Source: Candidatus Bathyarchaeia archaeon
GTDB lineage: Archaea; Thermoproteota; Bathyarchaeia; Bathyarchaeales; Bathycorpusculaceae
DNA: 53,737 bases
Assembly (NCBI GenBank): GCA_038883715.1
Contig: JAVZLS010000009.1
Span: forward strand, 1-53,737
Reading direction: 5' to 3'
The notes under the pieces were generated by a model, which saw only the letters and a program-made list of their open reading frames with translations, searched no databases and had not been told where the DNA came from. Positions 1 to 53,737 of the stretch are shown piece by piece. Positions within the stretch are counted from its first letter, which is position 1. Each line of letters begins with the position of its first letter. Both the position numbers and the translations under genes were made by a program.

Positions 1-1113
1 ATCAGCCATATTGAAAACGTCTATGTCGGTGTCCACAACAACGGCATGTTTGAGGCTTGGATGAGCTGCAAACGCGGCTAACAAGGCGTTTTTTCCGTCG
101 CCGTCAAGTTGTTTTTCTATGGATATTGTTGCATGGAGCCATCCGCCACCACCAACCGAAAGGTTTACAGCCTTAACCTTTGGCACAACTTTTGAAACCG
201 CCTCATAAATTGCTGCCTCGTGTGGGAGACCCATCAAAAGCCTATGCTCCGCTCCAGATGGTAAAAGCGCTTGATAAATGTAGTCTCTGCGGTGCATTAC
301 GTTGACAATTTCGACGACTGGCTGTTTACGCTCAATATCGTATGTTCCAGTAATGTCCACCAGTGGTCCTTCCGGCACCTCTTTTGAGGCGGAAATTCTA
401 CCCTCTAAAACGAGCTCCGCGTCCGCCGGTGCATAAGCGTCTACATACTTGCATTTCACCAGTTGAAGTTTTCCGCCTAACAGCGCGTTCGCAACCTCAT
501 ATTCGTTTACTCCAAAGGGCACTGGTGAGGAGGCTGCCAACATGACTGCTGGATGAACACCGACAGAAATTGCCACGTCCAAGTCAACTTCTGCCTCCTT
601 AGCCATCTGCCACAACTTATAAAGGTGTCTAGGGACCAGGCGTATTGCCAAATGCCTCTCGTCTAAAAGCTGCAAACGGTGGATGGACACGTTTTCAATG
701 GTTCCGTCAAGGCTTTTCGCATGGACAACAGCCGAAGTTATATAAGGTCCAGCATCCCTCTCAAAATGGGTCAATATTGGAATTCGTAGCAAGTCTGGCT
801 CTTCAACAACCTCTTTAACAGCGCCGTCTTCAATAATTTTTGGCTTTTGGGGACTGCGCCAAGCCTCCAAAAGTTTTTGATAAAGTCCTTCCGGCTCAAC
901 GCCTAATGCTTCACATATGCGCCTTCTTGTTCCGCAAACGTTAGCCACAATCTTGGTTTTGGCATCTTCAACATTTTCAAACATGAGAATTGGACCGTCA
1001 GCGTCGAAGGCTTTCATAATGTAGGAGATTTCAAAGTTTGTGGAAACCTCTTCTTTTATGTGGAGTACTTCGCCCTTCTCCTCCATCTGCGCCAGAAAAG
1101 TTCTAAGGCTCAT
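1..1113 (-). CDS. UbiD-family prFMN-dependent decarboxylase (3' end runs off the window); plausibly anhydromevalonate phosphate decarboxylase
   Basis: Not in the ORF track; read manually from ATG at 1113: MSLRTFLAQMEEKGEVLHI...PILTHFERDAGPYIT...SIHRLQ...EGPLVDITGTYD...AAFAAHPSLKHAVVVDTDID. These are typical UbiD motifs. The frame stays open to base 1. Confidence 0.9.
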   Translation of the reverse strand, partial: MSLRTFLAQMEEKGEVLHIKEEVSTNFEISYIMKAFDADGPILMFENVEDAKTKIVANVCGTRRRICEALGVEPEGLYQKLLEAWRSPQKPKIIEDGAVKEVVEEPDLLRIPILTHFERDAGPYITSAVVHAKSLDGTIENVSIHRLQLLDERHLAIRLVPRHLYKLWQMAKEAEVDLDVAISVGVHPAVMLAASSPVPFGVNEYEVANALLGGKLQLVKCKYVDAYAPADAELVLEGRISASKEVPEGPLVDITGTYDIERKQPVVEIVNVMHRRDYIYQALLPSGAEHRLLMGLPHEAAIYEAVSKVVPKVKAVNLSVGGGGWLHATISIEKQLDGDGKNALLAAFAAHPSLKHAVVVDTDIDVFNMAD

Positions 1114-1499
1114 GTTATGCTTCCCTCTCGGCTTTCCAAACCTTCAACTTTTGGTTCTGCAAGGGTGACTCTTTCAATTAGCCGCTTAAAGATGGCTTGT
1201 GCCTGCATTTCGTCCATTTTCTCAAGATAGACTGAAACTATAGCTATTTTGCCCTTTTTCGAAGCCAAATATTCGGCGAACATGCGAGCTGAAATAACGT
1301 TCCTGTTGCCAAGAATAACAGATGAGGATGGCAGTCCCGGCGTGTCTGGAGGTTTGGGTATGGCTATGGCTAGCGTTCCAAGCCTATCCTCGTTCTCGCT
1401 CAAAAGTATTAGGCAGGAGTTCTTCGTTTCAAGGTAAACGGCGAGAAAATGGATGTTCTGCTCAACCAACTCGTCCTTGATAACTTTGGCTCGCTCCAT
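1110..1499 (-). CDS. Proteasome assembly chaperone PAC3/PAC4-like protein (tentative)
   Basis: 129 aa; pattern 'LGTLAIAIP...SSSVILG...SARMFAEYLASKKGKIAIVS' resembles the PAC4 family. Its TGA overlaps the UbiD ATG (ATGA). Confidence 0.55.
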   Translation of the reverse strand: MERAKVIKDELVEQNIHFLAVYLETKNSCLILLSENEDRLGTLAIAIPKPPDTPGLPSSSVILGNRNVISARMFAEYLASKKGKIAIVSVYLEKMDEMQAQAIFKRLIERVTLAEPKVEGLESREGSIT

Positions 1500-1570
1500 C
1501 TTCGGGGTTCTCCAACGTATTTATAGCTTTATGCATTCACTATTTATTACTTTCAAAAAGGAAAGCGAAA

Positions 1571-2227
1571 ATGAACGATAAAAGAGCAGAAGAAATCCTT
1601 GAAATCCTAAGGGAAAACTTCACCTTGCCAAGATGGGTTTCAGCAGACCACAACCCCTTCGAAACTCTAATCATAACGATAATTTCCCAAAATACATCTG
1701 ACAGAAATACAGAGAAAGCCTTCCAAAAACTCTCAAAAACCTTCCCAATAACCCCAGAAGCCTTGGCAAACGCCAAAACAAGCGAGATTGAGGAGTGCCT
1801 AAAAGTCGCTGGACTCTATCGAAACAAGGCGAAAATAATAAGGGAAGTTTCAAAAATAATTTTGGAAAAATTTGGCGGAAAACTCGAGACGATTTTAGCT
1901 TTGCCCTTTGAAAAGGCAAGAGAAACCCTTATGACGTTGCCGGGTGTTGGTCCAAAAACAGCTGATGTTTTACTGCTTTTCTCGGCGAACAAGCCAACAA
2001 TCCCTGTGGACACGCATGTGAAACGCGTTTCAAAGAGGCTTGGACTTGCACCCGCTGATGGGGATTATGAATGTGTCCGCGAATCCCTCCAAAAATTGTA
2101 CAAGCCCGAAGACTATCTTGAGGTTCACATACTCTTGATTTTGCTGGGGAGGAAATACTGCAAAGCCATAAAACCCCTCTGTAAGCCATGCCCACTTAAA
2201 AGATTATGCCCGTCTAAAACTGAATAG
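1571..2227 (+). CDS. nth: Endonuclease III (HhH-GPD glycosylase/AP lyase)
   Basis: HhH LPGVGPKTA, VDTHV, C-terminal 4Fe-4S motif C-x6-C-x2-C-x5-C. Confidence 0.95.
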   Translation: MNDKRAEEILEILRENFTLPRWVSADHNPFETLIITIISQNTSDRNTEKAFQKLSKTFPITPEALANAKTSEIEECLKVAGLYRNKAKIIREVSKIILEKFGGKLETILALPFEKARETLMTLPGVGPKTADVLLLFSANKPTIPVDTHVKRVSKRLGLAPADGDYECVRESLQKLYKPEDYLEVHILLILLGRKYCKAIKPLCKPCPLKRLCPSKTE

Positions 2228-3526
2228 CTAGGGAGGTTTGACGCTCTCCTCAATTATTGGAGGCGTAACTTCTTTCAGATTTTCGTCCAACTTCACCTTT
2301 CCAAAGATGACCGTTGATATGCCGCTGGAAACTGGTGTGAAAATTTTTACGACTTTTCTTCTGTAGTCGATTTCCCTTAAAACGCCTATGCCGAGAAACT
2401 TTTTCTCGTCGTTGTATAGGGCTAAAAGCAAGCCCCTCTCATCACCCTTGAATGTAACCACAACCCTTTTGCCGAGGACTTCTTCGGTTCTTCTGATGTT
2501 TTCAGGGTTTATCCATCGGTTTCTGCCAATGACCACATAGACTCTGTCCTTAAGCTCAACCATGAATAGGGGTTTCATCCCCAGCAAGTCGTAAATTTCC
2601 CTTTCCCGTCTCTTGTCAAAAAAGTTCTTGCTTGGAACCAGAATTTCTTCGCTTTCAATTTTAAGCCAGCTCATCGGTATGGACTGAACCTTCGAATTTT
2701 TTAGGTATTTTATGTAGCCCAGCTCTCTGAGGCTTCTGCGCTTGTCTCTGCTCCGTTGTTTTATGGTTTGAGGTGAATCAATAATCACTGTTCGGAAGTC
2801 CTTAACAGCCTCTAATAGTGGTTTCAGCTTTTCATTTTGCTGTATGCAATAGATTATGCTTGGTTCAATTTTTTCTATAAGCTGAACTTTATAGCGTACC
2901 GCATCTTCTCCTTCTACCCAGCCATCAGTGTTTAAAATGATGAAATCCGGGTTATTATACAAGATTTCGCTTTTCAGCAACGTCAGTCCATGAATTACTT
3001 TTTCCACAGCTTTGCTTGGTGATGTTAAGCCAACGAAGAAGGCGTTTTTGGCTTCTAGGTTGAAGAGGTCTGTAACATGCCTTGACACGAGGGCATAAGC
3101 CAAAGTGCATGGAGGACCAATATCCGACTGTCCTAAATCGCCGTCCAGAATGACTACTTTGTGCTTTTCATTTAAAAGCCTATTCACTAAGTAAGTGCAG
3201 AAACTCGTCTTGCCAGAATCCACCGTTCCCAGCACTAGGGCTATGGCGGGTTTTGTCTGAACTGTTGACAGCTCTCTGTAGGCTTCATCCCATGAGGGGG
3301 GAATGGTGTTTCCATCAACCTCCTCAACGTTTGCGTTTTCGCCAAGTGCCACATTGAAGGTTGCTGGCTCTTTTACGAAGAAGGGCATTCTTTTCCCGTC
3401 TCTAATCACGACCTTCTCCATGTTCCGCAATGTATAGCCGAAAACCTCAGCCTTGCCGGAAACCAGTGTAACGGATGCTGGTCCATCGACTAGTAGGGTT
3501 TTTCCATCTGCAACGTTTATGTCCAT
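2228..3526 (-). CDS. Clp1/Grc3/Nol9-family polynucleotide 5'-hydroxyl kinase
   Basis: Walker A GTVDSGKTS, DGDLGQSDIGPP, ILNTDGW, lid 'RSRDKRRSLRE', N-terminal beta-sandwich, C-terminal 'FLGIGVLREIDY'. Confidence 0.9.
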   Translation of the reverse strand: MDINVADGKTLLVDGPASVTLVSGKAEVFGYTLRNMEKVVIRDGKRMPFFVKEPATFNVALGENANVEEVDGNTIPPSWDEAYRELSTVQTKPAIALVLGTVDSGKTSFCTYLVNRLLNEKHKVVILDGDLGQSDIGPPCTLAYALVSRHVTDLFNLEAKNAFFVGLTSPSKAVEKVIHGLTLLKSEILYNNPDFIILNTDGWVEGEDAVRYKVQLIEKIEPSIIYCIQQNEKLKPLLEAVKDFRTVIIDSPQTIKQRSRDKRRSLRELGYIKYLKNSKVQSIPMSWLKIESEEILVPSKNFFDKRREREIYDLLGMKPLFMVELKDRVYVVIGRNRWINPENIRRTEEVLGKRVVVTFKGDERGLLLALYNDEKKFLGIGVLREIDYRRKVVKIFTPVSSGISTVIFGKVKLDENLKEVTPPIIEESVKPP

Positions 3527-4164
3527 TATTTTTCTCTCCTAGCGTAAACTTGTCCGTTTCTTCTGGCAATTTTTATGGCTGAAACTATGTCTCTTAAACC
3601 TCTCCTATGCTTTGAGTCGCTTATATATCGGTCTGTTCCAGCCTCGCTGACGCTTTCCAAAACTATGTTGGAGGGTAGTCTCTTATCAAGAGCTTGTAAA
3701 AGCCTTTTTTTGTATTCTGGTATGCCATCACCAACCTTAACGGTGATCATGGACGCCCTAATATCCTTAAAGCTGTTTATAATGTTCTCTATCTCGTTTA
3801 GCGTTTCATTTATGCCAAAACAGTTTCCAGTCCTAATAACTTTCCCGTCAGCTAGAACAGCCAAGCCCAAAACTTCGCCGGGATCAACACCTATAACTAT
3901 TTGCTCGTAGGATTCTTTCCCCTCAATAAATTGCAGTGTCTGGTTCACTAAAGCTTGCAGGTCCATTCCATCTTTAAAAATTAGGACGTTTTCATGGTTT
4001 ATGTGGGGGCGCTCCTTTTCAGTGGTTATCACGACTTTTATCTCTAAGGGTATGGGCTCGTAGGGTGTTAGGCTTATGAAGGGCACGTTGGCTTTCTTCA
4101 ACTCATTAACTATTAGGTAATAGGCTTTCCCTGAAACAGTTGCCACCGCCACTTTCTCTCTCAT
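3526..4164 (-). CDS. RNase H-fold (YqgF/RuvX-like) nuclease with an extra N-terminal domain
   Basis: IGVDPGEVLGLAV, VKVGDG, VSEAGT and RDIVSAIKIA match the YqgF-like motif order. Its TAA overlaps the Clp1 ATG by 1 nt. Confidence 0.6.
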   Translation of the reverse strand: MREKVAVATVSGKAYYLIVNELKKANVPFISLTPYEPIPLEIKVVITTEKERPHINHENVLIFKDGMDLQALVNQTLQFIEGKESYEQIVIGVDPGEVLGLAVLADGKVIRTGNCFGINETLNEIENIINSFKDIRASMITVKVGDGIPEYKKRLLQALDKRLPSNIVLESVSEAGTDRYISDSKHRRGLRDIVSAIKIARRNGQVYARREK

Positions 4165-4208
4165 ACAACCTTCCTAGTAACGCTTTTCAACAACAAATTA
4201 TTATCTCG

Positions 4209-4218
4209 AACCTTATAT
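4209..4218 (+). promoter_or_regulatory. BRE/TATA-like element upstream of the radB-like gene
   Basis: AACCTTATAT. Similar AA(C/G)CTT(A/T)A motifs occur upstream of aglB (9703), the TackOD1 gene (27125), pgk (43922) and the wHTH gene (48987). Confidence 0.45.
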
Positions 4219-4221
4219 CTA

Positions 4222-4944
4222 TTGATGTGCGTGCCATTGCTACAGAAAATACCAACAAGCATCAAAATGCTTGACAAAGCCCTCGAAGGAGGCTTCACCA
4301 TAGGCGAAGTCAGCCTAATATATGGAGAGGCGGAAACAGCCAAAACAACCCTGGCAATACAATGTGCAGTCAGCTGTGCAAAGCAAGGATTCAAAACATT
4401 TTTTGTAGACTGTGATAGCACGTTCTCCGCCAGAAGACTTTCGCAGATTGCCTCCGAGGATGCTGAAAAGGTGGCGGAGCTCATAATACTTGCGAGACCG
4501 AAAAGCTTCAAGGAACAAGCCCTTGTCATAGACCAGCTAGCCAACTACATAACCAAAAACTTCGGACTCGTCGTAGTAGACACCGCAACCTCCTTGTACC
4601 GCATGGAAGTGGCAGAAAGACCAGACAAAACCTTTGAGCTAAACCGCGAACTGAACAGGCAGATGGCTTTGCTGGCGCAAACTGCAAAAACACAGAAATT
4701 GGCAGTTCTCGTCCTAAGCCAAGTTAGAAGCGTCTTTGACGAGGCTTATTTGGATATTGAACCGGTAGCCACGAGGGTGTTGAAGTTTTGGGCAAACACA
4801 ATAGTTGCAATGAAACCAACGGAAAATCCAAAAGTTGTTAGGGTAATTGTGGAGAAAAAGGGAAAAATGGCTGAGCCATTCACATGTTACGCAGAAATAG
4901 GCGAAAAAGGACTATGCGAACACCCACAACAGCATGAAGGTTAA
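4222..4944 (+). CDS. radB: RadB-like RecA-family protein (true start possibly GTG 4231 or TTG 4237)
   Basis: IPTSIKMLDKALEGG, Walker A-like GEAETAKTT, Walker B VVVDT, LSQV; no N-terminal HhH domain. Confidence 0.75.
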   Translation: MMCVPLLQKIPTSIKMLDKALEGGFTIGEVSLIYGEAETAKTTLAIQCAVSCAKQGFKTFFVDCDSTFSARRLSQIASEDAEKVAELIILARPKSFKEQALVIDQLANYITKNFGLVVVDTATSLYRMEVAERPDKTFELNRELNRQMALLAQTAKTQKLAVLVLSQVRSVFDEAYLDIEPVATRVLKFWANTIVAMKPTENPKVVRVIVEKKGKMAEPFTCYAEIGEKGLCEHPQQHEG

Positions 4945-4947
4945 AAG

Positions 4948-5454
4948 ATGAACACAATAGTGAAACTTATTGCCGAAGCCATAAAATTCATATTTCCAGC
5001 CTACTGCGCCAACGCTATACCCGTGCTCACCGGCGGAGGTCTACCCCTAGACCTTGGAAGAAAATTCTTCGATGGAAAACCAATCTTTGGGAAAAACAAA
5101 ACCTTTAGAGGCTTTTTCTCCGGACTGGCCATTGGAACAATAGCTGGCTTCGCAGAAGCCACAGTTTTCCAAGAATACCAGAGCATAGGCTATTTTGGCT
5201 TCCTATTATCTCTAGGCGCTTTAATTGGCGATTTGGCTGGAGCCTTCTTAAAAAGGAGGCTGGGGATACCGCCAGGCGGGCTTTTGCCCATCGTGGACCA
5301 GGTGGACTTTGTTGTTGGAGCCTTGATATTCTCCATTCCGCTCAACATCTTATATCTTGAGCTTGTGTTGGCTGTGCTTATTTTAACGCCTCCACTGCAT
5401 ATGGCAACAAATTTTGTGGCTTACAAGCTTGGATTGAAAAGTAGTCCATGGTAA
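4948..5454 (+). CDS. carS: CDP-archaeol synthase
   Basis: PAYCANAIPV, DGKPIFGKNKTFRG, GDLAGAFLKRRLG, DQVDF. Confidence 0.92.
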   Translation: MNTIVKLIAEAIKFIFPAYCANAIPVLTGGGLPLDLGRKFFDGKPIFGKNKTFRGFFSGLAIGTIAGFAEATVFQEYQSIGYFGFLLSLGALIGDLAGAFLKRRLGIPPGGLLPIVDQVDFVVGALIFSIPLNILYLELVLAVLILTPPLHMATNFVAYKLGLKSSPW

Positions 5455-5461
5455 GGAAAGG

Positions 5462-5902
5462 CTACACCGTTCCACGTAGCTTCCAGTTTAGTATAGCCTC
5501 TAAACCAATAAACGCAATAAGAAAGAGGATGGCGCCTATCATCAACGTTAAGTATGCTTGTCTGGGCTTGTAGGCGTACTTCGTGCTCTGATAAATAAAC
5601 ATAACACCGGCAGTGCCCATGGCAAATAGGATCATGGCGACGAGGCTGTCTGAAACCCACTGCTCAGACAACTGCGGATAAACAAAGAGGAAACGTCCAC
5701 CATAATAGACAGCTGGGAGAGGCCTCACGATAATTAGATGCAGCCCACCCCCGTATAAGAAAACGGCAACAGCCATGGCGATTATGGCTAGGGCTAATGT
5801 TGATGGTTTGGCTGTTGATATTTTTGTGTAGAGCTTCTGTAGGGAATAGGAAAGTGAAACTGCTGTTTTTTTGACTTTACGTGCCACCCTTTTCATCCCC
5901 AA
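5462..5902 (-). CDS. Three-TM membrane protein resembling OSTC/DC2 (OST3/OST6 family)
   Basis: FLYGGGLHLIIVRP...F...QWVSDSLVAMILFAMGTAG...IG...KL parallels the OSTC/DC2 pattern as recalled from memory. Confidence 0.6.
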   Translation of the reverse strand: MGMKRVARKVKKTAVSLSYSLQKLYTKISTAKPSTLALAIIAMAVAVFLYGGGLHLIIVRPLPAVYYGGRFLFVYPQLSEQWVSDSLVAMILFAMGTAGVMFIYQSTKYAYKPRQAYLTLMIGAILFLIAFIGLEAILNWKLRGTV

Positions 5903-6104
5903 TTTTTATTAGGTGCTCTGCCACCTCTTTAGCCCATTCGCCGGTAAAAGGATTCTTAACAATCTCACTTAAATACTCTTTCCAAGAAATCTCCAAGGCT
6001 TTCTTCCAAACCTCGTACTTCTTCAGAATACTCTGATAGGCCCTGGCGTGTAGCTCGCAATATCCGTTTTCGACGGCGTCCCTACTGCATATTGCGCATT
6101 TCAA
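5877..6104 (-). CDS. Small C-x2-C-x9-C-x2-H zinc-finger protein
   Basis: MKCAICSRDAVENGYCELH followed by amphipathic helices; overlaps both topA and the OSTC-like gene. Confidence 0.7.
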   Translation of the reverse strand: MKCAICSRDAVENGYCELHARAYQSILKKYEVWKKALEISWKEYLSEIVKNPFTGEWAKEVAEHLIKIGDEKGGT

Positions 6105-8193
6105 CGTTTCTCCGCTCCATTTTTAACGGGCATTTAGGATTAAAACACAAGTTCCAAGGGCGCCTACCCTTAATACGAACCTGAACAGTTGGCCAACCAC
6201 ATCCACGACAATTTCTCCCAAGAGGGCGGGCTGTTCCCCTTTGAGGAAGCGGAAAAGCGGCATTACACTGCTTCTTGAAGAAGTTTGTGCATCCGATAAA
6301 GCGCTTTCCAGTCTTTCTCGAATAGAGTATCATTAGCATACCAGTGCCGCAGAGGGGACATTGTCCCACAATCCTTTCCTCAAGCCTTGCCCTTTTTATT
6401 GCGTTGCTTAGCTGTTCGCCTATGGTTTTCTCTTTTGCTTTGAGTCCTTCAACAACAGGCTTTAGGATTTTAATGGCGTCTAACAGGACGTTTTCGCGCT
6501 TTTCTTGGTTGGATTGAATCTTATCCATTCTCTCTTCAAGTTTTCTTGTCAGCCCTATTGAAACAATTGGGGGACAGTGCCGCTTTAGAACTTCGAGAAC
6601 TTCGAAACCTAAATCTGTTACAACCATTCTCTCGTCTCGGACGTATTTGCGGTCATATAATGTTTGTATGATATCTGCGCGGGTTGCCTTAGTCCCTATG
6701 CCAACCTCCTCCATCTTCTTGAGCAAACTGCCCGGATTATACCTTGGAGGCGGCTTTGTGAACTTGTCTTCTAAGATAACCCTTCTAACCCTAAGCCTTT
6801 GTCCTTCTTCTAGTGGTGGCAGAAGAACCTCCTCTGATCTTACGTATGGCTCGTAGAAGCGTAGCCAACCTTCCTTTAATGTTTGTCTACCCCGTAAGAA
6901 GAATCTTTGTCCGTCAACGTTTATGCAAACTTTTAGGCTTTGTCTTATGGCTGGCTCTCCGAAAACGGCCATAAACCGTCTAACAACAAGGTCCCATATT
7001 CGCCTTTCAGGCTCTTCAAGCACCCTTTCAGGAAGGTTTCCAGTTGGGTATATGGCTGGGTGCGCTGGATCTTCCTTTTTCCCCTCGTTTGGTTTAAGCT
7101 CTCTTTTGGCTAGGAGTTCCGCTGCGAGCTTTCTGTATTCAGAGACTCCGCTTAGGCTTTTCAATATTGCCTCATAATTTATTGCTGGTGGGAGTTTTTG
7201 GCTACTTGTTCTGGGATATGAGATTAAGGCATCCAGGTACAGGCGCTGGGCAATGTCTAGAGTTCGTCGGGGCGTATAGCCAAAGAGGCTGTAGGCTTCG
7301 CTTTGCAATGCGCCAATGTCGAAGGGTGTTGGCGGCATCTGCTGGAACTGTTTAACCTCAATGTTTTCAACCACGCCGTCTTTTCCCTTACAAGCGTCCA
7401 CTACCGCGTTGGCCTCTTTTTTAGTTTCAATTACGTCCTTCTCATATTCAGCCTCGAAAACTTGCCCGTCGATTTCGATTTCAGCCCTAATCTGCCAGTA
7501 AGGCGTTGGCACAAAACACCTTATCGCCTTTTCTCTGGCAACAAGAAATCTTAGGGTTGGACCTTGCACTCTGCCAGTGCTTAATGTGGCATATTTTCCA
7601 CTCCAGTCCTTCGCGGCTATTGTTAACGCCCTAGAGAGGTTGACACCGTAAAGCCAGTCAATTTCATGTCTTGTTTTTCCAGCCTCTATAAGGGCGAAGT
7701 CAAGTTTTGGCAGTAGTTCCGCATAAGATTTTTCCAGCTCCTCCTTGGTTAACGTGGAATACTTCATTCTTTTGGCAACGCCTTCCTTGTTACCGCATGC
7801 ATATTTTAGAATGCAGTAGCCGATTATGCTTCCCTCAATATCGTAGTCGCACGCATCAATGTATGTGTCGGCATCTCTGGCAAGCTTTGAGATTGTTTCA
7901 AGCCAGACACGAATTTGCTTTGCGCCCCTCTCCGCCACATAACGGGGAACCCAACGAAAACTGAAAACTGGATAATAATTTCTCCCACTTTTTTCCTCGG
8001 CAACCGTGTACAAGTGTCCGATAGCCGGAACAACGATTATCTGCCTATCTCTTTCCGCTATGTAGTAGGGGACGCCGTTTTCTTCCATTTTTTTGGCTTT
8101 ACCCTTCAAGTCAAGAGCTGAAGCTATCCTTTGAGCAGCATCCGGCTTCTCCGTAATAATGAACGTGTATTTCCCCATGCCGGCACAGACCAT
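6082..8193 (-). CDS. topA: Type IA DNA topoisomerase (start probably ATG 8178)
   Basis: TOPRIM EKP and ACDYDIEG, GRVQGPTL, catalytic ISYPRT, AHPAIYPT, GIGTKATR, C-terminal Cys zinc ribbons. Confidence 0.95.
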   Translation of the reverse strand: MVCAGMGKYTFIITEKPDAAQRIASALDLKGKAKKMEENGVPYYIAERDRQIIVVPAIGHLYTVAEEKSGRNYYPVFSFRWVPRYVAERGAKQIRVWLETISKLARDADTYIDACDYDIEGSIIGYCILKYACGNKEGVAKRMKYSTLTKEELEKSYAELLPKLDFALIEAGKTRHEIDWLYGVNLSRALTIAAKDWSGKYATLSTGRVQGPTLRFLVAREKAIRCFVPTPYWQIRAEIEIDGQVFEAEYEKDVIETKKEANAVVDACKGKDGVVENIEVKQFQQMPPTPFDIGALQSEAYSLFGYTPRRTLDIAQRLYLDALISYPRTSSQKLPPAINYEAILKSLSGVSEYRKLAAELLAKRELKPNEGKKEDPAHPAIYPTGNLPERVLEEPERRIWDLVVRRFMAVFGEPAIRQSLKVCINVDGQRFFLRGRQTLKEGWLRFYEPYVRSEEVLLPPLEEGQRLRVRRVILEDKFTKPPPRYNPGSLLKKMEEVGIGTKATRADIIQTLYDRKYVRDERMVVTDLGFEVLEVLKRHCPPIVSIGLTRKLEERMDKIQSNQEKRENVLLDAIKILKPVVEGLKAKEKTIGEQLSNAIKRARLEERIVGQCPLCGTGMLMILYSRKTGKRFIGCTNFFKKQCNAAFPLPQRGTARPLGRNCRGCGWPTVQVRIKGRRPWNLCFNPKCPLKMERRNVEMRNMQ

Positions 8194-8338
8194 GCCTTAG
8201 GATGTTGAATGTTCCAGAGATAAACCTTCAGTCAAAATTAAAAGTTTCTATCATCCAGTGCTAGTCCGCCGTGTTAAGTTTCAGCAACCGATAAATATGG
8301 CGTAGGCATTACACCCATTTTGTTGAGGAGATGAGGAC

Positions 8339-8503
8339 TTGCCTCAAAGGGTTGTGTGCCACCAGTGTGGCTACGTCTTATATGAAGGAAGCGAACTTAA
8401 ACCCCCAGACGAAATTTTACACAAACACAACGGTAAATGCCCCCAATGCGGCAGAAAACTGGCCCTCATACCATTAAACGTTGAAGTAAAACCCATAAAA
8501 TAG
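8339..8503 (+). CDS. Unannotated 54-aa zinc-ribbon microprotein
   Basis: TTG start after GAGGAGATGAGG; MPQRVVCHQCGYVLYEGSELKPPDEILHKHNGKCPQCGRKLALIPLNVEVKPIK with two CxxCG knuckles; ATAAATA at about 8291. Confidence 0.8.
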   Translation: MPQRVVCHQCGYVLYEGSELKPPDEILHKHNGKCPQCGRKLALIPLNVEVKPIK

Positions 8504-8528
8504 CGTGCTCGTTTTAGGAGGCACATAA

Positions 8529-9662
8529 GTGCGGAAAACCCAGCTTTACGAAATACATAAGAAGACGGCGAAAATGACGGAGTTCGCCGGATTCGAGATG
8601 CCCCTATGGTATAAGGGGATAACAGAAGAGCATTTGGCGGTTCGAAACAGTGTAGGCATTTTCGACGTCTCCCATATGGGAAGAGTAATCATAACGGGAA
8701 AGGATGCCGCAAGCTTCCTAAATTATGTGATAACCAACGATGTGACAGTATTAACGCCGAACAGCGCCCTATACTCGGTTATGTGCAACGAAAACGGCGG
8801 AATAATCGACGACTTTGTTGTAAGCCGCCTCGAAGAGGAAAAGTTTCTGCTGGTCCCAAACGCCACAAACAGAGAAAAGGACTTCAACTGGCTGGTTAAG
8901 AAGGCTGAAGGCTTCAACGTCAAAATCGAGGACTTCTCAGACAAGGCGGCGATGTTCGCCGTTCAAGGACCAAACGCTGAAAAAACCCTACAGAAAATCT
9001 GCACGGCAGACTTAAGCAAAATTGAAAGATTCAAATGTGCACCAGCAAAATTGGCTGAAACAGACGTCTTCCTATCCAGAACTGGTTATACAGGTGAGGA
9101 CGGCTTTGAAGTTTACGTGTGGAACGCACCTCTCGATAAACCAGACAACGCCATAAAAGTGTGGAACGCCATCCTTGAGGCTGGCAAACCCTTCGGGATA
9201 GAACCCTGCGGCTTAGGCGCCAGAGACACATTAAGACTTGAGGCTGGACTATGCCTATATGGAAACGACATAGACGAAAACACAACACCATTAGAGGCGA
9301 GACTAGGCTTCGTGGTAAAATTCCAAAAAGACAACTTCATAGGAAAAAACGCCCTTTTAAAACAAAAGGAAGAAGGAGTCAAAAGAAGACGAGTTGGACT
9401 GCAAATGATTGAGCATGGCATACCAAGACAAGGCTTCAAAATATACAGCGAAAAAAGCGAGAACATAGGACAAGTGACCAGCGGAACCTTCTCGCCACTG
9501 CTAAAATGCGGCATAGCAATGGCATACATACAAACACAACATGCTCAAGAAGGAAACGTTGTAAACATTGAAATTCGCGGAAAAATAGCTAAAGCAAAAA
9601 TTGTGCCATTCCCATTTTACGACGCTGAAAAATATGGATACAAAAGGAAGACACTCGCATAA
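8529..9662 (+). CDS. gcvT: Glycine cleavage system T protein (aminomethyltransferase)
   Basis: FAGFEMP, FDVSHMG, SRTGYTGEDGFE, GLGARDTLRLEAG, VTSGTFSP. Confidence 0.96.
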   Translation: MRKTQLYEIHKKTAKMTEFAGFEMPLWYKGITEEHLAVRNSVGIFDVSHMGRVIITGKDAASFLNYVITNDVTVLTPNSALYSVMCNENGGIIDDFVVSRLEEEKFLLVPNATNREKDFNWLVKKAEGFNVKIEDFSDKAAMFAVQGPNAEKTLQKICTADLSKIERFKCAPAKLAETDVFLSRTGYTGEDGFEVYVWNAPLDKPDNAIKVWNAILEAGKPFGIEPCGLGARDTLRLEAGLCLYGNDIDENTTPLEARLGFVVKFQKDNFIGKNALLKQKEEGVKRRRVGLQMIEHGIPRQGFKIYSEKSENIGQVTSGTFSPLLKCGIAMAYIQTQHAQEGNVVNIEIRGKIAKAKIVPFPFYDAEKYGYKRKTLA

Positions 9663-9702
9663 AACTATTTAACCAACCGTAAGGAAAATAAAACACCTTC
9701 AT

Positions 9703-9712
9703 AACCTTTATT
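9703..9712 (+). promoter_or_regulatory. BRE/TATA-like element of aglB (spacing suggests a nearly leaderless mRNA)
   Basis: AACCTTTATT about 20 nt before the ATG at 9731. Confidence 0.4.
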
Positions 9713-9730
9713 GAAGAGCTGGAGCCACAA

Positions 9731-12055
9731 ATGGAAACAAAAAGCCTCTCCAAAAAAGAGCGAATAATCAACGCTTTCAAAAGCCTCGGAAAACTCCGCC
9801 CAAAAATAAGCCACACGTCAATAATGACCATTGCGACTTTAATACTTATAATTTTTATAGCCTTCGTGATACGGCTGTTTCCAATGCGATGGGAAATAGA
9901 CCCAACAACAGGCAAAACAAACCTTCTCTTATCAGAGTTTGACCCATACTTCCAATACCGCTTCACAGAAAAAATAGTTAAAGACGGCTTCATTTCATGG
10001 GCCATAGAAAACAATGGAAAAGGATGGATCGATAAGCAAAGATGGCACCCCGATGGAATAAACGTTGCCAAAGCCGCTTTCCCAGGGCTTCCAATGACAG
10101 CAGCCTTCCTCTATAAAATAGTTTCAATGCTTGGTGTAGGCATAGACCTAATGAGCTTCTGCGCCCTCTTCCCAGCCATCATGGGGGCATTGGCATGCCT
10201 CGCCATATACTTCCTTGGAAAAGACTTCGGCGGCAAACCAGTAGGCCTACTGGCTGCGCTTTTCTTAGCTTTAGAACCATCCTACATCCAACGGACATCA
10301 GTAGGCTTCTTTGATGACGAAACTATTGGCATATTTTCCCTCATACTTTTCGCCTTCCTATTCCTAAGGGCTATTGAGGAAGACAGGCAAATCAGCTCAA
10401 CTGTAAAATATGCCCTCGCCTCCGGAGCAGTTTTAGGCTACTTCTGCGCCGGGTGGGGCGCAGCCTATTACCCAATAGGCGTCATAACCCTATTCACATT
10501 GGTCTTACTAATTATGAAGAGGTATACACGGAAACTTTTCCTCGCCTACGGCGTAACTTTCGGGTTTGGTTTACTTATCGCCATAAATGTCCCAAAACTA
10601 TCACCAAACTATCTACTTACAAGCGCCATCTTGCCAGTTGCCGCCGTCTTTGGACTGCTTTGCCTAGCTGAAGTTATCACAAACATGAAAACAGCTAAAT
10701 GGAAAATTATATCTGTCATAGTTTTCCTAGCCCTCATTCTCGGCGGCGTCATAGCACTCTGGTATACGGGTCGCATGCAAGCAATATCCAGCAAATTCAT
10801 TTCTGTTCTAAATCCATTCACTCGCGAAGCTTCCCCACTTATCGAGTCTGTGGCTGAACATAGGATATCTGCATGGGGCTCCATATACTACGAATTTGGC
10901 ATCATGATAATCTTCTTCATAATTGGATTATTCTTTATTTTAGGAAACCTAAACAATAGAAACATATTCCTCCTCGTTTTCGGTTTAACATCTCTCTATT
11001 TTGCATGCTCAATGGTGCGGCTTTTTGTTCTTATGGCTCCAGCCTTCAGCCTCCTAGCCGCTGTTGGAATTAGCGGACTTCTGAAACCCTTTATGACATT
11101 GTTGAAAGAGCCGCCAAGAATAAGTGTTAAGAGAAAATTTGGACTGGAGCGTGTTGGAAGGGAGTTCAGCGGCATAGCAGTTTTCCTAATATTCCTAATA
11201 TTAATGGTGAACTTGGCTTTCCCAATGCCGAGGGTTTATACGCAAGCTTACACACCAACCACAATATCTGCAGGAAGCCTCTCAACACTACCGCAACAAC
11301 CTGTGCAAGAATGGATAAACATGTTTACATGGATGAGAAGCAATTTGAAAAGCTCAACCGTTGTATGTAGTTGGTGGGATTATGGATATTGGCTCACAGT
11401 TCTGGGAAACGTTACATCCTTGGCTGACAACGCCACCGTGAACACCACTCAGATAGAAAACATTGGCTTTATATTTATAGCCGATGAGGAACGGTCGATG
11501 GAAATGCTGAAACGCTATAAGGCTGAATACATACTTGTATACACAACTATAGACACTAATGGAAACTGGCTAAACGCAGGTGGAGATGAGGGTAAATGGA
11601 CCTGGATGGCCGCTATATCTGGGAATGCACGTTATCCCAACGGCACATCAAGGTTTGTTATAGAAGGCTTAATTACAGAGGATGAGATGTGGACGTCAGA
11701 TTTAAACAAAATCAGAGAAACCTTTGGGAACGTTACGCTGGGATGGAATAGTGCAAGCACAGGTGAGGTGGTACCCATCAACCCCTATATATTCGGCCGA
11801 AATCAACCAATATATGGAGAGCGGGTTAGCCGGGGGCAAAACTCAACAATTTATAAGCTGATGAACTATGCAAGGGAACGTTGGATCCAAGTGAACCGTC
11901 AACAAAGCTCAGCGCCGACAACACAGCTGATATACTTTGTCGAGGAGCGAATTGAAGGTTTAAACAACAAAAATGGGTATAACGGTGTTGTTCCACTTGT
12001 CTGCCTCTACAAAATAAACTGGGAAAAGTATTATAGCGAACATCCAAGCGGGTAA
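9731..12055 (+). CDS. aglB: Oligosaccharyltransferase catalytic subunit AglB/STT3
   Basis: EFDPYFQYR, GFFDDE, SVAEH, WWDYG, ADNAT, DEGKWTWM; multiple TM segments. Confidence 0.95.
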   Translation: METKSLSKKERIINAFKSLGKLRPKISHTSIMTIATLILIIFIAFVIRLFPMRWEIDPTTGKTNLLLSEFDPYFQYRFTEKIVKDGFISWAIENNGKGWIDKQRWHPDGINVAKAAFPGLPMTAAFLYKIVSMLGVGIDLMSFCALFPAIMGALACLAIYFLGKDFGGKPVGLLAALFLALEPSYIQRTSVGFFDDETIGIFSLILFAFLFLRAIEEDRQISSTVKYALASGAVLGYFCAGWGAAYYPIGVITLFTLVLLIMKRYTRKLFLAYGVTFGFGLLIAINVPKLSPNYLLTSAILPVAAVFGLLCLAEVITNMKTAKWKIISVIVFLALILGGVIALWYTGRMQAISSKFISVLNPFTREASPLIESVAEHRISAWGSIYYEFGIMIIFFIIGLFFILGNLNNRNIFLLVFGLTSLYFACSMVRLFVLMAPAFSLLAAVGISGLLKPFMTLLKEPPRISVKRKFGLERVGREFSGIAVFLIFLILMVNLAFPMPRVYTQAYTPTTISAGSLSTLPQQPVQEWINMFTWMRSNLKSSTVVCSWWDYGYWLTVLGNVTSLADNATVNTTQIENIGFIFIADEERSMEMLKRYKAEYILVYTTIDTNGNWLNAGGDEGKWTWMAAISGNARYPNGTSRFVIEGLITEDEMWTSDLNKIRETFGNVTLGWNSASTGEVVPINPYIFGRNQPIYGERVSRGQNSTIYKLMNYARERWIQVNRQQSSAPTTQLIYFVEERIEGLNNKNGYNGVVPLVCLYKINWEKYYSEHPSG

Positions 12056-12065
12056 GGGTCAGCAT

Positions 12066-12947
12066 TTGTTTCCAAAGGTTCCGGATCAGCATAAGCCTGG
12101 CAAGCCCTTGGTTCCAACTGGTTTAGGGGTAATATACGTCGTTGCGAGCGCTGCTTACCTTTTCTTTTTGCACGCTTTTGGATTTGATGTGGAATCTGCT
12201 GGTGGCGGTAATGTTTCTCCGGCTTTGACTTTGGCTGTTTGCATATTGTTTGGTGGTTTTATGGGTTTGCTGGATGACTGGATGGATTTGCGTTGGCGTT
12301 ACAAGGCTTTCTTTCCGCTGGTGGCAGCTGTTCCCTTGATGACTTTGGCTTACAGAATGGGTATTGCTCGCACAGCTATTACGCTTCCACTGTTAGGAAC
12401 CATTAATTTTGGCGTATACTATTTCTTTGTTTTGATCCCGCTGATTGTGATGGTGGTCACCAACACTGTTAATCAGCTGGGTGGCCTTAACGGTTTGGAA
12501 ACTGTTTGTCCCGCCATTGTTTTGGTTGGGCTTATGGTGGCTTCTGGAAGAAATGCTATTTTGTTAACGCTTCCTTTGGCTGTTTGGCTTGTGCTTGCCT
12601 TTTTCAATTTTCAGGGGAAGATTTTTGTTGGAAATACTGGCTCTTTTGCTATTGGAATAACCTTGGCGGCTTTTGCCATAATTTCCGATGTGAAGTGGTG
12701 TTTGTTGATCTCACTTGTACCATACATAATTAATTCTTCCATGATTTTGTTGAATTATTTCTTTTTCCGGACCAAGGCAAATGTCTCTTTTGACGGAAAA
12801 AGGCTTTTCTCGGAGCATAGGAGAAGCTTAATAACGCTTATAACTTATAGGCGGCCTATGACTGAGAGGAAAGTGGTTGTCACTATAGCCTTTTTGGTTG
12901 CTGTTTCAACTTTTGTCGCTGTTGTTGCCCAGCTTTTCCTGTTTTAG
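12066..12947 (+). CDS. aglH: MraY/GPT-family polyprenyl-phosphate HexNAc-1-P transferase (AglH/DPAGT1-like)
   Basis: DQHKPGKPLVP, GLLDD, NTVNQLGGLNGLE, KIFVGNTGS; directly downstream of aglB. Confidence 0.8.
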   Translation: MFPKVPDQHKPGKPLVPTGLGVIYVVASAAYLFFLHAFGFDVESAGGGNVSPALTLAVCILFGGFMGLLDDWMDLRWRYKAFFPLVAAVPLMTLAYRMGIARTAITLPLLGTINFGVYYFFVLIPLIVMVVTNTVNQLGGLNGLETVCPAIVLVGLMVASGRNAILLTLPLAVWLVLAFFNFQGKIFVGNTGSFAIGITLAAFAIISDVKWCLLISLVPYIINSSMILLNYFFFRTKANVSFDGKRLFSEHRRSLITLITYRRPMTERKVVVTIAFLVAVSTFVAVVAQLFLF

Positions 12948-12951
12948 AGAC

Positions 12952-12976
12952 TGTGTGTAACAAAATGCTACACACA
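12952..12976. repeat. Inverted repeat (9 of 10 bp arms) just after the aglH stop
   Basis: TGTGTGTAAC-AAAAT-GCTACACACA. Confidence 0.6.
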
Positions 12977-13108
12977 AAAGGCAAAAATTGGTTAGAGCCG
13001 AGCCTTAAATCGCGGAGGTTGTTAAGGAAAGCCGAATTCGGCATATAGGCTTGATGTGAGGAATCAGCTATTTGCCCCACACTTCATGTTCCAAATGTTT
13101 CGGTTAAG

Positions 13109-13555
13109 GTGGATGTTACCAGTATTGTAGGGGTTAAGCTGGACGTTAAAGGTGGGGCTGGAACCGTCAATTTTGATGTTAAGGCTAGGCTTGAAGAGAA
13201 GGAAAGAAGAAGCCAAACAGTGGTTGTCGGTTTCAACCTCCAACTGACAACGAAGCCGGGCATTGTCAAATTTGAGGTGGAGGGCACCGCAACGCTTACG
13301 GGAAAAGATACGGAGATAAATAAGATGTTGGAGGTTGACCCCGAAACAAAGGTTCCCTACGTTTTCCAGAAAGTTTATCAGCATACCTTTACGGCTATGT
13401 ACCTGCTCTCGACCATTTTGAACACGCCTCCGCCGCCAATAGACCTTCTCCTTTTCAGAAGGGAAGAAGCGTCAGCTGAGGGCGTCTCTATCGAGCCTGA
13501 AGCAGCTGTAAAGGTTGAGGGCGAAGCTGCTGGAGAAGCGAAAAAAGAGGATTAA
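13109..13555 (+). CDS. Hypothetical protein, possible SecB-like fold, with acidic tail
   Basis: Alternating beta-strands (VVVGFNLQLTT, VKFEVEGTATL), then a helix and a PPPP motif, as in the SecB topology. Confidence 0.55.
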   Translation: MDVTSIVGVKLDVKGGAGTVNFDVKARLEEKERRSQTVVVGFNLQLTTKPGIVKFEVEGTATLTGKDTEINKMLEVDPETKVPYVFQKVYQHTFTAMYLLSTILNTPPPPIDLLLFRREEASAEGVSIEPEAAVKVEGEAAGEAKKED

Positions 13556-13566
13556 ACAAAAGAATG

Positions 13567-13574
13567 TTTTTATA
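13567..13574 (+). promoter_or_regulatory. TATA box of the queT transcription unit
   Basis: TTTTTATA about 25 nt upstream of the structured leader. Confidence 0.55.
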
Positions 13575-13595
13575 GTTGCCTTGCGGTATTGCTGT

Positions 13596-13660
13596 TTTGT
13601 TGGCGGGTGAGTGGGGCCTCCCACCCGTTCCGCCATACAAACCCCGGTGTAGGGAGGTGG
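13596..13660 (+). promoter_or_regulatory. Structured GC-rich 5' leader (candidate riboswitch) with SD GGGAGGTGG
   Basis: TTTGT-TGGCGG pairs with CCGCCA-T-ACAAA; inner GTGGG/CCCAC stem; CCTCCC (13617-13622) is complementary to the SD GGGAGG (13652-13657). Confidence 0.5.
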
Positions 13661-13664
13661 AAAA

Positions 13665-14231
13665 TTGAAGTTTGATAGCAAAGATTTAGCTTTGACAGCA
13701 ATTTTTGCAGCACTTTATGCCGTAATTAACATCGTGCAAACAATGATGGGCGGCCCAATAACGTATGGGCCGGTTCAGTTACGTCTGGCTGACTGTCTGA
13801 TAGCTTTGTCGGCGCTGTTTGGGTTGCCTGTGGTTCTAGGGGTTGCGATAGGCTGTTTCAGTAACGTGTATTATATGCTTGATCCAGCTGACATTATTAT
13901 AGGGCCAGTTGTGAATTTTGCGGCAGCTTTTGTTGTCTTTGTTTCGCGAAGACGGAAACTTTTGGCGTGTGTTTCTGGCTCCATTGTTGTTGGTGTTCCG
14001 ATTGGTTTGTACTTGTACTACCTCTACGTGCAAGGTAACCCGATTATCCAGCAGCAGACGCCGAATTTTGGAGTTTCACTTCCGTTATGGTCTGCGTTTG
14101 TCTTAAGCCTCCTAGTCAGCAGCCTGGTGGCCATAGCTGTTATAGGTTTTGCTCTGTTACAGGCACTGTCGAGGCAAGGCATTATTGACTCGTTGAAGGC
14201 ACGGGGATTAAAAGTGCTTGAAGGGAAGTAA
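13665..14231 (+). CDS. queT: QueT-family ECF S-component (queuosine/7-deazaguanine precursor transporter)
   Basis: DLALTAIFAALYAV...PITYGPVQLRLADCL...GVAIGCFSN...DIIIGP, typical of QueT (COG4708). Confidence 0.8.
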   Translation: MKFDSKDLALTAIFAALYAVINIVQTMMGGPITYGPVQLRLADCLIALSALFGLPVVLGVAIGCFSNVYYMLDPADIIIGPVVNFAAAFVVFVSRRRKLLACVSGSIVVGVPIGLYLYYLYVQGNPIIQQQTPNFGVSLPLWSAFVLSLLVSSLVAIAVIGFALLQALSRQGIIDSLKARGLKVLEGK

Positions 14232-14240
14232 CACTGCTGA

Positions 14241-16919
14241 TTACATGAAGCGTTCCAGTTTCGTCAAACCTATTATTTCGTCGAAGTCTAAGCCTAATGC
14301 GTCTAAAACTTGGTCGAAGGTGGAGTGCAAATAAGCCACGTACTTGTCTACGTCTATCTCATTTTTTGTTGCCAGTTCCACTGGTTTTACGTGAGGCTCG
14401 TTCACTACTTTTACAAAGCTTATTAGGTCTCCGGCTTTGAGTTCCATTCCGCTTTCTTTTAGGATTTTTGCGGCTTTCACGTGTTGTGGCGTTGTTTTTG
14501 TGTAGCGTTCTGGTTCTTCGCCTAATACTACGTTGAAGGCTAGTTCGTTTAGGCTTTCCCATTCTCGTCTTTTTAGGCGTATGTAGCAGTCGCGGATTGT
14601 TTGTATGATGTCTTTTTTGGCGGCTTCGAAGTCTGCCGGCGTTTTGACCATGGCTAGGCGCTCTTTCATTTTGTCGAAAGCCTTCTTGATGAATAGGGGG
14701 ATGTGACGTTTCTTGCCTGTCAAGCCCTTAACGTCAACGCTTCCATCTTCCAGAACGCCCAGATAGTTCTTTTTGCGGGAGCTGAAAACCGCGTAGCGGT
14801 AAACTTTGTCCACGTCTAAACCCATTTTCAGCTCGCGTTCAGTCCATTCTTCGAGTTCGTGTATCTGCTCTTTTGACGGGTTTTTTAGGAAGACGCTGTC
14901 TGTGTCGCCGTAAAGCACTTGGATGCCCAGCTCTTCAGCCCTCCTAATTATTTGGGTTATAGCGTGTCTTCCTATGGCTGCTGTTGCTTCGGCTACTGGT
15001 GGGCAGTATAAGTCGAAGGTTTCTGCTCCGAAAACGCCGTAGCTAGCGTTTAAAATAACTTTTAATGCACCTTGAATGATATTGTACCAGCTTCTAACCT
15101 CCGGTGGCAGAGCCTTATCCTTTGATTTTGGCTTATACCATTGGACTCGCAAGTCTCTAAGCGAGCCGATTAGGAGGCTTTCTAGGGCGCGTTTTTTGCG
15201 GCAGACCCAATGGGGTGTGTCTGGCACTAGGTTTGTTTGGCATTCCTTGTGCCCGCACAATATGGACTGGTAGCCTAAGTTCCAAACTTTTATTATTGAT
15301 GGGTATAGGCTTGGGAAATCCATTACCGCGACGTTGAAGTGGACGCCCGGTACTGGTTCAACAACTATGGCGCCCTTGTATTTTTTGCCCTTTATTATGG
15401 CTTTTGTGGCCGTCTTTCCCTTTAGGGCTAGTATATCTTCAGCGTTTGGAATAAGCATGTTTTTTCTGCGGTGTTCGCGGTGCATAAAGTTCCTTATCCA
15501 ACGGGAAACGCCTTGTCGGCTTACATCCTCCATCGGCATACTGCTTATTCTAGCCAAAACAAGAATCAGCTTCAAGACCAGCTCATCTTCGAAGCTTGTG
15601 AGTTTATAGGTGATTTCAGCGTCCCTGAAGCAGTATTTTGCGAGTTCCGTATATGTTAGTTCGCCTATTCCCTTTTCCAGCGTTATCTTGTCTAAGCCTA
15701 CAAGTGCCTTGCCAACATCGCCCAAAGTTACGTCTCGGTAGCGGTTGTTGAAGGCGTAAATTTGTATGGAGCGGTTGAAGAAGAACTTGTATAGGTCTAT
15801 GTGGACGCCATATTTTAGGAGGCAAACCCTCTTGCCAATTTCTATTGGAATTTCATCTCTCTTAAAGCCGTGGTTTTCTGCTCTATGCGCTAAATATCGT
15901 AGGTCAAAGTCGTCGCCGTTGAAGGTTATCACAAATGGGTAGTTCCATAAAACCTCAAAAACAGCCCTTATCAGCTTCTCTTCAGATTCAAAATATTCTA
16001 TCTGCACGTCTGCTGGTAAACGTTCTGTGCCTTCGCGAACTCCCTCCCTTTTTAAGAGGAGAACCCGCTTTTGCCCGTCTGAACTGTATAGAGAGACGCA
16101 GACTATTGGGTATGCCGCCTCGCGCGGGTCTGGCATCCGGGTTGGTATGGGCGAGTAAACCTCGATGTCCATGGTGATATAACGGAACTTTGGAGCTGGA
16201 TACTCGAGGAGCTTAGCCCACTGCTCAATATACTGGAGTTCTTCGTCGTCAGCCTCCTTGAAAGTGCCAACGATTTGCTGAACCATTTTCTCTGCTTCTT
16301 CTACGTGTTTTGGCACAAGATTGCCATTTTTAACTTCGTAAACCATGCCGGGCAAAAGTCCACGGTCATAAATGTAGGATTGGTAATACTTTATCTTGGA
16401 CTCCCAAACCTTGATGGATTCTGCGGAGACCGGGACGTCTGCAATTTTTGGAAAGTCTTCTGGAATAATGTCTCTTATGCAGCCCCTTGGGCGCCCCCCA
16501 ATTGCCAGCGGGTCTTTAGCAATAATCTTTGTCACTTTGACAGGTTTATCCAGAAGGGGATCAAACTTCTCCTCAATCTCGAAGTGGTCGAAGCCCGGAT
16601 GCTTCATTAAACGGTCAATTTTTTCAAGCTCGAATGGCGAAAGGTTTGTGTAGCAGTAGGGCTTATGCCCAGTGTTATCATACCAGAAGTAGATTCGCCC
16701 AGAAACAGGCTCGTAAAGCTTGATTAGGGCTTTTCCAGCTTTGCCATCATAAGTGGCTGAAACAAAATATGAAGGAGGAAGGTTTTCCGGTGCCGTTGGC
16801 GGAAAACCCCTCTGTTTTCGCTCTTTTTCTATGGATTCTGTGAAGGGTAAGGCTTCCCCTTTGACTTCTTGAGGTTTAGCCACTGACATTGAAAACTCGT
16901 CTAAGCGCCTTTGAGCCAT
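14241..16919 (-). CDS. polB1: Family B DNA polymerase, PolB1 type
   Basis: ExoI DIEV, ExoII FNGDDFD, ExoIII YCFRDA, DFPSLYPS, KVILNASYG, YGDTDS, KKNY; N-terminal 'WYDNTGHKPY' as in TACK PolB1. Confidence 0.93.
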   Translation of the reverse strand: MAQRRLDEFSMSVAKPQEVKGEALPFTESIEKERKQRGFPPTAPENLPPSYFVSATYDGKAGKALIKLYEPVSGRIYFWYDNTGHKPYCYTNLSPFELEKIDRLMKHPGFDHFEIEEKFDPLLDKPVKVTKIIAKDPLAIGGRPRGCIRDIIPEDFPKIADVPVSAESIKVWESKIKYYQSYIYDRGLLPGMVYEVKNGNLVPKHVEEAEKMVQQIVGTFKEADDEELQYIEQWAKLLEYPAPKFRYITMDIEVYSPIPTRMPDPREAAYPIVCVSLYSSDGQKRVLLLKREGVREGTERLPADVQIEYFESEEKLIRAVFEVLWNYPFVITFNGDDFDLRYLAHRAENHGFKRDEIPIEIGKRVCLLKYGVHIDLYKFFFNRSIQIYAFNNRYRDVTLGDVGKALVGLDKITLEKGIGELTYTELAKYCFRDAEITYKLTSFEDELVLKLILVLARISSMPMEDVSRQGVSRWIRNFMHREHRRKNMLIPNAEDILALKGKTATKAIIKGKKYKGAIVVEPVPGVHFNVAVMDFPSLYPSIIKVWNLGYQSILCGHKECQTNLVPDTPHWVCRKKRALESLLIGSLRDLRVQWYKPKSKDKALPPEVRSWYNIIQGALKVILNASYGVFGAETFDLYCPPVAEATAAIGRHAITQIIRRAEELGIQVLYGDTDSVFLKNPSKEQIHELEEWTERELKMGLDVDKVYRYAVFSSRKKNYLGVLEDGSVDVKGLTGKKRHIPLFIKKAFDKMKERLAMVKTPADFEAAKKDIIQTIRDCYIRLKRREWESLNELAFNVVLGEEPERYTKTTPQHVKAAKILKESGMELKAGDLISFVKVVNEPHVKPVELATKNEIDVDKYVAYLHSTFDQVLDALGLDFDEIIGLTKLERFM

Positions 16920-16979
16920 AACCGCTCTTAACCTAACTAAATATCACCAGCAACAGACTAAAAACCTTACTAAACGAAA

Positions 16980-16996
16980 CCTTGAAACTTTCAAGG
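16980..16996. promoter_or_regulatory. Perfect 8-1-8 palindrome in the divergent polB1/RsmB-family intergenic region
   Basis: CCTTGAAA-C-TTTCAAGG. Confidence 0.5.
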
Positions 16997-17076
16997 GCAT
17001 ATCGCATACTGCCCTTTATGGAAACTTTTAATCTTTTAAGCGCCTCTGTATTGCTGTTTAGCCGAGTGAAAAGGGA

Positions 17077-18429
17077 ATGCTTAGAGAGGCTTGGTCTCTG
17101 GCTATTGAAGCCTTAAGCTGGATGGAGAAAGCGCAAATAAGCGAGCGTCTAGCCATAGCTAGAACAGCAAAACAGCTTGAAATAAGCGATATTGACGCCT
17201 TACGCTATGCTCATGGGCTTGTCTGTGAAACTGTCCGGCGCCGCAACCTTATAGACCGTTTTATAAACGAGGTTTTGAAGCCCAAATCTATAAGCGAGTT
17301 CACTTTGGGCGTCCAGTCTTTTTTGAGGCTTTACGTTTACCAGACAAGGGTTGCCAAAAACTGGGGGAAACTAGACATTGAAGAGGCAAAAAACATTGTG
17401 AAGCTTGCCCGTTCAATTTTGGGATGGAGAACCCTCCAATGCGTTGAGCCCTTTCTAGGCTTGCTTTTAACAGAAAGCCCAAACACCATTCTAAAAGGCA
17501 TGGGCGACGAGGAAAGGGTTGGACTTTTAACTTTTCATCCAACATGGTTTGTGCGGTATTGCTTCAAACTTTTCGGTAGAAAAGAAGCCATAAACATTTT
17601 GGAGGCAAACTTGAAGGCGCCCCCAACCTATATTAGACTTAACACACTAAAAGGTAGCGAAAATGAAATTTTGGCGAGACTAGCCGAGGAAAAAGTAAGC
17701 GTTGAAAAAGTTGATGGGTTACGCTATGCCTACAAGGTGTTAGGCACAAAAACCCCGCTAACAAGAACCAAAAGCTTCAGCGAAGGCCTATTTTACATTC
17801 AAGATAAGGCTAGCTGTTATGCAGCTGAAGTGGCAAACCCACGGCCTGGAACCGTGCTTTTGGACGTGTGTGCGGCTCCGGGTGCCAAAACCACCTATCT
17901 GGCTCAGCTCATGCAGAACCGAGGCACAACCTATTCAATAGACTTTTCAAGACGAAGGATGGATGTTTGGAAAAGCGAGACAGCAAGAATGGGTGTGGAT
18001 ATCGCCGAGCCAATAATTGCTGACGCATGCAACCCGTTGCCAGTCTTCATAGAAGCGGACATGGTGGTTTTAGACCCGCCATGCACAAGCACAGGAGCCT
18101 TCGCAAAAATTCCATCAGCCAAGTGGAGGCTTACACAACGCTCTGTTGAGAAGATGGCTGAAATCCAGTGGCAAATGCTGGAAAACTCCGCTGAAAAAGT
18201 CAAACCCGGCGGTACACTAATCTATTCCACTTGCAGCATAACAGTTGAAGAAAACGAGATGCTTATTGAAAGATTCTTAAAGTGGCATCCTGAGTTCTCG
18301 CTGGCTGAAATAACACCAAAAATAGGGCTTCCCGGATTGAGAGGCATGGAAAAATGCCAGAGGCTTTATCCGCATATTCACAAGTGCAACGGCTTCTTCA
18401 TAGCAAAACTGTTAAGGAGCAAAACATAA
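17077..18429 (+). CDS. RsmB/NOP2/Fmu RNA m5C methyltransferase with NusB-like N-terminus
   Basis: FYIQDKAS, DVCAAPGAKT, DPPC, YSTCS, NGFFIA. Confidence 0.9.
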   Translation: MLREAWSLAIEALSWMEKAQISERLAIARTAKQLEISDIDALRYAHGLVCETVRRRNLIDRFINEVLKPKSISEFTLGVQSFLRLYVYQTRVAKNWGKLDIEEAKNIVKLARSILGWRTLQCVEPFLGLLLTESPNTILKGMGDEERVGLLTFHPTWFVRYCFKLFGRKEAINILEANLKAPPTYIRLNTLKGSENEILARLAEEKVSVEKVDGLRYAYKVLGTKTPLTRTKSFSEGLFYIQDKASCYAAEVANPRPGTVLLDVCAAPGAKTTYLAQLMQNRGTTYSIDFSRRRMDVWKSETARMGVDIAEPIIADACNPLPVFIEADMVVLDPPCTSTGAFAKIPSAKWRLTQRSVEKMAEIQWQMLENSAEKVKPGGTLIYSTCSITVEENEMLIERFLKWHPEFSLAEITPKIGLPGLRGMEKCQRLYPHIHKCNGFFIAKLLRSKT

Positions 18430-18450
18430 CAATATTTGAGGTGACGTGAT

Positions 18451-18735
18451 TTGAAAGGGTGCAAATTGATTGGAAGAATCGTAAAGGTTGAAGGTGAATG
18501 CTCAGCAGGTCACCACGTTGGAGAAGAATTCGACTTAACACTTTATTCCGGAGAGGAAAATAAAAGCTTTAGAGCCCCAAATATCTGCAGCTTCTTCTAC
18601 AACTCCATCTTCCCCTATCTAGTGGCTTTACAGTTTGGCGGAGCCTTCCCATGGGAAAAAGACAAAGACACTTTCACTTCAGGCTGTCCAGACCGCCAAA
18701 AAGTTATAATAGAAATCAAAAGGGTCAAAAAGTGA
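18451..18735 (+). CDS. TIGR04076-family small Cys protein
   Basis: VEGECSAGHHVGEEF...ICSFFYNSIFPY...GCPD; SD GAGGTGA upstream. Confidence 0.75.
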   Translation: MKGCKLIGRIVKVEGECSAGHHVGEEFDLTLYSGEENKSFRAPNICSFFYNSIFPYLVALQFGGAFPWEKDKDTFTSGCPDRQKVIIEIKRVKK

Positions 18736-18840
18736 AAAGTCTAACCCATTCTCGCCCTTTCTACACCGCATACCTCTTACTTTCCGAAAAAGCAAAAGAG
18801 CATTTCAAAATAATCCACATAAAAGATTATTTATTATAGC

Positions 18841-19740
18841 TCAGCATACCCGCGATTTTTCCATAATTGACAGAAGCTCAAAAATTATCTTTGCTGCTTG
18901 AATCGCCGTAACCCCAAAATCATAATTGGGGGCAACTTCCACAACATCCAATCCTACAACACGCTTATCGCAAACACCGCACAAAATGTCAAGTAAGGCA
19001 TGGCTTTCGAGACCTTCTGGTTCTGGATTTTGCACAGCTGGCGCATAGGCTGGGTCCAGAACATCAATATCCACAGAAACATAAACACTTTTCACATCGG
19101 CGAGCCTCCGCTTCAAAAGCTTCAGCGTCCGCTCCACACCATCTCTTTTAATCTGCTGTGTTGTGATGAATTCTATTCCGGCTTTCTTCACATATTTTAG
19201 CTCCTCTTTGCAGACGGCTCTTATGCCAACTTCTAATATTTTTGCTGGTTTTAACTGCTCATTTAGTCTTCGCATGAAAGTTGCATGAGAAAGCTTTAAA
19301 CCCATAAACTCGTCCCGCAAATCGAGATGGGCGTCAAAACTTAAAACAGCCGTCTCGGAAGTTTTGTTGCCGAAACCTTTCAAAACGCCAAGTGTAACTG
19401 TGTGCTCCCCACCAATGGTGATGGGTGTTTTTTCAGCCTCCAGTATTTCTTTGATGACTCTTGCGAGTCTTTCTAGGGTTTGCTCTGGGTCTGTGGAAAC
19501 GTGCAAGTCGCCTAAATCATGAATTCGCAGTTCTTCAACGTCTATGCCGCTGCGGAAGCTGTAGGTTTCAACGTTTAGGGATGCCTCCCTTATTGCGTTT
19601 GGTCCAAACCTAGCCCCAGTCCGATAGGTGCTTGTAACATCGAAGGGCACGCCCAAAACCACGTAGTCAGCTTCCTCAAAATTTTTTTGGAAACCGCTAA
19701 AAACTGTGGAGTGGGAAACATACAAGTCGCGGTAACTCAT
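18841..19740 (-). CDS. speB: Agmatinase (ureohydrolase)
   Basis: GARFGPNAIR, GGEH, DAHLD, SHAT, SVDIDVLDP, EVAP. Confidence 0.92.
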   Translation of the reverse strand: MSYRDLYVSHSTVFSGFQKNFEEADYVVLGVPFDVTSTYRTGARFGPNAIREASLNVETYSFRSGIDVEELRIHDLGDLHVSTDPEQTLERLARVIKEILEAEKTPITIGGEHTVTLGVLKGFGNKTSETAVLSFDAHLDLRDEFMGLKLSHATFMRRLNEQLKPAKILEVGIRAVCKEELKYVKKAGIEFITTQQIKRDGVERTLKLLKRRLADVKSVYVSVDIDVLDPAYAPAVQNPEPEGLESHALLDILCGVCDKRVVGLDVVEVAPNYDFGVTAIQAAKIIFELLSIMEKSRVC

Positions 19741-19808
19741 TTTCTCTACGCTCTCTTTGGGAGTAAACGACTAAACAGTTTAGCCCATGAAGTTCTAAAC
19801 TTTTTCGC

Positions 19809-20144
19809 TCATTTCTGAACTTTTATCTCTTTTTCCAAAATAGCTCCGAATTCCATTAAGCCCTTAAATTTTTGTCCCTTAAAAACTAAAGTCGGAGTCG
19901 TGTTTATTCTTGCAATCTTTGCCTTAAGGCGTGCAGGAGCGCCCGCTAAACTAAGATCAACAACTTTGAATGGGAGACCAGATCTTTCTAAGAGCTCAAT
20001 AGCCTTCCTATCCTCCTCGGTTAAGGCAAAGTCTGTTTTTGTTACTCGGTACCCGGCGCTGCACCAATGACCCCAATTAGGCATCGTATATTCTACACGC
20101 TCAATTTTCTCGGATTTAACATAAAGAATTACTTCTTCTGACAT
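19809..20144 (-). CDS. Glutaredoxin/thioredoxin-fold-like protein lacking CxxC
   Basis: KAIELLERSGLPFKVVDLS...INTTPTLVFKGQKFKG matches the Grx cis-Pro region. Confidence 0.5.
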   Translation of the reverse strand: MSEEVILYVKSEKIERVEYTMPNWGHWCSAGYRVTKTDFALTEEDRKAIELLERSGLPFKVVDLSLAGAPARLKAKIARINTTPTLVFKGQKFKGLMEFGAILEKEIKVQK

Positions 20145-20220
20145 TCTCGGCTCTAGAATAAGACTTGGTGAAACCGAAGATTTAAGTTTTGGCTGGCGAT
20201 GGTGAACAAAGTAGGATTTG

Positions 20221-21915
20221 TTATAGGCTTGTTATGGCGAAATAGTTGGCGACTGCACCGCGCTTCCTTTTCTTAAAATAATAGGCTGTTGAAGCTAGAA
20301 CAGCGAAGATGGCTAGAATTATTAGTACTAGCCAATACAATGGGAACCCTTCAGCGCCTGGGGTGACACCACCCTCGCCTGCCGCAGCCTTGACAATATA
20401 ATAGCCTTCCACTGTTTTTGCTGTGTTTCCAGCCTTGTCAAAGCACTCCGCATAAAACGTAATTATGGCATCTTTAGGATAACCCGGAATTGTGCCAGCC
20501 CAGTTTCCATCCTCCAGAACCATTAATAGTTTTTGCCATTCGCCACCCAGGAATCTAAACCATAGGGTAACGTTTTTAATTCCGCTTCCATCGTCCACGA
20601 TTTGAGCTGAGACTTTGACTGACTCATTTTCTGTTGGCTCTGTGGGCGTCCATGAGAATCCCGTCACTGTTGGAGCTGTGTTGTCAACGGTTACGGTTAT
20701 GGTGGTTTCATCTTTGTTTCCAGCCTTGTCAAACGCTGTTAGGGTAATGTTGTAGACGCCGTCGTTATAGCCGCTTGTATCCCAAACGTAGGTTTGGTCT
20801 TCTATCTCCCAAACATGAATTTCTTCGCCTATTTCTAGCTCCATCCTATCAAAGTTTGAGTCTTCAGCATGAAGCTTAACAAGCACTATGCCACGTAGAA
20901 AACTTCCATTGGGTGGTGACAAAATTTCAGCCTTTGGTATTATATTGTCAACTGTTACGACAACTGTGTGTTTTGCTATGTTTCCAGCCTTGTCGATTGC
21001 TTCCAACGTTAAAATGTGAAGCCCATCATCCAGTATTGCCGCGTCCAATTGGAAGGCGTATTGTCCCGTCATGTTCCATTCAGCTAAAAGGGTTTCATCA
21101 ATCATAAGCTTGGCGTCTAACAGGTTGTCGTCCTGCACATGAACTGTGATGTTTATGTTTCCGGCGACATAGCTTCCATCATTCGGTGTTAAAATGGTGG
21201 CTATCGGTGGGAAACGGTCGACAACCGTATATGAGTAAATGTCTAAGGTTGCAGTGTTTCCAGCGTTGTCAACCGCGGAAACACGATAACTTACTGCTGT
21301 CCCATACGGGAATGCTGGTATCTCCGCAATATATAATGTGCCATTGAAATCCATTTTTATAACATTCCAACCTGTTCCATTGTTATAAGATAGCAAAAGC
21401 TCTTTTACGCCGCTTGCAAGAGGCGGCTCCGTCGCATTCGCAATTATCAAAGTGGTTTCGTTATAGTTTGGTTGGGCTGGAACCCGCTCAACATATGTTA
21501 TGACTGGTGGACGAAAGTCGCCAACCGTATATGTGTACTCTTTTGAGCATGCCTTGTTTCCAGCCCTGTCATAGGCGCAGACCACATAGGCGACTGTGGA
21601 GTTATAGCGTTTTGGCGGAATCTCTGCAAAAAACAAATTGCCAGTCCTATTCATTTTTAGCCTAACAACTTCTTGGCTGTCAACTCTGTAACATAGGGTG
21701 GCATTGGCTACCCCGCTTTTTGAATCCGTTATGTATGCTAAAATGAGCACACTGTCCTCGTATTCGGGTTTTGTAGGATATTGACAAACGTAATGAATCT
21801 TTGGAGGTTTTCGGTCTCCGCGGTGGCACGCTCCCGCAGTAAAAGTTTTGGCGAGGCTTAGCGTTAGGGCTAAAATTGTTAGGAATATGAGTATAGCCGC
21901 TTTTCTCTTCAGCAT
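20221..21915 (-). CDS. Cell-surface protein: signal peptide, five Ig-like repeats, C-terminal TM anchor
   Basis: N-terminal hydrophobic leader; five A-x-D-x-A-G-N repeats (visible in DNA as GTTTCCAGCnnTGTC); many N-x-S/T sequons; TM segment followed by KKRKR. Confidence 0.85.
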   Translation of the reverse strand: MLKRKAAILIFLTILALTLSLAKTFTAGACHRGDRKPPKIHYVCQYPTKPEYEDSVLILAYITDSKSGVANATLCYRVDSQEVVRLKMNRTGNLFFAEIPPKRYNSTVAYVVCAYDRAGNKACSKEYTYTVGDFRPPVITYVERVPAQPNYNETTLIIANATEPPLASGVKELLLSYNNGTGWNVIKMDFNGTLYIAEIPAFPYGTAVSYRVSAVDNAGNTATLDIYSYTVVDRFPPIATILTPNDGSYVAGNINITVHVQDDNLLDAKLMIDETLLAEWNMTGQYAFQLDAAILDDGLHILTLEAIDKAGNIAKHTVVVTVDNIIPKAEILSPPNGSFLRGIVLVKLHAEDSNFDRMELEIGEEIHVWEIEDQTYVWDTSGYNDGVYNITLTAFDKAGNKDETTITVTVDNTAPTVTGFSWTPTEPTENESVKVSAQIVDDGSGIKNVTLWFRFLGGEWQKLLMVLEDGNWAGTIPGYPKDAIITFYAECFDKAGNTAKTVEGYYIVKAAAGEGGVTPGAEGFPLYWLVLIILAIFAVLASTAYYFKKRKRGAVANYFAITSL

Positions 21916-22085
21916 TCTCCTTTCTCCAACAAAGCATTGCCGCCTTCCTATAAAAAGGGTTGTTTCGAAATGGAAATATCCATGAGTTTATGATACGCTT
22001 GGAAGTAAAAGTGACCGTTCAAAGCATATGATTTATTAACCATATGTGTTTCAATTTAATGCATTAATTTCAGAAGGCAACTGCC

Positions 22086-22445
22086 ATGAGCTTCAAGTCA
22101 AGGCTTAAAACCGAAAACATAGGTTTGCTCTTAGCCTCAATTTTCTATGCCGCCGCTGGCATCGTCTGCTTTATCGTATTAGCCACAGTAGATTATGAGC
22201 TGGTCCACATAGGTTTGATTGGCATAATAAGCCTAGCCACAGCCTACGGCTTGATTATGCGGAGACGCTGGGCTCTATGGAGCGTTTTCGTCCTTTTCTT
22301 CACAAACACAACCTTTGCCGTTTCAATGCTTTACTACACAGTGGGTAGCGACATCGTCAACGACACAGCTATGATTCTGTACCTAATCCTAACGTGGGTT
22401 GCTACAATTTATCTGGCTGCTAGAAGGAAGAAACTTGAATCTTAA
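22086..22445 (+). CDS. Hypothetical four-TM membrane protein
   Basis: 119 aa, four hydrophobic segments, basic termini. Confidence 0.7.
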   Translation: MSFKSRLKTENIGLLLASIFYAAAGIVCFIVLATVDYELVHIGLIGIISLATAYGLIMRRRWALWSVFVLFFTNTTFAVSMLYYTVGSDIVNDTAMILYLILTWVATIYLAARRKKLES

Positions 22446-23695
22446 ACTCTGATGTTCTCCAAGCGTTGGAAAAGGTGAACCGTAACCTCCTCGCCAGCGT
22501 CGACGAACTGCTGGTTTTCGGGGATTTCTATGAATCCGTCAGCCCTTAATAGGGTTGTTATAGCTCCTGAAAGCCCAACTGGAACGGGTTCTGCTACGAG
22601 CCGTTGTTTCTCGTCTCTTTTGAGTTTCACCATGATGAACGTGCGTCTACCCCTTGCTGGAAACATCCGCGTCAAAGCCAGAGCCCTAACAGCAGTAGCC
22701 TCCGAAGCTTTTCTTCCAGCCATACATTCTATTATTGGGCGCACAAGCAGGTGAAAGATTAATAGTGCTGAGGTTGGGTGTCCAGGAAGGGCGAAAATGG
22801 GCTTGCCGTCTACAACAGCGACGGTTGTTGGCTTTCCCGGTTTTGTGGCTATCCCGCAAACAATTATGCCCGGCTTTCCAAGGAGACTAAGTGTTTTTGG
22901 AATGACATCTTTTGGTCCAACTGAAACTCCGCCTGAAGTCACAACAACATCCGCTGACGATAATGCTTTTTTCAATGCTTTTTCAATTTCATCCGGGTCG
23001 TCCGGAAAAACCCCCAGATAGACTGGTTTTCCGCCGCTTTCCACGACAGCTGTGCTTAGGCTGTAGGCGTTAATATCATAAATTTTTCCTGGAGCTAGTG
23101 GCTCGCCTGGTTCGGTTATTTCTGCGCCTGTGGATAAAACAGCCACTCGGGGGATTTTGTAAACCTTTACTTTTGAAAGTCCAACCGCCGCTATGGCGCC
23201 GATTTCCCTTGCGCCTAAAAGTTGTCCTTGCTTTGCAACGGTTTCGCCCCTTTTTATGTCTGCTCCAGCCCTCATTATGTTTTCATCTTTTGCCACTGCA
23301 GCATAAACGTAGACTTCACCGTTCCTTAGCTCGGTGTTTTCAGCCATAACAACAGCGTCCGCGCCTTCGGGAATTGGCGCACCAGTCATTATTTCTGCTG
23401 CTGTTCCATATTCCACTTTAATTTTTGGCATTTCCCCAACGTTTACTGTTCCGCAAAGCTTCAGCTTTACTGGTCTATTTTCGTCCGCACCAAAAGTGTC
23501 TTCGGCTTTAACGGCATAACCGTCAACTGTTGAGCGGTTGAAGGGTGGAATATCCAGCGGGGCGGTTACGTCTTCTGCTAAAACGCGGTTGTAAGCCTCC
23601 AAAAGCGGGACTTCTTCAACGCCTATTGGTTTAGCCTCAAAATGTTTTTCAATAGCCTTCTTTGCCTCTTCGAGGGTGAAGAGTTTTCTAAACAT
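22442..23695 (-). CDS. moeA: Molybdopterin molybdenumtransferase MoeA (paralog 2)
   Basis: PPFNRSTVDGYA, TGAPIPEGADAV, SGGVSVG, KPGKP, LPGHP. Start moved to ATG 23695 (MFRKL), which overlaps the upstream paralog's stop. Confidence 0.92.
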   Translation of the reverse strand: MFRKLFTLEEAKKAIEKHFEAKPIGVEEVPLLEAYNRVLAEDVTAPLDIPPFNRSTVDGYAVKAEDTFGADENRPVKLKLCGTVNVGEMPKIKVEYGTAAEIMTGAPIPEGADAVVMAENTELRNGEVYVYAAVAKDENIMRAGADIKRGETVAKQGQLLGAREIGAIAAVGLSKVKVYKIPRVAVLSTGAEITEPGEPLAPGKIYDINAYSLSTAVVESGGKPVYLGVFPDDPDEIEKALKKALSSADVVVTSGGVSVGPKDVIPKTLSLLGKPGIIVCGIATKPGKPTTVAVVDGKPIFALPGHPTSALLIFHLLVRPIIECMAGRKASEATAVRALALTRMFPARGRRTFIMVKLKRDEKQRLVAEPVPVGLSGAITTLLRADGFIEIPENQQFVDAGEEVTVHLFQRLENIRV

Positions 23696-24950
23696 ACTCG
23701 CCGAAAACCTCCAGCTTGTCAAAGAGGTGAACCTGAACAGTTTCGCCTTCTTCTAGTCCCTCGCGGTTTTCGGGCACGACAACATAGCCATTAGCCCTTG
23801 TTAATGTTGAGATTATGCCAGAACCCCTAGCACTTATGGGCTCAGCATAAAACTCTCCATACCTCTGGAAGACGCGGACGCGAACAAAGGTTTTTCTTCC
23901 AAGGGCTGTTGATGTCCGCCTCGTAAGCTTTGCCACCACAACAGGTCTGGTCTCGTTTTCTATGCCTAGCATTTTGAGGATTAAAGGTCTTGCGAAAACC
24001 TCAAAGCCGAAGAAAGCTGCCACCGGATTGCCTGAAAGCACTATTACTGGCTTATCATTTACAAGGGCTAGGGCTGTGGGCATGGCTGGGCGCATGGCAA
24101 CTCCGTGAACAATAATGCCGGGCTTACCAAGCTTGTTTATGACTGTTGGAACAAGGTCTGATTCTCCAACACTTGTTCCGCCAGTGGTTATTACAACTTC
24201 CGCCTTCTCCAGCCCTTGTTTGAGCTTTTCTATGATCTCCTCAACATCGTCTTTTGCTATCCCAAAGTTTATGGGTTCGGCGCCCAGTTCATTGCACAAG
24301 GATACAAGCATAACCCTATTTGATTCATAAATCTGGTCTTCACGCGGCTTTTCTCCAACTTCGACAAGCTCGTTTCCAGTAGCCAAAATCGCCACCTTTG
24401 GCTTTTCAAAAACTTGTACTTTGCTCTTGCCAAGTGCCGATATTAAGGCTAGATGGTGAGGTTTTAGGCGTGTTCCAGCCTCAACTGCGACTTCGCCTTT
24501 TGCTACGTCTTCTCCCCGCTTCGAAACATTCTCGCCCGGCGTAACAGCCGTCCAAACCTCTATTTGGCTGCCACCAACAAGCCTAACATTTTCCAGCATC
24601 AAAACGGCATCTGCCCCTCTTGGAAGGGGATTTCCAGTCCAAACTTGTTTTGCTTCGCCCTTTTTCACTTCGCTTGCGTTTGTCAGTTTTAGGGTTTTGG
24701 GCTTAAACTGGAAAGCCCCAAACGTGTCTTCGGCTTTAACGGCATAACCGTCAACTGCGGAACGGTCAAATCTTGGAAGGTTTTCATCTGCTATGATATC
24801 TTCTGCCAAAACGCGGTTAAGCGCTTCCCAAACTGGAATCATTTCGGTTTTACGCCGTTCAAGTTTTAGGCTGTTGAAAAATAGTTTTTTCGCTTCCTCA
24901 ATGGTTGCGAGTTTTTGGAAGCCCCTTAGCCTAACCAAAACCGAAGGCAC
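23688..24950 (-). CDS. moeA: Molybdopterin molybdenumtransferase MoeA (paralog 1)
   Basis: PRFDRSAVDGYA, TGGTSVG, RPAMP, LSGNP. Start likely GTG 24950 or TTG 24938 rather than 25001. Confidence 0.9.
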   Translation of the reverse strand: MPSVLVRLRGFQKLATIEEAKKLFFNSLKLERRKTEMIPVWEALNRVLAEDIIADENLPRFDRSAVDGYAVKAEDTFGAFQFKPKTLKLTNASEVKKGEAKQVWTGNPLPRGADAVLMLENVRLVGGSQIEVWTAVTPGENVSKRGEDVAKGEVAVEAGTRLKPHHLALISALGKSKVQVFEKPKVAILATGNELVEVGEKPREDQIYESNRVMLVSLCNELGAEPINFGIAKDDVEEIIEKLKQGLEKAEVVITTGGTSVGESDLVPTVINKLGKPGIIVHGVAMRPAMPTALALVNDKPVIVLSGNPVAAFFGFEVFARPLILKMLGIENETRPVVVAKLTRRTSTALGRKTFVRVRVFQRYGEFYAEPISARGSGIISTLTRANGYVVVPENREGLEEGETVQVHLFDKLEVFGEYV

Positions 24951-25011
24951 CCATAAACAGCACACAAACTTTATAGAAAAAGGTATCGCACCAAGCCCCA
25001 TTGCAGCCAGC

Positions 25012-25875
25012 TTATATTTTCAGCACTTTTCTGAGAATGTCCCGCATTTTTATGGCGTCCACATCCAACACTGGGCTCTCGCTAATTATGACTGGATTCA
25101 ATCTAAAATCGGCTATAACCTTCGCAAGCATCTCAAAATCTGGTCCATAACCAGCCTCGTCCATCGTGTGGTGGCATTTCTCCCCCTTGTCAGTGAACTC
25201 GACCTTTGTGAAGTGGCAATGCATGTTTTTGACGGCTTCAGTTCCCAAACACCTCTCAATTTCCTCAACAATCCTACGGAAGTCATCAACAGTCTTGAAG
25301 CGCCCACGGTCTCTAGCGTGAAGGTGCGCCCAGTCTATTACGGGCTGAGTTTGCTCAACTTGCTCGCATAAAGTTAAAACCTCTTCTAAACTGCCAAACT
25401 GGGTCGGCTTCCCCATGGTTTCCGGACCAAGCCGCACATCCTTAATGCCAAAAGCCTTAAGCCTCTCAACAACATCTTTTAGGGCTTCGAGGCATGCTTT
25501 AAAAACATCTTTTGGAGATTTTCTTCCGTAAAACCCAGGATGAAAAACAACAATTTGGGAGCCCATCCACTGGGATGCAGTGGCACACGCAGCAAGGCGG
25601 TCTTTGCTAGCTTCGACGGTTTCTTTCTCGCCGCACAAGTTTATGAAGTAGGAGCCGTGAAGGCTTAAGAGGACATCGTTCTCTTTGGCTCTTAATCCAA
25701 GGCTTTCGGCATCCTCCCTTCGAATTTGGGGCTTTCCACCCCAACGCACAGCTTGATACTCAAAAGCGTCTAATCCCTCTTCCCGTAAAAGTCTCGGAAT
25801 ATCCGTCAAGGAGGCTTTCATAGCCCTAAAACTTGGCGGAACCCCTGCTGGACCAAATCTTGGACGGTCAGCCAT
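25012..25875 (-). CDS. nfo: Endonuclease IV (archaeal AP endonuclease, TIM barrel)
   Basis: LHGSYFINL, FHPG, ETMGK, DWAH, HCHF, HH and ISES zinc ligands. Confidence 0.85.
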   Translation of the reverse strand: MADRPRFGPAGVPPSFRAMKASLTDIPRLLREEGLDAFEYQAVRWGGKPQIRREDAESLGLRAKENDVLLSLHGSYFINLCGEKETVEASKDRLAACATASQWMGSQIVVFHPGFYGRKSPKDVFKACLEALKDVVERLKAFGIKDVRLGPETMGKPTQFGSLEEVLTLCEQVEQTQPVIDWAHLHARDRGRFKTVDDFRRIVEEIERCLGTEAVKNMHCHFTKVEFTDKGEKCHHTMDEAGYGPDFEMLAKVIADFRLNPVIISESPVLDVDAIKMRDILRKVLKI

Positions 25876-25886
25876 TTCCGAAGCCT

Positions 25887-26771
25887 CTAACTTCTCTTTG
25901 CCTTCCTAAAGCGATAACCTTTTCGCGTTAAAAACCCGTAGGAGAACACCGCCAAAGCTGAAACCCAAGCCGCCACGTTCTGAAAAACAATGTATTTACC
26001 GACTGGAGGCAAATCCACAAGAGGCTTCACCAAGCCTCCAAGGGCTGAGGCAAAACCCCTCAAAGCTGGAGCTGCAGAAATTATGGCATTATTTACTGCT
26101 GAGCAAAGCCAACCGATGGGACCGAGAGCTTCAACAAAGCCCTTCAAAGCATTGTTAACAGACCTTACAAACTCGAGAAGCGAGGGGTTTCCACGATACA
26201 TATTTGAAAAAGTTCCGTATATCAGCCCGGGATAGGCAACAACTGAAACCAGCAGAATTAGAGCTGAAAAAACCAGAATTGTTATTATGGCGCTTTTTAT
26301 TGTTGCCCTTGCAAAGCTTACCTTGCTCCAAATGTAGGACACCCCCTTAATCCTTAAAAGTCCAGCCTTTATTCTTCCGAAAAAATTCTTTACGGCGTTG
26401 GCTATTCTAGACGTGAATTTTCTCTCCGCTTTTTGGATTTGACCCTTCTTTTGTGGCTTAGGTTTGGGTTTTCCTTCGGGCGGTTTTTGAGGCTGCATAG
26501 CCGCATATTTTGTCATACAAATCCAACTGAAAACAAGTGTGATAATAACTGACAACGGGACAAGATGAAAAAGCGGACTCACAGTAATCGTTATTGTCCA
26601 GTTTGTCCATGGAAACTGAAAACTTCCTTGCAGGGGGTTTTCATCTCTCACTCCGAGGGAAACGGCATAAACAACAACAGCATATTCGATTAGGGCGGCT
26701 ATTATAAGGAATAGGATTATTGCCGCTAAACCCTTAAGGGACGCCCACCGAAGTATCAGACGCTTAGACAA
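25887..26771 (-). CDS. Hypothetical membrane protein with basic/Pro-rich cytoplasmic loop
   Basis: Several TM segments; SD-like GGTGGT upstream; co-oriented with nfo. Confidence 0.7.
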   Translation of the reverse strand: MSKRLILRWASLKGLAAIILFLIIAALIEYAVVVYAVSLGVRDENPLQGSFQFPWTNWTITITVSPLFHLVPLSVIITLVFSWICMTKYAAMQPQKPPEGKPKPKPQKKGQIQKAERKFTSRIANAVKNFFGRIKAGLLRIKGVSYIWSKVSFARATIKSAIITILVFSALILLVSVVAYPGLIYGTFSNMYRGNPSLLEFVRSVNNALKGFVEALGPIGWLCSAVNNAIISAAPALRGFASALGGLVKPLVDLPPVGKYIVFQNVAAWVSALAVFSYGFLTRKGYRFRKAKRS

Positions 26772-26876
26772 TCGACCACCATGCTTTGCTTATTGTAAAT
26801 TTTGCTTTAGGGAATATGGAAATTCCAGTTAAAAAACGTGACTGTTAAAACCTTGTTTCGCCCGTGAAGTCTCAGC

Positions 26877-27035
26877 CTACCGTAACGGAAATTCATGTCC
26901 GCATTTTGGGCATTTTGCATAGCTACATTGAACTGTTGATGGGCATCCTGAACATGCAAACGCTCGCCCATAGGATATGTCAAATGTGAAGCCGCACTTG
27001 GGGCAGTTTACAAGCTTTTTAGCTTTTAAGCCCAA
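26877..27035 (-). CDS. Unannotated 52-aa seven-cysteine metal-binding microprotein
   Basis: TTG start after AAGGTG; MGLKAKKLVNCPKCGFTFDISYGRAFACSGCPSTVQCSYAKCPKCGHEFPLR. Confidence 0.8.
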   Translation of the reverse strand: MGLKAKKLVNCPKCGFTFDISYGRAFACSGCPSTVQCSYAKCPKCGHEFPLR

Positions 27036-27186
27036 ATTTTAGCACACCTTACAAAACGACAAGCACGGCAAACCTTTAAAACCTTTCGAGGAAAACGTGC
27101 CTTATGGAAAGTTTTAACAGCAACAAACCTTATATAATTAGGGTTGAGCCTTAAAATGCTAGCTTCATGGTTGTCGGCATGGGAAA

Positions 27187-28170
27187 TTGATGCAAACTGA
27201 AAAACTTGAAAGGATGAGGCTGTATAAAGACCCAAATATCCAAGTTTTCTTAAGTAAATTTTTAAGTGGTGAAATAAGCGAGCTTAAACCCACCTTCGAC
27301 CCGAAGTTTGGCTACAAATATGTTGAAATTGAGGCAATCTTGGGGGACTCTTCAAAAGTTGAGGATTTCTTGGATAGGCTTTATGAAGCGAAAGTCATAG
27401 AGCGGAAGCTTTATGACAAAATATTGTACTGCCCCAGTTGTGGTTCGCAGAACATTTCAACCCACTATTGTTGTCCATACTGCAAATCCTTCAACATACA
27501 GAAGGGTTCTCTGGTTGAACATGTTAAATGTGGTTATATGGATGTTGAAGAGAACTTCAGAAAGGGCGGGAAGCTTGTCTGTCCAAAATGCCGTGAAGAA
27601 CTGAAGAAGCCTGAAGTAGACTATAGGAAGGCTGGAATATGGTGCACGTGCAAGGACTGCGGCAAAAGCTTTGACATACCCATTACAAGGCATTTTTGCC
27701 GGGAATGCCAAGCCGATTTCACTTTTGAGGATGTGGAAATTCGAGATGTCTACGCCTACACGTTGAATGAAGATGTTAGAGGTGAAATAACAGCTGGATG
27801 GATTTTTGTCGCGCCGATAAAGGAGTTTCTCGTCGAAAGTGGATTCGAAGTTGAGGCTCCAGCCTTTCTGAAGGGGAGGTCTGGCGCCAACCACATGTTT
27901 GACATAGCCGCCTACAGAAAGGAAATAACCAAAAAGGTGACGGTAATGGATGTGGCAACAGCAACAGAAGACGTGGTTTCAGAACAGCCAGTAATAGCCC
28001 TCTTCGCAAAAATATATGACGTGGCGCCAGACGCTGCCTTCCTCATAGCTATTCCAAAGTTAAATGACAACGCAAAGAAAATGGCTGAACTATACAACAT
28101 TAAGGTTATCGAAGCTAGGGATTCAAAAGAGGTTATGAAGGCTCTTAAGGATAAGCTGGGCAAGAAGTAG
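27187..28170 (+). CDS. TackOD1-like multi-zinc-finger protein fused to a restriction-endonuclease-like (Mrr-type) domain
   Basis: wHTH-like N-terminus; CPSCGS, CPYCKS, EHVKCGY, CPKC, CKDCG, CREC; C-terminal 'GRSGANHMFDI'. Confidence 0.75.
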   Translation: MMQTEKLERMRLYKDPNIQVFLSKFLSGEISELKPTFDPKFGYKYVEIEAILGDSSKVEDFLDRLYEAKVIERKLYDKILYCPSCGSQNISTHYCCPYCKSFNIQKGSLVEHVKCGYMDVEENFRKGGKLVCPKCREELKKPEVDYRKAGIWCTCKDCGKSFDIPITRHFCRECQADFTFEDVEIRDVYAYTLNEDVRGEITAGWIFVAPIKEFLVESGFEVEAPAFLKGRSGANHMFDIAAYRKEITKKVTVMDVATATEDVVSEQPVIALFAKIYDVAPDAAFLIAIPKLNDNAKKMAELYNIKVIEARDSKEVMKALKDKLGKK

Positions 28171-28177
28171 GCTGAGC

Positions 28178-30010
28178 CTAAAAAGTGTCTATGTTACCCC
28201 GCTCGGTGACAATTTTAACAGTGAAATCGCTGGCTGGTGGAGGTATGTCCACCCTCATGTAGGTTGCGCTTTCTCCGGAGTTTATGAAGAAGTCTGCATC
28301 ATAACGCATGTGATGGGTCGCGTTGATAACCCATATAGAGACTATGTGGGCTGTTGTGGCGCCGCTGTTTTTTATCTCCAAAATTAAGCCATTGAGGATT
28401 ACGCGGACGCCTATGAAATCGATGTGGACGAATGTTTGGTTTTCACTTGTGCCCTCGTCACAGAACATTATTTGGACAGTGCCGTCGTCTCTTATGTAAC
28501 ACGTCCAATTCTCAGCTATGCTAATAGCATAATCGTTCCACCCGTTAGCCGTGGGCTGGTCCCCTTCGGTGTTGTTAAAGCCCACGTCGCTGAAGCTTCC
28601 AGAAGCCCAATCATACGCTTTCATAAACCAACGTTCACCAGCCTCTGAAACGTTGTATCTCACCATTATTTCAACGCCATAAACGTAGTTCAATGGGTAA
28701 GCTGACAAATCTATCGTGAAATTGTTAGTTACTTCGAGGCGGTAAATGTTTGACAAGGTTACCTTAAGCTCTATCCAGTCGACTTTAAGAATGAACGGCG
28801 CTTCTGCTTCTTTTGTTCCGGTTATTTTGATTTTCCAGTTGCCTTCAGCATCTTTAAAGGCCATGGGGTTAACGGATATTAATTGGGTTATATTGACCTC
28901 TTCTGTTCCAATTATGTGGTTTTCATATCCTTCCCCGCTTGTTGGATATTCGCCGGTCTGGTAATTGAAAAGCTGGAATGTTGCCGCTACATCGCCCACG
29001 CTGCAACATGCGTTGATGGCCCATGTTAGGTTCATCCAAAAATTCTGGTCTGACGCCCCACTGAATTCAACTTCAACTTTTTCTTCAGTGGCGGGTTTAA
29101 AAGCGCAATAAATACAATACTCCCTATTCTCATGATTAGGATTCGGCAACGGGTTCGGAAAACTTCCAGTGTAAGTTCTGCTTAAGTAGTGGCCTTGATT
29201 TTGCTGCCCAGGCCTATAGTACAAATATGCGAAACCGCTGCCGGACTGGGCCCAAGCAACAAGCAAGTATTCAGTATTGGCTCTGAGCACTGGTTTTGGC
29301 GCTGCAAAATTAAATGTCACCCATCCAATGGTGGGAGCTGGTACTGTTTTTTCTTCTGTCTGGGCTATTAAGCTTAGGGTGCTGTGTAGATAGATGGCGC
29401 ATCTCATATTTTTTGAACTTGAGGTTACACTTACATATATCGTAATACTTTGCGCCTCACCATCTTTTGTAGGGGTGAAAACCGAACCGACAATATAATT
29501 TTCAGTATTGCGGGTTGATGCCCCGACGGCATTGTTTCCAAAGGTTTCAGTGGTGCTTGAAAACGCTGCTGGATAGCTTTGGAACTGCATGTAAACGCCA
29601 TTATCTGTTTTAAGGTCGGCTATCTCGCCAGAGATAAGCCTTGTTGAGTTGCCTAACGTGTAGTCGGACGGATTATAATGGACTGAGGGAAGTTCCTCCC
29701 TAAAAGACTCGTAAAAACCGTCCACGGCTTTTGTGTCTGTATAGGAGCCGCCTGTTCTGGTTCCCGTTGTTATTGAGAATTCGTTTTGGGCTGTAAGCCA
29801 TTGTGAGCGTGTTATGCGGCTGGCGTTTGTTATGCTTATTGATTCATGCATTCTTTCAATGTCCAGCTGGTTCATTTGATAGTTCCATAGCACCACATTT
29901 GCGACTATAACCGTTATTAGGATTAGGCTTAGCATTACGACTAGGACGTTGCTTACGCCGCGCTTTTCGCTTTTTAGCCTTTTAAGGCGCTTTGTAATAG
30001 CCTCCAGCAT
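28178..30010 (-). CDS. Large archaeal type IV pilin-like adhesin
   Basis: Class III signal peptide KRG|VSNVLVVMLSLILITV; C-terminal pilin strands IKNSG...IVSIWV...KIVTERGN. Confidence 0.8.
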   Translation of the reverse strand: MLEAITKRLKRLKSEKRGVSNVLVVMLSLILITVIVANVVLWNYQMNQLDIERMHESISITNASRITRSQWLTAQNEFSITTGTRTGGSYTDTKAVDGFYESFREELPSVHYNPSDYTLGNSTRLISGEIADLKTDNGVYMQFQSYPAAFSSTTETFGNNAVGASTRNTENYIVGSVFTPTKDGEAQSITIYVSVTSSSKNMRCAIYLHSTLSLIAQTEEKTVPAPTIGWVTFNFAAPKPVLRANTEYLLVAWAQSGSGFAYLYYRPGQQNQGHYLSRTYTGSFPNPLPNPNHENREYCIYCAFKPATEEKVEVEFSGASDQNFWMNLTWAINACCSVGDVAATFQLFNYQTGEYPTSGEGYENHIIGTEEVNITQLISVNPMAFKDAEGNWKIKITGTKEAEAPFILKVDWIELKVTLSNIYRLEVTNNFTIDLSAYPLNYVYGVEIMVRYNVSEAGERWFMKAYDWASGSFSDVGFNNTEGDQPTANGWNDYAISIAENWTCYIRDDGTVQIMFCDEGTSENQTFVHIDFIGVRVILNGLILEIKNSGATTAHIVSIWVINATHHMRYDADFFINSGESATYMRVDIPPPASDFTVKIVTERGNIDTF

Positions 30011-30407
30011 GGGTTCCCCTCATTGTTACAACATCTAAGTGATATAGACTGCCCGGCATCCAACTGTAAGTAACGTTAAACCACCCGTGATCACCTAATC
30101 CCAGCTCTAGGGTTGGCGATAGATATCTCGTGTGGTTTATGTAGACTGTGGATATGCGGATTGACGCTTTCCCAACATTGCGAAGGTAAATGCTTATTTG
30201 TCGTGTCCCAGCCGCGTCATTGAACCAGACGTCTTCTATGATTAGGCGTTCTCCCATGGTTTCGCGGAGGTTTGTTGTTATTATGTACGTGGTGGCGGCG
30301 GCTATTGACATGGTGGCAACAGCGACAACCATAAGCAACAGGTTGCTCAGCACTGGGGTTATAGCCCGCTTGTCCATGAAAAACCTCAAAAGCCTATGAG
30401 TGTTCAC
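29982..30407 (-). CDS. Archaeal type IV pilin
   Basis: KRA|ITPVLSNLLLMVVAV, ERLIIEDVWF, YLRNVG, VVTMRG. Confidence 0.85.
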   Translation of the reverse strand: MNTHRLLRFFMDKRAITPVLSNLLLMVVAVATMSIAAATTYIITTNLRETMGERLIIEDVWFNDAAGTRQISIYLRNVGKASIRISTVYINHTRYLSPTLELGLGDHGWFNVTYSWMPGSLYHLDVVTMRGTHAGGYYKAP

Positions 30408-30419
30408 TGCGCAGTCACC

Positions 30420-31265
30420 TCATAGGAAGAGTTTTAGGGCTATGTAGCCGCACAGCATCATTACTAGGCTGTGCTTCAGCCCGGCGCTTATTGTGCCTTC
30501 GCCCATTTTTCCAGCCACCAAACCTCCGAAAAAGCCTTGAATGGCAGTCATGTGCAAAAACAAGCGTTTTATTTCTGCCGGAGCCATGATGGCTGCTCCG
30601 AGCATAGGTAAGCCTTGTATGTCAACGAAGAAGGATTTGAAAAGCAGTATAATAGTGAATAGAAAGACGAAGAAAGCCACATAGATTATGGCAATGTATG
30701 GTCTTGTTCGGTTTCGCCGTTCTTTGTGAAGTATAAGGGTTGACTGGACAAACTTGCCCATCGGGTCGAAAACCTTTTCCACACGTCCACCTGAACGATT
30801 AGCCTCAATTATGAGAGGTATGGTTCTATGCACAAGAATGGTGTTAACGCGCCTAGCAAATGCGATTAAGGCTTCTTCTAAAGTCATACCCCAAGAGATT
30901 TGGGCATTCATCTTCCGCAACTCAGCTGTCAACGGACCGAAATCCCTCTTCGCAGCCTCCTCTAAGGCTTTAGGCAGCGTCATGCCAGTTTCTTGCGCTT
31001 GCACAATGCTTCTAAAAAGGTCTGGCAAGTGCTCATCTATGGCCCTCTTCCACCTATAATCCACGTAATTTATGATTGTTGGCGGTGTAAAAGCCGCAAT
31101 AACAGCGAAAAACACAAATTCGTCGAAAACTGTTGTGCCCCAAGCAGTGAAGAAGCCGTAAACTATTATGGATATGGCTAGAATAGCTGACGAAGCCCAA
31201 ACGATTTTTTTGACTGTTTTCTCCACTTTTGGCATTTGCGCTCTACCACTTTGGGGAGATGGCAT
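30420..31265 (-). CDS. Type II secretion system F-family (TadC/ArlJ-like) pilus platform protein
   Basis: LPDLFRSI...GMTLPKAL...FGPLTAEL...SGG...GLVAGKMGEG. Confidence 0.88.
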   Translation of the reverse strand: MPSPQSGRAQMPKVEKTVKKIVWASSAILAISIIVYGFFTAWGTTVFDEFVFFAVIAAFTPPTIINYVDYRWKRAIDEHLPDLFRSIVQAQETGMTLPKALEEAAKRDFGPLTAELRKMNAQISWGMTLEEALIAFARRVNTILVHRTIPLIIEANRSGGRVEKVFDPMGKFVQSTLILHKERRNRTRPYIAIIYVAFFVFLFTIILLFKSFFVDIQGLPMLGAAIMAPAEIKRLFLHMTAIQGFFGGLVAGKMGEGTISAGLKHSLVMMLCGYIALKLFL

Positions 31266-32214
31266 CCAGTATTAGGAGAAACATTATTGAGCCTACGGGA
31301 ATCCCAATGTAGGTTAATATGTTTAGCAAAAGGTCTGGGCCTAGAAGCCCGAGGCCCCCGCCCATCATAGCCATAACAGCCAGCATAATTATGAGAAGCA
31401 GGGGTCCAGTGACAAGTATAGCCACATAAAACTCTGAAAGCATAGACAACGTGTCTGAGAATTTGCGGAGGCTTATCCTCTTCAACTTCATGTGCTGCTT
31501 TGACTTCTCCCTTAAATAGGCGGCAAGGTTGCTCCCAGAATGAATTGTTGATATGAAACCTTCAATCATTTCCCGAAACCTCTCAGAGGGCGTCCGCTTA
31601 GAGGCTTGCTCCAAAGCCGAAATTATGTCCAAGCCGAAGAGGTTTACATCCCTAATAACGTTCTTAGCCTCCGCGGAAACCGCCAACGGAATGGGGAGAT
31701 TCGAAAGTGAATAGAAAATTTTCTCCGGTGGAACGCCAGCACTGGCCAAAATTGACATATAACCAGTCGTAAAAGCCAACTCATCCTCAAGTTCTCTTTT
31801 AAATTTGTCGGCTCGGTAAACCGGGTAAATGTAAAACCCGATAATTGAAAAGGCAACTGCGAAGAGGCTTCCGCCCAAAGCGAATAGGAAGGCTGGAAAA
31901 AGAGGTACGTCAAACATGAAAATTAATAGGCATGGAACAACCACAAAGGTGGCAAGTGCAATTGTAAGCGTAGAAAAGACTGTTAGGCTTATGTAAACCC
32001 TAAAACCAGTCTTAAGTCCAGCCCTCTGCAAGTGCAAACTCAAATCTTCAAAGAGGGGCAATATGCGGCTGATTTTGCCGCCCACCAGCCTATAAGCAAC
32101 GGATTGGAAACTTCCAGTCTTAAATTTCTCGCTTTCGCTTTCCTTTTGGGCTTTTGTGGAGCGAATTTTTGAAAGAAACTTTTTGAAGGCTTCAGCAATT
32201 TTTGGGCTTTTCAC
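31243..32214 (-). CDS. Type II secretion system F-family (TadB/TadC-like) pilus platform protein
   Basis: MSILASAGVPP, FGLDIISAL, RTPS, SGSNLAAYL. Confidence 0.88.
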   Translation of the reverse strand: MKSPKIAEAFKKFLSKIRSTKAQKESESEKFKTGSFQSVAYRLVGGKISRILPLFEDLSLHLQRAGLKTGFRVYISLTVFSTLTIALATFVVVPCLLIFMFDVPLFPAFLFALGGSLFAVAFSIIGFYIYPVYRADKFKRELEDELAFTTGYMSILASAGVPPEKIFYSLSNLPIPLAVSAEAKNVIRDVNLFGLDIISALEQASKRTPSERFREMIEGFISTIHSGSNLAAYLREKSKQHMKLKRISLRKFSDTLSMLSEFYVAILVTGPLLLIIMLAVMAMMGGGLGLLGPDLLLNILTYIGIPVGSIMFLLILDAISPKW

Positions 32215-33761
32215 TTCAGTCCCATCCTCGCTCTCTGATAAACACGCGACGGGTTAGCATAGTATTCGCGGATTACGTTGGCAACTTCCGTGTATCTGCG
32301 GATGCCCTTCTTAACCATCCATTCCAAAACTGTTTTTCTTCGTTGAAGCTCCCGCCTAACATCTTCCTCGCTGACGTCCATCTTCCTCATGTGTTCTTCA
32401 AGGAGGGAGCTATGCCCCAAAAACTCGAATTTGTCCTCGCTAGCCTTCCATCGGAAGACTTCCTCTATTATCAACTCCTTTGTTTTAGTGTCTAAACCGA
32501 CAACCTCCGTTGCTGTGAAAGTTCTTCTCGCTGGCTTGCCCTCAATTTCGGTTCTTGCCATAACCATTATCACGTCAATCATGGCTATGAGGGACTTTGG
32601 AATATTCATCGGTTCTGATTCAAGGCGGTTTATCACGGCTTCAACGGATTCGGCGTGGATTGTGCACATGCCCAAGTGACCTGTCGCCATGGCTTGGAAA
32701 AGTGTGTAGGCTTCTTCCCCGCGAATTTCTCCAACAATTATGTAGTCTGGTCTTTGGCGCACAGCAGCCTTCAGAAGGTCGAACAACGTTATGCTTCCGC
32801 TTCCTTTGTCCTCGTGTCCAAAACCGAGCCGAACAACTGATGGAATCCAGTTTTCGTGGGGTAGGTTTAGCTCTTGAGTGTCTTCAACGCTTACTATTTT
32901 CATTTCAGGCTTTATGAACATGGATAGGCAGTTCAGCATTGTTGTTTTTCCAGCAGCTATGCCCCCGGCGACAAGCACCGAAGCCCTGTTCTCTATGATG
33001 TACCATAGGTATGCAGCCATATCCGACGAAAGGGTGTTGAAGGCAATTAAGTCGGAAATGGTTAGGGGGTCAACGCGGAAGCGGCGGATGGTGAACGTTG
33101 AACCTCTACGGGTGATTTCATTCCCATAGGTTAGTTGTATGCGACTCCCGTCTGGAAGCGAGGCATCCAAAATCGGTGAGGCAATCGAAATGTTTTTTCC
33201 AGCCAAGTATGCTAAGCGGATTATGAAGGAGTTTAGCTCCGCCTCATCCTTGAAAATTATGTTTGTTGGCAGCGACTCATACATGCGGTGCCAAACGTAG
33301 ATGGGTATGTTTACACCGTCAGCCGATATATCCTCAATAAAGTGGTCCTTCATCAGAGGGTCTATCTTCCCATACCCAATAAAATCTCTTATAATGTAGT
33401 AGAGGAGCTTGTCAACGGATTCCGGCAGAACCTTGATGTGGTATTTCTTGATTATTTGGGTGGTTTTTTCCTTTAGGTATTTTTCCGCTTTTTCCTTGGT
33501 TTCGATTTCTTTTAGGTTTACGTCTATCTCTTCCATTAGGAGGCTTTTAATCTCTTTTAGGAGGTTTTCGTCTTCTTTTCGCAGTGTTGGTTCTATCACT
33601 TCGTATCGGGTTTTTTGGGTTCCTGGATCTTTTACTATGGCGGCGTAGATGTATGGCTCTTGTATTGGGTAGACTTCTCTGAAGACGGCTGGTTTTTTGG
33701 CTTTTCCTTCGATTATTATGCCTAGTTGTGTTTTTTCTTCGGTTTTTTGGGTTTTGGGCAT
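32211..33761 (-). CDS. Type II/IV secretion (pilus assembly) ATPase
   Basis: GGIAAGKTT, SVEDTQEL, RQRPDYIIVGEIRG, AMATGH, TIHA. Confidence 0.95.
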   Translation of the reverse strand: MPKTQKTEEKTQLGIIIEGKAKKPAVFREVYPIQEPYIYAAIVKDPGTQKTRYEVIEPTLRKEDENLLKEIKSLLMEEIDVNLKEIETKEKAEKYLKEKTTQIIKKYHIKVLPESVDKLLYYIIRDFIGYGKIDPLMKDHFIEDISADGVNIPIYVWHRMYESLPTNIIFKDEAELNSFIIRLAYLAGKNISIASPILDASLPDGSRIQLTYGNEITRRGSTFTIRRFRVDPLTISDLIAFNTLSSDMAAYLWYIIENRASVLVAGGIAAGKTTMLNCLSMFIKPEMKIVSVEDTQELNLPHENWIPSVVRLGFGHEDKGSGSITLFDLLKAAVRQRPDYIIVGEIRGEEAYTLFQAMATGHLGMCTIHAESVEAVINRLESEPMNIPKSLIAMIDVIMVMARTEIEGKPARRTFTATEVVGLDTKTKELIIEEVFRWKASEDKFEFLGHSSLLEEHMRKMDVSEEDVRRELQRRKTVLEWMVKKGIRRYTEVANVIREYYANPSRVYQRARMGLK

Positions 33762-33897
33762 CTGCTTCCCTTTTTGCTGATGGTTTAGGGTGGTGGCTGG
33801 TTTTCCAACTATTATAATATCGCAAGTCTTAATAAGCTATATGCACGCCTAATCCTTAACAAACTTAACAAAAAACACAAAATCGTTAAAAAGCGCA

Positions 33898-33984
33898 CTA
33901 CTTGTACCGGGCTCTCCGCTTCTGCCTCTTCTTCTTCTGCCGCCTCATCCTCTTCTTTTTCCATTTAGCTCGGATTTCCGGCAC
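33898..33984 (-). CDS. rpl41e: Ribosomal protein eL41 (L41e/eS32), unannotated; start GTG 33984 or non-canonical ATC 33975
   Basis: Frame reads (V)PE-I-RAKWKKKRMRRQKKKRQKRRARYK-stop, closely matching eukaryotic eL41 [25 protein letters not shown] (recalled). Confidence 0.85.
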   Translation of the reverse strand: MPEIRAKWKKKRMRRQKKKRQKRRARYK

Positions 33985-34011
33985 TCCCCATAATGCATAA
34001 CCGCGCAAAGC

Positions 34012-34611
34012 CTATTCTATTGTGGCGTGCCTACGCCTTAAATCTTCTTCAGTTGTCCCCATGCGGTGCATAAGCTCCACAATCAAACCGTCCAGGAAAA
34101 CCATGCAGTTGTTCTCGAAAATGCTTCCAAGAGGGGTTAGGGGCTCCCTCTCACCCATAAGCTGCCTAGCCAAATAATCCTCCTCTTTAGGCCAACCAGC
34201 CTTAGTCCTACCCTTAATCGTAACAACAAGGTCAGCTATACGCCCCAAGGGGGATTCTGGAAAAGATGTTATGGCAACCACTGTTGCTCCAATTTCTTTT
34301 GCTGCCGCACTCGCTGTTAAAACCATTTTTGTTGCGCCAGTTCCTGAAATGGCTATTAGGAGGTCTCCTTTCTCCGCTGCAGGTGTTATTGTTTCGCCCA
34401 AGAAGTAGACGTTGAAGCCTAAGTTCATTAAGCGGAGGGCGAAGGCTCTTCCCACGAAGCCGCTTCTTCCCATGCCTACAACGAATATTTTTTTGTTTTT
34501 TGCGCCCAGAAGTAGCTCTATGAAGCGTTCAACCTCTTTTGGGTTAAGCTCTTCAATGGAGCTTTTAATCCCTGAAATGATTTCCTCGGCTGCGGCTTTC
34601 AACCATTCCAA
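34012..34611 (-). CDS. hxlB: 6-phospho-3-hexuloisomerase (SIS domain)
   Basis: GMGRSG, FALRLMNLG, GETITP, ISGTG, PLGSIFE, RHATIE. Confidence 0.92.
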   Translation of the reverse strand: MEWLKAAAEEIISGIKSSIEELNPKEVERFIELLLGAKNKKIFVVGMGRSGFVGRAFALRLMNLGFNVYFLGETITPAAEKGDLLIAISGTGATKMVLTASAAAKEIGATVVAITSFPESPLGRIADLVVTIKGRTKAGWPKEEDYLARQLMGEREPLTPLGSIFENNCMVFLDGLIVELMHRMGTTEEDLRRRHATIE

Positions 34612-34666
34612 GTTTTCAAGCTCCGAGAAACCCTTTACACGAGAGTCTATGTTAAAAGTCTTGCGG

Positions 34667-35461
34667 TTAAGCCAAGCCTGTTAAGATTTCTTCTAAACGT
34701 GGAATTCGGAGGTATAGGCGGACTAGGATTGCGGCGGCTAAAATGCCGATGGTTAGAAATATGAAGATGTAGTCGCTTCTCCGCAGTTTCAAAACATAGA
34801 GGTTTGTACGCTTTTTCACTGCCCCCCAAGCGCGGGACTCCATGGCTTCAGCCAGTTCGAGGCTTCTGCGGATTGCACTAACAATAAGCGGTATGAGAAT
34901 CGGAATGTAGTTTCTAATCCGCTTTAGGAAGTTGCCCTTTTCAAGCTCTAGGCCTCTTGCCTTTTGGGCGTCCATGATGGTTTGGGCTTCCTCGGCTAGG
35001 ACTGGGACGAAGCGCACAGCTGTTGTGAAGGCGAAGCAGAACTCGTATGGCACGTGGGATTGCTCCAGGGCTAAGCCAAGATGGTCCGGCGACGTTGTTA
35101 AGAAGAATATGGAGAAGGATTCTACGAGAACCAAGAAACGCAGCGTCATGGACAGAGCGTGTTCTAATGCCGACAGTGTAACTACATAGCCGGAGCTTAT
35201 GAAGGAGAATATGAAGTTGACGAAAAATATTATGGACGCCAAGAAGGCGGCGCCTCTCATGGAGCGTGCCCACTCCCGCTTGACACGAGCAACTATAACG
35301 AAGGGAATCTGCATCAGAAAAAGCACAATTAGTGGCAGTAGCTCCCAGAAAAGTATGGCGACAACAAAAATCACACATGCATAAACAAACTTTATTCTTG
35401 GGTCTAGATTGTGAATGGGAGAGCTGACCCTTCTGAAGCGTAGTCCGTCAAAAAAGCTCAT
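34667..35461 (-). CDS. ecfT: ECF transporter transmembrane component EcfT
   Basis: LDPRIK, LTTSP, RFVP, AQKARG, AMESR. Confidence 0.92.
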   Translation of the reverse strand: MSFFDGLRFRRVSSPIHNLDPRIKFVYACVIFVVAILFWELLPLIVLFLMQIPFVIVARVKREWARSMRGAAFLASIIFFVNFIFSFISSGYVVTLSALEHALSMTLRFLVLVESFSIFFLTTSPDHLGLALEQSHVPYEFCFAFTTAVRFVPVLAEEAQTIMDAQKARGLELEKGNFLKRIRNYIPILIPLIVSAIRRSLELAEAMESRAWGAVKKRTNLYVLKLRRSDYIFIFLTIGILAAAILVRLYLRIPRLEEILTGLA

Positions 35462-36282
35462 GCTTGGTGCCTCCGGAAGGCTTTTAGTAGGATTTCTCTT
35501 GCTTCGTAAACGTCTATGACATCTTTTGGAAAGCCTAAATCCGCCAAGTTTATGAAGATTTGAGCTATTTGGGGCGGCACTATGGAGGCTTGTTCAAGTA
35601 TTTCTGGGTCTGTTAGGATTTTTCTTGCTTCGCCATCCGCAACAATTTTTCCGCTCCGCATAAGCACAACTCTCGGGTTGCATTCAGCCACAAACTCCAC
35701 GTCATGCGTCACAATAACAACGGTTTTTCCTTGAGCCTTCAATTGTAGAATGAATTGGCGAAGCTTCTCCTTCTGTTGGTAATCTTGCCCGATGGTGGGT
35801 TCGTCTAAAATCAAGATTTTGGGGTCCCATGCAAGTACTGAAGCCAGTGCCACCCGTTTTCTTTCGCCTCCGCTGAGCATGAAGGGTGAAGTTTTCCGGT
35901 ACTGCGTCAAGCCTAGAAGGTTAAGCGCCCATGTCACCCGCTTTTCTATTACGTCTTGGTTGAAGCCGAAGTTTTTTAGGGCAAAGGCTATTTCCTCCTC
36001 AACGGTTTCGCTGAAAAGTTGATGGTCTGGGTTTTGGAAGACGAAGCCAACCTTTCTGGCTAGGGTTGCAACGCTCACCTTTGTTGTTTCCACGCCGTCC
36101 ACAAGCACTTTACCGGATGTTGGCTTTAAAAGTCCATTAAAGTGTTTTACAAGGGTTGTTTTCCCAGCCCCATTTTCACCCATTATAGCTACAAATTCGC
36201 TGTCTTGAATTGTTAGGGAAACCCCCTTTAGCGCTTCCACCCCGCTTGGATATTTAAAGTAGATGTCTCGAACCTCAATCAT
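35458..36282 (-). CDS. ecfA: ECF transporter ATPase
   Basis: GENGAGKT, FQNPDHQ, LSGGE, DEPT. Confidence 0.92.
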   Translation of the reverse strand: MIEVRDIYFKYPSGVEALKGVSLTIQDSEFVAIMGENGAGKTTLVKHFNGLLKPTSGKVLVDGVETTKVSVATLARKVGFVFQNPDHQLFSETVEEEIAFALKNFGFNQDVIEKRVTWALNLLGLTQYRKTSPFMLSGGERKRVALASVLAWDPKILILDEPTIGQDYQQKEKLRQFILQLKAQGKTVVIVTHDVEFVAECNPRVVLMRSGKIVADGEARKILTDPEILEQASIVPPQIAQIFINLADLGFPKDVIDVYEAREILLKAFRRHQA

Positions 36283-37147
36283 AGGCGTTTAAGCGCCTCC
36301 TAACCATTTCAGCCATCTCATCAGAGGACAATGGCACTTTTCCGCCTAGCTTTATCCCATCACTTTTCAGTATTTGGTAGAGGCGCGTCGCCTTTGGAAT
36401 TCCAACACCAATCAGGCGGGCTTCCTCAGAGCTTAGGATTTCATGGGGTTCCCCGTCCAAAACAACTTTGCCGTCATCCATTATTATGATGTGGTCTGCG
36501 TATTTTGCTGTCAAATCAAGCCTATGCTCAACAAGAACTATGGTTACTCCAAGCTTCCTATTAAGCTCATAAATAACCTCAAAAATCCTCTTGGCACCCA
36601 GCGGGTCAAGAAAGGAAGTTGGCTCGTCGAGGACTATGACTTCTGGCTGCATAGCTAAAACAGAGGCTATGGCAACCCGTTGCTGCTGTCCGCCAGAAAG
36701 CTCCGTTGGTGTACGTTCTCGCAGTTCGTATATTCCAGTAAGCCTAAGCGCCCAGTCCACTCTTTTGCGAATCTCTTCTCTTGGGATTCCAAGGTTTTCA
36801 AGTCCAAAGGCTACATCCTTCTCTACAGACAAGGCGAAAAGCTGGTTTTCCGGGTTTTGGAAGACCATGCCCACGTGAGTTGCCAACTCGTATATTTGAT
36901 GTTCCGGAACCTTTAACCCAGCGACAGTTATTTCGCCTTTCAATTCGCCTTGGTAAAAGTGAGGAATCAAACCGTTAAAGCATCTGCATAAGGTTGTTTT
37001 TCCGCAGCCGCTTGGTCCGGTTATAAGAACGAATTCGCCCTTCTCAATTTTTATGGAAACATCTCTAATTGATGGTTTTGTGGCGCCCGGATACGTGTAT
37101 GTTAGGTTTTTTGTCTCGATTATTGGCATGCTTGGTTTTTCCACCAC
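36275..37147 (-). CDS. ecfA: ECF transporter ATPase
   Basis: GPSGCGKT, FQNPENQ, LSGGQQQ, DEPT. Confidence 0.92.
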   Translation of the reverse strand: MVEKPSMPIIETKNLTYTYPGATKPSIRDVSIKIEKGEFVLITGPSGCGKTTLCRCFNGLIPHFYQGELKGEITVAGLKVPEHQIYELATHVGMVFQNPENQLFALSVEKDVAFGLENLGIPREEIRKRVDWALRLTGIYELRERTPTELSGGQQQRVAIASVLAMQPEVIVLDEPTSFLDPLGAKRIFEVIYELNRKLGVTIVLVEHRLDLTAKYADHIIIMDDGKVVLDGEPHEILSSEEARLIGVGIPKATRLYQILKSDGIKLGGKVPLSSDEMAEMVRRRLNAYD

Positions 37148-37170
37148 ATCCTAACCAAAAACTTTGCCAT

Positions 37171-38196
37171 TTAAGAGTAACTACTTAATTTTGAGTTTTC
37201 TGCTGTGTTGCCCACTATCTTTTCCTTCAAAAGCCTCAAACAACGCTTAAGCCCAGCTTCAAGTTCTCCAAAGCCGTTGACACCAGCTGCTGTCGCGTGC
37301 CCCCCACCCATGCCGTTGAGGTATTCGCCTAAAGGCTTGGCTATGTCCCTTCCAAGGTGGATTCCCGTCTTTTCATGAAATTCCTTGGTGCAGCGGAGGC
37401 TTATCTCCAGACTTTCATTTTTCTGTCCAGCAACAACCGCCACATGCGCTCCGAGGTCTATTATGGCACGGGCTGCCGAAGCTTGAAAGGCACTAACATG
37501 CGACAAGGCGATTATCCACTCGCCTATTTTGAAGAGCTTAGCCCTCTTACAAGCCTTAAGCCTCGCAACCCTTTCTGAAAAATCCATTGGCAAGGATAAA
37601 ATTGCCAGTGCCTCTTGGACGTTTACTCCAGCGTCTATCAGCTCTGCAATTGTTTTCAGTGTTGAGGAGTTTGCCAAAACAAAGTGGCGGGTGTCGAAGG
37701 CTATGCCCAAGAAAAGCGCTTTAGCTTCGTTCTCCTCGATTTTAGCGCCTGACTGCTTGTAAAAGCTGTAGATTATCTCGCATGTTGAGGAAACATTTTC
37801 ATCTGTAATGCAAAGTTTTGCCATCTTCTCTGTTTCTGGATGAGCCGCATGATGGTCAATGACAATTAAGGGCGCCTTTGAAGCCTTCACCTTCTCTGCA
37901 AGGTTGTCCAACTGCTGAATAGTGTTTGTATCCAAAAGAATTAGCAAATCTGCACTTTCAACTTTGGGCTGGGCTTCCACATTTATCGGCAAATATTTTA
38001 AAATGTGTTTTGAAAGGCGGCTTATCCCCTGCGCCGCTCCAATTTCAACACTGACTTGTGGTCTACACTTTTTAAACAGACTTGCCAGAGCAAAAGCCGA
38101 GCATATGGCATCCGGATCAGCATTATGATGGCACAACAAGATTATATGCTGGGCATTTGCCTCATCCAATACGCGGGTTACTTCTGCAAATGACAC
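37171..38196 (-). CDS. DHH/DHHA1 phosphoesterase (NrnA-like)
   Basis: HHNADPDA, LDT, IDHH, SSTCE, DT, GGGHATAAG. Confidence 0.9.
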   Translation of the reverse strand: MSFAEVTRVLDEANAQHIILLCHHNADPDAICSAFALASLFKKCRPQVSVEIGAAQGISRLSKHILKYLPINVEAQPKVESADLLILLDTNTIQQLDNLAEKVKASKAPLIVIDHHAAHPETEKMAKLCITDENVSSTCEIIYSFYKQSGAKIEENEAKALFLGIAFDTRHFVLANSSTLKTIAELIDAGVNVQEALAILSLPMDFSERVARLKACKRAKLFKIGEWIIALSHVSAFQASAARAIIDLGAHVAVVAGQKNESLEISLRCTKEFHEKTGIHLGRDIAKPLGEYLNGMGGGHATAAGVNGFGELEAGLKRCLRLLKEKIVGNTAENSKLSSYS

Positions 38197-38480
38197 TTAA
38201 GCTCCCTCAAGTATTTCTCAGCCGACTTGAACGCCTCTTTTACGGCTTCATCCGCAAGCCTTTGAACGTCATATTCCTGCATCAGCGGCGACAAGACTAT
38301 CTCAACATCAACAGTCAATGTTAAGGGTTTCTCACCGTCTGTTTCAACACTTATGTTTAATGTTTCAACTTGTTTTGGCGGAACTTTAGACAGCACATAC
38401 CCTCTTGCAGCCTCCTCGGCCTTTGAACAGAGTTCTTCAATCTGTTCTGGGGTTAACTCTGGCAAGCCTATATCTTCCAA
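38178..38480 (-). CDS. DUF3194-like archaeal protein
   Basis: 'AEEAARGYVLSKVP...LTVDVEI...LADEAVKEAF'; position immediately after pfdB is typical for this family. Confidence 0.65.
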   Translation of the reverse strand: MEDIGLPELTPEQIEELCSKAEEAARGYVLSKVPPKQVETLNISVETDGEKPLTLTVDVEIVLSPLMQEYDVQRLADEAVKEAFKSAEKYLRELKCHLQK

Positions 38481-38509
38481 GCTTCACCAAGCCTCTTAAT
38501 GCTCTTTGC

Positions 38510-38881
38510 CTATGGCTGTGTCCCCGAAACTGGAGCCAAATCTTGCTGAAGCTTTGCCTGCAATTCCTTCATTTGGCTCCGGAGACGTTCTTCCTGCTTA
38601 CCCAAAACTGAGGCTCGCATGTTAAGCAGTTCTTTGCGCTCATTTAGGTCGGCTGTCACCTTCACCTTGTCGGTCTTAACCAAAAGCGAGCCTATCGCCT
38701 TATAAATAACAGCCTCGTCTGCAACCTTTTGCAGCTCACTTAAAGCCTGCTCAATCTCTGTTAGCTCCAATTCCACCTGCTGCTTCTGAGCCAAAACAGA
38801 CTGCAACGTCTGCTGCAACTGCTGAAGCCTTAAGAGGCGCTCCTGAACCTGTGGAGGAAGTTTAGCCAACTCTTCGCTCAA
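38510..38881 (-). CDS. pfdB: Prefoldin beta subunit
   Basis: LPPQVQ, coiled coils flanking the IYKAIGSLLVK hairpin. Confidence 0.93.
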   Translation of the reverse strand: MSEELAKLPPQVQERLLRLQQLQQTLQSVLAQKQQVELELTEIEQALSELQKVADEAVIYKAIGSLLVKTDKVKVTADLNERKELLNMRASVLGKQEERLRSQMKELQAKLQQDLAPVSGTQP

Positions 38882-39070
38882 ATTTATCCTTCCATCTGCA
38901 CAGCTTTACATCAAACCAGTTAATTAAACATTTTCTAAAGCAAAACAGCTGCGAACATGAGGTAAAGCCTCTTTAAAAGGGAAAATCTAGAGGGGGGCTA
39001 TCAATTTTGCAGTTTGCCGTCAACAACAAAATTGACATAAGATAAAAGAAAAGTGGGCGAGGTTTTAAGT

Positions 39071-40786
39071 TTAGCCGTTGTAAGATATGTAAACATTGGA
39101 AGCGCCGGCGCTGATGTCGAGATAGTACGTTCCAGAACTAGATGAAGAGTAAACCCGCAAGGTGTAGGTGCCAGTCGCCGTTATGGTTGTAGCGATAATC
39201 TCTTGTCGCGTGGTCCCGGTGGATGAGGCGATAAGGCTTCCGGAAGGATTGTAGAGGTATATGTTAAAGTTAGGTCTTGTCGCGCTGCTCCACGACGGCA
39301 TTATTAATGTTATGGCAATCGGATAACTCGTCGTTGTCACTGTTATCTTCCAAAGATCATAGGCCCCCGTCCTGGCAAGTGTTTCAGTGAACGCGAAATG
39401 ATTTGGCACTGCTATGCCCGTCCCAATGTAGCCCCCAGCCGCTTTAACGGCCTCATAACCATCAAGTCTTCCCCAGCCATAATCTATGTCCTTTCCAGAA
39501 GGACCAAAATCTATGGATGTTGTTGAAATTATACTTTTAATCTGCGATGAAGTTAACGAGGGGTTAGCGTCCAGCATCAACGCAACAGTGCCTGCCACGA
39601 AAGGCGTTGCCATGCTTGTGCCGCTGTATTCAACATAGCCGTTTGTTGTTCCCGCTTTAGCGGCCATTATTAAATATCCTGGTGCACATACATCTGGCTT
39701 GATCCTGCCATCCGCTGTAGGCCCTCTACTTGACCAGGAATTTAAAAAGAAGCCTTTCTGTCCAACATCAGCAATGGAGCCTACTGTTATGACTTTTTCA
39801 GCTGCGCCCGGAGAGCCTATAGTGTAAGTTTTTGGTCCACTGTTTCCAGCCGCAACTACAACTACTAAACCTTGGTCAACAGCGTTATTGCAAGCAACTG
39901 AAACAGCGTCGGTGCCGTCAGAGCTGCCTGAAGTACCTAAGCTTAAGGACAAGATTTCTATTCCATACACGTCTTTGTTAGCTACAGCCCAGTTTATGCC
40001 ATCAGTCACCCCACTTAACGTTCCTGAACCTGCTGAGTCAAGCACTTTGACACCGACGAGCGCAGCCCCTGGCGCCACACCTTTATAGCTTGGATTTCCT
40101 TCACCTGTCCCAGCCGCTATTGATGCACAATGAGTCCCGTGTCCATTGTCATCGTAAGGTGTTGTTCGCCCATTTATAAAATCCTTCCATCCAATTATTT
40201 TCCCGCCGTCCAAGTCCACATGGTTTGGATCTATTCCGGTATCAATTATAGCTACGACAATATCATCTTTGGTGTAAGTTGCCGGTGAACCATCCCTATC
40301 TCCGTCCAAACCAAAATCCGCCCTGGCTTTTTGAATGCCATACCAATAAGTCGCCGTGTTCAAACATGCATAAACTGGCGCATCATGCTCTATTTGCACA
40401 ACGTCATCAATAAGCGAGAGAGCCCTAACCTGACCAGGCGTAAGCGAAGCCGCAATGCCCGGAACAATAGTCCATTGAGACTTTATTCTAAACGAGCCTA
40501 TTTTGCTTTGAAGATTCCTCAAAAATGGTTCTGAAGGCATCTTCTTAAATAAAACAATCACATCCACAAGACTGTCTTCCCTACAGCCAGCCATAACATG
40601 CTCCAAATCGTCGAAAATTTTGTTCCTGTTCGCATCCCTCAGAAAACTCGTCTTGACATCTGTTTTCAAGTAAGCATACGAGAGTGAAGCGATAAAAGCC
40701 ATGCAAAGCAGCGAAACCACAAACGCCACTAGAATGGTTTTCCTCTTAAACACAAAGGTCACCGGATACGGGTGTGAGATTTTCAT
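39071..40786 (-). CDS. Secreted S8 subtilisin-like serine protease with propeptide and C-terminal PPC domain
   Basis: IIDTG, NGHGTH, AAGNSG, SGTSMATP; N-terminal hydrophobic segment; 'NFNIYLYNPSG' PPC domain. Confidence 0.93.
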   Translation of the reverse strand: MKISHPYPVTFVFKRKTILVAFVVSLLCMAFIASLSYAYLKTDVKTSFLRDANRNKIFDDLEHVMAGCREDSLVDVIVLFKKMPSEPFLRNLQSKIGSFRIKSQWTIVPGIAASLTPGQVRALSLIDDVVQIEHDAPVYACLNTATYWYGIQKARADFGLDGDRDGSPATYTKDDIVVAIIDTGIDPNHVDLDGGKIIGWKDFINGRTTPYDDNGHGTHCASIAAGTGEGNPSYKGVAPGAALVGVKVLDSAGSGTLSGVTDGINWAVANKDVYGIEILSLSLGTSGSSDGTDAVSVACNNAVDQGLVVVVAAGNSGPKTYTIGSPGAAEKVITVGSIADVGQKGFFLNSWSSRGPTADGRIKPDVCAPGYLIMAAKAGTTNGYVEYSGTSMATPFVAGTVALMLDANPSLTSSQIKSIISTTSIDFGPSGKDIDYGWGRLDGYEAVKAAGGYIGTGIAVPNHFAFTETLARTGAYDLWKITVTTTSYPIAITLIMPSWSSATRPNFNIYLYNPSGSLIASSTGTTRQEIIATTITATGTYTLRVYSSSSSGTYYLDISAGASNVYISYNG

Positions 40787-41019
40787 TTTTAAATTTTTCT
40801 AAATCCCACAACTTTTGTGCAGACCCATGTGAACTGAAAAATATAGAGGGGGTAGCCAATTTAGGCTTTTACCACAACCTAAATTGTTAGAAAATCTAGA
40901 ATGGGTATCGTATTTGCCGCTTAATTTCCAACCACAAATATGACCACTCAAACGATTAAACAGTTAATTTTAAAGGCTTAAAGATAGAAGATTAACAACT
41001 ACACGCGAGGTGGAATGGT

Positions 41020-41439
41020 GTGGTTAAAGTTGACGGATATGAGGTTCCAGAAGGACTATACTACTCAAAGGATTTTGAATGGCTCAAAATTGAAGGCGAC
41101 AAAGTTCGCGTCGGCATAACAGACTACGCCCAAAAACAACTAAGAGAAATTGTTTACGCAGAGTTGCCAAGTCCAGGAACCACCACAAAACAGAACGAGC
41201 CATACGGCACTGTTGAATCTGTAAAAGCAGTTTCAGACCTTGTGGCGCCGGTAAGCGGAACAATAGAAGAGGTGAACACGGAAGTTCAGTCGAAACCAGA
41301 ACTTTTGAACGAAGACCCTTATGGGAAGGGCTGGCTTCTCGTCATAAAGCCCTCAAACCTACAAGCGGAACTAAAAAACCTGATGGACTTCAACGCGGCT
41401 GTTGAGTGGCATAAAAGCCTAATTAAAGAAGGGAAGTAG
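41020..41439 (+). CDS. gcvH: Glycine cleavage system H protein
   Basis: VGITDYAQ, lipoyl-Lys motif VESVKAVSD, NEDPYGKGW. Confidence 0.95.
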   Translation: MVKVDGYEVPEGLYYSKDFEWLKIEGDKVRVGITDYAQKQLREIVYAELPSPGTTTKQNEPYGTVESVKAVSDLVAPVSGTIEEVNTEVQSKPELLNEDPYGKGWLLVIKPSNLQAELKNLMDFNAAVEWHKSLIKEGK

Positions 41440-41442
41440 CCC

Positions 41443-42804
41443 TTGCCGAGACGCATAGTCATAATTGGGGCGCACGCCGCCGGTGTAGATGCAGCCTCAG
41501 CCGCCAGAAAGACAGACCGCACAGCCGAAATAACCCTAATAACTGATGAGAAGTATGCCGGATACTCCCGTTGCGGTTTACCCTTCGTCATAGGTGGACA
41601 CATACCAAGCTTCAGCAACCTCATAGTCTTCCCGCCGAGCTACTTCCAAATGATGAAACTAAACCTAAAAACAGAAACCAAAGTGACAAAAATAGACAAG
41701 GACAAAAAGACCGTACTAACAGTGGACAAGGCTGGAAACACCGAGGAAATCCCCTACGACAGCCTAATAATAGCCGCGGGAGCAAGCGCTTTCACACCAC
41801 CAATAAAGGGAAGAGAAAAACAGGGGATAATCCCCTTAAGAACTATTGAAGATGGACAGCGAATAGATCAAGCAATCCGTGAAGGCGCAAAAACAGCTGT
41901 TGTCATGGGTGCTGGACTCATAGGCTTAGAAACCGCAGTAGCCCTGCAGGAAAGGGGCTTAAAAGTGACGGTTGTGGAAATGCTTCCCCAAGTTTTGCCA
42001 GCCATGCTTGACGCAGACATAGCAAAAATGGTTCAAGAAATGCTGGAGCAAAAAGGCATACGGATTCTAACCAACAAGCCAGTTGAAGAATTTCTCGGAA
42101 CAGACAAAGTGACCGGCATAGTGGCTGGAGGAGAGCAAATAAACGCAGACCTCTTCGTCAGCGCCTTCGGCGTTAGGGCAAACACGCAGCTCGCCATAGA
42201 TGCAGGAATAGACCTAGGAGAAACGAAAGCCATTAAAACAAATGCTAGAATGGAAGTTAGCGTCAAGAACGTTTATGCCAAAGACATTTACGCTGTTGGC
42301 GACTGCGCAGAATCCACGCACATTGTGACGCAGAGACCAGCACTACAGCAACTTGGAACGGTGGCTGTAAGACAAGGAAAAGTGGCGGGGATAAACGCCG
42401 CTGGCGGCTATGCACTATTTACTGGTGTTTTGGGTTCCGCTGTAACCCAGCTTTATGACACACAGGTGGGCGTAACAGGCTTAACAGAGGCGGCAGCCCA
42501 AAGAGCAAGAATAGAAACCGTCACAGGAACAATTTCGTCCAAGACCAAGGCGGACTACTATCCGGGCGCCCTACCAATAAAAGTTAAGCTTGTTGTCGAA
42601 AAGGAGTCACAACGCATCATTGGAGCCCAAATCATAGGCGGGGAGGAGGTAACTCAACGCATAAACGCCGTTTCATTCGCCATACAAAAACAGATGACTG
42701 TGCGGGAGCTAGCCAAAGCCGACACAGCCTATGCGCCGCCCCTCTGCGAGACATGGGAGCCTCTTGTTTTGGCTGCTGAAATGGTTCTGATGAAACTCCG
42801 CTAA
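41443..42804 (+). CDS. FAD-dependent NAD(P)H oxidase / CoA-disulfide reductase family protein
   Basis: IIGAHAAG, single redox Cys YSRCGLP, GAGLIGLE, YAVGDC, YAPP. Confidence 0.85.
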   Translation: MPRRIVIIGAHAAGVDAASAARKTDRTAEITLITDEKYAGYSRCGLPFVIGGHIPSFSNLIVFPPSYFQMMKLNLKTETKVTKIDKDKKTVLTVDKAGNTEEIPYDSLIIAAGASAFTPPIKGREKQGIIPLRTIEDGQRIDQAIREGAKTAVVMGAGLIGLETAVALQERGLKVTVVEMLPQVLPAMLDADIAKMVQEMLEQKGIRILTNKPVEEFLGTDKVTGIVAGGEQINADLFVSAFGVRANTQLAIDAGIDLGETKAIKTNARMEVSVKNVYAKDIYAVGDCAESTHIVTQRPALQQLGTVAVRQGKVAGINAAGGYALFTGVLGSAVTQLYDTQVGVTGLTEAAAQRARIETVTGTISSKTKADYYPGALPIKVKLVVEKESQRIIGAQIIGGEEVTQRINAVSFAIQKQMTVRELAKADTAYAPPLCETWEPLVLAAEMVLMKLR

Positions 42805-42810
42805 AAACCA

Positions 42811-42832
42811 TTCCTTTCTTTTTATTTCCTTC
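42811..42832 (+). terminator. Archaeal T-rich terminator-like tract
   Basis: TTCCTTTCTTTTTATTTCCTT immediately after the oxidoreductase stop. Confidence 0.4.
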
Positions 42833-42895
42833 GGAAAATTAATTAAGAGAACCAGTTCCAAATAATACCGAAATTTAGCGTGAATGGTGATCTAA

Positions 42896-43909
<1,014 letters not shown>

Positions 43910-43979
43910 CAAGGCGAATATAAAACTTAAAAGCGAACAACCCCTCTATTTTTCTGTTCTAAAACGAAGAGGGACACAT

Positions 43980-45209
43980 ATGGCTAAATATTTAACCCTA
44001 GACGACGTTGACGTGAAAAACAAAGTTGTTCTCGTAAGAGTTGATTTCAACTCTCCAGTAGACCCAGAAACAAAGAAAGTTCTAGACGACACAAGGATTA
44101 GGGCGCATGGCGAAACCACCATAAAAGAGCTAGCCCAAAAAGGGGCAAAGGTCGTAGTAATCGCCCACCAAGGGAGAAAAGGCGACCCAGACTTCATACC
44201 ATTAAAAGAGCATGCTGAAATCCTAGGCAAAGTCTTGGGCAAACCGGTAAAATTTGTGGACGACGTCTTCGGAGAGAAAGCCCAAAAAGCGATTAAGGAG
44301 CTGAAAAGCGGCGAAATCCTAGTTCTGGACAACGTTAGAAACTTTGCCGGAGAAACAAAGGAGGGCACACCAGAAGAACACGCCAAAACAGAGCTTGTCA
44401 AGACGTTGGCGCCACTGGCAGACATATTCGTAAACGATGCCTTTGCGGCAGCCCACAGAGCCCACGTCTCAATGGTTGGCTTTACGGCTGTTCTGCCAAG
44501 CGTCGCCGGAAGAATAATGGAGAGGGAACTAAAATCCCTAAGCAGAGTGCTGGAAAACCCAGAAAAACCATGCGTATACGTGCTTGGCGGCGCTAAGGCA
44601 GACGACTCCCTTGAAATCTCAAAATACGTTTTGGACAACGGAATAGCAGACTACGTGTTAACCGGCGGTGTTGTCGGCCACGTTTTCCTAGTGGCAAAAG
44701 GATACGACCTAGGCAAGCCCAACATGAAATTCCTAGAAGAGAAAAAACTGATGGGCTTGGTTCCCGGGATAAAAGAGCTGATGAAAAAGTACCCAGACAA
44801 AATTAAGGTTCCAGCAGACGTGGCAGTAGAAGTGGAGAAAAAACGAAAGGAAATCCCCGTGGAAAAACTACCCACAGACTACCCAATATTCGACATCGGA
44901 GCAAAAACCGTTGAAAACTATGCAAAAATAATACGCAACGCCAAATCCATAGTGGTAAGCGGACCAATGGGAGTCTTCGAAAACAGCGAATTCATCTACG
45001 GAACAAGAAAAATCTTCGAAGAAATCGCAAGCTCGAAGGCCTTCTCTCTAGCCGGTGGAGGCCACACAATAGCAGCCCTACAAGAGCTAGGCCTATCCAA
45101 CAAAATATCCTATGTGAGCACAGCTGGCGGAGCCCTAATAGAGTTTCTAATGGGCAAGAAACTTCCAGGCGTAGTAGCCCTAGAAAAGGCAGCGGCTCGC
45201 AAGCCCTAG
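43980..45209 (+). CDS. pgk: Phosphoglycerate kinase
   Basis: RVDFNSP, HQGR, NDAFAAAHR, GGAK, GPMGVFE, STAGGA. Confidence 0.96.
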   Translation: MAKYLTLDDVDVKNKVVLVRVDFNSPVDPETKKVLDDTRIRAHGETTIKELAQKGAKVVVIAHQGRKGDPDFIPLKEHAEILGKVLGKPVKFVDDVFGEKAQKAIKELKSGEILVLDNVRNFAGETKEGTPEEHAKTELVKTLAPLADIFVNDAFAAAHRAHVSMVGFTAVLPSVAGRIMERELKSLSRVLENPEKPCVYVLGGAKADDSLEISKYVLDNGIADYVLTGGVVGHVFLVAKGYDLGKPNMKFLEEKKLMGLVPGIKELMKKYPDKIKVPADVAVEVEKKRKEIPVEKLPTDYPIFDIGAKTVENYAKIIRNAKSIVVSGPMGVFENSEFIYGTRKIFEEIASSKAFSLAGGGHTIAALQELGLSNKISYVSTAGGALIEFLMGKKLPGVVALEKAAARKP

Positions 45210-45231
45210 CTTTGAAAACGCCACTTTCCAT

Positions 45232-46530
45232 TTATTTTTGAGTTATCTTCTCCAGCAAGTCAACAACTCTTGCTTCTTCGTGTTCGGGCTTATGCTGAAG
45301 CATCTCATAGATCTGCAACGTTTGTTCAGCAGCCTTCCTCCAAGTGAAATACTGTAACACCCGTTTTCTGCCGTTTTCTCCCCACTTCTTAGCTCTTTCA
45401 GGGTCGCATAAAACCTCCTTTATCCCCCATGCTATGTCAGCTGGATTTCCACCATTCACATGAATCCCATTTTGGTCCGGACCGAAAGGTACAACCTGCT
45501 CTCTAAAGCCAACAACACCTTGGGCTCCAACAACAATCGGCTTTTCCATAGCCATGGCTTCCAGGCTCACTATGCCAAAGGGCTCATAGGTGGATGGGAA
45601 AACACAGACATCTGCCGCTGCATAATGTAGTATACGCTCTTTCTCCGGCACGAAGTCGAATCTGCAAATCAGCTTGTCGCTTATTCCAAGCCTAACAGCA
45701 GCCTCAACGATATCGTTTTGCTGTTCTCCCTTGCCCAAAATAACAAGCTTAGTTTTTGGATATTCCGCCAGAATCGTGGGCATGGCTTGAACAAGGTTTA
45801 TTACTCCTTTAACCCAAGTCAGCCTCCCAAGAAAAAGGATCATCTTTTCATCGGATTTAATGCCGTACCGGCTTCGAATTGCCTCAACTTCTTCTGGCTT
45901 ACACTTTTTAGGATTATAACGCTCAGGGTCAACACCGTTCCAAACAACACTAATTTTAGCTTTAGGCCAGCCGTGGCGGACTAAATCTTCCTGCATTGCG
46001 TGGCTAACAGTTATTATTCTGTCAGCCCTCTGCGTCATAGCTGACTCAAGATAGGAGACAACCTCCGAGCCTTGCCCTCCACTTCTTCCCCACTCCGTGC
46101 TGTGAACATGAAAAACAACCGGAACTTTTGTCTCATTTTTTATTATGATTCCAGCTATGCTGCTCAGCCAGTCGTGAACACAAACAACATCGTAAATGCA
46201 TCCTTCCTTTTTCAGCATGCTGTTAATGAATTTGGTGGCGCTCAAAACATTGTAAATGAAAATGTCATTGAACAAGCGTATGTTTGTACCCCACTTCTTC
46301 AAATCGTCTATAACAAACATCGGAAAAACATTGCTCGCATCCGCAATCAACGGCCTATGAACCTCAACACCCTTTATAATCTCCCTAGTCTTTAGGTTAC
46401 CAGGATTCAGCGTGAAAACCGTCACGTCGTTGCCCATAGCTACAAATTCACGGGTAATGTACTCAGCGTATGTACCCAAACCGCCCACAAGGGCCGGCGG
46501 ATACTCCCAGACAAAAAAGCCTATCCTCAA
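45232..46530 (-). CDS. GT4 glycosyltransferase (glycogen synthase-like)
   Basis: WEYPP..VGGLG, HDW, HSTE, GRL..VKG, EPFGIVSLEAM. Confidence 0.9.
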   Translation of the reverse strand: MRIGFFVWEYPPALVGGLGTYAEYITREFVAMGNDVTVFTLNPGNLKTREIIKGVEVHRPLIADASNVFPMFVIDDLKKWGTNIRLFNDIFIYNVLSATKFINSMLKKEGCIYDVVCVHDWLSSIAGIIIKNETKVPVVFHVHSTEWGRSGGQGSEVVSYLESAMTQRADRIITVSHAMQEDLVRHGWPKAKISVVWNGVDPERYNPKKCKPEEVEAIRSRYGIKSDEKMILFLGRLTWVKGVINLVQAMPTILAEYPKTKLVILGKGEQQNDIVEAAVRLGISDKLICRFDFVPEKERILHYAAADVCVFPSTYEPFGIVSLEAMAMEKPIVVGAQGVVGFREQVVPFGPDQNGIHVNGGNPADIAWGIKEVLCDPERAKKWGENGRKRVLQYFTWRKAAEQTLQIYEMLQHKPEHEEARVVDLLEKITQK

Positions 46531-46591
46531 CTAAAACCATCCAACAGCATTTAACCTACAACTTCCAAACGACAAAGAATAAGTGGCGGCT

Positions 46592-47290
46592 TTAGAAGAG
46601 CTTCAGCTTTCTTTTTGGCGGCTCTTCTTCCTTTGGCTTTTCCGGCATCTTCGGAGGCGGCGGCATCTCCTTTACGGGCTCAGGTTTAGGAAGCTCAGGC
46701 TTAGGTTCAGGTTTTGGCTCCTCTTTCTTCTCCGGTACCGGCGGCTGTGGTGGCTGCTCCTCTGGCTCCTTTTTCTTCATCGGTTTCGGTTCACGCTTTT
46801 TCTCCGGAGGCTTCTCTTCTTTCGGCTTTTCGGCGGGTTTCCATGTAAAAATGGGTTGAAGGCGGAGACCCTTATGATCTCCGAGTTTTAGGTACTCCCA
46901 CTCGTAGAGGTCTATGTGTATGCCCTTCATGCTTTCAACAGCCCTTCTAACAGCGTCTGAAAAACTCGGCGCAATAAGTATGAGCCTAGGCTTTTCCTTA
47001 TCATCAATTTTGTGTTTGTTGTATGTGGCCTTTAGGAATGATTTGAACTTGTCAACATAGTCAAAGCTTTGAAGCCCTTGAAGAAGCATGGCGTCATCTT
47101 CCTCAACGTTCAACTGGAGAATGACAAGCTGACCGTTGCTGTCGTGACATAAGACGTCTAAAGTGGTTTTGTCATTTATTGGAACGTTGCTGCAAATCAC
47201 AGTTAAACCTTTTTCAACCATGTTTATTTCTTTGACTATCATCTGCTCCAATTCTTGGCGACTCTCAATGCTAATTTTTTCAATCGACAC
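46592..47290 (-). CDS. NucS/DUF91-like PD-(D/E)XK-fold protein (degenerate) with Pro/Glu/Lys-rich tail
   Basis: 'LDVLCHDSNGQLVILQLN...LQGLQSFD...PRLILIAPSFS'; low-complexity tail ending KRKLKLF. Confidence 0.6.
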   Translation of the reverse strand: MSIEKISIESRQELEQMIVKEINMVEKGLTVICSNVPINDKTTLDVLCHDSNGQLVILQLNVEEDDAMLLQGLQSFDYVDKFKSFLKATYNKHKIDDKEKPRLILIAPSFSDAVRRAVESMKGIHIDLYEWEYLKLGDHKGLRLQPIFTWKPAEKPKEEKPPEKKREPKPMKKKEPEEQPPQPPVPEKKEEPKPEPKPELPKPEPVKEMPPPPKMPEKPKEEEPPKRKLKLF

Positions 47291-47430
47291 ACGATTTCAC
47301 CTTTGTTTTAGAGAATGAAATCATGTAAGGGATAAATAAGTTATGAATCCAAAATCCGAATCCAATCTAAACTTAGTAAACCAGAAATAAGGCGTAAGCA
47401 AAACAATAACAAACGAAAGAGGCTAAAAGG

Positions 47431-48978
47431 TTGACGGACATAGTTTTCGTGTTTGAAGTGCACCAGCCCCACAGACTAAGGAAGAATTATTTCTGGGAAA
47501 ACAAGCTCTTTAAACGCCTAAAAAAGGAGGACCTCTTCAACTACTATTTCAACAATGAACTTGGCAGAGAAATCTTTGAACGCGCATGCAAAAAATGCTA
47601 CTTTCCATCAAACCAAATACTATTAGACCTAATAGACAAGCATAAGCGGGAGAAAAAACAAGTAAAAATTTCCTTCAGCATATCCGGGACTTTTCTCGAA
47701 CAATGCGAAATGTTTAACAAAGATCTTCTAGAATCCTTCAAACAACTCGCAGAAACAGGCTGCGTTGAATTTCTGAACCAGACATATTACCATTCGCTAT
47801 CGAGTCTCTACCCGGAAAAAGACGAATTCATTGAACAGATAAAAATGCATAGGCAAGCAGTAAGGGACTTGCTGGGTTACACGCCGCGAGTCTTTGAGAA
47901 TACAGAACTAATCTACAACAATGCCATAGCAAAAACAGCAGAAGAGTTGGGCTTTGCTGGAATATTCACGGAAGGCACAGAAAAAATACTTCATGAAAAG
48001 TCGCCCAACTACATTTACAAGCCAAAAGGATGCAAGAAGATCAAGGTGCTCCTCAGAAACTATAAGCTAACAGACGACATAGGCTTTAGGTTTTCAGCAA
48101 GATGGTGGAGCGAGTGGCCCCTAACAGCCGACAAATACGCAAGCTGGTTGGCAGCCACACCTGGAAACTGTATAAACATATTTCCAGACTATGAAACCTT
48201 CGGCGAACACCACTGGCCAGAAACCGGCATCCACGAGTTTTTGAGGCATCTGCCAAGGGAGATTTTGAAGTGGTGGCACCTCCGCATGGCAACACCATCA
48301 GAGGCCATTGAAAAATATGAGGCTGTCGGGGAAATTGACGTGCCAGAGCTTGGCGGAACAGTTTCATGGGCTGATTTGGAAAGGGATGCAAGCTGCTGGC
48401 TTGGAAACACCTTCCAATGGGCTTACTACACGTCCGTTAGGAGACTTGAACCCCTCGTCAAGGAGTCAGAAGACAAAGATTTTCTAAGGATATGGCGCTA
48501 CTTTCAAACAAGCGACCACCTCTACTACATGTTCACAGCCGGCGGAGCCCCAGGCGAAGTCCATTCTTACTTCAGTCCTTTCAACACTCCAGCAGACGCT
48601 TACGTAACGGCTCAAGCGGCAGTTCTTGACTTTGAGAACCGCCTTCGTCTGGCGACAATAACGGCCAACGAGCCATTCCTTTTCTATAAGGGCGTGGGAG
48701 AGGAAAATTTTACTGGAGTGATGGCCTGGAGCCTTAAAGGGTTCATAAAAGCCCTACAGAAAGCAGAAATAAAGTCCATAGAGTTCCATAACAGCCGCGG
48801 CGACTTTGAAAGGTGGGCTGAACATTCACTTCACGACAAAGTTTTGGCTGAAAAACTCATGGAAATTAGGCTTTCAAAGCTTAAGGGGCAAGCTTTACGA
48901 AAAGCCTTGATTTTGGCTGCAAAGGAAAGATTTGATGATTCGTCACGGCAACTAAGAGCTTTGACAGAATACTTTTAA
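47431..48978 (+). CDS. GH57 alpha-amylase with C-terminal DUF5752-like domain
   Basis: EVHQP, TYYHSL, ENTEL, SRW-type motif, DYETFGEH, SWAD, TSDH; tail 'EPFLF...EFHNSRGDFERW'. Confidence 0.9.
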   Translation: MTDIVFVFEVHQPHRLRKNYFWENKLFKRLKKEDLFNYYFNNELGREIFERACKKCYFPSNQILLDLIDKHKREKKQVKISFSISGTFLEQCEMFNKDLLESFKQLAETGCVEFLNQTYYHSLSSLYPEKDEFIEQIKMHRQAVRDLLGYTPRVFENTELIYNNAIAKTAEELGFAGIFTEGTEKILHEKSPNYIYKPKGCKKIKVLLRNYKLTDDIGFRFSARWWSEWPLTADKYASWLAATPGNCINIFPDYETFGEHHWPETGIHEFLRHLPREILKWWHLRMATPSEAIEKYEAVGEIDVPELGGTVSWADLERDASCWLGNTFQWAYYTSVRRLEPLVKESEDKDFLRIWRYFQTSDHLYYMFTAGGAPGEVHSYFSPFNTPADAYVTAQAAVLDFENRLRLATITANEPFLFYKGVGEENFTGVMAWSLKGFIKALQKAEIKSIEFHNSRGDFERWAEHSLHDKVLAEKLMEIRLSKLKGQALRKALILAAKERFDDSSRQLRALTEYF

Positions 48979-49035
48979 GCATATGCAAGCCTTAATAGGA
49001 AACGCATTAGGCATGTTTTGGCTTAAAGGTGAGAA

Positions 49036-49290
49036 ATGTTGAGGGAGGAACTTCCAATTTCTGAAAAAATTCTGCAAACGCTCCATAACCTATGCGCTAC
49101 AGCCCCAGATTTAGCGAGGAAAAGCGAAGAACTTGCCCAAGTCTTACAGCTGGACATAACAGAAGTTGAAAGAATCCTAGACAGTTATGGATGTGAGGGT
49201 TACGTGGAGAGCTTCGCTGACAGCCAAGGGAAAAAATGGTACTATCTCACTGGAAGAGGAATAATCAAGGTATGTGCACTTTTCACTTAA
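49036..49290 (+). CDS. Small winged-helix protein
   Basis: EELAQVLQLDITEVERIL...GYV...WYYLTGRG wHTH signature; SD AGGTGA. Confidence 0.65.
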   Translation: MLREELPISEKILQTLHNLCATAPDLARKSEELAQVLQLDITEVERILDSYGCEGYVESFADSQGKKWYYLTGRGIIKVCALFT

Positions 49291-49303
49291 CCGGCGGTAA
49301 CAA

Positions 49304-49927
49304 ATGCGAGTAATAATTTTCTCATGGGAGTACCCGCCAAGAGTTGTTGGAAAACTCGCCGATTATGCGAAGGAGTTGGCGGTGCAACTAGCCAAAAACA
49401 AGGTTGAAACATATGTAGTCACCTATCATGATTATATGACCGGGGAGTTTGAAGGAAACGGCGTGAGAACTTATAGGGTGACAAACCCCGTTAAAACCCA
49501 CATAAGCGTCCTCACATGGGTTTTGACCCTGAACCAGGAGGTGGAGCGGGTTGCTGCCAACATTTATTACAAGGCTGGTGGACACGTAGACCTCATAGAT
49601 GTGCAAGATTGGCATTTTATTCCAGCGGCGGTCACCTTGAAAAAGGCATTTAACATTCCTTTTGTGTTTTCTGTTGAGAGTTTAGAGGACCATCGCTCTC
49701 ACGGTTCGAACTCGCCGTTTAATATGGCTATTAAGAGCATTGAGTGGCTGGGCATGTATGAGGCAAGCAAGGTTTTTGTGAAATCCGAATGGATGGCAAG
49801 CGAAGTCATCAGAATCTACAAGGTGCCAGAAGCAAAAATAAAGGTTGTCAAGCCCGGCTCTGAGCGCTGGCTTAAAACAATTTTAGAAGCCTACAAAAGC
49901 CTCAAGGAGGGCTACAAAAATGCCTGA
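49304..49927 (+). CDS. Stand-alone GT4 N-terminal domain protein
   Basis: WEYPPRVVG, QDWH, ESLE; ends before the C-terminal Rossmann domain and has no EPFG motif. Confidence 0.7.
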   Translation: MRVIIFSWEYPPRVVGKLADYAKELAVQLAKNKVETYVVTYHDYMTGEFEGNGVRTYRVTNPVKTHISVLTWVLTLNQEVERVAANIYYKAGGHVDLIDVQDWHFIPAAVTLKKAFNIPFVFSVESLEDHRSHGSNSPFNMAIKSIEWLGMYEASKVFVKSEWMASEVIRIYKVPEAKIKVVKPGSERWLKTILEAYKSLKEGYKNA

Positions 49928-51125
49928 CGAATTAAGGGTTATGATGCTTACATGGGAGTTCCCGCCAAGAATTATCGGTGGAATCTCGCCCCACGTATAC
50001 TACTTGTCAAGAAACCTTGCAAAAAATGGCGTAAAAGTCTACATCGTTACATGCGATTTCCCGGGAGCCCCTCAACATGAGACACTGGACGGAGTTGAAG
50101 TCTATAGGATTGATTCTTACAAGAACCCCTCACCGGATTTTGCAAGCTGGGTTTATTTGATGAATATGAATATGCAGAAGGAGGCAGCCTCCATTGTTAG
50201 GGAGTTAGGCGGAGTTGACATTTTCCACGCCCACGACTGGCTTGTGGCAAACGCCGGGATAGGCTTAAAACATGTTTTTAGGAGACCTCTTCTGGCTACG
50301 ATTCACTCAACGGAATATGGAAGGCGGAACGGCATTCACTCCGACTATGAGAGGATGATTCATGAAACAGAGGCTTGGCTTACCTATGAGGCTTGGAGAG
50401 TCATATGCTGCAGCAATTATATGGTTTCCCATGTAAAATGGGTTTTCGGACTCCCACAAGACAAACTGATAATGATTCCAAATGGCGTAGACGCAAAGGA
50501 ATATGAAAAAAGCGGCGATGTTGATCTAAACCAGTTTAGGCGACGGTTCGCCTTGCCAGAAGAGAAAATTGTATTGTTTGTTGGGCGACTTGTCTATGAG
50601 AAGGGTATACATGTCCTCATCAATGCAGTGCCAAAGGTCTTGGAAAAGGTGAACGCAAAATTTGTCATCGTTGGAAACGGGTACATGCAACAATCCCTAT
50701 CAGAATACATTAGAAGCATGGGATTAGCGTATAAAGTCATGTTTACAGGCTTTGTAGATGATAGAACATTGCGGAATCTTCAAAAATGTGCCGACGTTTC
50801 GGTTGTCCCATCCCTTTTTGAACCCTTTGGAATTGTGGCGCTTGAGGCGATGGCGGCTAAAAGCCCAGTTGTGGTTTCAGACACTGGCGGCTTGTCAGAA
50901 ATTGTTGAGCATGAGGTAACTGGTGTTAAGGTTTATCCTAATAACCCGGACTCGCTGGCGTGGGGAATCACAAGGGTCTTGCTTGACGAAAAATTGGCGA
51001 ACAAGTTGAGGGAAAACGCTTACCGAAAGGTCGTGGAAAATTATAACTGGGATAAGATAAGCCGGCAGACAAGAAAAGTATATGAAAGTGTTTTAAACGA
51101 GTACTCAAAGACTTTTTGGGCTTAG
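49920..51125 (+). CDS. GT4 glycosyltransferase (glycogen synthase-like)
   Basis: WEFPP..IGG, HAHDW, HSTE, GRLVYEKG, EPFGIVALEAM. Confidence 0.9.
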   Translation: MPDELRVMMLTWEFPPRIIGGISPHVYYLSRNLAKNGVKVYIVTCDFPGAPQHETLDGVEVYRIDSYKNPSPDFASWVYLMNMNMQKEAASIVRELGGVDIFHAHDWLVANAGIGLKHVFRRPLLATIHSTEYGRRNGIHSDYERMIHETEAWLTYEAWRVICCSNYMVSHVKWVFGLPQDKLIMIPNGVDAKEYEKSGDVDLNQFRRRFALPEEKIVLFVGRLVYEKGIHVLINAVPKVLEKVNAKFVIVGNGYMQQSLSEYIRSMGLAYKVMFTGFVDDRTLRNLQKCADVSVVPSLFEPFGIVALEAMAAKSPVVVSDTGGLSEIVEHEVTGVKVYPNNPDSLAWGITRVLLDEKLANKLRENAYRKVVENYNWDKISRQTRKVYESVLNEYSKTFWA

Positions 51126-51131
51126 CAGCGG

Positions 51132-52070
51132 CTACGGGTACTTGAGCCTGATCGCCTTATGTGGACATGCATCAGAGCACTTCATGCAATAAATACATTC
51201 TGGGTCACTGAACTTTTCCCATGGCAGTTCTAAAATTGGAACCATCATGGGACAAGCCTTAACACATTCTCTACATTCGCCTTTAACACACTTCACAGGG
51301 TCCCTCCGCAAACCAAGAAAGCTGAACCTGTTTAGAAAAGCCATTATCGCACCATGGGGACATAGATACCTACACCATCCTCGCGGAACATAAGCTGCCA
51401 AAACAAGAACACCTACAAGGATAAACAGCTGAACCCAGAAAAGGGGAGGCAAATCCAAAACCCCAGATAAAACATCTACTACCTGCTTCTCCATAATCTC
51501 AATTGAAAAGCTTTGAATGCCTCTTGGCAGCGTGGAAAACAAGGTTTCAGCTGGGCTTATGGCAGTGAATGGGGCATAGGCGAATATGCCTAACGCCTTT
51601 TCATAGTCTCTATAGGCTCCCGTAACTTTAGCCGCTGAAAAAGTTAAGCTAATGAAAAGTACAATGCCCAAAACAAAATACTTCACTAACGCCATGTTTC
51701 TATGAGTTTTTGGAGAAACCTCTGTTTTCTTCACCTTGACAAAGCCTACCAGGTCTTGGATAAAACCGAAGGGGCAAACCCAACCGCAGAGGGATCTGCC
51801 AATCAGAACGCCTACTAATAGGAAGGATGCTACTGCAAGCCATGGAAAAACAACTGGTGACAACCATCCGCTGAACATTAACTGCAGTGCCGTGAAAGCA
51901 TCCCCAACGGTGTTTGGCTGGTAACCCCAAGTCCACATGACCGGGAGCACTATGGGCAGTGAGCCTAAATTAAAGACCATTGCGCAGAGGAGTAGGAAAG
52001 ATAGGAACTGAACAGTTCTGCGAAGCGTGTTAAATTTGAATAAGCGTTGTCGAATGTTCGCCTTCAACAT
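51132..52070 (-). CDS. Membrane 4Fe-4S protein (NapH/RdxA/YccM family)
   Basis: CGWVCPFG, WCRYLCPHG, C-x3-C-x2-C-x3-CP, C-x2-C-x2-C-x3-CP. Confidence 0.88.
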   Translation of the reverse strand: MLKANIRQRLFKFNTLRRTVQFLSFLLLCAMVFNLGSLPIVLPVMWTWGYQPNTVGDAFTALQLMFSGWLSPVVFPWLAVASFLLVGVLIGRSLCGWVCPFGFIQDLVGFVKVKKTEVSPKTHRNMALVKYFVLGIVLFISLTFSAAKVTGAYRDYEKALGIFAYAPFTAISPAETLFSTLPRGIQSFSIEIMEKQVVDVLSGVLDLPPLFWVQLFILVGVLVLAAYVPRGWCRYLCPHGAIMAFLNRFSFLGLRRDPVKCVKGECRECVKACPMMVPILELPWEKFSDPECIYCMKCSDACPHKAIRLKYP

Positions 52071-52114
52071 TTCAGCCCCATTTTGAATGAAATAACTTCA
52101 GAGGTTAAGGTTAT

Positions 52115-53485
52115 TTACTTTCCGATAACTTTAACGTTTTCCACAAGAACCCAAGGCGCAACAAGCGAGCCGATCTTTCTTTCATTATTTGCCAAATCCG
52201 AAACGTGCTTTAAGGCGTCGAAAACGTTACCGGCCAGCATAGCGCCCTTAACTGGGTGAACTATTCTGCCTCTCTCAATCTTCCACGCTGGAGTTGCCAC
52301 AACAGAGAACTCCCCGCTCGCCGGATTACTGCTATGCGCCCCTTGTAAGGAATATACAAGAAGCCCCTCATCAACCTCGCCTATCAGCTCCTCCGGGGAT
52401 TTTTCACCAGCTTCAAAGTGGAAATTTGTTGCTTCAACATTCGGCGTTGACAAATAGCCAGCCCTAAAAGCGTTTCCGGTACTTTCCCTCCCCTCCTTTT
52501 TGGCAGTGTAATTATCATAGATGAAGTTGCGCAATATGCCTTTCTCGATTATGATGGTTTTCTGCTGTGGAACTCCTTCGCCATCAAACTTCCACGTGCG
52601 GAGCCCGCCTTCAAGCAAGCCGTCATCATATATCGTCACGACTTCGGAGGCGACTTTTTTACCGATCTTCCCTTTAAGAGTTGACTGGTTTCGCTGCACA
52701 TAATCCGCCCTAACCGCGTCCATCAAAGTATAATAAAGAAGTTGCTGTAGCGCAAAATGGGCGAAAATAACATTCATGTTTCTTGTTTCCACTCGTTTGG
52801 CTCTTAACGCCAAAGCCGCCAGACGCGCAGCCTCTCTGCCCACCCACTCGGGATCTATTTTGAAAATTCTCTCGGCGTTAAATTCGAAACACACGGGTGT
52901 TACTTCGCCACCTTCATGGGCCACTGTTGCCAAACTACACTCAATAATTGTTCCACAATCGAAACCATTCACACCGTTTGAGTTTACAACAGCTCGTGAA
53001 AGGTAGGAAGCCCCGATACCGCCTTCTATTGGAAAAACGCGCTCGTCAGTCTTTTCAGCGGCCTCTAACATTAGAGAAGAAAGTTTGACTAAATCTTCCG
53101 GGGATAATTCGCAAATGGTGCTGTCGAACGTGCCCTTTACATGAGCATAGGGTTTCTTATGCGGGAAGCCTTGCCAATCTTTATCTGGCTTACTCGCCCT
53201 TGCTGATTTCAAAGATTTTAAAATTACCTCCTCAATTGCCTCTTTGCTTCCAATAATGTTTGTGTATGAAAAGCCAACCGCCTTATCGACAACAGTTCTA
53301 ACTCCAATTCCTTGATCAATAATCTTTGAACTTTTTGTAATTTGTCCCCTTTCAATGGCCACCGCTGTTGTGAAGCCTTGATATGCAAAGGCTTCAGCCT
53401 CGTCGGCTCCATGTTTAAGCGCGAATTTCACAGCATTTTCAGCTAAACTGACGGTTTCTTCTTCCTTAAGCGCCGCCACCAACAA
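52115..53485 (-). CDS. tldE: TldE/PmbA family protein
   Basis: GADEAE, GIGVR, FDGEG, STGNA, SGEFS; no HExxH. Confidence 0.88.
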
Positions 53486-53735
53486 GCACCTCTTTAACCC
53501 TTATATGGGAACCACCATCACAAACAAACGCCGTTTGGCCCTTTCCGCACCTTCCAGGCCAGAGTTCAAAGTCTTTTCCAACAGCATCCACTTTATGCAA
53601 TGTTTCAAGAGTATTGCCACTTATTGATGCATTTCGCACCGGTTCGCCAATTTCACCCTTAACTATTTCATAGCCCTCTTGAATCCCAACCTGGAACGTG
53701 CCGTCCAAGTTTGCTTGCCCTCCTCTGAAGCTTTT
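53466..53735 (-). CDS. tldD: TldD metalloprotease, C-terminal fragment (5' end runs off the window)
   Basis: Frame open to the window edge: [16 protein letters not shown]...ISGNTLETL...GRCGKGQ. Confidence 0.85.
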
Positions 53736-53737
53736 GA

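Follow-up and report, generated by a model that had tools for sequence, protein, structure and literature searches.

A conserved riboswitch-like RNA leader upstream of queT in Bathyarchaeia-type archaea

Introduction

Among the described riboswitches, preQ1-I is a small (~34–45 nt) pseudoknot of the H type whose first loop is very short; it has a 5-bp first stem and an A-rich third loop, and the 3′ strand of its second stem overlaps the Shine-Dalgarno (SD) sequence, which is sequestered when the ligand stabilises the fold. The preQ1-II (RF01054) and preQ1-III (RF02680) classes are pseudoknotted leaders of bacterial queT-type (COG4708) genes, in which the SD region pairs with an upstream loop. 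SAM-II and SAM-V are compact H-type pseudoknots that carry the SD in the 3′ strand, bind their ligand at a helix junction or groove and repress translation. In archaea, TPP and fluoride riboswitches act in cis as mRNA leaders; to our knowledge, the archaeal riboswitches described so far are few and all belong to classes first defined in bacteria. The 7-deazaguanine preQ0 is the substrate of the archaeal tRNA-guanine transglycosylase and a precursor of archaeosine. PMC5372724 reports that queT sometimes lies downstream of preQ1 riboswitches.

The leader described here precedes an archaeal queT gene and shares features with each of these systems. Like preQ1-I (RF00522), it is a predicted translational leader before 7-deazaguanine/queuosine genes, queT included, with an H-type topology, a 5-bp first stem, an A-rich loop and the SD within the second stem. 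Set against the small H-type preQ1-I design, the topology is present, whereas size, first loop and second stem differ: the element has ~70 nt as compared with the 45 positions of the RF00522 model, which does not match it, its first loop (L1) of ~10 nt is able to form a competing hairpin, and its second stem would comprise ~11–12 bp. The junction bases (GUG, UU, AAA and CC) and the archaeal host set it apart as well. With preQ1-II and preQ1-III it has in common a pseudoknotted leader in which an upstream loop pairs with the SD region, and a queT-type gene on its 3′ side, but it differs from them in size and helix layout and their models leave it unmatched. The proposed mode of action is that of SAM-II and SAM-V, whereas sequence, presumed ligand and gene context are unrelated to theirs and an Rfam match is absent. 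While the archaeal TPP and fluoride riboswitches are members of bacterially defined classes, the queT motif was found here only in archaeal records.

The queT locus and its leader

The window, a stretch of 53,737 nt from a Candidatus Bathyarchaeia archaeon, contains an open reading frame at 13665–14231 (+) that had been called queT in a preliminary description of this DNA. Pfam PF06177 confirmed this assignment with 73 bits (cut-off 33.7, E = 4e-20, profile positions 1–140 of 141), and no match was found for the ORF among the NCBIfam models. No other QueT match was found in the genome. The leader, a ~70-nt RNA motif at 13596–13669 (+), matched the covariance model R1, built from 57 copies of the motif, with 89.1 bits (E = 8e-26), and a search with R1 over the 1.33-Mb genome returned no second match better than E = 0.14 (weak extras at E = 0.14 and 0.9). 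All strings quoted in the preliminary description, namely the TATA-like box, both stems, the competing pairings, the SD and the TTG at 13665, are present at the positions it assigned to them. The features of the locus are as follows.

13567–13574, + strand: TATA-like promoter box, TTTTTATA, by sequence reading
13595–13600, + strand: predicted transcription start, ~5 nt 5′ of P1, from the TATA-to-P1 spacing
13596–13669, + strand: whole conserved RNA element, by covariance model R1
13602–13606, + strand: 5′ strand of P1, GGCGG, pairing with 13630–13634
13607–13610, + strand: start of L1, GUGA, (near-)invariant junction bases, from conservation in 94 distinct sequences
13611–13615, + strand: 5′ strand of P2, GUGGG, pairing with 13620–13624 and rivalling the SD region for the anti-SD strand
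13617–13627, + strand: 5′ strand of the pseudoknot, anti-SD CCUCCC followed by ACCCG, pairing with 13645–13657
13628–13629, + strand: L2, UU, between the pseudoknot strand and the 3′ strand of P1, from conservation
13630–13634, + strand: 3′ strand of P1, CCGCC, from covariation with 13602–13606
13635–13644, + strand: L3, an A-rich linker with CC at its end, from conservation
13645–13657, + strand: 3′ strand of the pseudoknot, CGG, then GU, then the SD GGGAGG (13652–13657), from covariation and the duplex fold
13665–14231, + strand: queT coding sequence, TTG start, 188 aa, S component of an ECF transporter, by Pfam PF06177

The SD ends 7 nt 5′ of the TTG start codon, and bases 13620–13624 are shared by the pseudoknot 5′ strand and the 3′ strand of P2. 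The P2 5′ strand (13611–13615) is similar in sequence to the tail segment 13649–13654.

A near-perfect TATA-like 8-mer was present in 76 of 135 distinct upstream regions. In 62 of these 76 the box started 31–38 nt upstream of the P1 5′ end, most often 35 nt, so that the TATA box proposed earlier for this locus is not only present but has the spacing most frequent among its relatives. Archaeal TATA boxes lie at a usual distance from the transcription start, and from this distance and the fixed TATA-to-P1 spacing we infer a start at ~13595–13600. One RNA-library contig of a relative spans the motif with 66 nt upstream of P1; unless this contig stems from DNA carry-over, it would be at odds with a start 5 nt 5′ of P1. 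Sequencing runs containing the present DNA are labelled as hot-spring metagenomes, and two runs labelled 'metatranscriptomic' are probably DNA. A spike in depth at 13606–13639 was due to contigs of numerous relatives that occur together and have the motif in common.

Alternative folds of the leader

Folding of the single sequence was unremarkable (z-score −1.29; 20 of 200 shuffled sequences folded at least equally well) and hence counts as no evidence. The alignment of relatives was more informative. P1 consists of 5 bp (13602–13606/13630–13634) and was paired in 99.0% of cells; its outer pair was G-C 67 times, A-U 20 times and G-U 4 times, and its inner pair G-C 87 times and C-G 9 times. For P2, 92.6% of cells were paired, with the second pair present as U-A (69), G-C (7) and C-G (4). 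Together, P1 and P2 had 96.3% of cells paired and a covariation of 0.213, compared with a shuffled mean of 0.084 (reached in 0 of 500 shuffles) and at most 0.085 in slid controls, in an alignment (A3) that was fitted to P1+P2 and hence biased towards this fold. P1 and the pseudoknot, for which the tail columns of the alignment were fitted to no pairing, had 92.9% of cells paired and a covariation of 0.195 versus 0.107 in shuffled alignments (0 of 500) and at most 0.096 in slid controls; because the sequences are related, the shuffle tests overstate the significance in both cases. The leader is in this respect a conserved, structured 5′ leader with covarying helices, as expected of a riboswitch.

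Loop and tail strands from the same sequence formed more stable duplexes than non-cognate combinations (mean −16.2 versus −14.0 kcal/mol; 0 of 10000 permutations, 93 sequence pairs). The pseudoknot helix (13617–13627/13645–13657) has 11 listed pairs with two 1-nt bulges, and 12 in the duplex fold. Its pairing holds even where the SD strand is non-canonical (L188, L239, L198, L305, L330 and L331). In two pairs of pseudoknot columns, 50–87 and 51–84, 27 and 21 of ~85 cells were scored as unpaired, probably because bulge lengths vary. Mutual-information analysis placed proposed base pairs among the top column pairs, and the scan of the alignment yielded no extra tertiary pairs beyond the proposed helices and adjacent columns. 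The junction pairs 13625–13627/13645–13647 showed no double changes and one-sided changes of 6 C-to-U and 1 C-to-U; being invariant as well as complementary, these CCG/CGG pairs next to the junction are beyond test by covariation and are predicted pairs. Bases 13625–13627 have an alternative partner in 13607–13610, which would extend P1 and which a divergent subgroup of the motif seems to use.

Several pairings had been proposed for this leader from its single sequence. The inner stem GTGGG/CCCAC (13611–13624) is present as P2 and covaries, and so does the anti-SD CCTCCC with the SD GGGAGG; the latter had been listed as one competitor among several and is better described as the main long-range structure, of ~11–12 bp. 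From the outer stem, the P1 core at 13602–13606/13630–13634 covaries, whereas the extension 13596–13601/13635–13641 is unconserved outside near relatives and alignment columns 1–6 (the 5′ flank) vary freely. If transcription starts where predicted, most of this extension may lie outside the transcript. Two further competitors, CGGGTG/CACCCG (13604–13609/13622–13627) and GGGG/CCCC (13613–13616/13642–13645), had a covariation of 0.057 against 0.055 for shuffled alignments, reached by 63 of 500 shuffles, and were discarded as conserved pairings. In the nine sequences in which the inner P1 pair is swapped, the 11–52 pair of these alternatives is broken and P1 compensates in 9 of 9.

P2 and the pseudoknot are mutually exclusive, since strand 13620–13624 can take part in either, and both covary. 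The calculated energies were −17.7 kcal/mol for P1+P2, −8.0 kcal/mol for P1 alone and, as an approximation without a pseudoknot model, −15.1 kcal/mol (long-range hairpin) or −18.7 kcal/mol (duplex) for the pseudoknot helix. Based on these values, the P1+P2 and pseudoknot folds would be roughly balanced, as a switch requires. On this computational evidence the leader has alternative folds that expose or hide the SD, in the manner of an expression platform.

Invariant bases and candidate subtypes

Some 15 bases that pair in neither fold showed little or no variation among 94 distinct sequences. In GUGA (13607–13610), G was found in 93, U in 94 and G in 88 sequences, and the last position was A in 69 or G in 23. 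Both bases of L2 (13628–13629) were U, in 89/94 and 94/94. Within L3, A 13637 was conserved in 93/94, AAA (13639–13641) in 93, 94 and 94 of 94, and CC (13643–13644) in all 94 at both positions. Ligand-binding cores typically have this appearance.

Six sequences (L201–L205 and L243) form a divergent subgroup in which P2 is absent and the tail GG is missing, but P1 and the invariant bases are retained, as is an anti-SD:SD helix with full compensation. Loss of P2 alongside a compensated helix indicates that the pseudoknot fold is the conserved one. Three candidate subtypes can be distinguished.

Candidate subtype 1: main form
Candidate subtype 2: inner P1 pair swapped from G-C to C-G; some copies precede a different ECF-S-like protein
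Candidate subtype 3: without P2 and without the tail GG

Such subtypes may discriminate between 7-deazapurines (e.g. preQ0 and CDG) on behalf of paralogous QueT transporters and queT-queC salvage operons.

Distribution

Of 30 loci reached purely by QueT protein search, 29 carried the motif, and the thirtieth was truncated at the 5′ end of the gene. The motif is kept at QueT loci even down to ~40% QueT identity. Within the host's class, 151 genomes were sampled, and model R1 detected the motif in 93 of them. In a sample of the phylum, 29 of 151 genomes had the motif; 16 of the 29 belong to classes other than the host's (~131 genomes), with one of the 16 judged false. The public titles of motif-bearing records include bog, a Bathycorpusculum MAG, and sediment and soil metagenome contigs.

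The full motif was confined to archaeal records in the collections searched, of which a single phylum was sampled with the covariance model. Among stretches matching a loose pattern, it was genuine in 39/120 from genomes, 50/120 from metagenomes and 0/34 from viral contigs, and it was absent from the bacterial matches; the high-GC bacterial matches (81/120 genome and 70/120 metagenome stretches) were dropped as they have no A-rich/CCCGG tail. Two low-scoring hits, L245 and L246 (21–23 bits), are followed by a V-ATPase-like gene in one case and an unrelated gene in the other; they were taken to be false and excluded from the duplex permutation, promoter, base-conservation and gene-context counts, and they remain in the covariation counts for P1+P2, P1+pseudoknot and the alternative pairings. 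L184, truncated by a contig end, was excluded from the duplex permutation and base-conservation counts, and L206–L209 (~19–20 bits) were retrieved and left out of the analyses.

Among the results that would speak against it, the preliminary description had named queT orthologs whose upstream regions lack structural conservation and covariation. The leader is instead conserved across the class and beyond, with covarying helices, and the main interpretation offered there is supported, as a candidate, by this comparative evidence.

Gene context and host pathway

The first gene 3′ of 184 distinct copies was QueT-like in 175 cases, QueE-like in 3 and a 232-aa ECF-S-like membrane protein in 3; of the remaining three copies, two had too little downstream DNA and one had no match. 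At locus L064 the motif is followed by a QueE-like gene and then by QueC (119.7 bits), and at L018 and L157 by queT and then queC (209 and 231 bits). The motif is in this way associated with one pathway through several gene families, as is usual for a riboswitch.

The host genome (1.33 Mb, 90.3% complete) encodes arcTGT (280.6 bits), and an EcfT gene lies within the window. For QueC, the best family match in the host genome reached only 29.9 bits, in a 518-aa frame, and nothing convincing was found, while 5 of 41 relatives have a true QueC, with scores of 209 bits or more. Searches of the host genome found no PTPS/QueD, and for QueE only weak radical-SAM matches. From its gene content the host looks like a preQ0 auxotroph that possesses arcTGT. 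The link to 7-deazaguanines is stronger than queT alone would make it, because the motif also stands before queE and queE-queC, because queC follows motif-led queT, and because the host has the appearance of an auxotroph with arcTGT. The gene context fits preQ0, CDG, preQ1 or archaeosine base alike.

Comparison with known riboswitch models

No relevant match was obtained for the leader against all 4227 families of Rfam 15 at E up to 10, nor any match for ten divergent members against Rfam at E up to 5. The preliminary description could not fit the leader to a known preQ1 consensus, and a check with Infernal-type models of preQ1-I, preQ1-II and preQ1-III agreed with this. In genome-wide searches at E up to 1, RF00522 and RF01054 did not match the leader, and each of these models passed its cut-off in one control genome; RF02680 gave no match under the same setting, a weak control given that none of the control genomes yielded one above the cut-off either. 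The only preQ1-II-like match in the genome, on another contig, C7 (27.9 bits, threshold 47), falls within a 347-aa ORF and was discarded as a chance hit. Literature searches, which covered the sources in part, revealed no earlier account of a preQ or queT riboswitch in archaea, and supplementary motif lists of comparative-genomics surveys (e.g. PMC2864571 and later ones) could contain the motif.

Discussion

Judged from sequence comparison, the motif appears to be a new family of riboswitch-like RNAs, present in Bathyarchaeia-type archaea and in some further classes of the phylum. Our preferred reading, to which we assign a probability of roughly 0.7, is an OFF switch acting on translation, with the pseudoknot stabilised by preQ0 or a closely related 7-deazaguanine. 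P1 would enclose a loop whose 3′ half (13617–13627) has two mutually exclusive partners. Pairing with 13611–13615 would form the hairpin P2 and leave the SD free, and pairing with the tail at 13645–13657 would form an H-type pseudoknot of ~11–12 bp that buries GGGAGG. A 7-deazaguanine, most likely preQ0, would dock at the junction of P1 and the pseudoknot, lined by GUG 13607–13609, UU 13628–13629, AAA 13639–13641 and CC 13643–13644, and would lock the pseudoknot and so turn off translation of the transporter; in other genomes, queE and queC would be switched off likewise. In this model, the ligand-binding fold, the OFF logic, the nature of the ligand and the position of the transcript start are predictions. 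That the motif is the first archaea-only riboswitch class in the collections searched, and a fourth distinct 7-deazaguanine aptamer class tuned to preQ0 and not preQ1, is a more tentative proposal that we give slightly less than even odds.

The conserved pseudoknot could also act without a ligand, either by sequestering the SD and so setting a low level of translation, or by being opened by a protein or by temperature. Ligand binding by the element is a prediction, its pseudoknot helix is stable alone (−18.7 kcal/mol as a duplex), and the hot-spring label of the runs with this DNA would suit a thermometer. However, neither an occluding helix nor an RNA thermometer would need the ~15 (near-)invariant unpaired bases and their class-level range, and the motif is bound to one pathway through three gene families. 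The varied sources of the records (bog, sediment, soil) argue against a thermometer, and reading the leader sequence for a k-turn or protein site gave no tandem G-A signature. We regard a ligand-free leader as unlikely.

The logic could alternatively be reversed, with the ligand stabilising P1-P2, possibly together with the short CCG/CGG contact, so that the anti-SD strand is held back, the SD is free and the transporter is induced by available precursor. The covariation of P2 is as good as that of the pseudoknot, P2 does not overlap the three junction pairs, and the invariant GUGA and CCGUU would make up an internal loop that separates P1 from P2 and is a potential pocket. Against such an ON switch, the six divergent members have kept the invariant bases and the compensated anti-SD:SD helix without P2, the invariant A-rich/CC linker would have no obvious role in a plain hairpin, and a product that induces its own queE-queC biosynthesis genes would be unusual logic. 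An ON switch is in our estimation quite improbable. We consider it very improbable that the leader is a divergent member of preQ1-I, preQ1-II or preQ1-III, since neither it nor ten divergent members matched Rfam and it is about twice as long as the 45-position RF00522 model, even though it has the H-type topology, 5-bp first stem, A-rich third loop and SD in the second stem of preQ1-I, and shares its gene context with bacterial preQ1 riboswitches, downstream of which queT sometimes lies according to PMC5372724.

If the motif is a 7-deazaguanine riboswitch, its wide occurrence, seen here in archaeal records only, would mean that archaea evolved metabolite-sensing RNAs of their own. It would add a new RNA architecture for 7-deazaguanines, possibly the first tuned to preQ0, which would be useful for structural comparison of small aptamers. 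The element is short (~70 nt) and predicted to act on the SD, and should for this reason be tractable in vitro and a potential compact regulatory part. For the organisms, it predicts that salvage of preQ0 (or CDG) is a regulated and widespread trait of uncultured Bathyarchaeia-type archaea without queC, queD and queE, and that precursors of tRNA modification would be cross-fed in sediments, soils and hot springs.

Conservation and distribution of the queT leader motif

The intergenic stretch 13556–13664 lies between a 148-aa ORF and a TTG-start ORF (13665–14231), which encodes a QueT transporter (PF06177; 73 bits, cut-off 33.7) and is the sole QueT match in the 1.33-Mb genome (90.3% complete). 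The leader carries a motif of about 70 nt (13596–13669, +) that we regard, with a probability of roughly 0.7, as a candidate translational OFF switch of a new riboswitch class, with preQ0 or a 7-deazaguanine close to it as ligand. The preliminary description had interpreted this leader as a riboswitch; conservation of the motif, covariation of its helices and its gene contexts support that interpretation as a candidate, and every sequence string it quoted is present where it had been placed. The surrounding ORFs are:

9731–12947 (+): 774-aa membrane protein and GT4-family glycosyltransferase (PF00953), neighbouring ORFs
13109–13555 (+): 148-aa ORF, no Pfam match
14241–16919 (-): 892-aa ORF, convergent with queT

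We take the 774-aa protein to resemble an AglB-type oligosaccharyltransferase and the 892-aa ORF to be family-B-DNA-polymerase-like. The C-terminal tail of the 148-aa ORF is acidic, and in several near relatives the ORF's C-terminal coding end lies at the same place, just 5' of the promoter that precedes the motif.

A protein search detected a QueT homologue in 35 of 41 related genomes. At 29 of the 30 QueT loci that it returned, the same motif, ~60–70 nt long, stands directly 5' of the gene or operon, and the 30th is truncated at the gene's 5' end. The motif is retained even at QueT identities of only about 37–50%. Of the 120 stretches from a pattern scan with one genome per species, 39 held the complete motif, almost all of them titled as Candidatus Bathyarchaeota/Bathyarchaeia MAGs; the remaining titles were one Methanomethylicota MAG and a few Nitrososphaerota or Nitrososphaeria MAGs. 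The other 81 stretches were chance matches in high-GC bacteria, with the tail absent.

A covariance model (R1), built from an alignment of 57 distinct copies (A1), scored the window copy at 89.1 bits and gave no further match better than E 0.14 in the window's genome. It matched 93 of 151 sampled genomes of the window's class and 29 of 151 in a phylum-wide sample. Outside the class, 16 of about 131 genomes had a match, in families f44 (9/15), f56 (3/3), f60 (2/2), f64 and f51, the last being discarded as false. Genuine copies made up 50 of 120 stretches in a metagenome scan and 0 of 34 in a scan of viral contigs. The 29 loci and 93 class genomes bear out a conserved structure upstream of queT orthologs, the absence of which would have counted against the preliminary description. 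Some genomes, G100, G130 and G155 among them, hold two or three strong copies, and each fetched copy precedes a different QueT paralogue (e.g. loci L181 and L215; L188 and L197).

Secondary structure and pseudoknot

Folded alone, the leader forms a hairpin of ordinary stability, with a z-score of -1.29 and 20 of 200 shuffles folding as well or better. The helices below are numbered from element position 1 (window 13596):

13602–13606 with 13630–13634 (+): P1, outer stem, positions 7–11 with 35–39, 99% of cells paired
13611–13615 with 13620–13624 (+): P2, inner hairpin, positions 16–20 with 25–29, length variable
13617–13627 with 13645–13657 (+): pseudoknot, positions 22–32 with 50–62, 11 pairs as listed and 12 when folded as a duplex

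At the outer pair of P1, 67 sequences have G-C, 20 have A-U and 4 have G-U, and at its inner pair 87 have G-C and 9 have C-G; the second pair of P2 is U-A in 69, G-C in 7 and C-G in 4. A CGGGTG/CACCCG register, proposed in the preliminary description, is incompatible with the swap of the inner P1 pair, and together with GGGG/CCCC, from the same description, it showed no covariation (0.057 vs 0.055 when shuffled, a level attained by 63 of 500 shuffles); neither pairing is supported. The extension of the outer stem proposed there is not conserved. The pairing between anti-SD and Shine-Dalgarno sequence (SD) in the preliminary description held, as part of a larger helix spanning 13617–13627 with 13645–13657.

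As a duplex this pseudoknot helix reaches -18.7 kcal/mol, and it is interrupted by two bulges of one base each. On an alignment fitted to P1 + P2 (A3), with tail columns aligned by sequence only, 92.9% of cells were paired for P1 + pseudoknot, and covariation was 0.195 vs 0.107 for shuffled alignments (0/500 shuffles), with slid controls at ≤0.096. Cognate loop-to-tail duplexes averaged -16.2 vs -14.0 kcal/mol for non-cognate ones (0/10000 permutations as low; 93 distinct pairs). Compensated anti-SD/SD variants differ at both flanks and core (L088; L136 vs L142; L076; L127; L201; L202; L204), and six loci keep the pairing with a non-canonical SD in the downstream strand (L188, L239, L198, L305, L330 and L331). 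The top mutual-information pairs include 7–39, 17–28, 11–35, 29–54 and 24–60 (alignment columns 7–62, 17–50, 11–58, 51–84 and 28–92), and the scan gave no further long-range pair. Junction pairs 30–32 with 50–52 are complementary and almost invariant, with one-sided C-to-U changes only (6 and 1). Pairing of 30–33 with 12–15 is a possible alternative, which a divergent subgroup seems to use.

Competing folds

P2 and the pseudoknot cannot coexist because bases 25–29 belong to both, and the 5' strand of P2 is similar in sequence to the tail segment that replaces it. Approximate energies were -17.7 kcal/mol for P1 + P2, -8.0 kcal/mol for P1 alone and -15.1 kcal/mol for the pseudoknot helix as a long-range hairpin, pseudoknot penalty not included; by these rough values the two folds are therefore similar in stability. 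Some bases unpaired in both folds are fully or nearly invariant among 94 distinct sequences: G12, U13 and G14 (93, 94 and 88), U33 and U34 (89 and 94), A42 (93), A44–A46 (93, 94 and 94), and C48 and C49 (94 and 94). All of them meet at the P1/pseudoknot junction when the pseudoknot is formed. That the element binds no ligand, or is opened by a protein or by temperature, appears unlikely to us.

A divergent subtype (L201–L205 and L243, n=6; e.g. L201:201–272, +) lacks P2, G51 and G52; it retains P1 and the invariant bases, with full compensation in its anti-SD:SD helix. Its junction is CCGCU in 4 of 6 members, P1 is extendable by four pairs, and the QueT behind it is short (about 160–176 aa) and divergent; specificity may differ in this subtype. 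Mainly because these six members keep the other elements without P2, we take the pseudoknot fold, with the SD paired, to be the conserved and presumably ligand-bound state. The opposite polarity, an ON switch, is slightly less probable still than a structure without a ligand.

Promoter and predicted transcript start

A near-perfect TATA-like 8-mer was present in 76 of 135 distinct upstream regions. In 62 of these 76 it starts 31–38 nt 5' of P1, the mode of 35 being the spacing in the window. Given this position and the usual archaeal TATA-to-start spacing, transcription would begin about 5 nt 5' of P1, giving an mRNA that would open with the element.

In contigs from runs labelled as hot-spring metagenomes, the motif is common to many co-occurring relatives. 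Summed contig depth in such runs was >10-fold higher over the core 13606–13639 (about 3681 vs about 236 in run X3), where contigs of many co-occurring relatives match this stretch alone and assemblies tend to break.

Comparison with known riboswitches

A permissive scan of 13300–13900 with all 4227 Rfam families returned four chance-level matches (E 2.9–9.7) and no riboswitch. The preliminary description had suggested a comparison with preQ1-I, preQ1-II and preQ1-III; their covariance models do not match the element, which on that measure lies outside these classes. Elsewhere in the genome, a preQ1-II match (G000:C7:9505–9595, -; 27.9 bits against a threshold of 47) inside a 347-aa ORF was judged to be chance.

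The proposed action, an H-type pseudoknot stabilised by ligand and hiding the SD, is that of bacterial preQ1 riboswitches and of SAM-II-type pseudoknots. In topology the element is closest to preQ1-I: both have five base pairs in the first stem, a third loop rich in A, and an SD located within the second stem. In size, loop lengths and conserved bases it differs from all three preQ1 classes, and that it is a divergent member of a known preQ1 class is very improbable. Full-text searches, covering the main text of mostly subscription-free papers, gave no description of the element.

Gene contexts and host physiology

The first gene 3' of the motif is QueT-like in 175 of 184 distinct copies, QueE-like in three (L057, L064 and L270) and a 232-aa membrane protein in three; two had too little downstream DNA for a call and one had no match. 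All these contexts are within 7-deazaguanine metabolism. In L064 the motif is followed by the QueE-like gene, whose best matches are five QueE NCBIfam models (60–108 bits, each below cut-off), and then by QueC (119.7 bits). The order is motif, queT, queC (209.5 bits), second queT and an HD-domain gene in L018:271–2590 (+), and motif, queT and queC (230.8 bits) in L157:375–1574 (-). A transporter with QueC and without QueD or QueE at these two loci suggests salvage of 7-carboxy-7-deazaguanine, not preQ0.

The ~232-aa protein, without a Pfam or NCBIfam match, replaces QueT at L168:1569–2264 (+), L222:272–973 (+) and L336. The motif at these loci is among the copies with the inner P1 pair swapped from G-C to C-G. 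The protein adjoins archaeal ECF S-component clusters in a language-model look-up (score 0.94; a lead only) and may be an undescribed 7-deazaguanine transporter. At five further loci (L165, L166, L111, L304 and L233) the QueT frame lacks ATG, GTG and TTG where the SD spacing would place a start codon; codons such as CTG, ACG or ATA take that position, which suggests non-canonical starts or genes missed by ORF calls.

The window's genome encodes arcTGT (280.6 bits), and EcfT (CbiQ family, 118.5 bits) lies in the window at 34805–35425 (-), so that an energy-coupling module is available for the QueT S component. PTPS/QueD was not found in this 90.3% complete genome, nor was QueE beyond weak radical-SAM similarity. 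The best matches to the QueC family, within frames about 500 aa long, were ≤29.9 bits, against 209–231 bits for true QueC, which occurs in only 5 of 41 relatives. As read from a genome about 90% complete, this gene content fits an organism that depends on imported preQ0 to make archaeosine and would repress the importer at high precursor supply.
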